From: Heteronotia binoei
Taxonomy: Eukaryota
NCBI RefSeq assembly: GCF_032191835.1
Contig: NC_083237.1
Coordinates: 49,910,001-49,974,000 of the forward strand
Direction of reading: 5' to 3'
Length of the DNA: 64,000 bases
Part shown: positions 1-64,000 of the stretch, in pieces
Numbering within the stretch: position 1 is the first letter of the stretch
Layout: each line of letters begins with the position of its first letter
The notes under the pieces: generated by a model
Seen by the model: only the letters and a program-made list of their open reading frames with translations
The model's database searches: none
Told to the model about the DNA's origin: nothing
Translations under genes and position numbers: made by a program

Positions 1-78
1 ACGTTTTTGGGGATAGCGAGGATCAGAAGTGTTCGACTCCCGTGTACCCCTGGATGCAAAGGATGAATTCTTGCAACA
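1..78 (+). CDS. HOXB6: HOXB6 exon 1, 3' end (partial; codons start at position 3)
   Basis: Frame 3 reads VFGDSEDQKCSTPVYPWMQRMNSCN(S), the HOXB6 hexapeptide context; GT donor at 79-80 (a|gtgagt), phase 1. Confidence 0.95.
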
Positions 79-1929
79 GTGAGTTCCTCTCGGTTCCCCC
101 CCCCCCCTCGCTCTCTGCACATCTGTCTGTCTGTCTGTCTATCTATCCACTCCCACGCATTTCTTTCTGAACGGGACGCTTCCAAACTCAACTTCCACAC
201 AGAACAACTTGAGGGGGGAGGGAAACTTTTTCCAAAGTTTTCTGCTACTTTTAGAGCCCACTTCTTTAAAAAGGAACGCTTTCCTTTCACGTTTTCAAAC
301 ATTCTTTGTACAGTCCCCCACCCTTTCCCCTCCGGTTTGTCTGTTTCTTCAGCAACTTTGTGCCTCTCCTAAAGAAGGCACGGGGATTATTGATTGACCG
401 GCGCTGTCTTGTAAGCGCAGCGTTGGTTGTCATTCAGCTGGAGTGATTTAGAGACGTGGCTGATGTACTTACACACAGACACACATTCACACACACACAC
501 ACACACACACACGGCAACCGGCATCAGGGAAAGCCACCCAAGGATTGATTTTAATGGATCTAGATTGCCCCCTCCCTACCCCACCCCACATCTACCCCCG
601 GTGCCAATTCGCATCCCAGGGAGGGTGTTCTGTAACCCCAGCCGCTTGAATAATGTCAGAAGGGCTTAAATATTTGAAAGGAGAGAGCTACATTTTTAAT
701 GAAACTCGCGCATAATGAAATGCCTGTCTGTACAGGACTTGCAGATAGTTTCTCTTTCACTCACTCGCTCGCTCATTCATCCCCCCCTCCAGCCCCCCTC
801 CTCCATCTGTGAGCTCCAAGTGCCATGTTTGCCATTAAAATAATGCCCTTTTCTTTTTTAAATAAAAGAAAATAAAAGAAGTAGAAGCATTTCCCCTTCT
901 TTTAATCCCTGCATTTGGATTTATTATTTCTTGCCTTTATATAAAAAGAAAAACGTCCAAAGTGTTGCCCATTGAGCTGTGGGGCTGAAGGGTGGGGAAG
1001 AACTGATACACTTCATTCCAACCCTGGAATGTATTACAGTTAGCAAGAGAGGCGCTTATTCCTTGCAAGCTTTACAAAGCAGAAAAAGAGCGAGGCCAGT
1101 GATGGCTGCAAGGAGTGGAAGCTGAAGTGAAGGTAAAGGCAATTAATAACTTCTGCCGCCCATCTCTGTTCAGATAGAAGTGTACAAAAAAAGAAGCACG
1201 GGGAAGAGAGAGGAAGGTTTTAGACAGTCCCTCAAGACAAAGTCCTGCGAGCTTTTCGCTTAGGACCTAAAAAGGCCACATCAGTTTGGAAACCAAGTCC
1301 CATTGGTTTCTATGACCCATTACGCTCCAGTGTCACTTCGATTTTAGAAGCCATTTACATGGCGGAAGTCGTCTTCATAGTCTGCGCTTCCAGCTGAAGC
1401 GACTGCAGTGCCAGGGCTGTAAGACTTAGGCATCCCGATTCGAACCACGTTCACTCCAGAAGCAAAACTTGCTGTGTCCAGCGGGACCTACTCCCTAGTA
1501 AGAGTGCCTCGAGGTTGCAGCTTCCCATAAACTCCTGTCAGTAGGCTGAAATCCCTGATGGTAAGGGAAGGTGCGAAACAGAGGAGGGATCCCTTTCTTT
1601 AAATTTACTTTAAACAAAAAAACCAGGAGGGCTAGTAAGCTTTTGGGTTACACAGAACTCTTCCTCTGTGAGTCAACAAGCAAAGGTGCAAGGAATCAAT
1701 TGGAAGGGGGATGTTGAATGGCCAAGATTCAGCATTCCACCATGAGGGAGTTGTGGAGGTAGAGTAAGCTGAGCTGTGGAGACTGCTGCCTCGCCACCTG
1801 TGTCCAGGACTCTGTTGGACAACTCCAGCGTTGTCACTGGAGCCAAGGGAAAGGGGTTCTAACTTAGAGGGATGATAACGTCTGGTTTTCCAAATGGCAC
1901 AGAAAGAGGAGTGCATTTGGTCCTGTTGA

Positions 1930-2388
<459 letters not shown>

Positions 2389-3081
2389 GAGAGAGGAGGG
2401 AGAGGGGAGGGGAAGGGAGAAGGAAGGAAGAAAGAAAGCCGGGTGGCAACGGTTTCAGAGGGCTCCAGAGGAAGGGGGGAAGGCACAACCAAGGCACAGG
2501 GAGTTTTTTTCCGGTTAAAATATCCGAGACTCTTATGGAGGTGTTAAGCCCACCTTCCCTTTGCATCCTGTCTGGCAACCAGTCATCTGCCCTGGCCTCT
2601 CCAAGCTTCTAGTCCCTTTTGTTTTTCGGCCCTTTCTATTGGCCCCCCTCCCCCACCACAAATGGATCTCTCTCTGTCTTTTTAACATTGAGTGTCCTCC
2701 TTAGGAATCTGGCTAACTCTTGTATTTAAATGGAAGTGCTGCAATATATGTATCAGATTTTGGGGGTGTTGTCTTCATTTTTGTAAAACGCACACACACA
2801 CACAAGTCTCATGCAAGATTTTACTCCTCTGTTGCTTTTTATATAAAAACAGTTAAGTTAATTAACCCCAAGGTTCTTTGCCATTGAAGAGATTTTTTTA
2901 AAAAAATCTACTGGGGGGAGGAATGGAACTCTTGCTACCGGGGAAAACGTATGGTGCAAACATACCAAGAGGGGTGATTTTTTTTTTGTTACTGTTGTTC
3001 GTTTTATTTTATTACATTTTATTGTACATGTTGTGTTTGTAGTTTGTGTTAGCTATGAAGCTATGAAGATAAGAATCCTCT

Positions 3082-3087
3082 AATAAA
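3082..3087 (+). terminator. Probable HOXB6 polyadenylation signal
   Basis: AATAAA about 700 nt after the stop, after a U-rich 3'UTR and before GT-rich sequence near 3130-3150. Confidence 0.55.
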
Positions 3088-4710
3088 AAAAAAAGCAAAC
3101 AGACTTCTTGAAAATAACACTGGCCACGTTGGTACTTTGGGATGTGTTTTCCTTACCCCCCCCTTCTTCTGAGATATTCAACTTGCACCCGTTGTCTTCC
3201 TGTTAAAAAGAGAAATCCATGCTAGAAGTTCTTCTCCTAACCTGATCAAACAAGCAATTCTTTCAGCTCGACAGAAGTTAAGAGATGAAAGATAAATTTG
3301 GTCTCTCCCTCCTTTCAGCTTTTTAGCCTAACTTTAAATGAAAGACCTTTTCACCAGGAGTATCTCCAGAAGTGACATTTAACTTTAATATGGATCTTTT
3401 TTTATTGTTACAGCACAAAAGAGTTATGAAGGGGGGGAGAACTCACATCTGTAATAAATCAAAGAAACAAGCAAAACGGCGTGCCCCCTCCCCATCATAC
3501 ATCTGCTAAAAGATACCAAACATTTGTTTAGCCTGTTTCAAACGCTTGACCCCCCTCCTCTGATTCTGCTCACCCCCAAATCAAATTAAAATGAGAACCA
3601 CAACCTATTCATTCTTTTCCTATTCAGAGCTAAAGGTTATTCCAGCCAGGAAATAAATGGATAATTTAAATACAGCTAGACTCTTTCAAATAGCAATTTT
3701 TTAAATGTACAGCCATTCAAATCTTTCTCTCCTTCACCCTCCTCTGTCTCTGTCTCCTTCCTTCCTTCTTTCCTTCCTTCCTCTCTCTGCTTTTTCGTGT
3801 CTGAACAAAGAGCGTTTTGCAGAGGTCTCTTCTCCCAATACCAACATGATCTTCAGCATGCTTTAGAATAATATCATTTTTGTGCCAGTTATCCTTGCCC
3901 CTCCTTCTATAGGGGCCAGCCGCCTGCAAATAATTCTGACCTGCTATTTTATGCCCAGATCTTCTGAAATGTGTTTTTAATTAGCTAAAAGAGGTGAAGA
4001 TGCTAAAAAGAATGAGTTGGTCTTTTGCTGCAGCCGCCCCAAGTACACAGGTATTGATACATCCTGGCTTCCTCCCCTCCCCACCTTCTGTTTTAATGAC
4101 AGCCACTTTTAAAATCAATTGCTGAAGAAGTTTCCCAGCTGCAGGACACACTTATTCCTATTGCTACTCTTTTCATTGCCCGTAATTATTATAATTATAT
4201 GTCACGTTCAAAATGGCTCATAAAAATTACCAATGAATTGCAGGCGGAATTTTGGAAATCCCTGAACTAACTTGAAATAAGAAGTCGAGGAGGTGGGGGG
4301 ATATGCTTCAAGCGCAGAACAAAAGCAAAAGGTTTGGATCAATCTGGTCCCAATTTTTTTTGCAAGGAATTACTGCTTACCACATGTTTATTTCGAGTTC
4401 CCTTGAAGGGTGAATACTTGAATACTCCTTTCTTTTGTACCAGAACCAGCCCCCCCCCCCCCCCCCCGACAGATTTTCAGTTTCCCCACACACGATTTCT
4501 GGCACTTGTGAGTAAATCCATCGAGCTTTGAGATCTGAAGGGGGCTGATTCTTTACCTTCTGATATGTACACAATAAAGGTACTGGAATTATGATAGTGG
4601 TGGTGGTGGTGATAATAATGATGATAATATTATTTGTAACAATTTAGGTTTATGCTATTTTTGAGAGTCAAGTCATCTTCAGTTACAGCAGGAAAGCATG
4701 AGGGGAAGAA

Positions 4711-4790
4711 GGAAAGGAAAGGAAAGGAAAGGAAAGGAAAGGAAAGGAAAGGAAAGGAAAGGAAAGGAAAGGAAAGGAAAGGAAAGGAAA
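4711..4790. repeat. (GGAAA)16 microsatellite
   Basis: Perfect pentamer array read directly. Confidence 0.98.
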
Positions 4791-5309
4791 TTGGCTTCCC
4801 AGTTTTCATCAGGATGGAGTCTCTCTTCGACGGCAGCTTGTCTAATAGCAACGCTATAAAAGTTTTGGAATGATAGTGTACTGCTCACGAGTAGTAGTAG
4901 TGGTGGTAATAAGAATCTGGTATTACAAGTGGTGCTAGTAGTAGTAATGCTAACAGTGTAATCCGCAAAGAGCACCAATATTGAGGCAAGCTCGATGCTG
5001 GATTTGAGGGACACGTCCTGTTCATAAAAGACAGAAAGAAAGGAACACGGAGATAAACCAACAAAAAGGATATGAAACATATTTTAAAGGAGAAAAGTTT
5101 TATTTCAATACAAGATAGAAAGAACACAGAAGGAGATCGCTTTGCTATTTTTTTTTTAAAAAAAGGGTGGGCGAGCTAACCTCCATGCCTGCTAACTCTT
5201 CCTTTCCCCAGTAGGTGGCGCAGTCCGCCAACAAGGAGCAACCTCGGGTTTTTCTGCTTCCTCCCCCCCCTCGCGTTTCCTCCCCCTTTTGGAAGCCGCA
5301 TTGACATGG

Positions 5310-5576
5310 GCCTAACGATTCTCGGATCGTCATTATTTGTAACCATAGAGCATGAATTGCCTCTTGAGGTCATCAGTGAGAATTTACGACTGGTCAACAA
5401 AAGCACGTGATTCCCAAACGCACCCCCCACCCCACCCCCATATTTGGCCGCATACATAGCAAAAACGAAGTACAGTGCATCGCTATAATTCATTAATACA
5501 TCATAAATCCTCAAGCACAGGGGTTATAACGACCACGAGCCCCACAAATCAAGCCCCTCCAAAAATACGACCCCAA
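5310..5576 (+). promoter_or_regulatory. HOXB5 proximal promoter / 5'UTR conserved block
   Basis: Directly upstream of the HOXB5 ATG; contains TTTACGA (5383-5389), E-box CACGTG (5404-5409) and a TAATTCATTAAT homeodomain-site cluster; resembles the paralogue-group-5 leader as recalled. Confidence 0.75.
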
Positions 5577-6237
5577 ATGAGTTCTTACTTTGTAAACTCG
5601 TTCTCAGGACGCTATCCTAATGCCCCCGACTACCAGCTGCTAAATTATGGGACCAGCAGTTCCATGAACGGATCTTATAGAGATCCCGGCAACATGCACG
5701 CCGGCTCTTACGGTGGATACAACTACAATGGGATGGATCTGAGCATCAGCCGCGCCGCCTCTGCCTCCAGCCACTTTGGAGCGGTGGCCGAGAGCTCGCG
5801 CGCCTTCCCCAGCCAAGCCCCGCCAGAGAGCCGTTTCCGCCAGGCGTCGAGTTGCTCCTTGTCCTCCCCCGACTCCCTCCCTTGCTCCAGCACCAGCACC
5901 AGCGGCGGCAAGAACAACAGCAGCGGCAACGGCGGCGGCGGAGGCAACGGCGAGAGCCATGGAGGCAAAGGCGCCTCCTCCGCTTCTTCCCCCGCCGAAC
6001 AGGCTCAGGCGGCTGCCGCTGCAGCTGCCGCTGCCGCCGCCGCCTCCGCCGGCGCCGCTTTCGCCGAGTTAGACGAGACCAGCGCGTCCTCGGGCCCCGA
6101 GGAGAGCGGCTCGCAGGTCGCCAGCAACGTCGCCCGGGCTCCGACGGACTCCATCGCCGCCGCCGCCACTACGCCGGCCCCCGAAGGACAGAGCCCGCAG
6201 ATCTTCCCCTGGATGCGGAAACTTCACATTAGCCATG
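5577..6237 (+). CDS. HOXB5: HOXB5 exon 1
   Basis: [25 protein letters not shown]...[17 protein letters not shown]; GT donor at 6238-6239, phase 1. Confidence 0.97.
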
Positions 6238-6662
6238 GTACCCGGCGCCTCTTTCTTGCTTGCTGTCTCTCTTTCTTGCTCTCTCTTTTTTCTCTCCCCC
6301 CCCCCCTTATTGTAATTTTTTTTTTTGGTCTTTCGCGGTTGCATGGAGGGGGGGGGGCGACGTACAGATCTGAGAGGAGACAGAGGCGAACAGGGCAGAT
6401 TGGGGAGGGGGGAAGGAGGGGAGAGGGGAATAGAAACACAATCGCTGGGGCCAGTCTTTTTCTTCTTCTCCTTCTTTTGGCCAGGGATCTGTGTTGCTTC
6501 CCTTCCGGTGGCAAGCAGAAAGTGTTTTGGAAAGAATTTATTTTTATTTTATTTTTTAAAAAACAATGCTTGACTCGAAAGGTTTTCTTATTCGAAGGGA
6601 GTTTCTCCCCCCTCCCCACTTCCTCTTAAAAAAGAGATAACATGAAGTGGAGAGACAGGAGG

Positions 6663-6663
<1 letters not shown>

Positions 6664-6711
<48 letters not shown>
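6664..6711. repeat. (AAT)16 microsatellite in HOXB5 intron
   Basis: Perfect trimer array. Confidence 0.97.
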
Positions 6712-6712
<1 letters not shown>

Positions 6713-7229
6713 GACGCTTTTCCAATAATAGGTGTCAAAGAAGAGGAAAGACGTTAGACGAGCTTATTAATTTAAAAAAAATGTATTTATATTTTTGTTT
6801 ACAACAGAGAGACGGGGCTGTCACATAGTTTAAGGCGGGGATGGTGGCAAACTCTTTTCGCCTCCCCATCCCCCACTCTGAAATGGAAGACAGCATTTCA
6901 AAGGAGGGTGTTGAGTTGCCCAGTTTAAAGGGCGGCGTGGGTGGGGGGGGGGAGGAATGGATATCGACCGGCTTAACACGCCGGTGTGAAGCCCATGGAG
7001 CCGACAGCAAGCGCCAGGGATTTCTCTGGGGCTTGGTCCCAAAGAAATGTGGCAGGGATCAAGGAGTGGCGGGGAGACACAGTGACAGGATGTGGGGAAA
7101 GGCACGCAGCTATGGCAGGGACGTGCTGACCATCTCTCCCCCCTGTCCCTCTGTCTGCTCTTCTGTCTAGACCCACGTAGATCCTTAACTGTATAGACAG
7201 GAGTTTTCAGACTTTAAAAGGGGGCTAAT

Positions 7230-7319
7230 GCTGCCATCTTGCGTTCTCTTACTTGGGAGTAAGGACCGTGGCACGGAGTGGGGCTTACTTCCGAGTAAAA
7301 CATGAACAGGCTCTGACTG
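7230..7319. mobile_element. Degenerate short palindromic MITE-like repeat in HOXB5 intron
   Basis: Internal inverted repeat ACTTGGGAGTAAG / CTTACTTCCGAGT; similar to copies at 58365-58456 and 59101-59183. Confidence 0.45.
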
Positions 7320-7421
7320 TAGATAGGAGAAACTTATTTGGGGATCTGGGGAATGTAATGAAGGTGGGGGTGGGAAGATAAGAGAGCCAGGCTGGCAGAT
7401 CCGGGCTGGCCATAAAATTAG

Positions 7422-7904
<483 letters not shown>

Positions 7905-9999
7905 ATTATACCGAGGAGGGCATATGAAGGCTATGAGAAGGTGGAGAACGGGGGGTGGGGGGAGAGGAAGGACGAGGGGAAAGCAAAAGCGAGCAAAAGT
8001 TTCCGACAAAAGAAGCAAAACAGCCACTGGGTTTTTAAAATATATATATAATTCCGAGCACTGCGAAGTGAAGCACTTTCCATTCAGTTTGCTGTTGGTT
8101 TGTTTTCTGGTTAGGTTTCGAAGGAAGCCCCTCCTGTGGTGCGATCCCTCCCAGGACCGTGTCCTTTGCTGCGATTTCCCCGCCCCCCCTTTAAATTAAG
8201 AAAAAAAGGAAGAATAATAATAATAAAGTTATTTCCAGAGGCTTCTTTAATGATCTAAGTGTTCTAAATGTTTGTGTCCGTGTTGATAAATGATGCTTTC
8301 TGGGGGAGGGAGGGGGAAAAAAAAGCTAGCATGTTTGTTTTTTTAATTTTGTTTTGTTCTTTTTTTTTTTTTACAAAAGAAATGTGCGATCTTTAAATGT
8401 TATAACTTATTTATAATGTGCTGAGGAAGTGGACAGAGGGGTTCTTCTTTTCCAAAGCTGAGCGCTTTTTGGAGAGAATCCGACCTCTTTTCCTTTTTTC
8501 CCCCCCAGTCGGGGCACCCCGTCCTTCAAGAGGAGGGGTGGAATTAAAAAAATAAAATAAAATAAAAAAAATCAACCACAAAAAATGTTTTGAAACATTT
8601 ACAGTATATCTCTATATAAGCTCATGTATCTTTCTGTCTTTGGAAGTGTCAAGTCTGTGATTCGGTCCATATCGCTGGCCTCTCTTGGCTCTCAGGCCCG
8701 TGCTGAGACTTTTTTCTTTCTTTCTTTCAATGTGGGTGAAGTTCACTTTAAAAAGGGTATCTACGATTGGACCAACCATAGTATGTTGAAATAATGTTTG
8801 TAAATACTAGACATATTTCTGCGGTGACTCATAGGAAGTTTTAGTGGGCAGGGTGAATTCCGTGTTCTGTGTCTCTGAAATGGCATTTGTCCCGTCTAGC
8901 TGCCTGTTTCTCATCTTTGCCAAGACGCTTTTTCGTATGCATTGTAGCCTTAACTTGAAGTCAAATAAACGTTGCTCCTGGCCAGGAAAAAAAATACCAC
9001 AACCTCACACCTTCTTTTGTGTTTTCTTTATACCACACCGCTAGAAAGTCGCAACAACGAGGTCACCCCCCCCCCCCTTCTCACGAGCTCTTCCTAAACC
9101 ACAGAAAGTCGTGTCTTCACACGATGCCCGCCAGGTTCACTTAAAGTCCTTTCTCTGACCTTCCAAAATCCACTTCAGACGTTGTTGCTGTCCCGCAAGG
9201 GGGGGGGGGACAACTCCGAGAATAAGAAAAAGGAAGCAAGACCCTTCCTTCTGTTCCCAAACTTCGCTTCCTTCCTTTACACCCCGACCCTGACCCATGT
9301 TTACTCGACAATCAGTCCCCATTTGTTTCAATGGCACTTAACTTCCACGTCCCCTCGCTTACCACTTCAATCTTGAAAGAGCCATAAAGTAAAGCTATTG
9401 GGAGGGGGAAGGGGAAGTTTATCTTAACGTGGAACAAAAATGCATTCTGAGTTTGCAGAGCTAAGTTATCACACGCTGTCTTAGATGGCAGAATCCTTTT
9501 ATATGGAGCTCTTCAGGCACACGCAAACGCAGACATATGGATAGGTAACAGGGCGCAGATATGTTCCACCGAACATGAAAACCGCAGCTGCCTTAATTTA
9601 AGTTTCGCTTTCAATATAGACAATTTCAAACACCTTTCTCTCCCCCCCACCACTCCCCCCAAGACTTCTTGTTCTACTAAGGAGGGCTCCCATCTCTGCT
9701 GCCCACCACCAAAGAGCCCCCAGTAAGCAATCGCTTCGGATACTCTTAACAATGCTAACTTTAGAGCCGTCTGTCCCGTAGGAAGTAAAAGGAGTCTTGT
9801 ATAAACTTACCCCAAAAACTCTTTAGTTACTTCTGAAATGGTTTGGAGAGGGATGGGACGCCAGTTGTCATTTTCCAAAAACACAACCCCATTTCCTCGC
9901 CTTCCCTCGAATACACACCCAGAGACACGCACGCACACACGCATATATTTTACCCACACCCAAAGTTAAGTAAGTATACCAAAAGTAGCTGTGACATTA

Positions 10000-10185
10000 A
10001 GATGTCAAATGGATAGGGTTTTATCTAGAAGTTAGATCGTAAAAATCGCCGAGACCTCAGCCAGATACCCCTTACTGGCTCTCAAAAGTCACGTGAGGTC
10101 CATAAAGTTAGTTTTATGGTTTTGGGGAGTTGACAATGTACAATATATTTCACATTCTCTAGAATGTTAAGTGACATTTTAACGG
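10000..10185. promoter_or_regulatory. Candidate conserved non-coding element 3' of HOXB5 (E-box plus Cdx/Hox sites)
   Basis: TCGTAAAA near 10037, CACGTG at 10090-10095, inverted pair CCATAAA (10100-10106) / TTTATGG (10113-10119); resembles a block I recall from Hox5-Hox4 intervals. Confidence 0.65.
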
Positions 10186-11083
10186 CCTGCTCTGGCTTGG
10201 AAGGGGGCAGACATGGGAGCGGGCTGTTCCAGGCGAGAGAAAGCCTTCTCCATAGCTGGGAGGAGGAAGCCATGGACGGTGCCGTGTTTACTCCAAAGAG
10301 GACTTAGAAGCGGGCTAGCCTTAAAAGAAGTAAGTTTCTCTTGAAATGCTGTCTGCTTAAATGACTTTTAAAGGGCTAAATGGCTACAGAGTGGGAGGAG
10401 GCGGGGGGAGCGGGGTGGGGAGAGAGGAGGGTGAAGGGAAAGGCGTTGCGTCTCCAAGTTTCTTCTCTCAAGGAACTCCCTGAGATCTAAATCGCCCAGG
10501 CCCCAGGTCTACCCTAGAGTGGCCCACGAGATTTCTGCTGCTGTTGTTTTTAGATTAAAGCGTAAATTCGACAGAAGAAAGGAAATGAATCCATCGAGAT
10601 GAATGGTGATACCATTGCTGCAGAATGCTGAGGGGTTTTTTTCCCTTGCTTGGGAGGGGTGCACCTATATGTCAACCGATTCACCCTGGGCAGCTTTTGG
10701 AGGGGCGCTCTGTTCTCGGGGGTCTGTTGAAGTCGAAGAACTGGATCACATCAGAGTTCAGAGGACTGATTTGCTGGCTTGGGGGGAGGGGTTGCACGGA
10801 CTATAAGCAAAATACAGGTTTTCAAGGGCCGCTTGAGGGGTTTTTTTTCCCTTCCTGGGGGTGGTCAGTTTCCTGAATGGATTCCATCCATTCCTCTAAT
10901 CCTCCTCTTTGTATCCCGCAAGATTTAAAAAAAAAAAACATGTGGAGAAACTTGCTTCCCCCCCCCCCCCCTTATCTTCCTTTAAACTTCCATCTGACAT
11001 CACTATTCAATATATTTCTAGCTATTCACTTGTTGCTGTTTTCCACCAGCACAATCTGCCAGGTAAGAAAGTCCTCTTGGAAA

Positions 11084-11285
11084 GCAGAACAGAGCAAGAC
11101 TCCAGTGGCACTTTAAAAACTGTGTGGTAGGGTGTAAGTTTTCGTCAGGCACTGCTCACTTCTTCAGATCAGTGACTCAGGAAAGCTCCTTCCCTGTCAC
11201 AAATTTTGTTAGTCTTTCAGGTGCAACTGGATTCTTGCTCTTTCTGCGGCTACAGACAGACAAACACGGCTACCAACCTTGATCT
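11084..11285. mobile_element. Penelope-like element terminal fragments in inverted arrangement
   Basis: Left arm GAGCAAGACTCCAGTGGCAC...CTTCTTCAGATC; right arm is the reverse complement of the same repeat family seen at 57034-57345; decayed hammerhead-like core. Confidence 0.65.
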
Positions 11286-14200
11286 GTCTCCTGGAAAGCT
11301 TCATTGAAAGCCAACCACCAAAGCCATGACCTCCCGTTGTGGATTTTGCCCCTAGGATTGTCTAGTACCGTGTGCGATCCTCGTTTATGCCCCTTTATCC
11401 GGGTGTAAAAATCACCAAGCTCACTGAGACTTGCTCCCAAGAAAGCATGCACAGGCTTGTGGACCAAATAATACCTAGATCAAACAGATTGGCATTTGTT
11501 TAATGGAACAAATTCTCTTTAGAGAACCCTATGGGTTTGACGCTGGTGGCCTCAGTCAGCTTCGTGGTTGCCCCTTTGAAGAGGAATATGAGTGAGAATG
11601 GTAGATGGTCTTATGCCACACATACACACATAAGAAATGTATTTGACCTGAAACTGAGTAGCGCTCACGATAAAGGTAGTAGGCATAGTTTCAGGATGAT
11701 TCCAAGTGATTTATAGCATTTTAAGAATCTCTTAAAACATCCAAATGCAGACCTAAATTTATTTTCTTCTGCGCTTTAAGGATCTGGGTCAAAACAAACT
11801 GATTGTCAGCTAAATTAAATATAATTCAAAGCTCGCTGTTAAAATATATCTTCTGTTGAGTGCTTGGGATTTCTTTTGCTATCAAGGCANNNNNNNNNNN
11901 NNNNNNNNNNNNNNNNNNNNNNNNNNNNNNNNNNNNNNNNNNNNNNNNNNNNNNNNNNNNNNNNNNNNNNNNNNNNNNNNNNNNNNNNNNNNNNNNNNNN
12001 NNNNNNNNNNNNNNNNNNNNNNNNNNNNNNNNNNNNNNNNNNNNNNNNNNNNNNNNNNNNNNNCTTGCATTCAGAACTAAGGAAACATACAACTCTCAGA
12101 TAACACACAAAGGGATCCTCAGGCCGACACAGCGCAATCCCATGCACCCTGTCTTGAGCAAAAGTGCTAGTGAACTCGTAAATCACAATGTGTGTTCCTG
12201 TAGGTTGTTTGTTCTACTGCTTCAGCCCAGCACTGCTGCTCACCTGGGCTCGTAAGCTGAGATCCCAGTAACTGGAAAGGACTGGTAAATCACACTCTCC
12301 ACCACTCCCCCCAAGTAGACCAGACCCTCAAACGCTGATTTTCAAGGGGTCGTATTTTCACCTCCCCCATCAAAAAGGGAATCCGGCTCATTTTTTATCT
12401 TGAAATGCAGAATTCTTTCCTGAACATGCCTACCATGTTTCCCTCCAGTGAATGCTGGAGAAGGGTGTCCTAACAAAACGATCCGAGCAGAAACGGCAGA
12501 AACCAAGGCTTGTCTGTTCTCGGCCCACTGAAAAAGCAACAGAATTAGCGCTGAAAGCACCAGGCAGAGAGACGTATCTCCTGCGCCAGCTCCATTGGAA
12601 TGAATGGGGGCAGTTCAAGAGCTGTACCCATTTCCATGGTGCTTGGGCAGGGGAACTTACTACTGAATTCAAACGTGGTGAGGTGGGGGGGTGTATAGGT
12701 AGGGGGGTGGAGAGTGTCTGGCTTTAGCATCCTGCAACTTTATTCCTCCTTGATCTTCCCCCTCCCCCCTTCATTCTTCAAGGGGGGAGTTTTGGGAGAG
12801 GGTAACATTTGGGAGACACATGTCCACTGCCGAAAGTGTAAATGGAACCTTGTCTCTGCTGCTGCGATTCTCTTCGCCGCTCTCTCCCCACCCCCAACAC
12901 ACCCGTTCCTATTCCATTCAAACTCTGCAAGGAGATATGGACTGGGGTGTTAGTATCCTTCTGCTTGTGATCGGTGAATGGGGACGTGGATAGCGATGGT
13001 CCGGATGGAGGAGAGAAGGTCTCCTTTAATGCTTTATCATGAATAACTGGCCTGTGGTGGGTCCATAACCGGTGCTTTTTTGGGAAGAAGTCCTCCCCCC
13101 CCCCACAAAATAAAAAAAAAATCAAACGCCTTTATGTCCCATATCTTTCTACGGGATAATTAAGCATTTATTTATATATCTAAAAAACCCCTCTTCCATC
13201 GGTTAGTTTAAATGACCTTACAGTGCGTTCCTGAATCTTTAGTGTTTTGAAGTCGATGGATTTAAGGGGGCGGCCATTACACTATGAGACGCTCGATTCT
13301 GACTGAATGGGACCCTCAGATTAGAAGGAACTAGACAGACCAACCGCTATAAATGCAAGATCTTAGCGTGCCTCACTCCCCAACCCACACTGCAGAATAC
13401 TTTTACATTCAGATCTGTGCAAGATGAGAAGCACATCCTATTTGGTGGGTTTAGGATTTACAGATCCTGCGTCAAACATGCTTTGGCACCTGTTTATGGA
13501 ACACTGCAAAGCAGTCTGATGGAAACTCCCCCCACCTCAAGAGGCTTAATATATATGTGACATTATTTTCTGCTTATAAACAAAGGGTAACCCTTGGAGG
13601 AATTGGAAGAAATGCAGTTTTTAGGGGAAAGTTAAGACTAGATGCTCAAAGACAAAGGGTGAGAGACAGTGAGAGGCAACTCAAGGTGAAAGAGAATCCA
13701 TTCTCAGCATTGGTCTGGAAGTCTGTTAATCCAGCTATGCATCTGTCATTCATCTGTCCAGTTAGGGATCTCATTTCCCTTACCCTTACCGGCTATGAAG
13801 GCAAATAGGTGTGAAAAACCTCAACTTGTGACCCTGGAGAGCTGCTGCCAGTCTGAGTAGACAATACTGACTTTGATGGACCAAGGGTCTNNNNNNNNNN
13901 NNNNNNNNNNNNNNNNNNNNNNNNNNNNNNNNNNNNNNNNNNNNNNNNNNNNNNNNNNNNNNNNNNNNNNNNNNNNNNNNNNNNNNNNNNNNNNNNNNNN
14001 NNNNNNNNNNNNNNNNNNNNNNNNNNNNNNNNNNNNNNNNNNNCGCACTCCCCTATCATGTTCTTTGCCAGGATGATCCCTAACCGTACCTTCAATTCAA
14101 GTCCAGTTTCACAAGCCTGGGGACACCTTTGTTGAGTTGATTCCATTATCCCATTCCATTTCTCCCTGTAAGCAAGGAGGCTCTTGCTTCCAAAGGTAGC

Positions 14201-15789
14201 AAGGATATATTGCTGCTGAACAGAGAGACGATCAGTGGCACTGTTGTGGGGTGCTGCGGCTGCCCCACCTATCTAAAGACAGGGGGTAATTGAATGGTCT
14301 GCTCTGAGCTGTCCTAAATCGGTTAGCCCTTCTTATCCCAAGCCAGGCCACCGATTTTTTTTTTAGCGTCACTAAGAAATGGAAGTCAAAATAACACCCA
14401 TTTTCTGTTCAGTTGTATTCGTATTGTTCCTTTCTATAAGGCACTCTTCTTATCCTTTAAAAGGTTGTTTTCTATTTCTCCACAATTCTTTAGGAAACTT
14501 ACTGTAGGTGACCTGGTAGACATTCCTCAGTGGGGAAAAGGAAAAGACCAGAAGCACTTTTAGTTTCTTGTCTTTTCCTTCTTTTGCTTCATTCTTGCTT
14601 TCCTTAAGAAAGAAACCTCAACAGGAGAGTAAAGAGGAATGCAATTCAGAATGCATAGACAGTGAAGGCTCCTACAGAAAATTCCTTTCCCTTCTTATGA
14701 CAGACACCTGGCTGTATACAGTGTAAACAGGAAACAGAAACAATGGCCTCATATTCTCAACACTGTTCCTTGCATATAACCTTATAGGTTCCTTTATTCA
14801 GTAATGAATGCTTCAGAATTCTAATCTTCCTTTATTATGAAGGTTGCTTCGACCTCTAGCACCGCCCCCCCTTTCTTATGACATCAGAAACTGGTGAAAG
14901 AACTCCTATTTCTTGTAGACTGGGATGTGGGGGGGAGTGTGTCCTTTGAAAAACTAAAATATGACCCCTAGTCCTAAACTTAGAAAACCTATTGTTTGCA
15001 GTAAAATTGGTTGCATTCCATATATAGGATAGAATTTCTGGGCACCCTCCTTCTAGCAAAGGAATTGTAACACGCTAAATTTGCAATGGTGGCTGTGAAA
15101 TAACATAACTTGCAGTGTTAAGTAATTAAACTGTGCACCCAAACACACACGATCTCGCTGCTCCCTCCTCCTCCCGTAAGAAATGACCACAGAACCACCA
15201 AAAAGCTAAAGAGGGCCCGTGCATGCATGGTATCTTCAACTTCTCCAATTAATCTTTCCAGTCTATCCGCACAAATTGGAAGTTGGGGGTGTGTGCTGGG
15301 AAGAGCGAGGGAGGGGGGAGACAATCTGCTCCAGACCAGCCAATATACACCTCTCTTAAGTAGTACGTTTGTCAGGCGACAATAGTTGACTTTTTGACCA
15401 CAAAAGGTCATATCCAATGTTCTTTGAAGTCAATGGATAAACTCCCCTTGAACTCGGTTGTCCTCGCGATAACCAGACCAGTCTATTCATTGCTGGCGCA
15501 TGTGTGTGTATAAAACCATTGTGTGAATCGCCCCCTTTCACACACACACACACATTCGCACGCACACACATACACACAACCTTGTATCCATCTTCTTGCC
15601 ATGCATGAATATTATTTCCTTATAGACCCAGAAGCGGATCTATTGGCGAGCTGCAACCTTTGACTTAATAAATACGTGATTATTTGATGTGTGACCAGAC
15701 GGTTCTACCCTCTATCCTGACTGTGCTTAGTCTGAAACAGTAGTCATGTTTTTGTTTTAAAAGACCTCCGTGACAGGGTTTTAGGATAA

Positions 15790-15860
15790 CAGTGGCAACT
15801 TGAAGACTAACAGCATCTATTCCAGTGTGAGCTTTCATAAGCTCAGTTCTTGAGATACTA
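15790..15860 (-). mobile_element. Short decayed Penelope-like repeat fragment
   Basis: AGTGGCAACTTGAAGACTAAC...GTGAGCTTTC...TTCTTGAGATAC matches the family found at 11084, 20062 and 57034. Confidence 0.55.
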
Positions 15861-17278
15861 CTTTTTGGGATACCAGAGGCAGACAGGCAGGCAGGCAGTT
15901 TTTAGGTTTGGGATAATATATTGACATCGCAAGGGTTTTAAAAATTATTATTTATTTAATATTCTTTTTGGAGATAGCCAGCAGTAGGATTTATTTCACT
16001 GTATTTTTTTTTTTTTTGCACGGTGCAGATTGGAAATGTAACTTTCGGAAGGAGTGGGGGAGTGAAGGTCTTTGCTCAGAAGGGTGGCATGAACCTTCCG
16101 CCCAAATCTGGGACACGAAAGGCTGTTGGGCAACTGTGCAGAAAGAGCAAAAGATAGGCTACGCTGTATGCTGTTGAACAAAATCGTGACTTCCTGACCT
16201 ATGCCATGCTCGCTTTGATTGTTGAGCTACGGAGGAGACCTTCTGAAGGGCTTTTTTTAAAACCCAGAACTGAGAGAAGAGAGAGATTGACAAACAGCAG
16301 GCAGACCCCCCTTCCTTTGTGCAAAAGTTATGAGCAAAAAGATCGATCTGCTCTTGGGGAAACCTCCGAAAAGACAGCCCATGCTCGGCAACGTGATCCT
16401 CTTCCAAGGGTTTCTCCCACTTCCACCTGTGCCAAAACGATAAGCCAGGCTACTGTAGTACCACTAGATTTCACTCGGTTAGGTGGTCGGCAGCCACGAT
16501 CAGCCGGACCCACCTAGACCCATCGGACCAGCTGGAAGTCTAAATGAATAAAGACAGGATCCCACCAAAGTTAAATATTTTAAGTCTCATTGATTCCAGA
16601 GGGGGAGAGATTTATGCGCGCGCTTCACTCTCGCACTAAAATCAACCAGATTTAAATAGGTTTAACTTGGGCTGTTAGGTGCCCTAGATCTCTCTCTGCG
16701 TGTGTATCATAGCACAAGAACACGAATCTTTATTTATAACGTCCTTTGTCAACCAGGTAAATGTCATGGCCCAAAAACTACAACCCACCCATCCCCATTT
16801 CCGATTTAAATACATAACTCTCATTTAAAACACCCGTATGAATTGTGCTGTCCTTTTTGCTCCAGCTAGGGCTGGATTTACAAGTGTAAGGCTCCATACG
16901 TTTACTCTCTCTCTTTTTAAAGCAAAATACGTTGTAAAAGGCACCCTTGAGTGTTTAGGTAGAAAGGTCTTTCTGTCGTTCTCTCTGTGCCTCTCTCTCT
17001 CTTTCTCTCTGTACCAGAACCCACAAAAAGAGAGCGAAAGAGAGAGGGAGAAAGAAAGAGAGGAATTAAAAATCTGTGAAAGGATTTTAATTAAGAAAAT
17101 TAAATGAAAAGGGGGCTCAAATGAGTTGCCTGTTGAGGAGGTGGGGGTGGGGGCTCGGAGGGAGCAGGGCGAAGCTATTCTGAACGATTAAATCGCCATT
17201 TTAACAGTGTAATGGGGTTTGCATACTGAAAAGGGGGGGAGCGGTCCTTATAGCTCATCAATAATTCATAGGCACTCG

Positions 17279-17295
17279 GGATCATTCTCAGGTCA
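17279..17295 (+). promoter_or_regulatory. DR5 retinoic acid response element, likely DE-RARE orthologue
   Basis: GGATCA-ttctc-AGGTCA between HOXB5 and HOXB4; half-sites and position match the mouse distal element RARE as recalled; TAAT sites just upstream. Confidence 0.8.
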
Positions 17296-17732
17296 GCAGA
17301 CAGAGAGGTAGAAAAAGCCGCATCTAGATAGGAGAAGGAGCGTTTCTCCCCCCCCCCCCCCCCATCAAAATGCACTGGGAGACCCTTCCCCAGGAAAGAG
17401 GGTAGAGTCCCATTCTTAGGTCAACGTTTGCTTGGGCTGATTTTATTTTATTTTAAATCTCCCCTCCGGAGTTGCCCCTTTCTTAAGCACGTTCATTTGT
17501 CCTTAACCTTGCCTTAAATGTATATATTGGACAAGCCAAGGCCCACCCAGCTTTGGAGAGGAAGGAGCTCCTCTCAAGTCTTCTGAAACGCTATCCATAA
17601 ACATCGCTTTGCGTCCCCCCCCCCCCCCAAGTCTGTAAAATGGGAATAACGTCGACAACCTGGAAAAGGAAAAATATCTTGCACGTGGAAAATGGCGGTT
17701 ATGTTTTCGATCGCAAAGGGCGGGACAGACAC

Positions 17733-17790
17733 GCTAGTCCGTGGGAGCAACATAAAACAGAAGTCCAGTGGCTCCTTAAAGACAAACCAC
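17733..17790 (-). mobile_element. Decayed Penelope-like repeat fragment
   Basis: CTAGTCCGTG...AAAACAGAAGTCCAGTGGCTCCTTAAAGAC resembles the family motif GAGTCCAGTGGCACCTTAAAGAC. Confidence 0.4.
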
Positions 17791-20061
17791 GGGGAAGCTC
17801 GGATACAACNNNNNNNNNNNNNNNNNNNNNNNNNNNNNNNNNNNNNNNNNNNNNNNNNNNNNNNNNNNNNNNNNNNNNNNNNNNNNNNNNNNNNNNNNNN
17901 NNNNNNNNNNNNNNNNNNNNNNNNNNNNNNNNNNNNNNNNNNNNNNNNNNNNNNNNNNNNNNNNNCGGGACTGTTCATCATATTTTGGACTAGACAATGG
18001 GGTGAGGGGAAGTCACCACTTCAGGGTTTTGCTTTGTTTTTGTTTTGCTAATGGCCATGCGTTTTGTCTCAAGATGAAAGGAAGCCACCAGCTTCCCAAG
18101 TGTGTTATCAACACCCTTTTCTTGAAATCAGAAGGGCTTTAGATCCAAGGAAATGCGCATAAATCGAGGTGTAAATTTCCCACTTCAACCGGTACCTATT
18201 TCTGCTTCTCTTTTCTTCTCCACCTTCCCGGCCTCCATATTTCCTCTTGTATCATATTGCCTATGCCAGTCTCTTCAGTGGGTACCTTCCTGGAGTACAT
18301 TGCTCAAAAAAAGGTGCCTAGGTGCCAGAGAGAGACAGAGTTAGGCTGGCAGAAAGAAAGATTTCCTGAGAGAGTGGAAGGATTTTCTGAGGACGGGAGA
18401 GCATGAATTTAAACAGGATTATCCCTGTGACAACTTCTCCCTGAACAAAAACAAATAAAGCAAAAGATAAATAAAGACAGAGGTTTGGTTCCTCGGGATT
18501 GAGAGCAACATATAAACTCCCAGGGACCAAACTTCTGTGATTAGAATAATCGACCAAGAGTGGCATGATCTTCTTTCAGTAGATTACCACACATATTCCC
18601 ATTTGGCATGAATATTACTGAAGGGGAAACTACCGCAGGGAACCAAAAGCATCGAAATCCAGAGGTTCTGATACATTTGGTCCGTACAAAATCTGTCCTC
18701 CNNNNNNNNNNNNNNNNNNNNNNNNNNNNNNNNNNNNNNNNNNNNNNNNNNNNNNNNNNNNNNNNNNNNNNNNNNNNNNNNNNNNNNNNNNNNNNNNNNN
18801 NNNNNNNNNNNNNNNNNNNNNNNNNNNNNNAGAATGTAGATATTTTAAAACGTGCCCAAAGAAGGTTGGATGTCTCGAAGTGACTCCTAGGCAACGCAAT
18901 CCTATGTATTTTGGCTCGGGAATTCACTTAAGACTTCCAGCTAGGGAAGAGTCACGCCCATACCTTGAAGGTAGAGATAAGTCCCACTTGAACACAGTGT
19001 AATTTTCCTCTGAGTAAACAGGGCTGCCCACCAGTTAAGACCTGAGACTTCTGAGTATTCCTTGCTGGTACAAGCTTGACTCAGTTTATTCTGGAATTTG
19101 TTGAGGTTTTCCTGGGCTCTTGGTGTGGTTTAGTTAAGAAGAGCCATTTTTATTCCTGAAGAACAAACGGAAAACTTCCGGCAAAATGAAATTTACAACA
19201 TACAATATTGGAGGTGGGGGTAAGGGAGGCTGGGAGAAACGGTAAATCTCCACGCTTGTAACAACTCAGTATAACCAGCAGAGCTCGCTTCAGACCGCAG
19301 CCAACCGGCGGTTCTTTCCCAGGCGTTCTGGCGTGGCTTTTGGTGGAGGTCCTTAGACCCCCACAAAACTTTGCCCCAGTGACCGCCTGAGAACCCGCCT
19401 TGCGGGGGAGGGGGGAAGAAACCTCCTTAGTCTAGCTCCCCAGCTCTGAAAGAAGAAAAGAGAAGGGGGAAGATGGAGGCAGTTATAGCAGTAGGGAACG
19501 CACCTAATAAAGGAGAACGAATTCTCAAGGGTTGAAAAGTTGTTCAGATCATTTAGAGAAATCATCACTGTAGACTAAACCCAAGAAAGGCAGAAAGAAA
19601 GAAAGATCCCTGCGCAGGTTCTGCAGTCTGGGGAGGTGAACGCCGTCCTGGGCGGATTGGAGAGCAAGCTATTATAGATTCAAGGGTCAAAAAGGCGAGG
19701 GTCAAAAGTTTAGGCTGTGCGAAACCCGGTCTTGCGTTTGTGCCTGACGGACTGGATGTCAGCGCTAAAGAGGACAGGAGGGAGGGCTGCTGGCGGGGGC
19801 GGCGGCGTGGCTTCGCGGTGGGGGAGGAGAGAGGGAAAAGCGCGTCGTTGTTTGCTGGCCAGAGATGAGAGAGGTAAGAGTTAGGGAAGTCCAGATGCCA
19901 TTCGCAACCTTGCAAAGGGCGGCAGACCTACTGGGAAGGGGCGGTGTGGGGAGAGGAGGTAGAATTAGGGGAGAGAGGACGCGCGGGTGTGGAGTAGTGC
20001 CATTCAGGAGTAGTGGGTAGTGGGCAGAGTAGACCTTGTATCTCTCTCTCTCTCTCTCTCT

Positions 20062-20390
20062 CTTATTACATATAGATCCAAATAGGCAACCGTGTTGGTC
20101 TGAAGTAGTAGAACAAAATAGGAGTCAATTGCACCTTTAAGACCAACGTAGTTTTATTCAGAACGTAAGCTTTCGTGTGCATGCACACTTCTTCAGACGA
20201 GGAATGAGGTAACAGTAAGCAGAGTACAGAAAGCATAGCTGGTGGGGTTTGGAATGCCAAGTGGTACAAAGTTAAAGTCCAATAGCAGAATAGTAAAATT
20301 AACAAACTGAGGAAACCTTTGATCTGGGTTGCGTTAGCGTGGGAAACCATAAAACAGTAACATGTCAGAATGTGGGAATGCCTGTTAAAT
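20062..20390 (-). mobile_element. Penelope-like element terminal repeat copy (right boundary uncertain)
   Basis: ATAGATCC...GGCAACCGTGTTGGTCTGAAG...GCACCTTTAAGACCAAC...GCTTTCGTGTGCATGCACACTTCTTCAGA; homologous to copies at 57034, 58810 and 59785; abuts a (TC)n run at 20040-20062. The Penelope assignment is inferred from the hammerhead motif and inverted-pair architecture; no RT or GIY-YIG ORF is present. Confidence 0.65.
20164..20199 (-). ncRNA. Minimal type-I hammerhead ribozyme motif (predicted to act as a dimer)
   Basis: Minus strand reads CGU-CUGAAGA-A-GUGUGCAUGCACAC-GAAA-GCU-U/ACG: complete catalytic core, paired stem II, palindromic AGCU stem III, CUU cleavage triplet, 3-bp stem I. Confidence 0.7.
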
Positions 20391-23300
20391 ATTCTATTGC
20401 TAATAAACCTGGGTTACATATATAAAAGAATCCAGCGATGTCGTCAACTGTCTACCCAATACTTAGATAAAACGAACAAGAGGCGAGCAGCAGGTCATTA
20501 ATTCAGTATCAGGAGACGATATATTACTATTATTACGATTGCTATTATTATTACTACTGCTGCTGCTACAGGAATGTTACTATATATTCCTAATCCAGAA
20601 TAATAACATTTCCACTGATATAATGTAATTGATCCTAAATTGGTGGTGTGTGCCTTTCAGGAGGATATATACTTCTTAAGAAATTCAGTCAGTGTAACGA
20701 TACTTATAAAAAGATTTAGATGACGAAACTACGAGCTGTCAATTGTATCATCATCCTGTACGCCATGCTGCTACTACTATGGCTGCTGTTGCTAGTAGTA
20801 GCAGTAGCAGTTGTGTTGGCTTCATGAAAATAGTGGTAAATAATATATCCCTTCAAAATTCATAACATGCTTCTAAAATGAACAGATATTTTTCTGAGCA
20901 AGGCCGACTGTAACCAAATTAACTATCCTAAACTGGCCCGTGTGTCCTTTTCACTTCAAAAGTCTGCACCGAATTAATCCACCCATTAATATACAAGTAG
21001 ATATGCCACCAGGAACGGCTCATGAAACGTTTCAGTGGACTGTTTCCTAAACCTTTAATGACAGGTGAACATTTTCTCCCTCAGGACTTGCAGCTGCGCA
21101 GTCAACCTCCTACCTGTGCCTAATGTTTTGTTTTTTTAAAAAAATAATTAAATATTAATAATGGCTTTGCCTTCGGAATTTGTATCCAGACTTCCCAAAG
21201 GGACTTTCCTTTTAGGGGACAAATGACTGTGGTGGCTTGGCTTCCAGAAATCACAGGAGAAACCTGCTGTGTACTGAAAGAAATATTGGTCGGTTTTATA
21301 AGCCTGGATCTTCTGCAGTACCTATGGTTCTTGAGCTCATTTACTTTTCAACCCGTTTTGGATTTAGTGTAATGTGTTACTGCAAACAGAGAGTTTCCTG
21401 TATCTCTCAATGAGATGAATGAAATGTTTGAAATATGACCTTTTAATGTTAGCTTTTGTTTGTTTTGGATCCGGCAATCCTTCTAGATGCTTGGAATGGT
21501 CCCTTTCGAGAGATTTTGAAATGTAGTTTTATTTGAATGTAGACTTATCAATATATTACTCAGTTACATCATAGAACAACTGAATATTTGATTGGCTGAG
21601 AGACCAGTTTTAAATTTGCTTGTTATGTGTGCGTGTGTGTGTCCTACATTAGTTGGCAATAAGTAACCCACTATTTAGCCCCTTTGCCGTTTATATCTCC
21701 TGGGTGTATGTAGGAAAAAACTCTCTCTGATTAGACATTGCTGCAGAATATGGAGGAGGGGGAATGAACTAAATCGGATTAAAGTCAAATAATGTCTTGA
21801 TTACAAATGAAGACACTGGTTTCTTGTAGGACTGGAGCAGCTAGAAAGGGGTGGGGAGAGACACTTTGAATCCATGTACCTGTTTTGTTATTTTTAAATC
21901 AGACACAAAACCAAAGAACCCCTATTCCCTTCTACCCTAGCCATTTCTCTGTATTGAGCTGTAACATATCAACTACATGAAAATAACTATTCCCCGTGCA
22001 AAGAATGACCCTCACACAAATAGCCATGTTTGTTTGTTTGTTTAAAAAAACATAGACGTTCAGCTTGCAGGATGAAAGTAAGTCCCATTTTAACGACCTT
22101 TCGAAGAAAAGGTTCTTAGGATCAAGGGTAGTCAAGGAAGCTCCCTTATAAATGGATCACTTAGGAGAAAGCGAAGCCAATAATATAAATAATTCAGAGC
22201 CAGGACCGAAAGGTTGCCTTCTCACCCCAATCCTTTGGGCAGAAGGCATGTAATTGAATTTGGGATGTAATTGAATTTGGGAATTTGTTTTTGGATGCTC
22301 CTCATATTGGTCCCACTCCGAATTAAAAGATGTGGGAGGGGGAGGTGTGTCCCATCCTTAAAGATACCAAATAGTTCTATCAATCGGATCCCCTAAACGT
22401 CGAGGTGAATCCTACTTATTTAAATCGTTTCCGGATCCGCATTATATTTGTCGCACCATGAGTTGTTGACGTGCAAGAAAATATTCCTAGAGGTTCAGGC
22501 GTGTGTGTAGAAATTGATAAAGGTTGGCTCTAACGAATTGCAGAGGCTCCGCTTGGTATTTATGAAATATCACGATAAATGGGCTACCGTTTAGCCGTAA
22601 CTTGGACCATCCATCTCTGGGCTCCTTTAATTACTTCACTTATCTCTGAAGCGCAGTCCCCACCACTCCAGGTTCGCACAATGCTGAGGCAGGGCGTTTA
22701 AATGGGATAACATTTGTTTTCGGAAGGTGAACGTCGTTCAGGTGAGATTCCGTGGCGCTTTAGTTGGTGCTGCTAGGAACTGACCTCGAATATCTTAACT
22801 TTCTTAAGTTCTAATTTTTGAGCATGGTTCCTCCCCCTATAGGAAGTGCCATTAGACCAGACAGAAAACCCGGGCGAAAACGGATGGGTTTCCTCTGTGA
22901 GTGGGCAACGTGTGAATCTTGTCTCTCGCGAAAAGGGAAAGAGAGAACGAGGCAGACACTCGCAGCTATAGTTGAATGCCAATTGGCCTCTCGGAGAGAC
23001 TATATGTTCTCTACCTGTGAAGGTGTGGCATCGTGTTTCGTCTACGTGTACCTGTAGAATTGGTGGCAAATTCATGACATACAAGTCCAGAGATATTCCT
23101 CACCCTCCTGGGAAGCTCAGTTCAGCATTCAGTTTAGATTCTAGCATCTAGCGACGCCTGGTGCGTTGAATAACACCTCTAAGGTAACATGTTTCCTTTC
23201 AACAAAGTTACCTCTTTGCTAGATGGGGGGGGGGCAATAAGATACGAACTCCCTCAATTAAACCTTCAGCTGAATTGTTCCTTNNNNNNNNNNNNNNNNN

Positions 23301-23799
23301 NNNNNNNNNNNNNNNNNNNNNNNNNNNNNNNNNNNNNNNNNNNNNNNNNNNNNNNNNNNNNNNNNNNNNNNNNNNNNNNNNNNNNNNNNNNNNNNNNNNN
23401 NNNNNNNNNNNNNNNNNNNNNNNNNNNCGATGCTACACAGACAGAATCCTTCTCTCTCACACACACACTCCCCTTATTCCTCTTAATCTACGGCGTCTAC
23501 ATTTAAGCAGTGAATTCAGAAGTAGGTTTACTTCCGATGCCAGAGGACCGACAGAGAAGTAATAATACATACCTACCACCCAACGCGGACGCAGGAGAGA
23601 AACGTATAAAGGGAATGACTTAAAAAAAATCGTAGGCGTTTGCAAGCGACAGAGGAAAAGATCTGCATTAAAATTCCTCGTCGTGGCATCCTCTTCCCCC
23701 CCCCCCCACCCCAAAGTAATGACCTGGGTAAAATTCAATATGACCGAGGGAACTATGCAAGCGTATTATAGAAAACGCGAGGGGGAGAGTCCCGGAGAG

Positions 23800-23816
23800 G
23801 GGTGAAACTCAGGTCA
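23800..23816 (+). promoter_or_regulatory. DR5 RARE upstream of HOXB4 (B4U; paralogous to Hoxa4/Hoxd4 5' RARE)
   Basis: GGGTGA-aactc-AGGTCA followed by GCGTCTAACAAAT, the flank I recall for Hox4 5' RAREs; CpG-rich surroundings. Confidence 0.85.
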
Positions 23817-26800
23817 GCGCGTCTAACAAATATTAAAATGTTGGAGGCGCTCGGGACACGCCTAGCTGTTTAACAAAGACTGACAAAGTATGGAGATTAA
23901 TACGAAAACTTGCGAGGATCCGAATGGAAAACCCTCAGTTAGGCCAAGGCTCCCTCCAAGCTGGTAGCCCGCGATTCCGAAGGCCTTTAAAAACAATTGC
24001 TTTTTTATTTAAAAGAAAGAAAGAAAGACAAGAGTGTTCCTATTGCGGGGGGGAGGATCTATGTCATGGAGGAGGGGAGGCGACGACAGGAGGATCCAGT
24101 TTTCAGGTTAGTATTCTGCTTCGCTTTTTATTTTATTTTTTTTTTGTGGGGGGGGGGGTTGCAGCAGGAGTGCCCCAGCGAATCGGCTCCCTCGGGTATC
24201 CCGTGTTGGAGAAGGGATTTATCGATAACTGCGGGCAAAAGTGTGGGACCGGTTGGTTTCAGAATCTTGGCCTCGCGGGGACGGCAAAAAGAGAAAGACA
24301 ACGGGGTGGACGGGGTGGGACCGTTGAGGAAAGAGCGACGCTGCGGCTGCGACAACAGCACGCTTTCCCTCGCTGCATTTACTCGGGAGTAAGCCTCCAT
24401 AAAGGCCCTTGGGAGCGTTTTCGGCTCCGCGTGCTGCAGAATGGCAGCCCCCCCCCCCAAGGGAGACAGGTCGTGCCTTAAAGCAAAGCAACAGCGGAAA
24501 GTCGGGGGGCGGGGGGGGGGCGTGCGGGAACTTCTCTTGCGCAAGGCTCATCCGACTGAACAGGCGGTTTGACCCGTGGGTTGCGCTGGAAAAGATCTTG
24601 ACCGTCCCCTGCTCCCAGGCTCTTTTAAAAAATGGTCTTGCAAAGATGAGCTGGCAGGTGCTTTGTCCTTTGGGGGTGTGTGAGAGAGAAAGGGGGGGGA
24701 GGTGACAAGGACTTTCCAAGTTTGTTCTTCGGTCTCTCCCTTCCCCCAAAAACATGTGCCCCTTGGTAGGAAACATCCTGTGCCCGTCCCCTTCCCAACC
24801 TCCCTGCTCTTGACTGAACTTTGCAACCCAAAGTCCATCTGCTCCGGGCAACCAGCTTCCTGAGCTGGTCTCTTTGAAATGCAGAGGACGCCGGAGCGAA
24901 ATCTGTCTTTCCAAAACTTCCGGAAAAGTGGAGACGTTTTTATTAGAGCAATCGAAAGTGCCAAAGGGGGGGGGGGAGGGTGGTTTGAAATGGGGGGGGG
25001 GAGAGAAAGAGAGAGAGAGAGATGTGCAAGGGGGGGGGGAGGTGGCGGCGTGGTTTGTCTTGTGATTTCCAGACCGCAAGCTGGTTTCGCGTGTGGTACT
25101 TTTTGGAGGGGGACATTTCTGCTAGACGCTAGGGGTGCTGGTGACGCCGAGATGAACTCTTGGAAGAGGACGTGGCTCTTTAAGGATCAGACAGGGATAG
25201 AATAAACGGGCTTTTTCATTTCCCCTTCATATAACAGGGAAAAAATACATATGAAAGAGATCCGTCAGGAGATGTTTTAAAGATGTATAGCCGGTTCACC
25301 CTAGAGGCATCGTCAGGAGACCGTAGTCTTGTAATTTTGCTAACTTGGCTCCTTCCCCTAAATTAACTCACGTGGAAGTCATTTCTATTGAGACAGTTGA
25401 TTCTGAGCCGAACAGGTACCTGGTGGCCCCATAAATACGGGGCAGTTTTTATTTGGGTACGAAATGTGCTGAGTCAGAAGTCACCTGAGTCATGACTGGA
25501 GAGCAACTTGGCAGTTCTAAGCAGAGTTGGTCCATTCTGAGCCCATTTACTTCAATGGACCGAGAAGGGTGTTAACTGTGCTTACAGGGCTTACCCATTG
25601 GGAGTAAGAGATGCTTCAGGAACAAGCTACCTAACCTTTGTGTTCTCAGTCTGAAACTGGGGTTCTGTTTCTGTTTCTTTTTTAAAAAATTGCTCTCCTT
25701 GAACGCTGCTTGGAACGTTGCTTGGAAATCAACCCATAAGGATAAACTCAAGGCATGAAAAAGGTGTGCCGAGGAAGTGTTCCCACGAAATGAATGGTGC
25801 ACCTGTTCAAACATTGGGGTAGGACTTCAGTTAGCCATCTCCTGCACACTTACTCGGAAGGTGTGGTTGAAATTAATTGCTACGGGGCAAGTTAGTGTGT
25901 TTTGGATACCTGTGCCAGTAGGGCGTGGAGAGATGATGTTCTTAGTTACGACAAATATGATCGCCCTGAGCTCTAAAAAGCTTTACTTGGCCTTTTTTTT
26001 GTAAAAAATAATTTCTTCTCGGCCTTTAGTTGACTATGATAATACAGTGCTAGACCTAAGAATGGAACTGACCTGACCAACGTCTATCTGCTGGAGGAAA
26101 GACTGTACGGATCTCAGCCATCGCCACCAATGTGCATGCATGCAGTGCTATATATATGTATTGTAATGAGGAGAGAGGTCGGGGGATTGAAAGGCGTCTG
26201 TTGAAACCCACAAAAAGGATGATGTGAATCTGGAAGTGGGAGGTACACCACTGTGTTGCCAGTTTTCCCATAAGGGCATAATTTTGGTTTAAAACAGGAG
26301 AAATCAACACTGGTGACCACCATCCCAGCCAGAACCATGCCAGGTGAAAACGGGACAGGCCCAACCCTCAGCTCTTAAAGCTAGGTAGTAAGGTTCTCTA
26401 CCAGGAGAAGAGTTCTGTGTGAACCAAAGGCTTTTATATTCCTGTACTAAAATAATTCTAAGGTCAGGGTTTTTTTTAAATGCAAAACCAACCAGAGTTT
26501 ATTCTTCCAGACCAACAGGATCAAAAACAGTTGGCCGGGAAACCATTGCTCTCTCTTTCCTACCCTTTGAAGGTTCATTAGTTATACCGATGTGCATATT
26601 TTATTGCTTTATATCGCCTCGTTCTTGGAAATGAAATTCCTTTGATCCTTTTCTTCCTCTATGTCCCTGGAGGGGTAAAGGGTTTGCCTTTTTTTGGGGG
26701 GGGGGGGGGTGAATGCCACATCCTGTCCTTCGATCTCTCTCTTTTTTTGTTTGTTTGTTTTCAGTCCCATTTCTATCTTGAGTTTTAGTCGAGTTAAATA

Positions 26801-27151
26801 TCCAGGGAAGCCTTTAAAATCGTCACATTATGTGGGAAGTTATTTTAAACTAGAATTAATTGCTATGGGGCAATTTTCGTTTTAATTAAACAATAACTCT
26901 TTTTGGGACTCCATTGGAAAGAGCTAATGTTTCTGTTTTAATACCTATGGATTATGGTATCTTCTCTTAACGAATATGGAACGATATAGGTTCTGGCTAA
27001 TAAACGGGTGGGGGTTTGGAATGATATGTTGCTCTTGAGGTTACATAGAAAAAAGTTTCCAGAAATCCTGTCTTCCGTAATAAAGGTTTTTTTGGTAACG
27101 TTTTCCTCCCGGCTGTAAACCACGCGGAAGATTTCTAACCCCAGGAGGACA

Positions 27152-27245
27152 TGTGTCTGTCTTCTATATGTACCCTGTAGATCCGAATTTGTGTAAAAGA
27201 AGCGGCCTCACAAATTCGCATCTAGGGGAATATGTAGTTGACACA
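27152..27245 (+). ncRNA. MIR10A: mir-10a precursor
   Basis: Mature 5p TACCCTGTAGATCCGAATTTGTG at 27171-27193, star arm CAAATTCGCATCTAGGGGAATA at 27211-27232, hairpin closed by TGTGTC/GACACA; canonical position upstream of HOXB4. Confidence 0.98.
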
Positions 27246-28584
27246 AACGCTACGGAGTGCAGCCTCAGCCGAAGAAGAAGGCAGAAAAGGGAGGTGGGGG
27301 GGGGAGAAACCAAATCGTTGAAGACTTTTCCTAGGAGGAATATGTAGTAGTTTTTTTAAAAAATGGCATATATTGTTACTGAGGATTCGATGTTCTTTAC
27401 TGTCGGGTATCTCCTGCTCTTCAGACAAATCAGGGAGGTTCGCCGTTGTCCTCTGTTCGAAGGACAAGAACTACGTACTCTGCACTGAGACTCGTCTGCA
27501 GTTGCAGAGGGGTGGCCGCGTTCCTCACTTTGCTAGCGAACTAAAACAAAAACCCAGGGGCATCTTAAAGACGAAGGACATATATTTCAACACCAGCTTT
27601 CCTGAGTCAGAGCTCCTCCCTAAGGTCTTATTTGATGCCAGCCCTGCTATTAGTAATATACAAACGACAGGTCCCTGCCCCGAAACCTTACAAAAGGGAT
27701 AGATATACTGTGTCCTAATGAAGTGTGTGTGTGTACCAATCTTGGATGTGCGCCCCCTATTCCTTCAAGCCTCTTTATAAAAACAAAAAAAACCAACCCC
27801 ACAATATTATTTCTGTGATTGGACATTTTCATTCCTCCTATTGTAAATCTAATCTTAACCCTCCCGGTTTCTTCGCTGTGTTCGAAAGTATTTTCTACAT
27901 TTTGGGGATATGGGGCGGAGGACCGAATTAGTTTAAACCAGAAGCGAACCGTCCTTTAAAGGGATGGGTAAACCGAATTAGTTAATGATGTTTCTATCGA
28001 TCTCCAGCGCGCTCTATCGATCTTTGCCGGTGCCTGGCCTCCTATCACTTACCTTCAGAAACAAATTTTCAACGCAAATGAGACTCTCAAATGAATGAGT
28101 CTTAAACAGAGATTTTTTTGTTTTGTTTTGTCTTTCCAGCCTTCTGTTTCTTCCGGTTATCTCTTTAATCTTAGTTTGTTCCTGAGTTTCCGCCAAGAGA
28201 AATAGTGATTGTGTATGCATAATTCAGAGTAATTTTAATTGATTTTTTTTTTTTGCATTGGGAGTGGGCACTTGAGTTTTGAGACTCTGGTCATGGAGTG
28301 ATTACGGGTCACCGCGTTGGGGGGGAGGCTCTGACGATGTCATTCCTGTATTTTTTTTGGGGGGGGGGGTCTCCACTGTCCACGGCATAACGTACATTCC
28401 CATCCAACCCTCGACTAATTTCGTTGGGAAGTCCAGTTTTAGTTCAGTAGAATTTAACTCTCCAAGTTGACCGTGGGCTTGCAGTGGAAAAGTGAAAAGA
28501 GTTGAATGCATGCCCCCCCCCACCTCAACCTCCATGCCGCCTTCCCTCCCCCCCTCTTGATTATTTCCTTATCCGGGAATTCCA

Positions 28585-28861
28585 GACAACCTCTCCATTG
28601 GTTCCTGGGGTCACATGGACACCTAACTTTGTTCACTTGACGGCAAATGTAGGAGGGCTCTACGAAACAGGAAAACGAGTGCGGAGGGGAGGGGAAGGAA
28701 GGGAGCAGGGGGAAGGGGAGGGGCCCCCCGAAAGAAATAGGAATAAATTTTAGTATATATTTTTGGGGTGTGCGTGTGAGTGAACGAGCGAGAGTGTGCG
28801 TGCTGGCGCGCGCGCGCCTTTGGCTGAAATTTCCGCCCCCCACCCCCAAAAAACAATATTA
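28585..28861 (+). promoter_or_regulatory. HOXB4 promoter / 5'UTR
   Basis: CCATTGG (NF-Y/YY1-type), GGTCACATGG, CTAACTTTGTTCACTTGAC, GAAACAGGAAAACGAGT and GGAATAAATTTTAGTATAT blocks typical of Hox4 leaders, directly upstream of the ATG. Confidence 0.75.
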
Positions 28862-29262
28862 ATGGCCATGAGTTCCTTCTTGATCAACTCCAACTATGTG
28901 GATCCCAAATTCCCACCATGCGAAGAATATTCGCAGCACGATTACCTTCCCAGTCATTCTCCGGAATATTTCAGCGGCCAGAGGCGAGAGGAGAACTCTT
29001 TCCAACCCGAGGCGTTGTACCCAGCGCGGTCCGCCTGTAACCAACCAACCTATCCTTCGTGTCGGGGCTCCGGCCACCAGCCGGCGGTCCTCTCTCCCAG
29101 GAGCCAGCAGGTCCACGCTCCGGCGGGACTTCAGAACCACCTCTCCGACCATCACGCCAAGCCCACCGCCTTCCTGTAGCCAAAACTCTCTCAACCAAAG
29201 CCCTTCCTCTTGCAAAGAACCGGTAGTTTATCCTTGGATGAAGAAGGTGCACGTTAGCACGG
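28862..29262 (+). CDS. HOXB4: HOXB4 exon 1, with a frameshift at about 29150 in this sequence
   Basis: MAMSSFLINSNYVDPKFPPCEEYS...GLQNHLSD is in one frame, which stops at 29177-29179; ITPSPPPSCSQNSLNQSPSSCKEPVVYPWMKKVHVST is in another; donor GTAAGT at 29263. Confidence 0.9.
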
Positions 29263-29407
29263 GTAAGTGAACCTTAAAGAGCCTTTCGCTTTATACTAAC
29301 CTGCACCTCAAAGTCTTGTTGGGAAAAAAGAGAGAGAAAGCTTATTGCCCCGGTTGTAAAAGAACCATTCCCTTCTGAGATTTATGGTCTCCCTGTTTGC
29401 CGAGCGC

Positions 29408-29437
29408 TATAATTACATCCTCCATAAATTTTTATTG
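29408..29437. promoter_or_regulatory. HB-1-type homeodomain-site cluster in HOXB4 intron
   Basis: TATAATTACATCCTCCATAAATTTTTATTG about 145 nt into the intron, matching the conserved Hox4 intronic element as recalled. Confidence 0.75.
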
Positions 29438-31259
29438 CTCTTCTTGGCCAACTGCCTTNNNNNNNNNNNNNNNNNNNNNNNNNNNNNNNNNNNNNNNNNN
29501 NNNNNNNNNNNNNNNNNNNNNNNNNNNNNNNNNNNNNNNNNNNNNNNNNNNNNNNNNNNNNNNNNNNNNNNNNNNNNNNNNNNNNNNNNNNNNNNNNNNN
29601 NNNNNNNNNNNNNNNNNNNNNNNNNNNNNNNNNNNNNNNNNNNNNNNNNNNNNNNNNNNNNNNNNNNNNNNNNNNNNNNNNNNNTCAGGGAAAAGTTTTA
29701 ACGATTGAATAGGATGCTTTTCACGGAAGTGTAATTGTGTTGGGGGGTAGCTTTAGGTCAACTTTTGCTCTGCCTTTTTCCTTAGTTCTTTAGTTTATGT
29801 CCCTCAGCCCACACTAGTTAGGGAATAACTTGGGTTTCAGTGGGTCCGACGTGTCCCCTTCTCCCAAAGGGGATATTTGGGTTTATTCGCATACAGCTGC
29901 TTTAGAGTTTTAGAACTTCTAGAGGCACACAGTACACGTGGGCGATCGCGGAGCTCGAATCCCGGAAGCGCCTTTAACGAGTGTCTTGGTCTGTTTGTGT
30001 TTGAATGCCAAACCACTGCGACGGATTTAGGCGCTGGTTTCAGTCCAAGCGCTCGTTAAGCTTAAACGATTCTGGATCTGGTTGCTGGTCTCTAATATCA
30101 CAAGCGCTCTTATGGACAATGGCTCCAAGCCGAGAAGGTTAGAAAAGGGGTGGTCTAAAACTATTGAAGTCCGTGGGCTTAAACTTAAACCATTCTCCAG
30201 AAGGTTGCACTGAATTCCACTTAAGGTTCTTGGACACTCGTTGGAGTTTCCTCTCCCTACTTCCCAAAAGCTTGAAACAGATGGGGGAGGGGGGGGGTTG
30301 TTAAGCTGTTTAGGACTGGGGCTGTATGGCTTCACTTCCATTCACTCACTGTCGCTGGCTCTCTGATTTCCTTTCTTCTTTAACACAGACCCCAAATTCC
30401 ACATATGTAGCTCCCCAAACATCTAGAGGAGCGGTTTAAACATGTCTGTTTGCTCTTGTGGGGGGGGGGCTTCAGTGAGCATTGGGCCATACATTGAGTC
30501 TGGAGGTTTCGTGCGTTAGGGTTGGGAAAGGCCAGACAAAGATGTGGCTAGTTCGGAAGATTAGACTTGTGTGAGATACAAAGGAGTGCAAACAAGCTAA
30601 TGTTGGGGGAGGGAGAGCGGAGAAAGGTACACGTTGAAGTTGACTCTCAGCTCTTTCAAAAGAATAGTACCCATCTTGGGTCTGAATCCCCCCTCTCCTC
30701 ACCTTCCCTTCTCCAGGGAAGTCCCCGATCCTACCAGGAGCAGTTCCTAAACCTCTCTGCGAGATGTATTCTCCACTAAACGTCCCTAGGATTGGAGCCT
30801 TACTGACTTCTGAGTAGGGGAAGGTTCATCTCAGGCCTGTTAAATCTGGAGGGGTTGTGTATGTGTTCTGCTCAGATCCAAGCCAATTCTGAGCCGTGAA
30901 AGGCACAGGAAGATTGGAAGGGGAACCGCAGCTGGACTTTCTTGTGCTGGACACCCCACCGATTCAGAAACCCCGTTTGTTTAGGTCCCCCCGCCCTCGT
31001 TCTGCATTGTCCGCGCGCGCACACGAACCGCAGCAGAGGCAGGGTTTGGAGGACTTTAAGTGGGACTTGTGGATTCTGAACCCATTGTCCCCCGTCTCTC
31101 CCGGGCTTTCTTGGAAGGAAGGCAGCTTTTCAAGAGGCAGAACAGTAACTTTCCAACCTCTTCCCTCCCCCTCCCCTCCCCTCCCCCACCCGGTGCCTGA
31201 TCTCCTCCTCCTCCTCCCTCCTTTACCCCTCCCTCCTCCTTTCTGTTTCTTTCACTCAG

Positions 31260-31585
31260 TCAACCCCAACTACACGGGGAGGGAGCCGAAACGGTCCCGG
31301 ACGGCCTACACCCGGCAGCAGCTCCTAGAACTGGAGAAGGAATTCCACTACAACCGCTACCTCACCCGGAGGCGACGGGTGGAAATCGCCCACTCCCTTT
31401 GCCTGTCCGAGCGCCAGATCAAGATCTGGTTTCAGAACCGGAGGATGAAATGGAAAAAAGACCACAAATTGCCCAATACCAAGATCCGGTCGAATGCTGC
31501 GGCCAGTCTCCCGGCTCAAGGAGGGAGCGGAGCCCCCCAGGACCGAACCAATGGACCAACCCCCAACCCCCCCGCCAGTCTATAA
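31260..31585 (+). CDS. HOXB4: HOXB4 exon 2 (homeodomain)
   Basis: Long pyrimidine tract + AG at 31258-31259; [78 protein letters not shown]...*. Confidence 0.96.
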
Positions 31586-32030
31586 CCTCCCCTGGAGCCT
31601 GCTCTATGTCTCCGTGGGTGTGTGTGAGAGAGCGAGAGAGTGCGTGTGTGTGCCAGCTAAGAACTGATGTATGAGAGGAAGGGATGCGTTGTGATTTCCA
31701 CTGTTCCCTGAGGAAGAAACACCAGGGTGTTGAGGGAAGGGGTCGAATGGGTGGGTGGGAACACTATTTATATGAAGGGAGAGAAGACAAAAGAGAATAA
31801 GAAGGGGGGGGGGTTATCCCGTTGTCCGGAAAGCAGGGTTGTATTTTTTTTTTTGGGGGGGGGTGCTCTGTTCCACAGGAGATGTGGGGGGGGGGGGTTC
31901 AGATTTGGCTAAGATGGATCCCTTTTCCACTCTTAATCAAGCCAAACTCGGGGCCATTTGTCATGTTTACTCTCGCGTACAAACGAAGGACCTTATGCCA
32001 GCCATTAGCTCGACAGACAGGCTCGTCTTT

Positions 32031-32036
32031 AATAAA
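32031..32036 (+). terminator. Candidate HOXB4 polyadenylation signal
   Basis: AATAAA about 450 nt after the stop; other sites further downstream are possible. Confidence 0.35.
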
Positions 32037-33384
32037 TGAGGCCCGGTTTCACCTATGAGGGACTGGACCCTCTCTCTCTCCCCCTCTCTCTCCCCCCTCT
32101 CCCTTTTCAACCTCTTCTTTCTCCCCCCCCCCACCAGCCCCCCCCCATACCCATTCTGAAGCCAAACATTTCCCCAAGGCTCCCGAAAAGGTGTTGGCAT
32201 CTGCTTAACACAGCTGTAGATGGCAGAGTGTTTGGAAGGGAGAAATCAAATTTCTTCCAGCCCTCTAAGGGCTTCATTGGGTAGTGAATATTATAATGTT
32301 CCGTAAGGAGGGGCACCATTGGGGGGGGAGAAATCGGGGAGGGACAACCTGAGTCCCCCCCCCCTTTCAAGATTGGAGCAACCAAGGCATTTAAAACAAA
32401 AAAAACCAAATTCAGGTTAATAACATAACCTGTAAGACCTGGAAAGCGGAAAAGAGCTATACTCCTGAGCTTATAAAGTTGATTATAACATAAAGCCATC
32501 TGGGTTCTGGGCCATTAATGGGAAGGGGGAGGTCCTTTGTAAATAAGGAGGCTCGGTTGCACTCTTCACTGCCATCTTTGAACCAAATATGTGCACAAAG
32601 ATGGATTTTCCTCGGATCCTCTGGGGGATATGTGTGTGCTCTGACTCTTTCCCTCTCCTCTCTCCCCCCCTTCTTTCTCTCCCTCCATACATGACATTCC
32701 AAAATGGTGTGATTCCAGGCAACTTTGGGGAGGGAGGAAATTCTCCCCTTCCCACACTTCCGTATAATTACCTCTTGTTGTTCTGTGTGATCTCCATAAG
32801 AACATGTACATAGCAAACCGTGGTGGAAAAAAAAGAAATAATAATAATTAATAATAATAAAATAATCCTGGTGAATCTGGCTCTCTGTGTTTTTCAGAAT
32901 GTGTGTAGGAGCAAGAAGCTGATTCCTTTTGTTCTGTCAGTTTTCAGATTCCCTTTGAATTTCGACCAGATTTTTTTTATTGTTGTCAATTTCCTGGCCT
33001 CCCCCCCTTCCTAATGGAAACAAAAGATGTTTGACCATAGGGTATAGCCTCTTTAACTACCGCTAAGCCTTATAAGGGGTGATTTATTTCCTCTAAGTAT
33101 GCATTAATGTGGTTACATTTCGCCTTCCAACTGGTTCGTACTCAAAACGAGTAGTTTGATGGTTGAATTTCTACCTGGCACCCAGACTCTTAACGCACCG
33201 ACACATTATCCACAGTGTTTGTGTGTGTATGGGGGGGGGGGGGGTTGTTCTTCCATGCTTTTCTCTTCTTTCCTTCTTTAAAGAACAGCTACCTTCTTGA
33301 AGGTATTTAATGCATTTAATGACCATAATTTTTGCACAGATGTTTCTCGGTGTTTGTAGGGTTTTTTTTACCCTGTGTATTTTT

Positions 33385-33500
33385 ATATTACAAAGGAGCC
33401 AGCCGCGGCAATAGCTCAAACTCTGACAAGCAAATAGATAATCAAGAAGACAAATGACTCCTTTTGTGCTCCACGGCTCTTGTATTAATTTTCATTTTCT
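33385..33500. promoter_or_regulatory. Candidate conserved block 3' of HOXB4
   Basis: GCAATAGCTCAAACTCTGACAAGCAAATAGATAATCAAGAAGACAAATG resembles a block I recall downstream of Hox4 genes; function not determinable here. Confidence 0.5.
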
Positions 33501-35195
33501 TTCCCATACCAAGTATCGAAAATACTGTTTAGGACGAAATAGCANNNNNNNNNNNNNNNNNNNNNNNNNNNNNNNNNNNNNNNNNNNNNNNNNNNNNNNN
33601 NNNNNNNNNNNNNNNNNNNNNNNNNNNNNNNNNNNNNNNNNNNNNNNNNNNNNNNNNNNNNNNNNNNNNNNNNNNNNNNNNNNNNNNNNNNNNNNNNNNN
33701 NNNNNNNNNNNNNNNNNNNNNNNNNTTAGACCATACCAAGCATACCATAATTTTGTCTAATTTTCTGTCTCAAGAAACATATTCTGTTCTATTACCATGG
33801 TCCCAAGCTTGGTTGTCGGCTTAGACCACAACCCAGCCAGACGTTCTCTCGCAAAAAGCCTCGCTGAAAGAAGATTCCCGTTCATTTCCATAGGGCTTGT
33901 GAAGGATAAGTTCCATCTGGGCTTCTTAAAAGGGACAGAGAAAAGCTTATTTCCCAGTGAAAGTTAAAATACTTCTGGCAACTTCATCTATAGGTCGACT
34001 TCCAACACTTATTCAAACCAGGAGCTGTTGAATTGCCTTTCTCTACTCTCAACAGTATCCATTTTAACAGAGCTAAAGCCTGATAAACCCAATATCACTT
34101 TATTACAAGAAAGGAAGGGAGAGTTAGTCAGTAAGGCAATATGTAGATATGGAGTCAGAAGTTCAAAAAATGCAGAAGAGAACCTATTCCACAAACACAC
34201 ACATCAAACCAGCTTTAGGTGTCATATTGTCATTGGGACTGATCCGGCACAAGTAGCTTGAGGGCCGTAAGCACCGGTCACAATCCAAAAGCAATCCAAG
34301 TACACTGTCTTTTGCTTTGATGATGGAGCAGATGGGTTTCATTCGCAAGGCAGAAATCCTCCATCGTTGACAGTAAAGCACCGCCGAAATAGGATACTGT
34401 AGCAGTTTACGCTCTGGTGTTTATAGGATGCCCTGGGTCAGAAATGGTTTTGCACACATAGGATGGTTTTGCCATTATGACGTTGGCTACCTTTCCTGGA
34501 TTTCTTTTTTCGTATTTACTGTACTCTTGAATCAACACCTATGTGTAATATGCTGCAATGTCAGGATATTGTTATATTCTTATGGGGGGGCTGTTAGTAA
34601 TATTATCGTTAATCAGATACTTCAGGGAGTCCCAAAGATTGGGGGAGCGAATGTTGTACTCTATCTCTTAACGGCAAACATGAAAGAAGGAATCGCTTTA
34701 ATATGGGATTGCTTTAACATGCATTTATTTCAAAGAAAGGGCTCTACACTAATTGACAAAGACTATATTTTCATGGATTTCAGTGGGTCCTGAAGATGTT
34801 TTTCAGAGTGAAATGAAGGCATGGCCTCCTTTAGTCTCTCACTCACTCTCTCTCACACACACACACACACAAACAGGCCTATGCTCCCAAGCAACACTTT
34901 TCTTAAACCCTAGGCTGGTAAAAGTGTGGTTTCTATAGAGCCAAATCAAAGCCAGAGAGTGTGAATGGATTGTAGGGTGGAGATTTCTATAGGCCCTAAA
35001 AGTTCACAAGCATTGTATAGCAGACAGAAGCAGAGAAAAATGTGAGAATTATACAGAAAAAAAATCATTAATCATTTCTTTTCTCCAAATACTTATCCTT
35101 TTCCTATTGTTATTCAACAGCAAACCTCCGCAGACCTTCTGTTGGGAAAAAAGAATACCCGGGAGCCTAGAGTCTTTCAAGATCTTCAAGGGAAA

Positions 35196-35198
<3 letters not shown>

Positions 35199-35256
<58 letters not shown>
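35199..35256. repeat. (AT)29 microsatellite
   Basis: Direct read. Confidence 0.97.
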
Positions 35257-35258
<2 letters not shown>

Positions 35259-35597
35259 CATTCATTCAGACACTCACACACATGCACACAAAGTTACACG
35301 CTTTTTCTTTTTCTAAAAAAAAATGGAAGACCTTAATCCTGCCATGGACAGCATTTGTGAGCATCTGAGGAAACCTCCTGAAAAGCTAAAAAGGTAAGCG
35401 ATTTAAAAAATATATATTCTGTGCCTCGGAACATTATCTTGAAACTGTATATTTCAGAATCGGGAAGGGCTGGGAAATGTTAAATGTATTATTTTAAACT
35501 CCTGTCCTCTGTAGTCTGAGGAATCGTGTTTACTTGGAAGTAAGTTGCGTTGTCCTGGCTTTGAATTCCTTCAAAAGCTAGGGAGGGTAGGATTCAC

Positions 35598-35653
35598 GGA
35601 AGGAAGGAAGGAAGGAAGGAAGGAAGGAAGGAAGGAAGGAAGGAAGGAAGGAA
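35598..35653. repeat. (GGAA)14 microsatellite
   Basis: Direct read. Confidence 0.97.
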
Positions 35654-36168
35654 GGTTGGTCGCAAATGTGGGAAGGTGTTTTAAAAGGAACATAACTTAG
35701 CTGTTTTTTTCTTGGTGTGTCTATAGAGGTTTGCAAGGAAGGTTTCTTTTCTCTTACGACAACGTGAACGGCAGAGGGGGAAGAAGGCGAGTCTCGGGGC
35801 GTTTGTTCAGAAAGGGATCTCTAGCTGTTGTATTACATTTCTGCGTGTGTGGGGGGGGGGGCGAGCTGGAGCCCTCGGTACCAGGATTCCCTCCACCTCT
35901 GTCCACTTCAGGGCTCATGTAAGGCGACTGTGATATTGCTGAGAGTTGCAGATTTCAACAGAGTAAGCTGTGACTAGTGAATGTCTGACCCTTTCGATGG
36001 CTCTGTGGATTTGGGTCCGGCTCATCACTGCGGCTGGGAGATGCGTCTGTCTACGTCTGATGCCTTCCTTTCCATTTCCGCATAGGGCAGTGTTGCGTTT
36101 TTAGGGGGGTGGGGAGAAAGTCAGGGGACTAAAACCGGGATTCTGGCCTGCTTGCGGAGGGAGCGCAG

Positions 36169-36185
36169 AGTTCATGCAAGGGACA
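36169..36185 (+). promoter_or_regulatory. DR5 RARE 3' of HOXB4, likely early neural enhancer (ENE) orthologue
   Basis: AGTTCA-tgcaa-GGGACA followed by CGTTTTCT, about 4.6 kb 3' of the HOXB4 stop; fits the position and half-site style of Hox4 3' RAREs. Confidence 0.72.
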
Positions 36186-36609
36186 CGTTTTCTAAGCGAT
36201 TAGCCTGGTATGGCAGCTACAGGATGACCCCGCCAAACCCCTTGACCTTTGCAGGACTGGACATTGTGCTGGGCAGAGAGGCTCACACAAAAACGAGGGC
36301 GGCCTAAAGCAAACTCGGGGGGGGGGGGAGAAGCAACCTAGAAACCTGGAAGAGGCTGCGGGAAGGGGGGGGGGGGAGAGAGCTAAGCAGCCCTGTCGAC
36401 GTCCCTACCGCACCCCACCCTCCGGGATCTCTCGCTTCCTTTTGTTTGCGGACGCCTGGCCGATTGTCTCGTTGGAAGTTGGCTTGGGCGACAGCGCCTG
36501 TTGTTGTTGGCCATTTCCCTGAAGGTGGAACGTTGCTGGTTTCGGGGTTGCAGTCCAGACAGCGGGGACTTCTCCTGCGACAGCCTCCTTGAAAGCAAGC
36601 GGGAAGGTC

Positions 36610-36612
<3 letters not shown>

Positions 36613-36674
<62 letters not shown>
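36613..36674. repeat. (AT)31 microsatellite
   Basis: Direct read. Confidence 0.97.
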
Positions 36675-36676
<2 letters not shown>

Positions 36677-38799
36677 TTGGGCCAGCGGCTGGTGTTTGTT
36701 TTTTATTTTAAACAAGGGAGTTCACAAGCCTCGGTCTACTGGTCTTTTCTGTTCTTTTTCGTTGTTGTACTTTAAAGCTCAATTTCCGACGTCACAAAGC
36801 ACTCTGGGTAGTACCGCTCAGCATCATTGTTCTTATTAGAATGGGTCCTTGATAACTCTTCCTTTCGGATCTGATGGGTTTTCCTCTTCCTACCCCTAAG
36901 AAAAAAGGGAAAGTTGGAAATAACTGGCACTGAGACTGGCCCCTCCAGAAGTTTACTCGGGGAACCCTAGGTTCACCGGAAGAGGCGGAGGAGGTTGTGA
37001 ACTCGGACCCGCCCCCCCCCCCCCTCCAAGGCTTTCTCATCTTCCTCTCCCTCCCTGCCTGAGTCTCCCCTCCCCTTCTCGTTTTATGCAACATTTCCCA
37101 AATGGTCTGTGGCAGCCATCGCCCAGATGGGTTCCAAAAAGAAGCAAGAATCTTGCAAAAGGCAAGGCGCTGATGCTGAGCTGGATGGTAAACGTGGTCA
37201 TGGCGATGCTTGGCTTGGTACCATCAGCTGGGAAGGGCCGTCGCTCGTTTAAAATGGCTGCCTAATCCACCTTCTCTCTCTCCTCCCCCCCCCCCACACC
37301 TGNNNNNNNNNNNNNNNNNNNNNNNNNNNNNNNNNNNNNNNNNNNNNNNNNNNNNNNNNNNNNNNNNNNNNNNNNNNNNNNNNNNNNNNNNNNNNNNNNN
37401 NNNNNNNNNNNNNNNNNNNNNNNNNNNNNNNNNNNNNNNNNNNNNNNNNNNNNNNNNNNNNNNNNNNNNNNNNNNNNNNNTGGGATGTTGAGAAGGTTTT
37501 TGGAGCTGCTGAAAATAGACCAATGTGTGCAAATGTTTGTATTCCGCAGGGTTTGGTGACAGCCACAACCTTTTAAATCAATGAGAAATGTGCCACAATA
37601 ACGGGTGGTGTGCTGTAGTCGATGGGACAAGACTATCGCCAAGACAGTGACGCCAGTGCACCAGGGTGGTGCGTGGGTTTGAATAGGTGTCAGTGCAGGT
37701 AGACTAGGCCTAAGATGCTTCTTCTAATTCTAAACGGACTTCACAGCCTAAGTGGTTTCTAAACAAGCCTGCTATCCAACAGCTGCTAATATCGCCCTTT
37801 TAAAACGTTCGGTTTTGTTTGCGGAGTTGGGAAGAATGATAGAAAAGAAGCCACTACCGAAGGTTGTCATTAGGCTGCCGCATAACAATCCATTCATAGA
37901 TCACTTGAGTTTCCAAATAAACCCAGATATCAATTCACAGATCAGCTGAGTTTCCAAGTAGAAAGATAGCCCTACTCTAAAGAGAGTCTTCACCTCCCTT
38001 CCCACCCAGTCCCAAACCATCTGCATTTGTCAAAGTACAAGAAGGGAAAAAAATGTATAGGGGTTTTAAAATGAACAAAGTTGGTGCGAGCAGAGCTGCA
38101 CATAGATAGAAGAAAATCTGAAATGCATGCATGGACACGGACAGCGAGAAAAAGAGAGACAGAGAGAGAATATGTTCCGGGAATGCTTTCTATTTACGGG
38201 CACAGCATATGTATACCTTCCTTACAAAGGCACACAGGGTTACAAGCGTGAAAACTATATATGCAGCTGTGCGCTCTGGATAGTCGCAAATCCATGTGCA
38301 TTGCATATTATTTTGAATAATTAAAAAAAAGGTTAGGCCTGCAATGCTTCCCCCTGCTCGCAGACAGATTCTGGGGCTAAGCACCGANNNNNNNNNNNNN
38401 NNNNNNNNNNNNNNNNNNNNNNNNNNNNNNNNNNNNNNNNNNNNNNNNNNNNNNNNNNNNNNNNNNNNNNNNNNNNNNNNNNNNNNNNNNNNNNNNNNNN
38501 NNNNNNNNNNNNNNNNNNNNNNNNNNNNNNNNNNNNNNNNNNNNNNNNNNNNNNNNNNNNNNNNNNNNNNNNNNNNNNNNNNNNNNNNNNNNNNNNNNNN
38601 NNNNNNNNNNNNNNNNNNNNNNNNNNNNNNNNNTAGAGGCATCGGCTTCCGAAGGAACCCCTTCAAACACGGAGCCTCCAACGTCGGTTCTAGCTTTTTC
38701 CCTTTGGCAACGTCCCTTCCAGAGACAGAGAAAGAGGCGGGGAGGTTGTCTGGCCGGGAGAGCGGAGTTTGGGAGCTTTCTCAGTTTGATCGGTTAGCC

Positions 38800-38860
38800 C
38801 CCTGACAGATTTATGATCCCCAATAAAACCGGCGTGTTTAAATTCGTAAATCAATCTGCC
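38800..38860. promoter_or_regulatory. Candidate Pbx-Hox-Meis module
   Basis: TGACAG (38803-38808), AGATTTATGA, CAATAAAA (38821-38828) and TGATTTACGA on the minus strand (38844-38853). Confidence 0.5.
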
Positions 38861-41219
38861 TTTCCCACTATATAAACGTTCATTTTATCTTTGGAGAGAG
38901 AAAAACCCCGCTCGGATTCTCGCACCTACCGGGGAGAGGAGAGGCGCTTCCTCTGCTTTGAACTATAGAAGACGAAAGGCATCTTTTTTGCTGGGGGGGG
39001 GGGGGAAATCAAAGTTCTCTCGTTTGAAAGAGAGTAAAGGGGGAGGCGGACGAAGTTTTGTTTTCCTTGCAACCCGAGGATTATAGACTTCCCCCCTTCC
39101 CAAAATGGTATCTTTTTAAAATATACGTCTCTCTTTTTTAACACACACACAAATTTGCTTTGTTCTTCATTTGGATTTTTTTTTCGGGGACTGGTGGGAG
39201 ACGGGGAAGGTTGTCTGCTTTGTATTTTTTCATCAGTCAGATCCGCGGCCAGAGACGTCCCTTTTTTGATGCAAGGTCTCTTCCCGCGGGGGAAAGTTGT
39301 ACCCGCTTCTTCCTTTGTCTTTTGGTGTCTCTTGCCTGGCTTCGAATCCTCGCAACGCTTCGAACCCTGAACACGGTTTTGCGCAAAAGCAAGTCGCGTA
39401 GAATCGCTGCCGCCTTTCCTTCCAACTGCAGCGGGTTTTTTTTGGGGGGGGGGGGAAATGATTGCAAAATGATTTTTTATTGATTGGAGGTATGTTCCGA
39501 AGGAACGTCAGAACGGTTCTGTATCCCGACGATGGGGTGAAAAAATATATTTCCACCAAACTCGCCTCTAAGATCGCAGCAACTTCTTTAAAGACTTTGG
39601 AAGGGGGAGATCATACTTCCACCCTCCCTCAACACTATGGTCAAGCTTTATGTGGGGAGGGGGTCGGCTTTTGGGGGACCTTTTACGGGGGGGAAAGGGA
39701 CCCTTTTACGGGGGAAAAAAACCCGACAGAAACTTCGTAAAGAAACAGTCTGATACACTTATCCCTTCTCCAAGACAGAACCAACCCTGATTCTTTTGTT
39801 CTACAGACTTGCCTGTTAGAATAACCTCGACTTGCCTTGTGGCTGAATCTCTGATCCGTTCCTTTTTAAATGTTTTCTGCCTACAGAAAATCCCGGTGAA
39901 TTTGACATTTGTGAAAACATTTTTTTCTTCAAAAATTAGGACGGGTGTGTGAAAAAAAACACAACCAGCTGACAAAGCCCCTTCCGTATGCGCCCTATAC
40001 ATGTTTCTCTGGCTTGGTCAGAAAGCCTGCCGCCTGGGTTGCCTCGATTCGCGCCCCCCCCCCCCCACTCATCACACCATTGTCTTCCCCCTCCCTCTAT
40101 ATAAGCCACTGCTTCCCAAACCCCTTATCGGTTCTATTGTCTGGAAGAAGGGATGCGAAAGGGCTCTCTAGTATCACCTGGAAAAAAAGGACTGGGCTGC
40201 TGGTGGTGGTGGTGGGGAGTCCATTGCTTTTACCAACACCACAGAGCCGGGCTCTACTTCTTTAATGGCTCACTTTTAGGTAGAGAGCAGGATGGCTCGG
40301 AGGTGTTTGCAGAAGCACCAGTGAGTATGTTTTACCCTCTATTGTCTCAGTGCAGACGCCTCCCGCTTGACACGACTCCTTCCCCTTTGTAACGGAGACT
40401 CCTTTGTTTAGAGGCGCACTGCCAGGTTCCCTTCCCACCGCAGCCGAGATCCTCTGGCATCCCATCTCAAACACAAATCGGGCTCATTATTGTTATTGTT
40501 GTTATTATTACTACGCACCCTACTCTTCAGCCACTCGTTGTCAAGTTCCAGACTTGCTTAGCATATTTGACACGGGTGAAATGTGAAAGGGGAGAACAGA
40601 GGAGGAGCGAAGAAAAGGAAGGGGGGGGAAGAGATGACGAATGATAAAGGTAATATACCAGATAAACAGAAACAGATCAACTTCTAGCTTTAGTGGGTTG
40701 CAGGCGGACTCCCCCCTTTTTCTTAGCGAGGCAGTGTTTGAGGAAACCATCGCGATCCCCCCCCCCCCCCAGTCACCTGAAGGGAAGGGAAGTCGCCCAG
40801 CCCGAGGATATTTACCAAGAAACGAGTGTGTGCAACCCTTCAGCTGATTCTTTTGCGAAGATTGCCTTTATCTGGAAGCAGGGGTAGCGCCACGTGATTA
40901 ATTTCTGCAGTAATAGTCTGAAATAGTATCAGCATGTGTTCATACAGGCGTGAATGCATAGGCCCATGTATTTCTCTCTGTGTGTAGTGGATGGAGATGT
41001 GTGTGTGTGTATCTCGACTATAAACACACACATATACAGGCACGTTCCAAATGTGTGTCTGTATAGCAGATAGATCTATACGCACGCACGCAGGCACACA
41101 CACACACACGCATAGACACACGTTCCAACGTTCCAGTGGAAGGTCACAGGCGGCCCTCTCTGTCGACAGGGAAGGGAGAGAAAGAACCCCCCTACCAGTC
41201 CCCCCCCCCCGCTTCCCTA

Positions 41220-41310
41220 GTCACGTGATTCATTAAATAATTAATGCAGAGGTTGCAGAATAGATATGTATTCGTCAGGAAAATCGCAGACATGGTCTCC
41301 TTATGTCTGA
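41220..41310 (+). promoter_or_regulatory. Candidate CR3 / late neural enhancer near the distal HOXB3 promoter
   Basis: TCACGTGATTCATTAAATAATTAATGCAG: E-box plus dense TAAT/ATTA sites; position 3' of the ENE-type RARE fits the shared Hoxb4/Hoxb3 autoregulatory element. Confidence 0.6.
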
Positions 41311-41408
41311 CGTGAAATTCAACTGTCCTTTTTAAAAAAAGCGCTCGCTCGCTCTCTCATACACACACACACACACTCATAAGCCTATGCCAGAGAAGGG
41401 GGGGAAAG

Positions 41409-41439
<31 letters not shown>

Positions 41440-41697
41440 TGTGTGTATGAGAGAGGGAGAGAGCTGCAATAAAACATTTCTCAGGAAGCCAGAAACCACG
41501 CCGAGGGCTGGACTTATTGTAAGTAGCGGGAGATCCCGTCTTGCCTCCCAGTCTGTATGTCCATGTAAATTTATTGTTTGTTATTAATGTTATTGTCGTA
41601 AAATGTGACAAATCGCCATCTTCATTTCCTCCCATTTCTCTTCACCCCGTTGGTGGTGTGTACATTTATACCCATCCAGGCATTCCATATATATATT

Positions 41698-41729
<32 letters not shown>

Positions 41730-44700
41730 AACATATATCTTTTTCTCTCTTTTCCCCTTCTCTTCCAACCGGTTCTCTCTCCCCCTTTTATCTCTCTCTC
41801 TCCTTCTCTCCCTCTCTCCTTCTCTCTCTCTCCTCCTTGATTTATTACAACAAACAAGTCAGCAGCGGCCGCGGTAGCAACAGAGCGTCTTCCATTGTGT
41901 GCGCGTGTGTCTTTGGGAGAGAGTTGTGTTGTTTATGGCACCGTCCGAGATAAATCATTTCTCAAACGAAAATGATGTGTGATCTTTCAGAAGTGATGTG
42001 TGATCTTTCAGAAGTCTTCTCCCTCTCTCTCTCTCTCTCTCCCCCCCCCCCTTCCCTGGAGTTGATTATTTCAGACGATTTACTGTAATAGATCAAAAGC
42101 TTAATGTGAAAACCGTATAGCTGGGGGTCTTAAATTAAAGCATCTGTGATTACCAATTAAGGAGAGATTTGTATAAATTTGGGGCAGCGCAGGAACTGGG
42201 GAGGGGGGAAGCTAGCCGCAAAGTAGCCGGTAAGGAATTGGGGGGGCGGGGCAGATCCGGAGACTTTTTACCAACCAGCCGAAGGAAACCATCCGGTTGG
42301 TGTTCTTGCCGCACAAGTGTAGTTTGGCAGTTCCCTCCTGTTTCTTTTGTGCGCGTGAAACTCTCCGGTGCGCCAAAGACGAGGGGCGCCGGTTCGATCG
42401 AAGTGTCCTCTGCTCCGGCTGCAGCCGTCCCCTTCCCTTTCGGGGGGGGGGGGGGACTCCGGGACAATTTCCCCCGGTGTGAGAAAGGAAAAGGCATGGG
42501 GGGGGGGGGGGTTCAGAGGAATGGCTCGAAGTTCGGCTAGTTGAGTCCAGTCTCCGACGAAGAGCAAGAGATGGATGGAAAAGATGCCTGGGTCGGAGAG
42601 ATCTTCAGAATGGCACCTCAGACAGTGGGTTGTCAAGATGGGGCTGTTGGGGTTTTTTTGTGCTGCGCCCGCTTTGTTTGATGTTGCAGTTAGAACAATA
42701 GGCACCCACTTTCCAAACCCCAGAAGTGACACAACAATGGAACACCAGAACGAGATGTCGGATTCCCTCCCCCACCCCCTTCTAGACCTTGGTTAACTGG
42801 CTGAATTAGGAAGGATTTTTTTTGCCTGTAAATTTGGTTTTCCTTTGATAGGGCCCTATATATATTTGCTCTAGGGGGTCTCCTGAATTGGTGGAAGACT
42901 CAGCCTCCTGAGTCTGGGAGGAAATTTGTTCGGCTGAGTGATGGGCGTTTTTGGTGTTAGTTGTTGCAGTCTACAACTCAGTTACGCGGGTTTCCAAGAA
43001 GGAGCGATGGCCAAAGTCGCCAGCTGTGGATGCAGCGGTGTTTTGGAATGACTCCCCCCCCCAACCTAAAGAGTCCTTGGCAGATAGTTGGGGATGGGGG
43101 AGGGAGAAAGTATGGCCCCTTAGAGATGTTCCTCCCGAAAAACAGGCCTTTAAAAAATGCGAACTTGCGTGGGAATGAGACGTTTTCCAGCTCAGGTTAG
43201 AAAGTGGCAGTGCCCGGTCAGTTACCTTTGAGGGTGCCAGTTCGGTTGAGTCAAGGGGCCAGGAAGTCAGTCCCAAACCGGGGAGATGGAGGGTAGGGGA
43301 AACTCAGACCAGGGCGGCATTGGAGAGTCAGAAAACACAGCTTTGCGCCACTCAAAGAGCTGGAGAGGGGCAGAGTGGACCAAACCTTTACCCAGGATGG
43401 GATGCTCAGCTGAGCGTCTTTCCCCGTTGCTCTTTTCGCTAGCCAGCCCTGTTTTAACACCGCCCCGAGTGGTGCTATTTTACTCTGTCTCCTAGTGTAA
43501 ACCTTTATGTAGTGCAATTAGACCAACACGGTGACTTTCATTAAATATGAATGGAGACGAGGAGGGAGGTTCAAAGAGGCAGTGGAAAGCCNNNNNNNNN
43601 NNNNNNNNNNNNNNNNNNNNNNNNNNNNNNNNNNNNNNNNNNNNNNNNNNNNNNNNNNNNNNNNNNNNNNNNNNNNNNNNNNNNNNNNNNNNNNNNNNNN
43701 NNNNNNNNNNNNNNNNNNNNNNNNNNNNNNNNNNNNNNNNNNNNNNNNNNNNNNNNNNNNNNNNNNNNNNNNNNNNNNNNNNNNNNNNNNNNNNNNNNNN
43801 NNNNNNNNNNNNNNNNNNNNNNNNNNNNNNNNNNNNNNNNNNNNNNACAGTAAAGGTAGTAGGCAGAGAACTAACAAAAACGGCTTAGGGTACAATAGGG
43901 GAAAGGGAAAGTATCAAGGAAGTAGGCAAGGGGGCCAGGAAACTTGGGCTAAAAGATGAGATGGAAAATCCAGGAAAGACCGTATTTCTGCTTTAGAAAT
44001 TATACACCATTAAGAGCTGCTGCGGGGGGGGGGGGGGGGGGGCTGAGGAGCCTGTCTTGTTCCTTCCCTGGCGAAGCCTCCTTAGCTCTTGTTCAGGGTT
44101 CTGCAGAGGGAGCGAAGTTCATCCGTCGGGAGTCTGGCCTCCCTCGTCCCCTTTTGCCGCAAAGAAAGGGTGCTGAATGGAGTAGTAGGCTGGGCCCCGG
44201 ATTCCCTCCGTGAGGCATTGTCTCAGCTCTGAGGTCCGGTCAGGGGCGTTGATTAGAGAAGTCGGAGGAGGCCCTGCGGTCCAGTCTTTTTGCCCTAGTC
44301 CCTCCACTTCTTTTTTTCTTTTTTTTTGGGGGGGGGGGGGAGAGCAGGCGTGCTATTATTTTGTTGGGGTTATTTCTCAGACTTATCAGGAATATTAAAA
44401 ATTGGTGGGAGCAGAATCGGGAGGCGGAAGTCAGAGAACCCTCTATCTCAGGGGAAAGGGATTTATATCCTAGGGAAAAGGGGTTTCTGGAGTTTCTGGG
44501 TTCAGGAGCTTCTGAAGTCTCAGCGCAGTTTGTTCCCGCGGACGTCCGAATTTCGGTGGACCTGCTTCCCCCCCTCCCCCCCCTCAAAAGCGCACCGTGC
44601 AGGGAGAAGTTCTTCTGGGCTCCTATGTCAAGCTTACTCATTTTCAGAGGGGCTTGTGAATGAAAATGACCCTCTTAATTACTTTTAAGGTATCCATGGG

Positions 44701-47627
44701 GAAGAGTTAAGGGGGAAACGCCAATGGTCTGTGATTATGATGACAGAATTTGCAGGGAGCGTTATAATTTGACCCAGCGACTTGCACAACAGAAGGCGAA
44801 CATTCTAAGTTATGTTCACCTAGTGTTGTGCAACGTAGCACTTGCAGTTGCCCACCTAATAGTAAAAGTTTAAAAAGAAAATTTTTCTTTCTCCTTTTCT
44901 CTTTTGCCTTCTGTTTATTCCATCTAACCACACCTTCCTTCCTTCCTTGAAAACCACTCTGCACCTTCTTCCTCCCTCTGCCCCCAAGAGGAGACCCCGG
45001 TTTCTCCCATAACCTATACCTTTGTATCCGCCGGCCACCCAACTTCATTAAATCATAGCACATTTTCCCATTTGTGTTCATTATCGGTTTATTCATCGAT
45101 CGGGGGTAATATAATAACGTTGCCTCTCATGTTCTCTTCTACACAACGGTAACAGAACGGGTAAAATCGTTACAGTTTTCTGTTGTGTAGTGTGCATATT
45201 TCTTTATTAACTCTCTTGCTCTCCAGTAGCTCAGAAACTTAGCAATGCCATTAACAGATGATACTAGCAGAAATGATATACATAATATATTAAACCTTCC
45301 ATAGTTTATTGATTTACTAAGGCCTGCACAAATTGCTTATACAGCTTCCAGAGTCAGAAGTTTCTCCTCCTATCATTGCCATGTCAGAACTCAGATATAT
45401 GTTTTTTCAAAGTTATATGAACTATATACCTCCCTCCCCCCCCATACAATCCAAGGTGATCTTCTCTTGTGGAAGCCCCTATATAATGAATTAGGCCCTC
45501 TTCATGTAGACTTCGGTGTGTAAGAGAGCTTCCCTCTGAATGGCTACCAAGAGGCCCCCAAAGCTTCCATCTGCACCCCTCACCCCAGTCCAGACTAGGC
45601 CCAGAATCGTGACCCTTCTCTGATGTCCCCCTCCGCATTGTGTCTAGCCAACCTGGGACCCCTTCAATAGAAGAGAAAAGAGTTACCTGTTGAGACACCC
45701 TCCTTTGTGGCAACTCTGGTCCCATATTCCATTTTCTTTGCAATGCCAGAAACCTTCCCAAGAGACTGTGCCTTTGAAGGATTCAACTCCCCAGTTTGGA
45801 ATATACCTGAACCTCAAATAAGCCTCACTGACTTCAGTTCCATTTCTTCCCCAGCCAGCTCGCTGAGGTTCTTAGCCTGCTCTTTTAAAGTAATGGACGT
45901 TGTATGGGTACATCTTTGAAATTGTTCCCCTCTTGGCCAAGTCTCTGAACCCCTAAAAGCTCTGTAGAAATACAACACAAACATTCTACCTAGGTCAAAA
46001 CCCACTCCTCCCTGTCTCCCATCTGTAGCCTTTCGCAGGATTCTTGTGTTTGTTAGGGGTTGTTCAAGACATGCAGGGGGTTTCTTCGCCCTGGCGGGAA
46101 GGAACGCAGTGAAACAGTGGTTAATGTCATGAGCAGTGTAAGCGATCCAACAGTAAGGCGCGGATTGCCCAGCAATGCACGGGAACGAGAGAAATTCTGA
46201 GAAGGTATTACCCCAATGGTGTAATAGCGACGCTGTAAGGAAGGGCGCGCCCTTCTGCTTCATTCACACCTTACTGAAATCACTAGGAAACCTTCCTCTG
46301 AGCTCAGTAGCCCTCCACCTCCCAAAATCAACTATGTTTACCAGCAAGAGCTTCGTTTAAAGGGTCCCTTTTCGGAAGGCCTCACGGTATCAATCTAAAT
46401 GCGCTACTGGATGCTAGTATTTCCACCCCTTTCCCATAGCGGCTCATCAAATGCAACCTTGGGAGAAAGGATTTGGGGAACAGTAGAGGTCACCCACTCC
46501 AAGCCAGGGCGCCTGACTCGAGGGCACGCTCCCCTGTTCCGGACACAGGGTCCACATGGCCAAAGAAGGTGGCCCAGAGCCAGCCGGAACCCAAGACCAG
46601 AGAGACACCTAAGCTGTCCCTTGCAAGGGCCCTGGGAAGAACAAGAAGGGGGTGGGGAGAGCGCGTGACGCTCGCAGCTCCTTGCTAAGCCACCTCTTGC
46701 TATTGGCGCCCGCCAGCGCTTGTTGTTTAGCGTGAGCCTGAACTGTAGCCGAGGCTGCGTCGTTGGCGCAGGAGGCTTATCGATGCGATTTCTTCAGCGT
46801 GTGGATCTGAGATATCTTTTGGGAAACGCCGTAAGAGACCTACCGTTCAGCCAACCAGCTCGCCAGAAGATGCACCAAACCAAAGAAAGCAAACAGCGCC
46901 CCCGCCCCCCCCCCGTCCAATTCAGACTTTTGTGTACCCCGGTTTTCAACCCATTTCTGGTTTAGCATGTTCATGTTTGCCTTAGAAATGAGCCGGGGGG
47001 AGGAAGGGGGGCTTGAAAAAGCCTTCAAAGTAAATGTGTTCCTGATCGGGCCACCAGCTGGGTTAAGTTAGAGCTCCAGGAAGGAGTATTTCGGGGTGGG
47101 GGAGGGCTGATTTCTAGTTAATAAAGGCCCCTACGTCTAATGAAGAACGAACGACTTCGTTCTTGGGCCAAGTTACAGCTTTGACACCTGGGGCCTCTTC
47201 TGGGACTCGAACCCCATTCATACTAGTGGAGCACAGTGCCAGACAGCTGAGTTTAAACATCCCGGTGTAATATGGGACAGCGATGACACTATCACAACAA
47301 TGGGCACAGCCCATCAGGAAGTTTGAAAGGAATGGAGGAAAATATTCAGATTAAATTCTATCTTTTCCTAGTAGGACTGTTTAAAGTGCATGCCCATAAT
47401 CAGAACGGTTTATATTTCTAAAAGAGCTCTCGAGGGACCATACTAGGCAAGTTTTGCATTGTGATATGAGAGATTCAAGGCGCACAGGGCTCCCATGATA
47501 ACCTGAGTCTAATGTCATAGTGCAATTCTAAGCAGGTCTACTCAGAAACCTAATGAAGGCTACTCAAGGAAAGGGTACGTAGGCTTTCATGCTTTATTGC
47601 CATGTTCCCGGTTACTTTGATCACGTA

Positions 47628-47740
47628 GGGAGCATTCACACTACACCAAATAATGCACTTTGCAACTGGACTTTTTCCTGTTCTTACACAGTAAAAATCC
47701 TGTCGCAAAATGCATTATTTATTGTAGTGCGAATGCACCC
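47628..47740. mobile_element. Palindromic MITE (possibly PIF/Harbinger-type)
   Basis: Arms GGGAGCATTCACACTACACCAAATAATGCACTTTGCAAC / GTCGCAAAATGCATTATTTATTGTAGTGCGAATGCACCC; related copy at about 60909-61053. Confidence 0.65.
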
Positions 47741-48130
47741 ATAGTGGGGAGCGCGGTAGTATTCCTAAACAGTGATTTGGATTAAGATCCAGGATAAGTC
47801 TGGCGCCCACGGGCTCAGGGCTTCCATTCAAACCGTTCTGGGTGTAAACACATTAGGACTTGGGTTGCCTGGTAGACATGAAACAGGCTGCAATCCATGG
47901 AACTAACTATCGGGGTAGCCTTTTGTACATTGGGACGGGGGTGCTCTTATCTAAGGGGCAGCTTTAAACAGTTCATTGATTTAGAAGATGCGAGGGGAGG
48001 GGGACTGTACCTCCCAGGAATCTAAAGAAAGAAATGTCACTTGGATAGTCAGACGGCTGTCCACAGGTCAATGGGCTCTCGCAAAACGTCCATCTTGCAT
48101 AGGGTTTCTTAGGAGTACTACTATTATAAT

Positions 48131-48469
48131 CAATACTCCCTCTAAGCCCGGGGTGGCCAACGGTAGCTCTCCAGATGTTTTTTACCTACAACTCCCATCA
48201 GCCCCAGCCAGCATGGCCAATGGCTGGGGCTGATGGGAGCTGTAGGCAAAAAACATCTGGAGAGCTACCATTGGCCACCCCTGCTCTAAGCTATGGAGTC
48301 TTGTGAGCAAAAATTCAACTTTGTGACTACTGGCATTAAAGTTATGAGCTCCTGCATAAATTTGTGTGCTCTGGGGCCATTTTTCCTGAGCCAAGGCAAG
48401 AATGTGTGAGCCGGAAGCTAAAAAAAACTGCGAGCTAGCTCACACTAACGTAGCTTAGAGGGAATATTG
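48131..48469. mobile_element. hAT-type MITE (outer element of a nested pair)
   Basis: TIRs CAATACTCCCTCTAAGC / GCTTAGAGGGAATATTG; perfect 8-bp TSD ATTATAAT (48123-48130, 48470-48477). Confidence 0.88.
48148..48283. mobile_element. Palindromic hAT-type MITE (inner element)
   Basis: About 60-bp inverted arms C(C/A)GGGGTGGCCAA...; perfect 8-bp TSD CTCTAAGC (48140-48147, 48284-48291). Confidence 0.92.
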
Positions 48470-51074
48470 ATTATAATGCCTCAGAAAGAAGAAAGAAAGC
48501 TATCTGAGACCTCCTTTTTTGTTTTTGTTTTAATCGTTACAGAAGCAAACTACCGGTAAAATTCGTGGTTCATCTCCCACTTTTTGAAAGTGGGAGACAT
48601 AATATATATTAACAACAACAACAACGTGAACTTAACATTCCCCACTGTACGGCCAGGTCTTTCATTTATAGCGTGTTAAGTCCCACTGCGTTCCGTGGAA
48701 AGGTTGCTCAGCAGCGCTGCAGCCGTAGGTATTTCCTAAAAGCTACAATTCTGAGGACACTGTAGTTAGGCAGTCAATCTTTCTGACGTCTACAGAATGT
48801 GAACAGGCCTCTAGTCCCCAAACCCTTCGCTGTTGGTTCTTCAGCTTAGAATTTGGCCTTTGTGAAGGCAAAGATTTTCTTCTTGTATCATCCTGGAGAA
48901 CCACCGGGTTTTTCCAAACCAACTCGGTCTATTAGCTTTTCATTGGTGTGCCAGAGGTTGCCGCTGGAGAAGACTCAGTTTGTACTTGTAAGGACGAATC
49001 AGCCACGGGCTATTCACAGGACGGGAACCATATTCAACGCTGGAGGGTCCCCAAATATGAGTGCAATGCCGGGCTTTTCAAAAACCCATGTCTGAAGCAT
49101 CCTACTTAACCCTACGAAGAGAGATGGTTCTTTGTTGAAAAGCCATTTTTGTTTTCCAGACAGGATCCAGCGCCAGCTGTAGGCAGTTGTAGATAGCGGG
49201 TGCGGGGGGAGAGACCGGCCTCCGGATTCCACGTGAATTTATTCCTTTGTTCCTGACTCCTTACCACCCAGAGGCTAGAGCCCTAAACCGCTTCCAGGCT
49301 TAAGGCAGNNNNNNNNNNNNNNNNNNNNNNNNNNNNNNNNNNNNNNNNNNNNNNNNNNNNNNNNNNNNNNNNNNNNNNNNNNNNNNNNNNNNNNNNNNNN
49401 NNNNNNNNNNNNNNNNNNNNNNNNNNNNNNNNNNNNNNNNNNNNNNNNNNNNNNNNNNNNNNNNNNNNNNNNNNNNNNNNNNNNNNNNNNNNNNNNNNNN
49501 NNNNNNNNNNNNNNNNNNNNNNNNAAAGGCTAGAAGGTAGAAACATATTTGTTTGAGGGGAGAGATTGGTGAGTAATAGACTTGCATTATAATGGGAAAA
49601 GATGCATTCAGAGAGCAATTGAAAGCAAACCACCTCAGAAGTGACTTCCATGCTTTCCGATGGGGTTACTCCCAGGAAAGTGTTCTCAGGATTGCACCGG
49701 TAGACTGAAAGAGGAGAAAGTGATTGGCTGGACAATGACAGCGAATGAGACGGTAGGAAGGACAGACAGACAGACCGAAAGATAAACAGACTGGGTTCTC
49801 CAGCAACAGTTCTGGAAGGGCGATCCCGGCTATCTTTCCTCAAAGCCTTACCTTTTTATTTTTAAATATAATCCCGTCAGATTTGCTATTTGAACCATGT
49901 CAATACGTTCCATTTGAACGTCTCTCTTTTTATATTAAAAGAAGCACTGCCGTAAGCGTTTCTTTCATGCATTGTGTGTGTGTGTGTTGGAGAGAGAGAG
50001 AGAGCTATGTGTGCGAGTGGGGAGGGAGAAACGGGACATATGGAATCAATTTCGTATCCTGACGTTGAGAACCCGCCAATTCCTGTTGGCCTCTTAAAAC
50101 CAGAATCCATTTGGCCCCCTCTCTCTGGCACTTCTTGTCAGTCAGTCGGGTTCCCCCTTGCAACATTTTAAAAAAGTCTTATAAAGAGAAACAGCCTCGC
50201 CAAGAGACGACACGGGATTCCCCCCCCCCTCCTTTCCAGGAGGTGGGATTGTTCCTTTTAAATGTTCGACTTGCTAAGGAGTTGAAGCGCCGCGTTCCCT
50301 TCCTGCCTTGGAAATTGCTGTCTTGTTTTCGCTCCAGTCGGAATCCAGGCGAGTCCCTCCCCAAAATCAAAACATCCTTACGATGGAAGTCCCAACACCT
50401 CCCCCCCACCCACCCACAAAGCCACAGGGACAGACCTTAGCTGCAAAATGTACCGCGCGACACTAGGGTAAGCGCCTCTCCTTTTCCGCCTTCTCAACAC
50501 GCTTGCTTCGAGTGCTTCCGCCCTGCCGCCTTCGCTTCTTCTGCTGAAATCCTCTGGTTGCGAATTACTGCAGGTAAGAGTTTTTTTTCAAAAACAAACA
50601 AACAGACGGAAGGACAGACAGAAAAAAACCCTCAAGCCACTATGCAACCTCGTCTGATCTTAGCATAGGAATGCCAGGGCCTTTGAGATTTAATTAATAG
50701 CCATGACAAAGCTTGGAAAGGCGTCCATTGGTCGGCATGAGTTCTTGCACACACCCCACCTTAATGAGAGAGAGAGACAGAGAGAGGGGGGGGGGGTCTG
50801 GTAGCGGGATCTGGAAAAGCCGGAAACTGGGTGATCTATTCAATAAATAATATTTACGACGAAGAGAAGACGCCCAGTGAAAACAGAATTCAGAGGAGGC
50901 AGGTCGCTTCTTGGAAAGTGCGTGTTTGGACCAAGAGAGATCCTCTTCCCATCCTCCTCCGCCCCTAAAGGCCACATTTGTTACAGGTTTAACGCCTCTG
51001 GGCTGTTTGAAAGGGAAACTACAAACGTTTCTTGGGGCTGGGAGGGAAGGCACAGGGTGCGAAAGTGGGGGATG

Positions 51075-51084
51075 TGATTTATGG
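51075..51084 (+). promoter_or_regulatory. Pbx-Hox composite site
   Basis: Perfect TGATTTATGG. Confidence 0.45.
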
Positions 51085-52439
51085 CGCTGAGAAAGTTGTG
51101 TTTATTTGAGGTGGCTCCCGTCAGGACAAGCTTTTTTCCCTAGAAGACCAAATCTGTATCTGTCGAAAGGAAGTTTCCCTTCCCCCCCCCCACCCACCCC
51201 CCACCACATACACACACGCTCACTTTCCCATCTTTTATGTTTGCAATTTGTGGTCGACAAACATCTTGTCGAAGACAGGCTAGAAAAGACTTCGCAGAAC
51301 TTTTCCTGTCAAACTAACACAGCCAACGCGGCTGTCCACTTGGATCTACCACAGCGCTTGGCGAGCAGGCCGGTTAAGGCTTGCCTCCGAGCAAGCACAA
51401 TGGCACACAGTAGAATTTACTTCCGAGGGAACGCGGACATCGGACTGGCGGATGCCTGAGACAGCCATACTTTGCAATGCACGGAGAACATTTATGCGGA
51501 GACTTTTGGGTGTAAAACTTGTGACGCTTACCTGGAAGTCAACCTCACAGGACACAGGTGTGGAACTGCGTGGAACTGGGTTGCAAGCCCCCTCCCCCCA
51601 TTCCATGCGCTCTTTCCGTGCAATGTAAATGCTTTCACGCCCGTTTAAGGCCGCTGGTTTCAATGGATTTAAAAGGGTGTGACTTTGGTGAGGATTAGAG
51701 GTTGCATTCACCTGCACAGGGGTTAGAGCGTTTCTAAGATCCCCTGCCGAAAGAAAACCGCCGCTACCAGAAATTTCAGGAAGTGAGACGAGGGGGTTAT
51801 TTAAAGGGCTTTAAAAGATTCTAGACCGAAGGAGGGACCAAGAAAACAGGACAAACACTGGCTGCAAAAGGGTTCCTTGTCTTTCCTTCCTTTACAAGGT
51901 GCTTTTTAAAAAATTGTCCCATATATAATGCTTTTTTTCTTTTTGCCTTAGGAAGAGAGTGCTTTTGTCTTTCTCTAGTCAGGGTCGAGTCACTCGAACC
52001 CTTCCTGGGGTACAATGGAAATGTTAGAAGGACGCAAAAACAGAGGAGTTAAAATAGTGAAGAGAAACGGGAAAACTCAGAGATGGGGGAAGCTTTTGTC
52101 TCTCCCCGCCCCCCCCCCCCGTTGATAACTCCGTTCCTGGGACCTTACGCCAACTATAAACCTACATCTTTCTATTTAAAAAAAAAAAAAAAAACCACCC
52201 CAATATCTACAATTTCCTGCGGCAAAGTAAGGCCGTATTGCCAGGAGAGCAGCGGGGCTCCGTTCTCGGAGCGCCTCCCTTCTCCCTGGAAAATTGCTCT
52301 GCATTAAATTTCCTCGGCTCCAGAATCATCTTCCTTGCTCGCCTCCAGCGAAACTTGATTAAAAAAAAGAGAGAGAGCGAGAGAAGAAAGCGGCTTGATG
52401 CGTTGACAGATGAAATCCAAGAGGAAACCACAAGGCCCT

Positions 52440-52610
52440 TAAGTGACCCTAATTTAATCGATTTTATCATAAATCACCAAGTTGATGAAGAACCAAAGTT
52501 TTCATCGAAAGAAATTGATATTAATGGAGTGCTTGCGTCTTTAATTCAGATGTTGTTTTCCTCCAGCTGGTCTGACAATATTTGAGCAAATTCTTCGGGG
52601 GGGGGGATTT
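52440..52610. promoter_or_regulatory. Candidate conserved enhancer block rich in homeodomain sites
   Basis: TAATTTAATCG, TGATTTATGA on the minus strand (52467-52476), TGATATTAATGG and GATTTATGAC. Confidence 0.45.
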
Positions 52611-55284
52611 ATGACCCCCGTCCCCCCAAAAAAGATCTCTTAATTAGGCAGCAAGACAACCAAGAGCCACAATGAGACTTTTAGATTTAGACAGGACTTC
52701 AATGTAGCTTTGAAGGCCAGGGCACTGGTCAGATAGGAATATCTGCACAGCCAACAATCAGCTCGGTAGTAATCTACAATATCCCAGCAGATATGAAATC
52801 TCTCTCTTTTACTCCCATGACAGCTCTCTATTTCATTACCTCCTTAGTGTCTCCTGCTCTTCCAACGCAGAGGATGAAGCCATCTTTGGAACTCCAAGGA
52901 CCAAATAGCTTTTTTAAAAGTCTAAAACGTATGATCTAGCGATGCAAGTTCCAAAAATGCATGCGAGCTTCCTTACTTTTTCAAGGAAACTTGAGTTTAA
53001 AGCAGGTCCCAAACTGTGATTCAAAGCCCAAGACTTATGGATATCAGAAACCATGAAAAGAAACGGATAATGTATAATAACAATAAAATATATACATAGA
53101 GGAAAAAAAGACTTGCCTCACAATAGAGCTGCTGAGAGCCTGTTAAACATTGGCCATTTCACGATGCTTCATCTCCCAATTAAAAATTAACTCTGGGCTT
53201 CGGCTCTGTCTGTTATGGATGCCTGGGTCCCAATTAGCCTTTAGGTATGCTGATGAATTCCAGAGATCAAAGACCCTTGCAGAATTCAGTAAAAACAAGG
53301 AGGAAAACTTGGCAAGAGAACAACTGGTTCCTGTGTGAAACCAAACGATTTTTTTAGGTGGATCTAGCAAAGGCCTGGAAAGATCTCCTGAATACCTCTT
53401 ATGGGAAGGAAATCAATTTCATTCAACAGGACTTACTACCAAGCAAATGTCTTAGAGATCAATAAATAAAGAGATGTTGGGGGGGGGGTTACCTAGGAGG
53501 AAACTAACTTTGGAGAAGTCGCTGCAGGGTATGTTAAACTGGAGCTTCAGAAGGATTCTGACTCCAGATTAAGCAGTTGGAAGGGAATGTATATTCGTGT
53601 GCATACTTGTACTCTCTGTGTCTTTCCTTGCCATCTTCTCATCTTTGCTTTCTACTCCTTTTACCAGCTACTACTTTCACTTAAGTACACCTGTTTACTA
53701 TTTCTGGCAGGCAACTTTTCCTACTGCTGCTTTGCAGCTACAAGAGCCCCTAAATTTGCTAAGAAGAGCACAGGACACAGAAATGGCTACAGAGTTTGAC
53801 AATCCATGTTGTCGCACAGTAATGCTACCAGGTTACTGGGTAGCCGTCTTTCCTAGGAGTAAAGAGCAGCTAAGCCAACAACAACAACAACTCATCTCCT
53901 TTCTCTGTCTCTGTCTCTGCTTGGGATGCATTTGGTTTGGTTCTTTTGGAATGGCGTATTTCTAAACCCAAGTAAGGAAAGTGGGTGGCAGCTACACCAT
54001 TCTGTTTTGGTGGAACTGGGTTCCTGCCTAGTTTCTCCAGATGGCAAGATCCAATCTAAGAATAATAATAATAAAAAAATCAGCATCGGAAGGTGTTTCA
54101 ATGAAGACCCCGCTCTGGGGTAATTCCACTCAGTGGCAAGGAACCGCCTGTGCTCTTCCCGGAATGATAGAGGTAGCTGAGGAATTATATCTTAACTTTT
54201 CCATGAAGACTGCCTCCTGTTCAAATCTGTATCTCCTATCTACACAACGGGCTTCTAGGTATGAAGCCCATGTCCCCCTGCCTCCTTCGAACAGTGCAAG
54301 ACGATCAATAGCTAAAAAATTTGCATCGTGTGACCTTTTCTGTCTCTTGGGGAGGGGTTGACTTCAAAAAGCATGTTTTTAGGTCAAAAGGTAAATGTCC
54401 CTGAAATTCCTAAGGAATTTTTCCTCCCTGCGCCCCCTCTACATACATCCTTCCTCATTATGGATCAGATCCAGCCAGCTTTTTCTTCTGTCCTGCTCCA
54501 ACCTCTTTCTTTCTACAGCCCACATGGGTTTTGAACATGCAAGTCCTGTTATCTCTTACATAGACTTTTTGGGTGTTCAAAGGAAAACGCTCCTCCCAGT
54601 TTCTCACTAGCAGAAAACCTGGTGGTTGGATTCATCCCTGTATTTCTCAGGTCGCCTGCAAAGGGGTGGTTCTCAGGTCGCCTGCAAAGGGGTGGTTCTT
54701 CCAGAATCTTATTCACCACTTCACCCTCTTTCTTGATGAAGTCTACCTTGGATGACCCCGCTATGTTTAGGTCCGGAAATGCATTTTTAAATCCAATCTT
54801 AAACTTACTTCTGGCTCTACTGGGAAGTGGGGTCCACTGAGAAAATCAGGAGATACTTACTCATAAGGGTACTTAAAATTAAAGTATGTTTTAAATTGCC
54901 ATAGAGTTAGGTTAGCACTGTGAAGTTCTATGGAAATGGAGGGCATCTTAAAATACCACACCAGCTTCCAGGAATAAACAGACAAGTATTTTCTTGCAAT
55001 TAAAGCTTGGATTGTAGTCCATGTTGTTAAGAGGTCCAGTGTGGGCGTTGATCTGGACCTCCTCCGTGACAGTTCACAATAACTTTCGAGTAAAGTAGGA
55101 AGCGACTCTGTAGGGTCCAGCCAAGAACAGTTCCAACCAGGAAGAGATAACAACGCTAACATTTTCAACACCGGAGGAGGACAGAAGGATTAAAAAAAAA
55201 AAAGTTTGAGGAAACAACCGAGGCAGCCTCCTTTCCTTTTCTGATTTCAGTGTGTGTTGAAAACACGATTTCCCCCCCTTGGCC

Positions 55285-55330
<46 letters not shown>

Positions 55331-56071
55331 AGATGAAAAGATAATGAGACGTTTTGTAAGACATCTAAGAATTAAGAAAGAGAGGGGAAGAAAAGCTGTG
55401 GTTTCTCGGTCATTTCTGGATAGAATGAACTTCAGAAAGTATATTTTAACCCTTTGGGAGGGGGATAAGAAAAGAGTTCTTGTGCATCCAAAACCTAAAT
55501 AAACATCACTTGAAAATAAATCCTTTTGACTTCAGTCTAAGGGAATTTCAAGTGAGTCATCCTGCACATGACTAAATTAGTCCCACTGGGCCATGCAACC
55601 CGATCCTATCCAGGTTGACTTGAAGAAGTTACACTAGGATTACTCCCCGTGTGCACAGAAATGCAACTTTCACTGTGTTTACCCTGGCAATTCCTCTTAG
55701 TATCGAGCTGTTCATGGGCTTTGGGAGAGGGGAGGATTCACGCCCTCCCTCCAGTTCTAAGCACCTTACACTGCAGTACTTCCTTGGATCTCAATGAAAA
55801 ATCAAATTATTTATATATATATAAATATATATATGCAAGAGGATTAGGATTGCTGAATTATAGAAAAATGCAAACAACCAAAAACTATATTATAAACAAT
55901 ACGGAAGGTGGGTTACACGGTAAAGATAATGCAGTAAAAGCAGGCGATACCTACAATAATCGCTGTCATAATATTAATCAGATGCACATATCTAGGATGG
56001 GCGGGGGGGGGGGGGGGTGGAGCAGAAAGATCAGTCCATTTCTGTTAGGTTAGTATGGAATGGCATAGATG

Positions 56072-56254
56072 TAGGGCTTTTTTTTGTAACAAGAACTCCT
56101 TTGCATATTAGGCCACACACCCCTGATGTAGCCAATCCTCCTGGAGCTTACAGTAGGCCCTGTACTACGAGCCCTGAAAGCTCTTGGAGAACTGACTACA
56201 TCAGGGGTGTGTGGTCTAATATGCAAAGGAGTTCCTGTTACAAAACAAGCCCTG
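56072..56254. mobile_element. Palindromic hAT-type MITE
   Basis: Long inverted arms (T/C)AGGGCTT...CTCCTTTGCATATTAGGCCACAC...; perfect 8-bp TSD CATAGATG (56064-56071, 56255-56262). Confidence 0.92.
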
Positions 56255-57033
56255 CATAGATGCATCCCATCCAATCACCCCCTGCGCCCCTGGAGTTAAA
56301 CCTCTACAGAAGGAGCTGGCTTTGCCCAGATGGGTGAGGAGAAGAGGGAACGAGGAGAAAGGAACAGTGGGACTTCCTCCTCCCCTCCCCCCGCCCTTTC
56401 AGCTCGTGTTGTTGTTTATGTTTAATACTTTGGAGGCAATTCAAAACTACTTCCGTAGATTGACCATTAATCCGGTGAGTTATTAGGCTTCTTAACCGAA
56501 GGTCGTTTGGGAGAAAGAGTTACAATCCATCAAGGGAAGGGAGCTGGTGGAGACACTGCTGCTGTCCCGAGCTGGATGGAGTTTATGCACAAGTATGTGG
56601 CTGTGCAAAGGGAAGTGGGTTTTCTCAGTCGTTTGAGGACAACTCCCCCCCCCCCTCCACATGTATTTGCATATGCTTCCTCTAGGATCCAGGCCTCTTT
56701 TCTTGCTTAGTCTCTCCCAAATCCCTTCTTTGCAAATGGCCTGTCCATACCAATCCTTTGACGCCCAGCACAGCCTTTGGGGATGTGGTTAAAATGGACC
56801 CTCCCCCTTCTTTTATTCAGGAGGAAACCTGGCTGGCTGGGTCCACCCTAGGTCTCCATTGGACTGAGTCCCAAGCCTGTCTAGGATCGATACTGTAAAC
56901 AGAACTGAAACTGGAAATACAGTAACTTGGGTGCAAACCAACAGGACTCCCCCCTCCCCTCTATTTTTAAAACGGAAGTGCAGTTAACACCACTGCTAAG
57001 AAATTGGGGAGATCTTAGACTGTGATCTTAAAG

Positions 57034-57345
57034 ATAGATCCAGATGGGTAGCCGTGTTAGTCTGTCTGTAGCTGCAGAAAAAAGCAAGAGTCCAGTGGCA
57101 CCTGAAAGACTAACAGGGGTGGAATTCTAGCAGGAGCTCCTTTGCATATTAGGCCACATACCCCTGATGTAGCCAATCCTCCAATAGCTTACAAGGCTTT
57201 TTTTGGTAAGCTCTTGGAGGATTGGCTACACCAGAGGGATGTGGCCTAATATGCAAAGGAGCTCCTGCTAGAATTCCACCCCTGAAGACTAACAAAGTTC
57301 GCGGAAGGGTGTGAGCTTTCGTGAGTCATTGCTCACTTCTTCAGC
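57034..57345 (-). mobile_element. Penelope-like repeat copy interrupted by a MITE; intact hammerhead core lacking stem I
   Basis: ATAGATCCAGATGGGTAGCCGTGTTAGTCTG...GAGTCCAGTGGCACC; minus strand 57344-57309 reads CTGAAGA-A-GTGAG-CAATGA-CTCAC-GAAA-GCT-C-ACAC. Confidence 0.7.
57114..57284. mobile_element. Palindromic hAT-type MITE inserted into the Penelope-like repeat
   Basis: About 80-bp near-perfect arms CAGGGGTGGAATTCTAGCAGGAGCTCC...; perfect 8-bp TSD AAGACTAA (57106-57113, 57285-57292). Confidence 0.94.
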
Positions 57346-57439
57346 TCGGAAGTCACCACTATTCTAAACCATATGCATAGTGCAGGGGAATGAGTTCAGG
57401 GCGTCACCTTTGAAGTTAAAAGCAAAACCTTCAGGATTA

Positions 57440-57620
57440 CAGTAGAAAAGAGCAAGAATCCAGTAGCACCTTAAAAACTAACAAAATTTGTGGCAGGGTA
57501 GGATCCAGCTAGTCAGCTTCTTCAGATCTGAAGAAGTGAGCAATTTCTCGCCAAAGCTCTGAAGAAGTGAGCAGTGACTCAGGAAAGCTAATGTTACTGG
57601 GTTCTTGCTCTTTTCTACTG
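57440..57620. mobile_element. Inverted pair of Penelope-like repeat ends
   Basis: Arms AGTAGAAAAGAGCAAGAATCCAGTA / TACTGGGTTCTTGCTCTTTTCTACT; central 20-bp palindrome CTTCTTCAGATCTGAAGAAG (57517-57536). Confidence 0.7.
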
Positions 57621-57766
57621 TAATTTTGAAGGTTTTGCTTTTCAATTTAAAGATGATGCCATTGATTGAACTCATTTCCGTGCATGTGGCTTAAAACAGA
57701 GGTGACTTCCAATGTTCACTCCCAATCCTTCCAAGCCAAAAAATGTATATAGAAAGTAAATAGGAC

Positions 57767-57937
57767 CAGTGTTCCTTCTAAGCTGAGTTAGTGTGAGCTA
57801 GCTCACAGATTTTTAGCCTCCAGCTCACACATTTTTGTCTTAGCTCAGGAAGGATGACTCCAGAGTGCAGTAATTGATGCAGTAGCTCACAAAGTAGAAT
57901 TTTTGCTCACAAGACTTTGTGGTTTGAGGGAACATTG
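57767..57937. mobile_element. hAT-type MITE (same family as 48131, opposite orientation)
   Basis: TIRs CAGTGTTCCTTCTAAGC / GGTTTGAGGGAACATTG; TSD AATAGGAC / TATAGGAC (1 mismatch). Confidence 0.85.
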
Positions 57938-58364
57938 TATAGGACATATGAGATTACAACTATGGAGGTAAGGCTAGAGACCAAGACAGAGCTAAAGAAA
58001 GAGGCTGAGTTAGAGATAAAAGTACAGTGGGAGGTAGAGCAAGAGAGAGAGGGTCAGGGATAGTTATAGACAGAGAAAGAGTTATAGGCAATGCTGGGGT
58101 AGAGAAAGAGGGAGATGGAGACAGAGTAAAACTATTGCTTTCGTGAACCAGAAGAGTGGTCAAAACCCATCTCAGATTAATGGGCTTGAATGCAATTCAC
58201 AGACAAAAAGACATGCTATAAAATATTATTTAGTACTACCGTCCTAGAAGTAACATTGCTACAACCAATCACAAGAACAGCATTTAATAAGCTCATGAAT
58301 TGTCCTCTTCAAGCCATGCGGAAAATGTTAGGTTGCTTCTCCTGCATTTCCATAATGTGTGTTA

Positions 58365-58456
58365 GGCTCCGATCCTAAACATGTTTACCTAGGGAGAAAG
58401 TCCCATTGACCTCAGTGGGACTTTAGCTCAGAATATAGATTCTTAGGTCTGCGCTG
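58365..58456. mobile_element. Short palindromic MITE-like repeat
   Basis: Internal inverted repeat AAGTCCCATTG / CAGTGGGACTT; related copies at 7230-7319 and 59101-59183. Confidence 0.55.
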
Positions 58457-58809
58457 TTATTGACTGATGGTAGGTAAAGATCCGCTTCCTAAATCTCATT
58501 GAAATTAACCGGAACTTTACTCGAAGAACACCACCATCGATCGATTTTGTTACTGGTGCTACTAATGGTTCATTTTCTTGTTTTTCTGGATCCTTCACAA
58601 AGGTGTTTTCCACTTTTCGGGAAGCTGTGAGTCCTCTGGACTTGTTCTTCTCTCATCTCCATGACTTCCTGCTCTTGGGACTTTGGATTTCTGGAATTTT
58701 GGCCGCTGAAAAGTCGGTGTGGAGATGGAGCTACTGAGCTCAGGAACTTCCGGCTTCCTAGCTTTGCCTCCTCGCAGTCCTTTATCCATACTGCCCATGA
58801 TATCATCCA

Positions 58810-58950
58810 TAGTGGAAGCAGCAGGCCAAAGTTTGAGTCTAGCGGCATCTTTAAGACCAACAAAGTTTTATTCTGGATGTAAATTCTGGTGTGCATGCAC
58901 ACTTCTTCTGAAGTAGATCTTAGAGGCTTCACTGGACTCAAACTTTGTTC
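58810..58950. mobile_element. Penelope-like repeat copy with short inverted arm
   Basis: AAAGTTTGAGTCTAGCGGCATCTTTAAGACCAACAAAG...GTGTGCATGCACACTTCTTC, then CACTGGACTCAAACTTTGTTC (reverse complement of the left arm). Confidence 0.65.
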
Positions 58951-59201
58951 CGCCAAAAGCCAGGAGACTTTTGTGAGCCGCCTTGACTTCCAACGGTAAA
59001 CAAACGAAGGAATCTTCCAGAAATCGAGAACTGCCTTTCCCCAGTTGATCCTTCTCAAGAGACTAAGGGCTGGCAGTAGGATCCTAAGGGTGTATGCTTA
59101 TGAATTCAATGCTCACTCCCGGAAGAAAGCCTCATTGAATAAAATGGGACTTACTTCCGAGTAGACCAGCTCAGGCTTGGCCCCGCCCCGTGGGTCACAG
59201 G

Positions 59202-59769
59202 CAATGCTCCCTCTAAGCTGCAGAGTCTTGCGAGCAAAAATTCTACTTTGTGAGCTGCTGGCATGAAAGCTGTGAGGTACTCAGGGCTGGATTAACAACT
59301 AAGCCAAGTAGACACTGACCTATGGGTCCCCATGGCTTTAGGGGCCCCGGGCTGGCTCCCTCCCCCCAGTTCCCCCCACCCTGCTTGCAGCTCTCCCAGC
59401 CTGCAAGCACAGCCAACAACTGAGCCGCTCTTTCCCCGAGTTGCCTGGTGAGGCTGCTGCTGGCATCGTCGTCAAGTTTGCTTCTCTGCCTCTCCCCCGC
59501 AGTTTTGTCAAAGGGGCTTTTGAGAAGGTGCCTGCAGGCTGCAGCAGGGGCCACAGGTGGCGGGGCGGGTGCTCAGACTCTGAGATAATTTGTGAGGGGG
59601 CCGTGTCCCCGAGATTTTGATCGCTTAGGGGGCCTCCACAGGGTTTAATAAGGCCCTGCAGCTACTGCATAAATTATTGAGCTCTGGGGTCATCCTTCCA
59701 AAAATCTGTGAGCTAGAGGCTAAAAATCTGTGAGCTAGCTCACGCTAACTCAGTTTAGAGGGAACACTG
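59202..59769. mobile_element. hAT-type MITE (outer element of the second nested pair)
   Basis: TIRs CAATGCTCCCTCTAAGCTG / CAGTTTAGAGGGAACACTG; decayed TSD GTCACAGG / GCCACGGG. Confidence 0.82.
59282..59658. mobile_element. hAT-type non-autonomous element (inner)
   Basis: TIRs CAGGGCTGGATTAA / TTAATAAGGCCCTG; decayed TSD GAGGTACT / CAGCTACT; the outer MITE resumes on both sides. Confidence 0.72.
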
Positions 59770-59784
59770 GCCACGGGTGAGTGT

Positions 59785-59970
59785 GAAACAATTCTAAGAA
59801 CAAGGTTAGAGTCCAGTGGCACCTTTAAGTCCAACGAAGTTTCATTCAAGGTCTGAGCATTTGTGTGCGCGCACCCTTCTTCAGAGACATACTTTGCGGG
59901 TCTTCGCTGGTTTTAAAGGTGCCGCTGGACTCTAACTTTTGTTCTGTCGCTTCAGGCCAGCAGGGCTGCC
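59785..59970. mobile_element. Inverted pair of Penelope-like repeat ends
   Basis: AGAACAAGGTTAGAGTCCAGTGGCACCTTTAA and its reverse complement TTAAAGGTGCCGCTGGACTCTAACTTTTGTTCT; decayed hammerhead at 59851-59888 on the minus strand. Confidence 0.7.
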
Positions 59971-60908
59971 CACCTAGCTGCAATAAAAAGTAGTAATGCA
60001 CAGCGCCCTTCGAGGCTTTCAGAAACCACCCCTTTCTCTTCGCTTGAGATCTGAAAGCGGCGAAAGCTTGGGCCACAACGACAAGACGGATTTCGTCTGC
60101 GGCATTCCCGTCACTGCTTGGAAGCGCTTTCCAAACAAACACCTCCGGAAACGGCTTTATTTACTAGCGAACGGAATGATGTCTCTCCGAAGCGGTTACC
60201 AGATGAGGTTCTGCTGCTAAGTGGAGCGGTGCCAACTCGGTGGCGGTTCAAATGGGCGGGCGCATCTCGCACCCCCTGGCTGGAGGACGCTCCAAGGAGT
60301 GCCCCAGAGGCCGCAAAACCAAGAAAAGGTTGTCCGGATCTCCCCGAACCTGATTTATGGTCTCCGGGATCCCGAGACTGGCAGCGAGGCCCTGCGTGGG
60401 AGAGTGAGTGTGTGGATAGCGGACTTTTAAAAATTACGGTTACAGATAAATAATATTGCCCTTCAAAACGGAAAGCCGGGTTATCAGGGCCGTGGAATGT
60501 TTCCCCCAACGAAAATATTCTCTTTCTTCCACCTCCCAACCAAACCTCATCAAAGCGTCGGCCGCCATAAATCTCGGCATACTTCCCTTTCACACATTCC
60601 GGGTGAATTCTTGGGTTCAATCGCTTTATCCCGACCCAGTTCCCATTTGCATGTGCTTAGGAAGGCCCTATTCCATAGGGACCTGCTTCTAGTACACCTC
60701 GCGGGGGGGGGGGACCCGATCCGAGATCCTGAGCACGTTTTCACAGCTGGACTCCCTGATTTCGTTTGGGTCGGGTTTTCTGCCCTCCCTGTCCCTCAGT
60801 CTCTGGGGAAACTCGTAAAACTTCTTCGTTTGGTTTTCCCCGTGAAAAGAAACTCGGCAGATTAACGAAGACCGGGATCAAGACGACTCCAGTATTAATA
60901 CGTCCCTT

Positions 60909-61053
60909 GGCTTTCTTTGATCACACACTCTAAATAACGCACTTTCAATGCATTTTCAGTGCACTTTACAACAGGATCTTGCCAGTTCACACAACACAAT
61001 CTAGTTGGAAAGTACACTGAAAGTGGCATTATTTAATGCGTGTGATCGCAGCC
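60909..61053. mobile_element. Degenerate palindromic MITE related to 47628
   Basis: GATCACACAC...AAATAACGCACTTTCA / TGAAAGTGGCATTATTTAATGCGTGTGATC inverted arms. Confidence 0.5.
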
Positions 61054-62793
61054 TAAAACTCCAAGACGCCTTCTCATTCCCCACCCCCGAGTATTCCCAC
61101 ACCTCCTTCGAAGTGCTCAAGCATCTAAGTAAGGAATGGGCGCCTAACCATGGTTAGGTTATTATTCCTCTTTTAATTGGAATACGGGCGTACGTTAGCC
61201 AAAAATGGAAATAAATCAACCTCCCACCCCCACCCACCCAAAAAAACCCCCCACCACCCCACCCCAAATATTTCCTGAGAACTGAGAGAAGTCTAGCAGT
61301 TTGCTAACATTTCCGTGCCGCCCCTCAAGGCACGCCTCTAGCAGTCCAGCCAGGGTGGAAGGCAGTTCGAAGGCAGTGGCTCATAAATACACGTTTGCGT
61401 CAAGTCGTCTGTTGCCATGTATCATCTTTACTGTCAGTGGGCCCTCGAAATAAATATGTTAACGTTAGTCGGCCACTTTGGAGGGGAGCGAGGGAGACTC
61501 GGGGCCGCTGGAAACTTGCCAGCTTGGAATGGTGGGAGGGGGTGGAGGAGAGAATCTTCCTGTAGGTCGGCTTGGAGGGTGATCCTGGGGTTGATTTTGG
61601 CTCCTTCCGAGAAGTTTCTCTTATGGTTTTCAAGTGCCGAACTTTTGCCTTATCACCCAACTTCTGTTTCCCTTCCCGCCTTTTTTAATATGTCTCAAAT
61701 CCAGGTCCTTTGCTTTCTCAGACTGTACTCCTCCCTTATATCGCCCGGATCAGCCGTCTGAGAACTGGTGAGTTCAGACAATATTCACGACCTCTTTGGG
61801 ATTGCCTCCAATTACTCCCCTCCCCCTTTGCATAGGTAAAAAACAAAAACTCTTAAGGATTTATTTGGTGACTCTCTGACCAGTTCGGCATTTCCTTTCA
61901 TTTGGAGGGGGTGTCTCGGGGTTTGTATTGTCTTGCAGTTTCTGTGCCTCCGACTTGTAAAAAGACCTGAAAATCCACTATATAGAGAGCAATAAAGAGA
62001 TCTTCAAGACTATACAAAAGTATCTTATATAAACATATAAACTGTTCTCGAACCTCAACAACTCTCTGAAAAAACCAATTACACTACAGCGTTTGTCTAT
62101 GAAAGTTTACCATCGCCAGTGGTTCTAAAATTAGCCCTGGAGAAACTGAAGTCCAAACACTGATTTCCGCACCGGTGGTTTTTGCGACTGAAGTTCTTCT
62201 GGGCCTTCAGGTTACCTTTCGCTCTGGGGTCCAAATCTCAGGAAGTCCTTCCAAAACAGAAAAGCGCTGCTCAAAGATCCCAGTTTTCCTCTGGAAACTT
62301 TCTTAAGAGCAAAAGTGGCCGTGAAAACAAGGCGGCGTCCAGGTGAAGTCAATTGTTGCTATGAACTGCGGAGCTGGCTCCAGTGAAAGGAACTTCCAGA
62401 AGTTTCCACCGGTTCGCAAGCCTTTCCAAAGATGGGAGAGAGCAAAAGATGGTCTTCTAGGATATCACAAGGCCACCTAAGAGAGAAATGAGACATCTCC
62501 AGAGTTTCTTCCCTCCTTGGTAAATGACTGTTCCCCTCGATTCAACAGCTAAGACTAGACCCTTCCCCCCAAAAAAAGGGAAAGCACAATGCTCTCTTTC
62601 ATGCACACGCACCCAAAAATGTGCAGACACCTCAACTTCTTCCTCCCACTCGCAGTTTGCTGCGGTAGATCTTTTGGCGTCAGCAGCGGCAGCTGGGGAA
62701 GGCTTTTGGCTCCCAAGCCCAAGTGGTATGCGAATAGGGACGGGGGTCATAAATCTTGAGTGACTTGAAGAGACGTCATCTCTATCTATCTAT

Positions 62794-62869
62794 ATCCATC
62801 CATCCATCCATCCATCCATCCATCCATCCATCCATCCATCCATCCATCCATCCATCCATCCATCCATCC
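62794..62869. repeat. (ATCC)19 microsatellite
   Basis: Direct read. Confidence 0.97.
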
Positions 62870-63229
62870 AAGGATAAACAACTTCCCATTTACTTTGTGT
62901 TTGATAATTTTTACATAATACCAATAATTTGAATACAATTCTCTCCCTCCCTCCCTCTCTCTCTCCACCCCCACCCCCCATTGCCAGCATATCCAGAACA
63001 AGCTAGCTGGGTTCAACAGACGCATCCTAAAACTTTGATTCCTTCTTTGCAATTTCGCCATATTTTTAAAACTGTATTTTCTTATTATCACCACTTTTTT
63101 TAAAAAAAAGTTACTTCCCTGGGTGGCCCCCTTCCCCCCAAAAAACATCCTCCAAACATGCCTTTCACGATGATGTCATATTTGGGGTGCCGCCAGAGCA
63201 GCCTGGGACTTGGGTGGGCCTTGGGAGAA

Positions 63230-63900
63230 CCGGGGATGTCTTCTGCAGTTTTACTGGAGCAATGCATTGGGGAGGGGGAGGGGGGGCGATGGAGGGGAGA
63301 AGGAGAGGCGGGGGGGGGGGTCGTATCTGTTCGGAATTAGCATAACCTGGCACCCAATTGCCAAGCACGTGAAACCGGGTGGCTTCGGGGCTCAGTCCGC
63401 TAGGCCTCAGCCCGCCACCTCTGGGTCTGCATATTGCCTTTCCACCCTCTGGCGCCATTTAGGAAGCAACCTTGGCCCGCCCCAGCGCCCCCCTCCCCCC
63501 CCCCCCAACCAAATCTCTAAATGTCTTTCTTCTAAGCCTTCTTCGGCTTCCCTTTCCCGTTCTCTCCCCCCGCCCCCAATCTCTGGGACTTCTTTATTTA
63601 TTTTCCATTGCAACCTCCGTCCAAAGCATCGCCTCGCCGAAGATTTCCTGCGAGCTGTTTTTGCTGTTTTCTCCTCCTCTATACCCTGTCTGTATGTCTG
63701 TCTGTCTCTCTCTCTCTCGCACACACGCTCACTCACTCAACACACACACACACCCTCTCTCTCTCTCTCTCTCGCCTTCTGCTGTAAAGCCAGGGGCCAT
63801 TGTTAACCGTGCACAGGGCGTACGAAGACTCTAGGGCAGCCAGAATCAAAAGGATTCCCTCCCTATCCATCTCTGGAAGGCTGTCTGGCATCTTTCGATT
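63230..63900 (+). promoter_or_regulatory. Candidate HOXB3 proximal promoter / 5' non-coding exon region
   Basis: CpG-rich; TTTTACTGG, CAATTG, CACGTG (63366-63371) and YY1-type CGCCATTT; cluster order places HOXB3 next. No coding sequence is visible, so the assignment is positional. Confidence 0.4.
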
Positions 63901-64000
63901 GCTACCTCTTCTCACCTTCCCCCCACTCCTCTCCAAACCGAGACACAGAGAGAGAGAGAGAGGGAGGGAGGGAGGGAGAGAGAGAGGACCTGAAACATCC

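What the first reader, a model, noticed from the sequence alone, without database searches (positions are those of the whole stretch)
20164..20199. Complete minimal hammerhead-ribozyme motif inside the HOXB5-HOXB4 interval
Seen: the minus strand reads CGU CUGAAGA A GUGUGCAUGCACAC GAAA GCU U/ACG. All core nucleotides (C3-A9, G12-A14, A15.1, U16.1, H17) are present, stem II is a perfect palindrome, stem III is the loop-less palindrome AGCU, and stem I is CGU/ACG. Established: Penelope-like elements carry minimal type-I hammerheads whose palindromic stem III allows cleavage as dimers, and an extra A between A9 and G10.1 is tolerated in the CChMVd(+) viroid hammerhead. Inference: this is a potentially active self-cleaving RNA between two RAREs, oriented so that it would cut antisense transcripts crossing the interval. 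It keeps all three CpGs, including the C11.1-G12 CpG lost in the copies at 15826, 58810 and 59851, so it is either young or preserved.
Basis: partly seen in the sequence, partly recalled or inferred. Interest (0 to 1): 0.8.

Follow-up and report, generated by a model that had tools for sequence, protein, structure and literature searches.

The report
Retroelement-borne minimal hammerhead copy, HOXB interval
The hammerhead-ribozyme motif is really there, but it is one solitary copy of a very abundant Penelope-type retroelement repeat whose minimal hammerheads are already described, and nothing suggests that this copy cuts RNA or serves the HOX cluster.

Summary
The 36-nt motif reads exactly as described on the minus strand (20199->20164). 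It lies in the HOXB5-HOXB4 intergenic region, antisense to the HOX genes and about 7 kb upstream of mir-10.

It is not a lone motif. It opens a ~134-nt repeat unit (20197->~20066) that ends at a (GA)n microsatellite. At least ten copies or fragments lie in this window, several as head-to-head fold-backs. Thousands of contigs from three other organisms match the unit.

Every unusual feature fits the published minimal hammerhead of Penelope-like elements (Cervera & De la Pena 2014): the extra A after A9, the G10.1-C11.1 pair, the AGCU "helix III", and a short helix I.

Such motifs need a second copy to form helix III, and single copies did not cleave in vitro. This copy has no partner within 37 kb. 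The predicted trans-dimer is very weak (about -3.9 kcal/mol), and a non-productive dimer through the stem II palindrome is far more stable.

CpGs are kept across the whole element, inside a CpG-preserving zone, not just in the ribozyme core.

Verdict: an ordinary, probably inert transposon copy. The scan has already logged about 50 hammerhead/Penelope notes elsewhere in this genome.

The parts
20164..20199 (-). Minimal type-I hammerhead motif. Helix I 5' strand CGU (20199-20197); C3-A9 CUGAAGA (20196-20190); bulged A (20189); helix II GUGUG-CAUG-CACAC (20188-20175); G12 A13 A14 (20174-20172); A15.1 G15.2 C16.2 U16.1 = AGCU (20171-20168); U17 (20167); helix I 3' strand ACG (20166-20164).
   Evidence: Read directly. 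The monomer fold reproduces helices I and II but no helix III.
20066..20197 (-). Repeat unit shared with the family: hammerhead, then a variable linker, then the conserved tail (..GTTGGTCTTAAAGGTGC..CTTCAGACCAACACGG..GGATCT).
   Evidence: BLAST within the window and the alignment of 10 copies. Thousands of contigs from other organisms lie only on about 20048-20209, with loose ends at 20197/20198.
20041..20063 (.). (TC)n/(GA)n microsatellite abutting the 3' end of the element; the likely insertion target.
   Evidence: Microsatellite insertion bias of Penelope-like elements is described in PMC8557442.
57313..57344 (-). Second copy with both core boxes, the bulged A, a 5-bp helix II (GUGAG/CUCAC), AGCU and C17, but no helix I. 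It is part of a fold-back with the copy at 57559-57590.
57559..57590 (+). Inverted partner copy. The core boxes are present, but C11.1 is changed to G.
58800..58912 (-). Decayed copy of the same subfamily as the finding (same GTGTGCATGCACAC stem II). The core is broken: CAGAAGA and CAGAAUUU.
59790..59888 (-). Decayed copy with G12 changed to A. Its helix I is GUCU/AGAC. It lies head-to-head with the fragment at 59902-59975 (+).
11083..11285 (.). Head-to-head pair of copies, 11184->11083 (-) and 11178->11285 (+), joined inside the hammerhead region.
15770..15852 (-). Old decayed copy (CUCAAGA core, C11.1 changed to U).
57028..57114 (-). Tail-only fragment of the family. The separate 79-nt, 95% complementary fold-back at 57114-57284 lies directly beside it.

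Best explanation
The motif is the hammerhead carried at the 5' edge of the conserved terminal module of a Penelope-like retroelement, either its pseudo-LTR/3' end or a short non-autonomous derivative. That module inserted, minus-strand oriented, at a (GA)n microsatellite in the HOXB5-HOXB4 intergenic region of a reptile-type genome.

In the parent elements the hammerhead is thought to process multimeric or tandem element RNA. There, two copies pair through the palindromic AGCU to build the missing helix III. This step is inferred in the literature, not shown.

The copy here is solitary, so it cannot build helix III. It is most likely catalytically silent and has no role in the HOX cluster. Its intact look comes from modest age or slow CpG decay in a CpG-preserving HOX domain, not from selection on the ribozyme.
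For: 1. Sequence and family.
- The homology shared with other in-window copies starts at TCTGAAGAAG and runs about 134 nt to the microsatellite.
- At least 10 copies or fragments lie in the window.
- Head-to-head fold-backs occur at 11091-11241, 57114-57284, 57313-57589, 57400-57660 and 59802-59939.

2. Abundance.
- 2478, 3850 and 2505 contigs from DNA runs of three organisms, and 1213 from an RNA library, lie on about 20048-20209. Almost nothing lies on the flanks.
- The scan holds 50 'hammerhead Penelope' notes elsewhere in this genome (these are unchecked).

3. Match to the published minimal hammerhead of Penelope-like elements.
- An unpaired nucleotide between A9 and G10.1, the G10.1-C11.1 pair, palindromic 15.2-16.2, a long helix II and a short helix I.
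- Dual motifs on opposite strands 100-700 bp apart, and presence in reptiles.
- Penelope-like insertions are 5'-truncated, often carry an inverted copy, and prefer microsatellites.

4. Family-level structure.
- Helix II is 88.6% paired across copies, with a U-A/A-U swap between subfamilies.
- In other genomes the core varies by less than 10% apart from G12. G12 shows 23-46% G->A, as expected from CpG decay.

5. Inactivity.
- The fold shows no helix III.
- The AGCU dimer is worth about -3.9 kcal/mol, against -35.4 kcal/mol for a dimer through the 14-nt palindrome.
- No second intact motif lies nearer than 57313.
- Published single motifs did not cleave.

6. CpGs.
- Five CpGs are spread over the whole unit (o/e 0.95), with local o/e 0.54-0.81. 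Around the decayed copies at 57-58 kb, o/e is 0.1-0.3.
- Paralogous contigs are 93-97% identical to this copy across hammerhead, tail and upstream alike (records 10, 11, 15).
Against: - No reverse transcriptase or GIY-YIG ORF is present in the window. The link to Penelope-like elements therefore rests on structural hallmarks and the literature, not on a physically attached ORF.
- Rfam's hammerhead models do not score the motif even at E<=10. This is expected for a motif without a helix III hairpin, but it is still a negative.
- The monomer does adopt helices I and II with pair probabilities above 0.9 in a 66-nt context, so a host factor or a trans partner from one of the many paralogous transcripts cannot be excluded.
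- Neither transcription of the minus strand nor orthologous conservation could be tested.
Confidence: 0.85

Rival explanations
1. The unit is a dispersed monomer of a non-LTR retrozyme, a non-autonomous, hammerhead-bearing relative of Penelope-like pseudo-LTRs that spreads through small circular RNAs. It would then not be a 5'-truncated tail of an autonomous element. The practical consequence for this locus is the same: a solitary, inert monomer.
For: - Unit length of about 134 nt, with the hammerhead at one edge.
- Reptile retrozyme consensus sequences average 176 bp, and dispersed monomers are common and tied to Penelope-like pseudo-LTRs.
- No ORF in the window.
- Family contigs are present in an RNA library.
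Against: - No tandem arrangement here. The upstream 230 nt shows no significant similarity to the unit, and no second hammerhead is nearby.
- The in-window copies form head-to-head fold-backs, a hallmark of Penelope-like insertions, not head-to-tail arrays.
- Copies have defined ends rather than circular permutations.
Confidence: 0.1
2. The copy is a working, possibly exapted, self-cleaving ribozyme that cuts antisense transcripts crossing the HOXB5-HOXB4 interval. Trans-pairing with other family transcripts or host chaperones would help it form the active fold.
For: - All core positions are intact.
- Helices I and II are predicted with probability above 0.9.
- Family RNAs appear in an RNA library, so partners might exist.
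- It is the only copy in the window that has both core boxes and a helix I.
Against: - No helix III is possible in cis, and the predicted trans helix III has a Kd of about 2 mM.
- A competing palindrome dimer is far more stable.
- Published single minimal hammerheads were inactive, and dimers were weak even at high Mg2+.
- The fold is no more stable than shuffled sequence (z = +0.86).
- The conserved block shared with three other organisms ends at about 19963, before the insertion.
- The non-ribozyme tail is preserved just as well as the core.
- There is no evidence that the minus strand is transcribed.
Confidence: 0.03
3. The repeat is some other family, such as a SINE or LINE tail, and the hammerhead resemblance is fortuitous. 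The motif would then mean nothing even at the family level.
For: - No Rfam hammerhead hit.
- No Penelope-like ORF in the window.
- Helix I is poorly conserved among the in-window copies, 53.6% paired.
Against: - Four independent non-trivial features match the published descriptor: the bulged nucleotide, G10.1-C11.1, the palindromic 15.2-16.2, and compensatory change in helix II.
- The core is the least variable part of the family in other genomes.
- There is no tRNA or other pol III head anywhere in the window.
- Fold-backs and microsatellite targets fit Penelope-like elements.
Confidence: 0.02

Closest known systems
Minimal hammerheads (min-HHR) in the pseudo-LTRs of Penelope-like elements (Cervera & De la Pena 2014, PMC4209133)
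   Same: CUGANGA and GAAA boxes; one unpaired nucleotide between A9 and G10.1; the G10.1-C11.1 pair; helix III reduced to the palindrome A-G-C-U; a short, variable helix I; thousands of heterogeneous copies per genome; pairs on opposite strands; reported in reptiles.
   Different: - Helix II here is 5 bp plus a tetraloop, or a 14-nt palindrome, rather than the 6-8 bp reported.
- Helix I is only 3 bp, plus a possible 4-bp extension.
- No flanking RT/GIY-YIG ORF in this window.
- This particular lizard-type family was not found quoted in the searchable literature.
Animal non-LTR retrozymes (PMC7229834; bioRxiv 10.64898/2026.07.22.740005)
   Same: Short non-coding units (about 176 bp on average in reptiles) carrying a type-I hammerhead; related to Penelope-like pseudo-LTRs; dispersed monomers occur.
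   Different: Retrozymes are defined by tandem head-to-tail units, and their hammerheads have a small helix III hairpin. Here the unit is solitary, or in fold-backs elsewhere in the window, and has no helix III loop.
CChMVd (+) viroid hammerhead with an extra A after A9 (De la Pena & Flores 2001, as cited in PMC4209133)
   Same: An extra nucleotide between A9 and G10.1 is compatible with catalysis.
   Different: The viroid ribozyme has full helices and loop-loop contacts, and it is active. In the retroelement family the extra nucleotide is a family trait, not a peculiarity of this copy.
Double hammerheads of newt satellite 2 and ASBVd (Forster et al. 1988, as cited in PMC4209133)
   Same: An unstable helix III, so activity requires two copies pairing through a palindromic helix III.
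   Different: Those RNAs are made as tandem multimers, which supply the second copy in cis. This locus has a single copy.
Rfam Hammerhead_1 and the conserved intronic vertebrate hammerheads HH9/HH10 (from my own knowledge)
   Same: The same catalytic core and type-I topology.
   Different: Those are single-copy, orthologously conserved and monomer-active, and they score with the Rfam models. This motif gives no Rfam hit and belongs to a multicopy transposon family.

Membership tests
Penelope-like-element minimal hammerhead (min-HHR) | Conserved core boxes C3-A9 (CUGANGA) and G12-A14/A15.1 (GAAA), with H17 at the cleavage site. | tested here: met
   CUGAAGA at 20196-20190, GAAA at 20174-20171, U17 at 20167.
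Penelope-like-element minimal hammerhead (min-HHR) | [quoted passage not shown] | tested here: met
   A at 20189. The same A is present in all in-window copies that keep the region. The feature is listed in PMC4209133.
Penelope-like-element minimal hammerhead (min-HHR) | A G10.1-C11.1 pair closing an extended helix II (6-8 bp reported). | tested here: met
   G20188-C20175. Helix II is 5 bp plus a CAUG loop as a monomer, slightly shorter than reported. It is 88.6% paired across 7 copies, with an AU/UA swap.
Penelope-like-element minimal hammerhead (min-HHR) | Helix III reduced to a palindrome at 15.1-16.1, so that only a dimer forms it. | tested here: met
   AGCU at 20171-20168. No helix III in the monomer fold. 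The dimer helix is worth about -3.9 kcal/mol.
Penelope-like-element minimal hammerhead (min-HHR) | A short helix I (4-5 bp) that covaries within consensus families. | tested here: inconclusive
   There are 3 bp (CGU/ACG) plus a possible AUUC/GAAU extension. Only 53.6% of cells pair across the 7 in-window copies. The 5' strand lies beyond the point (20197/20198) where most family contigs diverge.
Penelope-like-element minimal hammerhead (min-HHR) | Location in the pseudo-LTR or terminal region of an element encoding RT plus a GIY-YIG endonuclease. | tested here: inconclusive
   No Pfam domain in 8 long ORFs of the window, so all local copies are ORF-less fragments. The indirect hallmarks are present: fold-backs and a microsatellite target. 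A real test needs the whole genome.
Penelope-like-element minimal hammerhead (min-HHR) | Massive multicopy occurrence with sequence heterogeneity. | tested here: met
   At least 10 copies in 64 kb. Between 2478 and 3850 matching contigs per run in three other organisms.
Penelope-like-element minimal hammerhead (min-HHR) | Self-cleavage, at least as a dimer. | not testable with these tools
   This needs in vitro transcription. Published relatives showed no cleavage as single motifs and low cleavage as dimers.
Rfam hammerhead families (Hammerhead_1, HH9, HH10 and others) | A covariance-model score at or above the gathering threshold. | tested here: not met
   No hammerhead family at gathering on the whole window, nor at E<=10 on 20000-20400.
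Non-LTR retrozyme | Head-to-tail tandem units, each with a hammerhead. | tested here: not met
   The upstream 230 nt is not similar to the unit (score 11 against a shuffle mean of 11.3). No second core within 37 kb.
Exapted, orthologously conserved vertebrate ribozyme | Presence at the orthologous site in other species, with a selectively preserved core. | tested here: inconclusive
   Contigs from three organisms match the neighbouring block 19583-19963 at about 95%. None bridges into the insertion, and the 20210-21000 flank is not matched. Low-coverage contigs cannot prove absence.

The most novel reading that the evidence does not exclude
This solitary transposon-derived minimal hammerhead has been co-opted. 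With help from paralogous family transcripts or host chaperones, it would cleave antisense RNAs running through the HOXB5-HOXB4/mir-10 interval, adding a ribozyme-based layer to HOX antisense RNA processing in squamates.
Probability: 0.03. Interest if true: 0.7.

Novelty: new member of a known kind. Interest (0 to 1): 0.15.

Why it matters
As it stands, it matters little. It is one more copy of a transposon-borne minimal hammerhead of a kind described in 2014, sitting in a lizard-type HOX cluster, and such clusters are already known to tolerate transposons (PMC6791295).

It is useful as a calibration point for the scan. A 'complete' hammerhead core in these genomes is a repeat-family signature, not a sign of a locus-specific ribozyme.

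It would only become interesting if minus-strand transcripts were shown to be cut here, or if the insertion proved to be conserved at this site across squamates.

Tried and rejected
- Rfam search: no hammerhead hit. I judged this uninformative, because the models expect a helix III hairpin.
- Partial tandem with a decayed upstream unit at about 20372-20215: this was a visual impression only. A local alignment scores no better than shuffles, so I dropped it.
- Public-run look-ups: no run holds more than 8% of the words of the locus, and no RNA run from the source organism is available. Expression, strand and cleavage ends could not be examined.
- Laid contigs: these gave family abundance and variation, but no contig bridged from unique flank into the insertion. 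Orthologous presence or absence stays open.
- Pfam on 8 long ORFs: nothing, so no Penelope-like ORF is in the window.
- Full-text search for the exact repeat sequence and the supplements of the 2014 paper: nothing held.
- Search for consensus DR1/DR2/DR5 retinoic-acid response elements: none in unmasked sequence, so 'between two RAREs' is unverified.
- The scan's own index by sequence, and by words that include the endonuclease name: blank.

Full report
**Observation.**
- All hammerhead core positions are present.
- Stem II is a perfect 14-nt palindrome.
- Positions 15.1-16.1 form the palindrome AGCU.
- U17 is followed by ACG, which can pair with the CGU that precedes C3.
- A relaxed pattern for this architecture occurs 3 times in the window against 0.12 expected from shuffles, so the motif is not a chance assembly.

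**Genomic setting.** All the landmarks below are on the + strand.

| Feature | Position |
|---|---|
| HOXB6 homeobox | about 2190-2330 |
| HOXB5 hexapeptide | 6204 |
| HOXB5 homeobox, to the stop | 7716 to about 7900 |
| mir-10 | 27164-27238 |
| HOXB4 hexapeptide | 29229 |
| HOXB4 homeobox | about 31328-31460 |

- An earlier scan note places HOXB7 just before the window.
- The motif therefore lies in the HOXB5-HOXB4 intergenic region, antisense to the HOX genes.
- I found no consensus retinoic-acid response elements in the unmasked sequence, so that detail is unverified.

**What it belongs to.**
- BLAST of the surrounding 300 nt against the window shows that similarity to other places begins at TCTGAAGAAG (20197). 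It runs about 134 nt to a (GA)n microsatellite at 20041-20063.
- Ten copies or fragments align. The unit consists of the hammerhead, a variable linker, and a conserved tail.
- Two subfamilies differ in stem II: GUGUG..CACAC versus GUGAG..CUCAC. This is a compensatory U-A/A-U swap. Across seven copies helix II is 88.6% paired and helix I only 53.6%.
- Several copies sit head-to-head as fold-backs: 11091-11241, 57114-57284, 57313-57589, 57400-57660 and 59802-59939. The copy in question has no inverted partner.
- No tRNA-like head or other RNA family is present apart from mir-10.
- Eight long ORFs have no Pfam domain, so all local copies are ORF-less.

**Abundance elsewhere.**
- No public run holds the locus itself; the highest share of its words is 0.08.
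- Laying contigs from three DNA runs (three organisms) and one RNA library on 19400-21000 gave 2478, 3850, 2505 and 1213 contigs.
- In the DNA runs these lie almost only on about 20048-20209. The immediate flanks 19994-20047 and 20210-21000 have essentially zero depth.
- About 130-160 contigs per DNA run run off as loose ends at 20197/20198, with only 0.41-0.45 agreement. Most family members therefore stop resembling this copy at position 2.1 of the hammerhead.
- Some RNA-library contigs continue to 20224-20292 at 87-94% identity. A subfamily shares the upstream part too.
- Within the laid family, no position of C3-A9, the bulged A, stem II or A13-U16.1 varies by 10% or more.
- The positions that do vary:

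| Hammerhead position | Window position | Change and share of depth |
|---|---|---|
| G12 | 20174 | A in 23-46% (CpG decay) |
| U17 | 20167 | C in 1-31% |
| 1.2 | 20165 | U in 6-32% |
| 1.3 | 20164 | A in 58-76% |

- These figures are biased, because only contigs at least 85% like this copy were laid.
- The scan itself holds 50 notes with 'hammerhead Penelope' elsewhere in this genome (unchecked).

**Comparison with the literature.**
- Cervera & De la Pena 2014 define minimal hammerheads in the pseudo-LTRs of Penelope-like elements by exactly these traits:
  - the core boxes;
  - a conserved extra nucleotide between 9 and 10.1;
  - the G10.1-C11.1 pair;
  - palindromic 15.2-16.2 with little or no helix III;
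  - a long helix II and a short, ill-defined helix I.
- They also report thousands of heterogeneous copies per genome, pairs on opposite strands 100-700 bp apart, and occurrence in reptiles.
- Craig et al. 2021 describe Penelope-like insertions as strongly 5'-truncated, often with an adjacent inverted copy, biased toward microsatellites, and with the hammerhead near the 3' end. All of this matches the copies in this window.
- Li et al. 2026 tie reptile non-LTR retrozymes (mean 176 bp) to the same pseudo-LTRs. That leaves a minor ambiguity between a truncated tail and a non-autonomous monomer.
- Transposons in squamate HOX clusters are well documented.

**Can this copy cleave?**
- In a 66-76-nt context the minimum-free-energy fold does form helix I (CGU/ACG plus AUUC/GAAU) and helix II. 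Pair probabilities exceed 0.9. The fold is no more stable than shuffled sequence (-9.3 kcal/mol, z = +0.86), and it has no helix III.
- Helix III can only come from AGCU/AGCU pairing with a second copy. I estimate this at about -3.9 kcal/mol net, or a Kd of about 2 mM.
- A dimer through the 14-nt stem II palindrome reaches -35.4 kcal/mol and does not create helix III either.
- Only one other place in the window has both core boxes with a helix II (57313-57344). It is 37 kb away and lacks helix I.
- The upstream 230 nt is not a decayed tandem unit.
- Published single minimal hammerheads showed no detectable cleavage. Dimers and trimers cleaved weakly, mostly at non-physiological Mg2+.
- I therefore expect this copy to be silent.

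**Young or preserved?**
- The three hammerhead CpGs are not exceptional.
- The unit has five CpGs spread over its whole length (o/e 0.95).
- It lies beside a CpG-rich block. CpG o/e is 0.81 at 19501-20000 and 0.54-0.72 at 20001-20750. By contrast it is 0.10-0.32 around the decayed copies at 57-58 kb.
- That block (19583-19963) is about 95% conserved in three other organisms, but the conservation ends before the insertion.
- Paralogous contigs are 93-97% identical to this copy across tail, hammerhead and upstream sequence alike.
- Uniform preservation points to modest age, or to slow CpG decay in a probably hypomethylated HOX domain. It does not point to selection on the ribozyme.
- Two of the three helix I pairs use bases (20198-20199) outside the segment shared with most family members. 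They are either subfamily-specific or fortuitous.

**Verdict.** The origin in a Penelope-like element is supported. The suggestion of a locus-specific active ribozyme is not supported. This is a new copy of a known kind of transposon-borne minimal hammerhead, of low interest unless cleavage or orthologous conservation is shown.

Noticed in passing
window 27164-27238 (+): A full-length mir-10 precursor (Rfam RF00104, 73.1 bits) lies about 2 kb upstream of the HOXB4 hexapeptide exon. This is the expected mir-10a position.
   Followed up: no
window 19583-19963: A CpG-rich block (CpG o/e about 0.8) is matched at about 95% identity by single contigs from three other organisms, while the sequence on either side is not matched. 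It is a candidate conserved CpG island or regulatory element about 100 bp from the insertion.
   Followed up: partly
window 20210-20425: Contigs from one metatranscriptomic RNA library, but not from the three DNA runs, pile up on the stretch just upstream of the hammerhead (summed depth 415-3972). This stretch is itself repeated in that organism. It may be a longer subfamily of the same element or a second repeat.
   Followed up: partly
window 57114-57284: A 79-nt-arm inverted repeat, 95% complementary with a 13-nt spacer, lies next to the hammerhead fold-back at 57313-57589. It looks like a young fold-back insertion in a cluster of family fragments between 57.0 and 60.0 kb.
   Followed up: partly
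window 11890-12063, 13891-14043, 17810-17965, 18702-18830, 23284-23427 (N runs): The masked stretches in the HOXB5-HOXB4 interval are not coding exons; the HOXB5 and HOXB4 exons are readable elsewhere. They are presumably masked conserved non-coding elements and were left untouched.
   Followed up: no
window about 62786-63148 (-): An ORF reads a (WMDG)n run after a spurious 'YPWM'. This is a GGATGGAT-type microsatellite, not a HOX hexapeptide.
   Followed up: no

What the first reader, a model, noticed from the sequence alone, without database searches (positions are those of the whole stretch)
29140..29179. Frameshift in HOXB4 exon 1
Seen: the N-terminal frame (ATG 28862) runs to ...GLQNHLSD, continues as HHAKPTAFL and stops at 29177-29179 (105 aa, no YPWM, no homeodomain). 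The conserved TPSPPPSC...YPWM segment is in a different frame starting at 29151, and the junction is GAC-C-ATC. Against chicken HOXB4 as I recall it (LSEPNHPCEPGTPSPPP), about 7 codons are reduced to 1 nt, a ~20-nt deletion. Inference: either an assembly or haplotype artefact in a draft genome (quite likely) or a real loss-of-function or rewired HOXB4 allele, which would be remarkable for an amniote Hox gene.
Basis: partly seen in the sequence, partly recalled or inferred. Interest (0 to 1): 0.75.

Follow-up and report, generated by a model that had tools for sequence, protein, structure and literature searches.

The report
Private 20-base gap breaks gecko HOXB4
This gecko assembly's HOXB4 gene lacks 20 bases that every other gecko checked has, which breaks the reading frame; the rest of the gene is perfectly conserved, so this is a very recent lesion of this one assembly or animal (sequencing error or rare null allele), not an evolutionary loss of a Hox gene.

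Summary
Exon 1 of HOXB4 (ATG 28862) changes frame at 29148/29149 and stops at 29177-29179. The YPWM motif is in the +1 frame, and the homeodomain exon (31260-31585) is intact.

Against Gekko japonicus, G. kuhli and Eublepharis DNA, the window lacks exactly 20 nt (ACCGAGCCACCCTTGCGAAT). It has no other indel in the exon. Contigs from four further gecko organisms all carry the 20 nt, but they are relatives. No reads of the window's own species were found, so the decisive test could not be run.

The gene shows no decay:
- It has 0 private substitutions in 401 exon-1 sites and 2 silent ones in 326 exon-2 sites.
- The flanking non-coding DNA has 6-9%.
- The lesion is therefore younger than about one sixth of this lineage's private branch.

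If real, it is a null allele. The premature stop lies 83 nt before the exon junction, and I found no credible rescue by splicing or an alternative AUG.

My odds:
- Assembly or consensus error: 0.55.
- Real young null allele in the sequenced animal: 0.37.
- Fixed loss or rewiring: about 0.05.

Interest is low. The scan's other notes on this genome (unchecked) report frame breaks in other essential genes.

The parts
28862..29262 (+). HOXB4 exon 1 coding part (ATG 28862 to donor G|GTAAGT), broken by the frameshift
   Evidence: It is 96-99% identical to exon 1 of Gekko japonicus, G. kuhli and Eublepharis. It has 0 window-private substitutions in 401 aligned sites.
29148..29149 (+). Deletion junction: 20 nt (ACCGAGCCACCCTTGCGAAT in Gekko) are missing between these two bases
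   Evidence: Alignment A1. Contigs of four other gecko organisms show these same 20 letters 'put in behind 29148'. There is no homopolymer, tandem repeat or junction microhomology (read).
29177..29179 (+). Premature TAG stop of the N-terminal frame, 83 nt upstream of the exon 1/exon 2 junction
29151..29262 (+). Conserved ITPSPPPSC...KEPVVYPWMKKVHVST segment, now in the +1 frame (YPWM at 29229-29240)
   Evidence: It is identical in protein to Gekko and Eublepharis HOXB4 except for the last residue, T versus S.
28896..28898 (+). First AUG of the +1 frame, the proposed rescue start of note s1-330284. It lies inside the conserved codons TAT GTG.
   Evidence: The surrounding sequence is identical in all four geckos, so this AUG is incidental and not new.
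29263..31259 (+). HOXB4 intron (phase 1), with an N run at 29459-29684 that was left untouched
   Evidence: Donor and acceptor (tttcactcag|TC) were read. N runs are listed.
31260..31585 (+). HOXB4 exon 2 coding part with an intact homeodomain (about 31289-31459) and stop at 31583-31585
   Evidence: Pfam PF00046, E 4.1e-24. The protein differs from the Gekko species by 2 and 4 residues. It has 2 window-private substitutions in 326 sites, both silent.

Best explanation
This is the orthologous, syntenic HOXB4 gene of a gekkonid lizard, lying downstream of intact HOXB6 and HOXB5. In every respect but one it is a normal gene under strong constraint. The 20-nt gap at 29148/29149 is most likely a defect of this assembly's consensus, such as a local mis-call or a polishing or haplotype-merging error, and not a property of the animal's or the species' gene. 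On this reading the real gene carries about 20 more bases there, encodes ...LSEP(S/N)HPCESITPSPPP..., and makes a 248-aa protein as in Gekko and Eublepharis. Shown here: the gap, its exact size, its absence from all relatives, and the lack of any decay. Inferred: that the gap arose in silico and not in the germ line.
For: 1. The 20 nt are present in three other gecko assemblies and in contigs of four more gecko organisms. The eight residues they encode are present in all squamate, tuatara, turtle and bird HOXB4 proteins read.
2. There is no sign of relaxed constraint. Window-private substitutions number 0/401 in exon 1 and 2/326 (silent) in exon 2, against 6.1% upstream and 8.9% in the intron. 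Splice sites, YPWM and homeodomain are intact.
3. No second indel compensates for the shift.
4. Base rate: unchecked notes of this scan report frame breaks in other essential genes of the same assembly, namely the Hoxc9 homeobox, UBE2C exon 4 and a periaxin exon. That is far more than real null alleles would give.
5. A null allele of a deeply conserved Hox gene is rare a priori.
Against: The lesion does not look like the usual long-read error. It is a single clean 20-nt deletion in complex, non-homopolymer sequence. The local consensus is otherwise flawless, with no other private indel between 28548 and 29458 and none in HOXB5 or HOXB6. Private indels in the flanks are no more frequent than in the other three geckos. 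An isolated clean deletion is exactly what a real germ-line allele looks like. No reads of the source animal were available, so the artefact is inferred and not shown. The other frame-break notes are unverified.
Confidence: 0.55

Rival explanations
1. The deletion is a real, very young null allele. The sequenced animal carries it on the assembled haplotype, most likely heterozygous, as a rare segregating variant. The transcript would have a premature stop 83 nt before the last exon junction. It would therefore be expected to undergo nonsense-mediated decay or give a 105-aa product without YPWM or homeodomain. The other allele and the HOX4 paralogues would cover the function.
For: The lesion is isolated, clean, not in a homopolymer, and lies in an otherwise error-free stretch. 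That is typical of germ-line deletions and of assemblers that pick one haplotype at a heterozygous bubble. The absence of decay fits an allele younger than about one sixth of the private branch. Hoxb4 mutant mice show sternum and ventral body wall defects as homozygotes (review PMC11809137). From my own knowledge, heterozygotes are essentially normal, so a carrier is plausible.
Against: The prior is low for any one animal to carry a null allele of this particular gene. A deletion of 10 nt or more is only a small part of the null-mutation spectrum. The same assembly is reported (unchecked) to break other essential genes. No independent sample shows the deletion.
Confidence: 0.37
2. This is a species- or lineage-wide loss of canonical HOXB4: a fixed pseudogene, or a gene rewired to start at the frame-B AUG 28896 and still make a YPWM-plus-homeodomain protein.
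For: The lesion is in the reference sequence and nothing from the same species contradicts it. Frame B is open from 28896 to the donor site. The first AUG has a weak -3 position, so some leaky scanning is conceivable.
Against: The N-terminal 96 codons would be useless under either version. Yet they show 0 private changes in a lineage with 6-9% private change in neutral DNA. An old loss would predict roughly 45-65 changes in the 727 coding sites, and 2 are seen. The frame-B AUG lies inside conserved codons and is identical in geckos with an intact gene, so it is not an adaptation. Two frame-A AUGs precede it. All seven other gekkotan sources are intact.
Confidence: 0.05
3. The frame is restored on the RNA or at the ribosome, by a cryptic intron inside exon 1 or by programmed +1 frameshifting.
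For: Twenty-two GT..AG pairs in exon 1 would restore the frame on paper.
Against: None has a donor close to MAG|GTRAGT. Most would also delete large conserved parts. All of these letters are the same in geckos with an intact gene. No known shift-prone site lies between the start of the open frame B and the stop. A shift at the stop itself would replace the conserved ITPSPPPS by HHAKPTAFL.
Confidence: 0.02

Closest known systems
Frame-breaking consensus errors in long-read reference assemblies (the cases that annotation pipelines flag as 'LOW QUALITY PROTEIN' and correct)
   Same: A single indel breaks an otherwise perfectly conserved essential gene. It is private to one assembly, and relatives and paralogues are intact. 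A gecko example of such a flag, Hox-C4 of Euleptes europaea, turned up.
   Different: Typical errors are 1-2 nt in homopolymers and often cluster. This one is an isolated 20-nt deletion in complex sequence. I could not see how the public annotation treats this gene.
Engineered Hoxb4 null alleles of the mouse
   Same: If real, the allele would remove the hexapeptide and homeodomain, as the mouse nulls do. Those cause split sternum and ventral body wall defects in homozygotes (PMC11809137).
   Different: The mouse alleles are engineered and their phenotype is known. Nothing is known here about zygosity, frequency or phenotype.
Natural Hox gene losses in squamates (for example Hoxb13, said to be a pseudogene in Anolis; PMC3394116)
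   Same: A Hox gene of a lizard with a disrupted reading frame.
   Different: Those are old losses of posterior genes with decay. Here an anterior gene shows one lesion and no decay at all. No paper in the held library links Hoxb4, squamates and pseudogenes beyond passing mentions.

Membership tests
HOXB4 orthologue (paralogue group 4, B cluster) | Homeodomain of the Antp/HOX4 type in exon 2 | tested here: met
   Pfam PF00046, E 4.1e-24. Exon 2 is 84-90% identical to squamate HOXB4 proteins and differs from the Gekko species by 2 and 4 residues.
HOXB4 orthologue (paralogue group 4, B cluster) | Conserved N-terminal motif MAMSSFLINSNYVDPKFPPCEEY and hexapeptide YPWM in one reading frame | tested here: not met
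   Both motifs are present and unchanged, but they lie in different frames because of the 20-nt gap.
HOXB4 orthologue (paralogue group 4, B cluster) | Position in the cluster, same strand, downstream of HOXB5 | tested here: met
   HOXB6 exon 2 (about 2130-2388) and HOXB5 (about 5577-7904) lie upstream on the + strand with intact frames. HOXB3 was not seen within the window.
HOXB4 orthologue (paralogue group 4, B cluster) | Two-exon structure with a phase-1 intron after ...VHVST | tested here: met
   The donor is G|GTAAGT at 29262/29263 and the acceptor is cag|TC at 31259/31260. This is the same arrangement as in the gecko loci L001-L003.
Unitary (decayed) pseudogene | Several independent lesions and a substitution rate near the neutral rate | tested here: not met
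   There is one lesion only. Private substitutions are 0/401 and 2/326 in coding sites, against 6-9% in neutral flanks.
Unitary (decayed) pseudogene | Lesion shared by related species | tested here: not met
   The lesion is absent from three gecko assemblies and four further gecko organisms.
Processed pseudogene / retrocopy | No intron, and a location outside the cluster | tested here: not met
   The intron is present and the locus is syntenic.
Assembly consensus error | Reads of the source individual carry the missing bases | not testable with these tools
   No run of the window's own species was found. The best holders had 0.46-0.57 of the words and proved to be relatives.

The most novel reading that the evidence does not exclude
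The deletion is real and homozygous or fixed in this gecko. That would be a natural knockout of the canonical HOXB4 protein in an amniote, so recent that no decay is visible yet. It might be partly buffered by HOXA4/C4/D4 or by weak initiation at the frame-B AUG 28896.
Probability: 0.05. Interest if true: 0.75.

Novelty: not a real feature. Interest (0 to 1): 0.15.

Why it matters
If it were a real, fixed loss, it would be the first natural HOXB4 knockout in an amniote. It would bear on redundancy among group-4 Hox genes and on axial and sternal patterning. The evidence points the other way. The gene is fully constrained and the lesion is private and very young. The practical lesson is about data quality: anyone using this assembly for Hox gene content or gene-loss screens should treat this frameshift as unverified. 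Such screens should also ask for absence of decay and for read support before calling a loss.

Tried and rejected
1. Same-species reads. The four runs laid are relatives: all differ from the window at 28990, 29110 and 29259 and carry the 20 nt. The decisive test could therefore not be made.

2. Independent contigs with the truncated product. A word search with the 105-aa frame-A piece found nothing above 88% identity. So there is neither an independent copy of the deletion nor a same-species intact copy in that collection.

3. The public annotation of this gene. HOXB4 proteins of lizards sit in 90% clusters. 15 of the 22 members of the main cluster could be listed, and a second look-up returned the same 15.

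4. Unusual residues as decay. I first suspected GREPKRSR and [10 protein letters not shown] in exon 2 were signs of decay. I rejected this because both are shared with Gekko japonicus and G. kuhli.

5. A noisy assembly patch. I rejected this locally. Private indels are no more frequent than in the other geckos, and none lies within 600 nt of the lesion.

6. Cryptic splicing, +1 recoding and rescue by an alternative AUG. I rejected these as unlikely (and reading).

7. Literature. I found no paper on a gecko HOXB4 frameshift and none describing how the Heteronotia binoei assembly was made.

Not done, by rule:
- The joined exon 1 + exon 2 model was never built for or sent to a search tool; the pieces were searched apart.
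- One local script translated hypothetical internal splices of exon 1 only.
- The N runs were not filled or looked up.

Full report
**What is there**

The + strand of the window carries, in order:
- HOXB6 exon 2 (about 2130-2388).
- HOXB5 (exon 1 about 5577-6237, exon 2 about 7650-7904). Both have open frames.
- A two-exon HOXB4 gene.

HOXB4 exon 1 starts at ATG 28862. In that frame it reads MAMSSFLINSNYVDPKF...GLQNHLSD, then HHAKPTAFL, and stops at TAG 29177-29179, giving 105 aa. The +1 frame reads ITPSPPPSCSQNSLNQSPSSCKEPVVYPWMKKVHVST from 29151 up to a consensus donor, G|GTAAGT, so the exon ends at 29262. Exon 2 begins after tttcactcag at 31260. It encodes an intact homeodomain (Pfam PF00046, E 4.1e-24) and ends at 31585.

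**What the lesion is**

A word search with the exon 2 reading frame returned squamate HOXB4 proteins. Their clusters hold three gecko proteins of 248 aa: Eublepharis macularius, Gekko kuhli and G. japonicus.
- All squamates, the tuatara, a turtle and a bird have eight residues between ...GLQNHLS and (I/V/G)TPSPPPSC. These read EPSHPCES in Gekko and EPNHPCES in Eublepharis.
- I fetched the three gecko loci and aligned exon 1 as DNA.
- The window lacks exactly 20 consecutive bases, ACCGAGCCACCCTTGCGAAT in Gekko, between 29148 and 29149.
- There is no other gap in the exon, so nothing compensates for the shift.
- The missing stretch is not a homopolymer or a tandem repeat, and the junction shows no microhomology. 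The nearest direct repeat (CGAA...CGAA) would have given an in-frame 18-nt loss, which is not what is seen.

**Reads**

I laid the best run of each of four organisms (all are Logan contigs).
- Every one carries the 20 letters 'put in behind 29148'.
- Every one also differs from the window at 28990, 29110 and 29259, and at 0 to 3 further sites.
- At 28990 and 29259 the window agrees with Eublepharis, while the four organisms agree with the two Gekko genomes. They are therefore relatives on the Gekko side, not the window's species.

Seven other gekkotan sources have the intact frame. A word search with the truncated 105-aa piece found nothing above 88% identity. The protein collection therefore holds no second copy of the deletion either.

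**Which genome**

Earlier notes of this scan call it a gecko. One follow-up on the same chromosome names Bynoe's gecko, Heteronotia binoei. Its RefSeq assembly GCF_032191835.1 has 21 chromosomes and belongs to the family Gekkonidae. I did not verify the name. My own data fit a gekkonid outside the Gekko clade:
- Non-coding identity is 87-90% to the two Gekko genomes and 79-81% to Eublepharis.
- The window shares with Gekko the otherwise unseen residues GREPKRSR and [10 protein letters not shown].

**Age of the lesion**

I counted sites where the window differs while the three other geckos agree:

| Region | Window-private substitutions |
|---|---|
| Upstream DNA | 71 of 1156 (6.1%) |
| Intron | 78 of 872 (8.9%) |
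| Exon 1 coding sites | 0 of 401 |
| Exon 2 coding sites | 2 of 326 |

Both exon 2 changes are silent, because the protein there equals that of Gekko. One more exon 1 difference, 29110 (H to Q), is not counted because the outgroup differs too.
- Neutral evolution of the 727 coding sites over the whole private branch would give roughly 45-65 changes.
- With 2-3 changes seen, the 95% Poisson upper limit is about 6-8.
- The gene can therefore have been free of constraint for at most about one sixth of that branch.

An old or lineage-wide pseudogene is excluded. What remains is an artefact or a very recent allele.

**Consequence if real**

The stop at 29177-29179 lies 83 nt upstream of the only exon junction. 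By the usual 50-55-nt rule, this predicts nonsense-mediated decay. Any product would lack the hexapeptide and the homeodomain. I checked three possible rescue routes.
- *Alternative AUG.* The frame-B AUG at 28896 (note s1-330284) sits inside the conserved codons TAT GTG. It is identical in geckos with an intact gene, follows two frame-A AUGs, and would put 85 out-of-frame residues in front of the conserved part.
- *Cryptic splicing.* Of 22 GT..AG pairs inside exon 1 that would restore the frame on paper, none has a donor near the consensus. All are unchanged in the relatives.
- *Recoding.* I see no site for +1 recoding.

A real allele would be a null.

**Artefact or allele**

Evidence for an allele:
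- The lesion is isolated and clean, and it lies in complex sequence.
- Between 28548 and 29458 it is the only private indel.
- Private indels in about 5.4 kb of flanks are no more frequent than in the other three geckos.
- HOXB5 and HOXB6 are unbroken.
- The locus is therefore not a noisy patch, and 20-nt deletions are not the usual long-read error.

Evidence for an artefact:
- It is rare for one haplotype to carry a null allele of this particular gene, and rarer still for that allele to be a deletion of 10 nt or more. My rough estimate, from general population-genetic reasoning and not computed here, is a few in 100,000.
- This scan's unchecked notes list frame breaks in other essential genes of the same assembly: the Hoxc9 homeobox, UBE2C exon 4 and a periaxin exon.
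- If those notes hold, frame-breaking errors touch something like one gene in a hundred or two here. Even a small share of larger deletions among them would outweigh real alleles.

| Reading | Odds |
|---|---|
| Artefact | 0.55 |
| Real young allele | 0.37 |
| Fixed loss or rewiring | 0.05 |
| RNA-level or ribosomal rescue | 0.02 |

The first two cannot be separated without reads of the source animal.

**Comparison with what is known**

The closest known thing is the ordinary frame-breaking consensus error that annotation pipelines flag and correct. A gecko example, 'LOW QUALITY PROTEIN' Hox-C4 of Euleptes, appeared. If real, the lesion would resemble the engineered mouse Hoxb4 nulls, which give split sternum and body-wall defects in homozygotes (PMC11809137). 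Known squamate Hox losses are old and concern posterior genes, for example Hoxb13 in Anolis as stated in PMC3394116. I found no paper on a gecko HOXB4 frameshift.

**Limits**

- No same-species reads were available.
- The sequencing technology of the assembly is not known to me from any tool.
- Seven members of the main HOXB4 protein cluster could not be listed. I therefore could not see whether the public annotation already flags this gene.
- By rule, the joined exon 1 + exon 2 model was not built for any search, the pieces on either side of the stop were searched apart, and the N runs were left alone.

**Verdict**

The frameshift is a private, very young lesion of this assembly or animal, and interest is low.

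Noticed in passing
window 31275-31335 (exon 2, start of the homeodomain): The window and both Gekko species read GREPKRSR and [10 protein letters not shown]. Eublepharis and all other squamates, the tuatara, the turtle and the bird read GGEPKRSR and QQVLELEKEF. This is a gekkonid-specific pair of changes at otherwise invariant HOX4 positions, just before and inside helix 1 of the homeodomain.
   Followed up: partly
window 11890-49524 (eleven N runs): Eleven N runs of 129-255 nt, all of different lengths, lie across the HOXB6-HOXB4 region and beyond. One (29459-29684) is in the HOXB4 intron, right after a stretch that is highly conserved among geckos. The odd lengths look more like deliberate masks than assembly gaps. 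They were left untouched.
   Followed up: no
window 1-8000: HOXB6 (end of exon 1 with YPWM at 45, exon 2 about 2130-2388) and HOXB5 (about 5577-6237 and 7650-7904) are intact. HOXB5 carries a long alanine run and a G/S/N-rich insert in exon 1.
   Followed up: partly
window 62876 region, - strand: A short tandem repeat reads as ...[19 protein letters not shown] in one frame. It is a chance hexapeptide-like match in a 12-nt microsatellite, not a gene.
   Followed up: no
L002 (Gekko kuhli CM122952.1): The G. kuhli HOXB4 protein record is labelled 'UNVERIFIED_CONTAM' by its source. Yet it sits in a 62-Mb chromosome record and is a normal gecko HOXB4. The label looks like an over-cautious contamination flag.
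   Followed up: no
window 29323, run X1 (organism A): The contig of organism A has three extra A after 29323 in the intron's A run. It also keeps G at 28984 like the window, while sharing 28990 A and 29259 T with Gekko. It seems to branch between the window's species and the Gekko clade.
   Followed up: no
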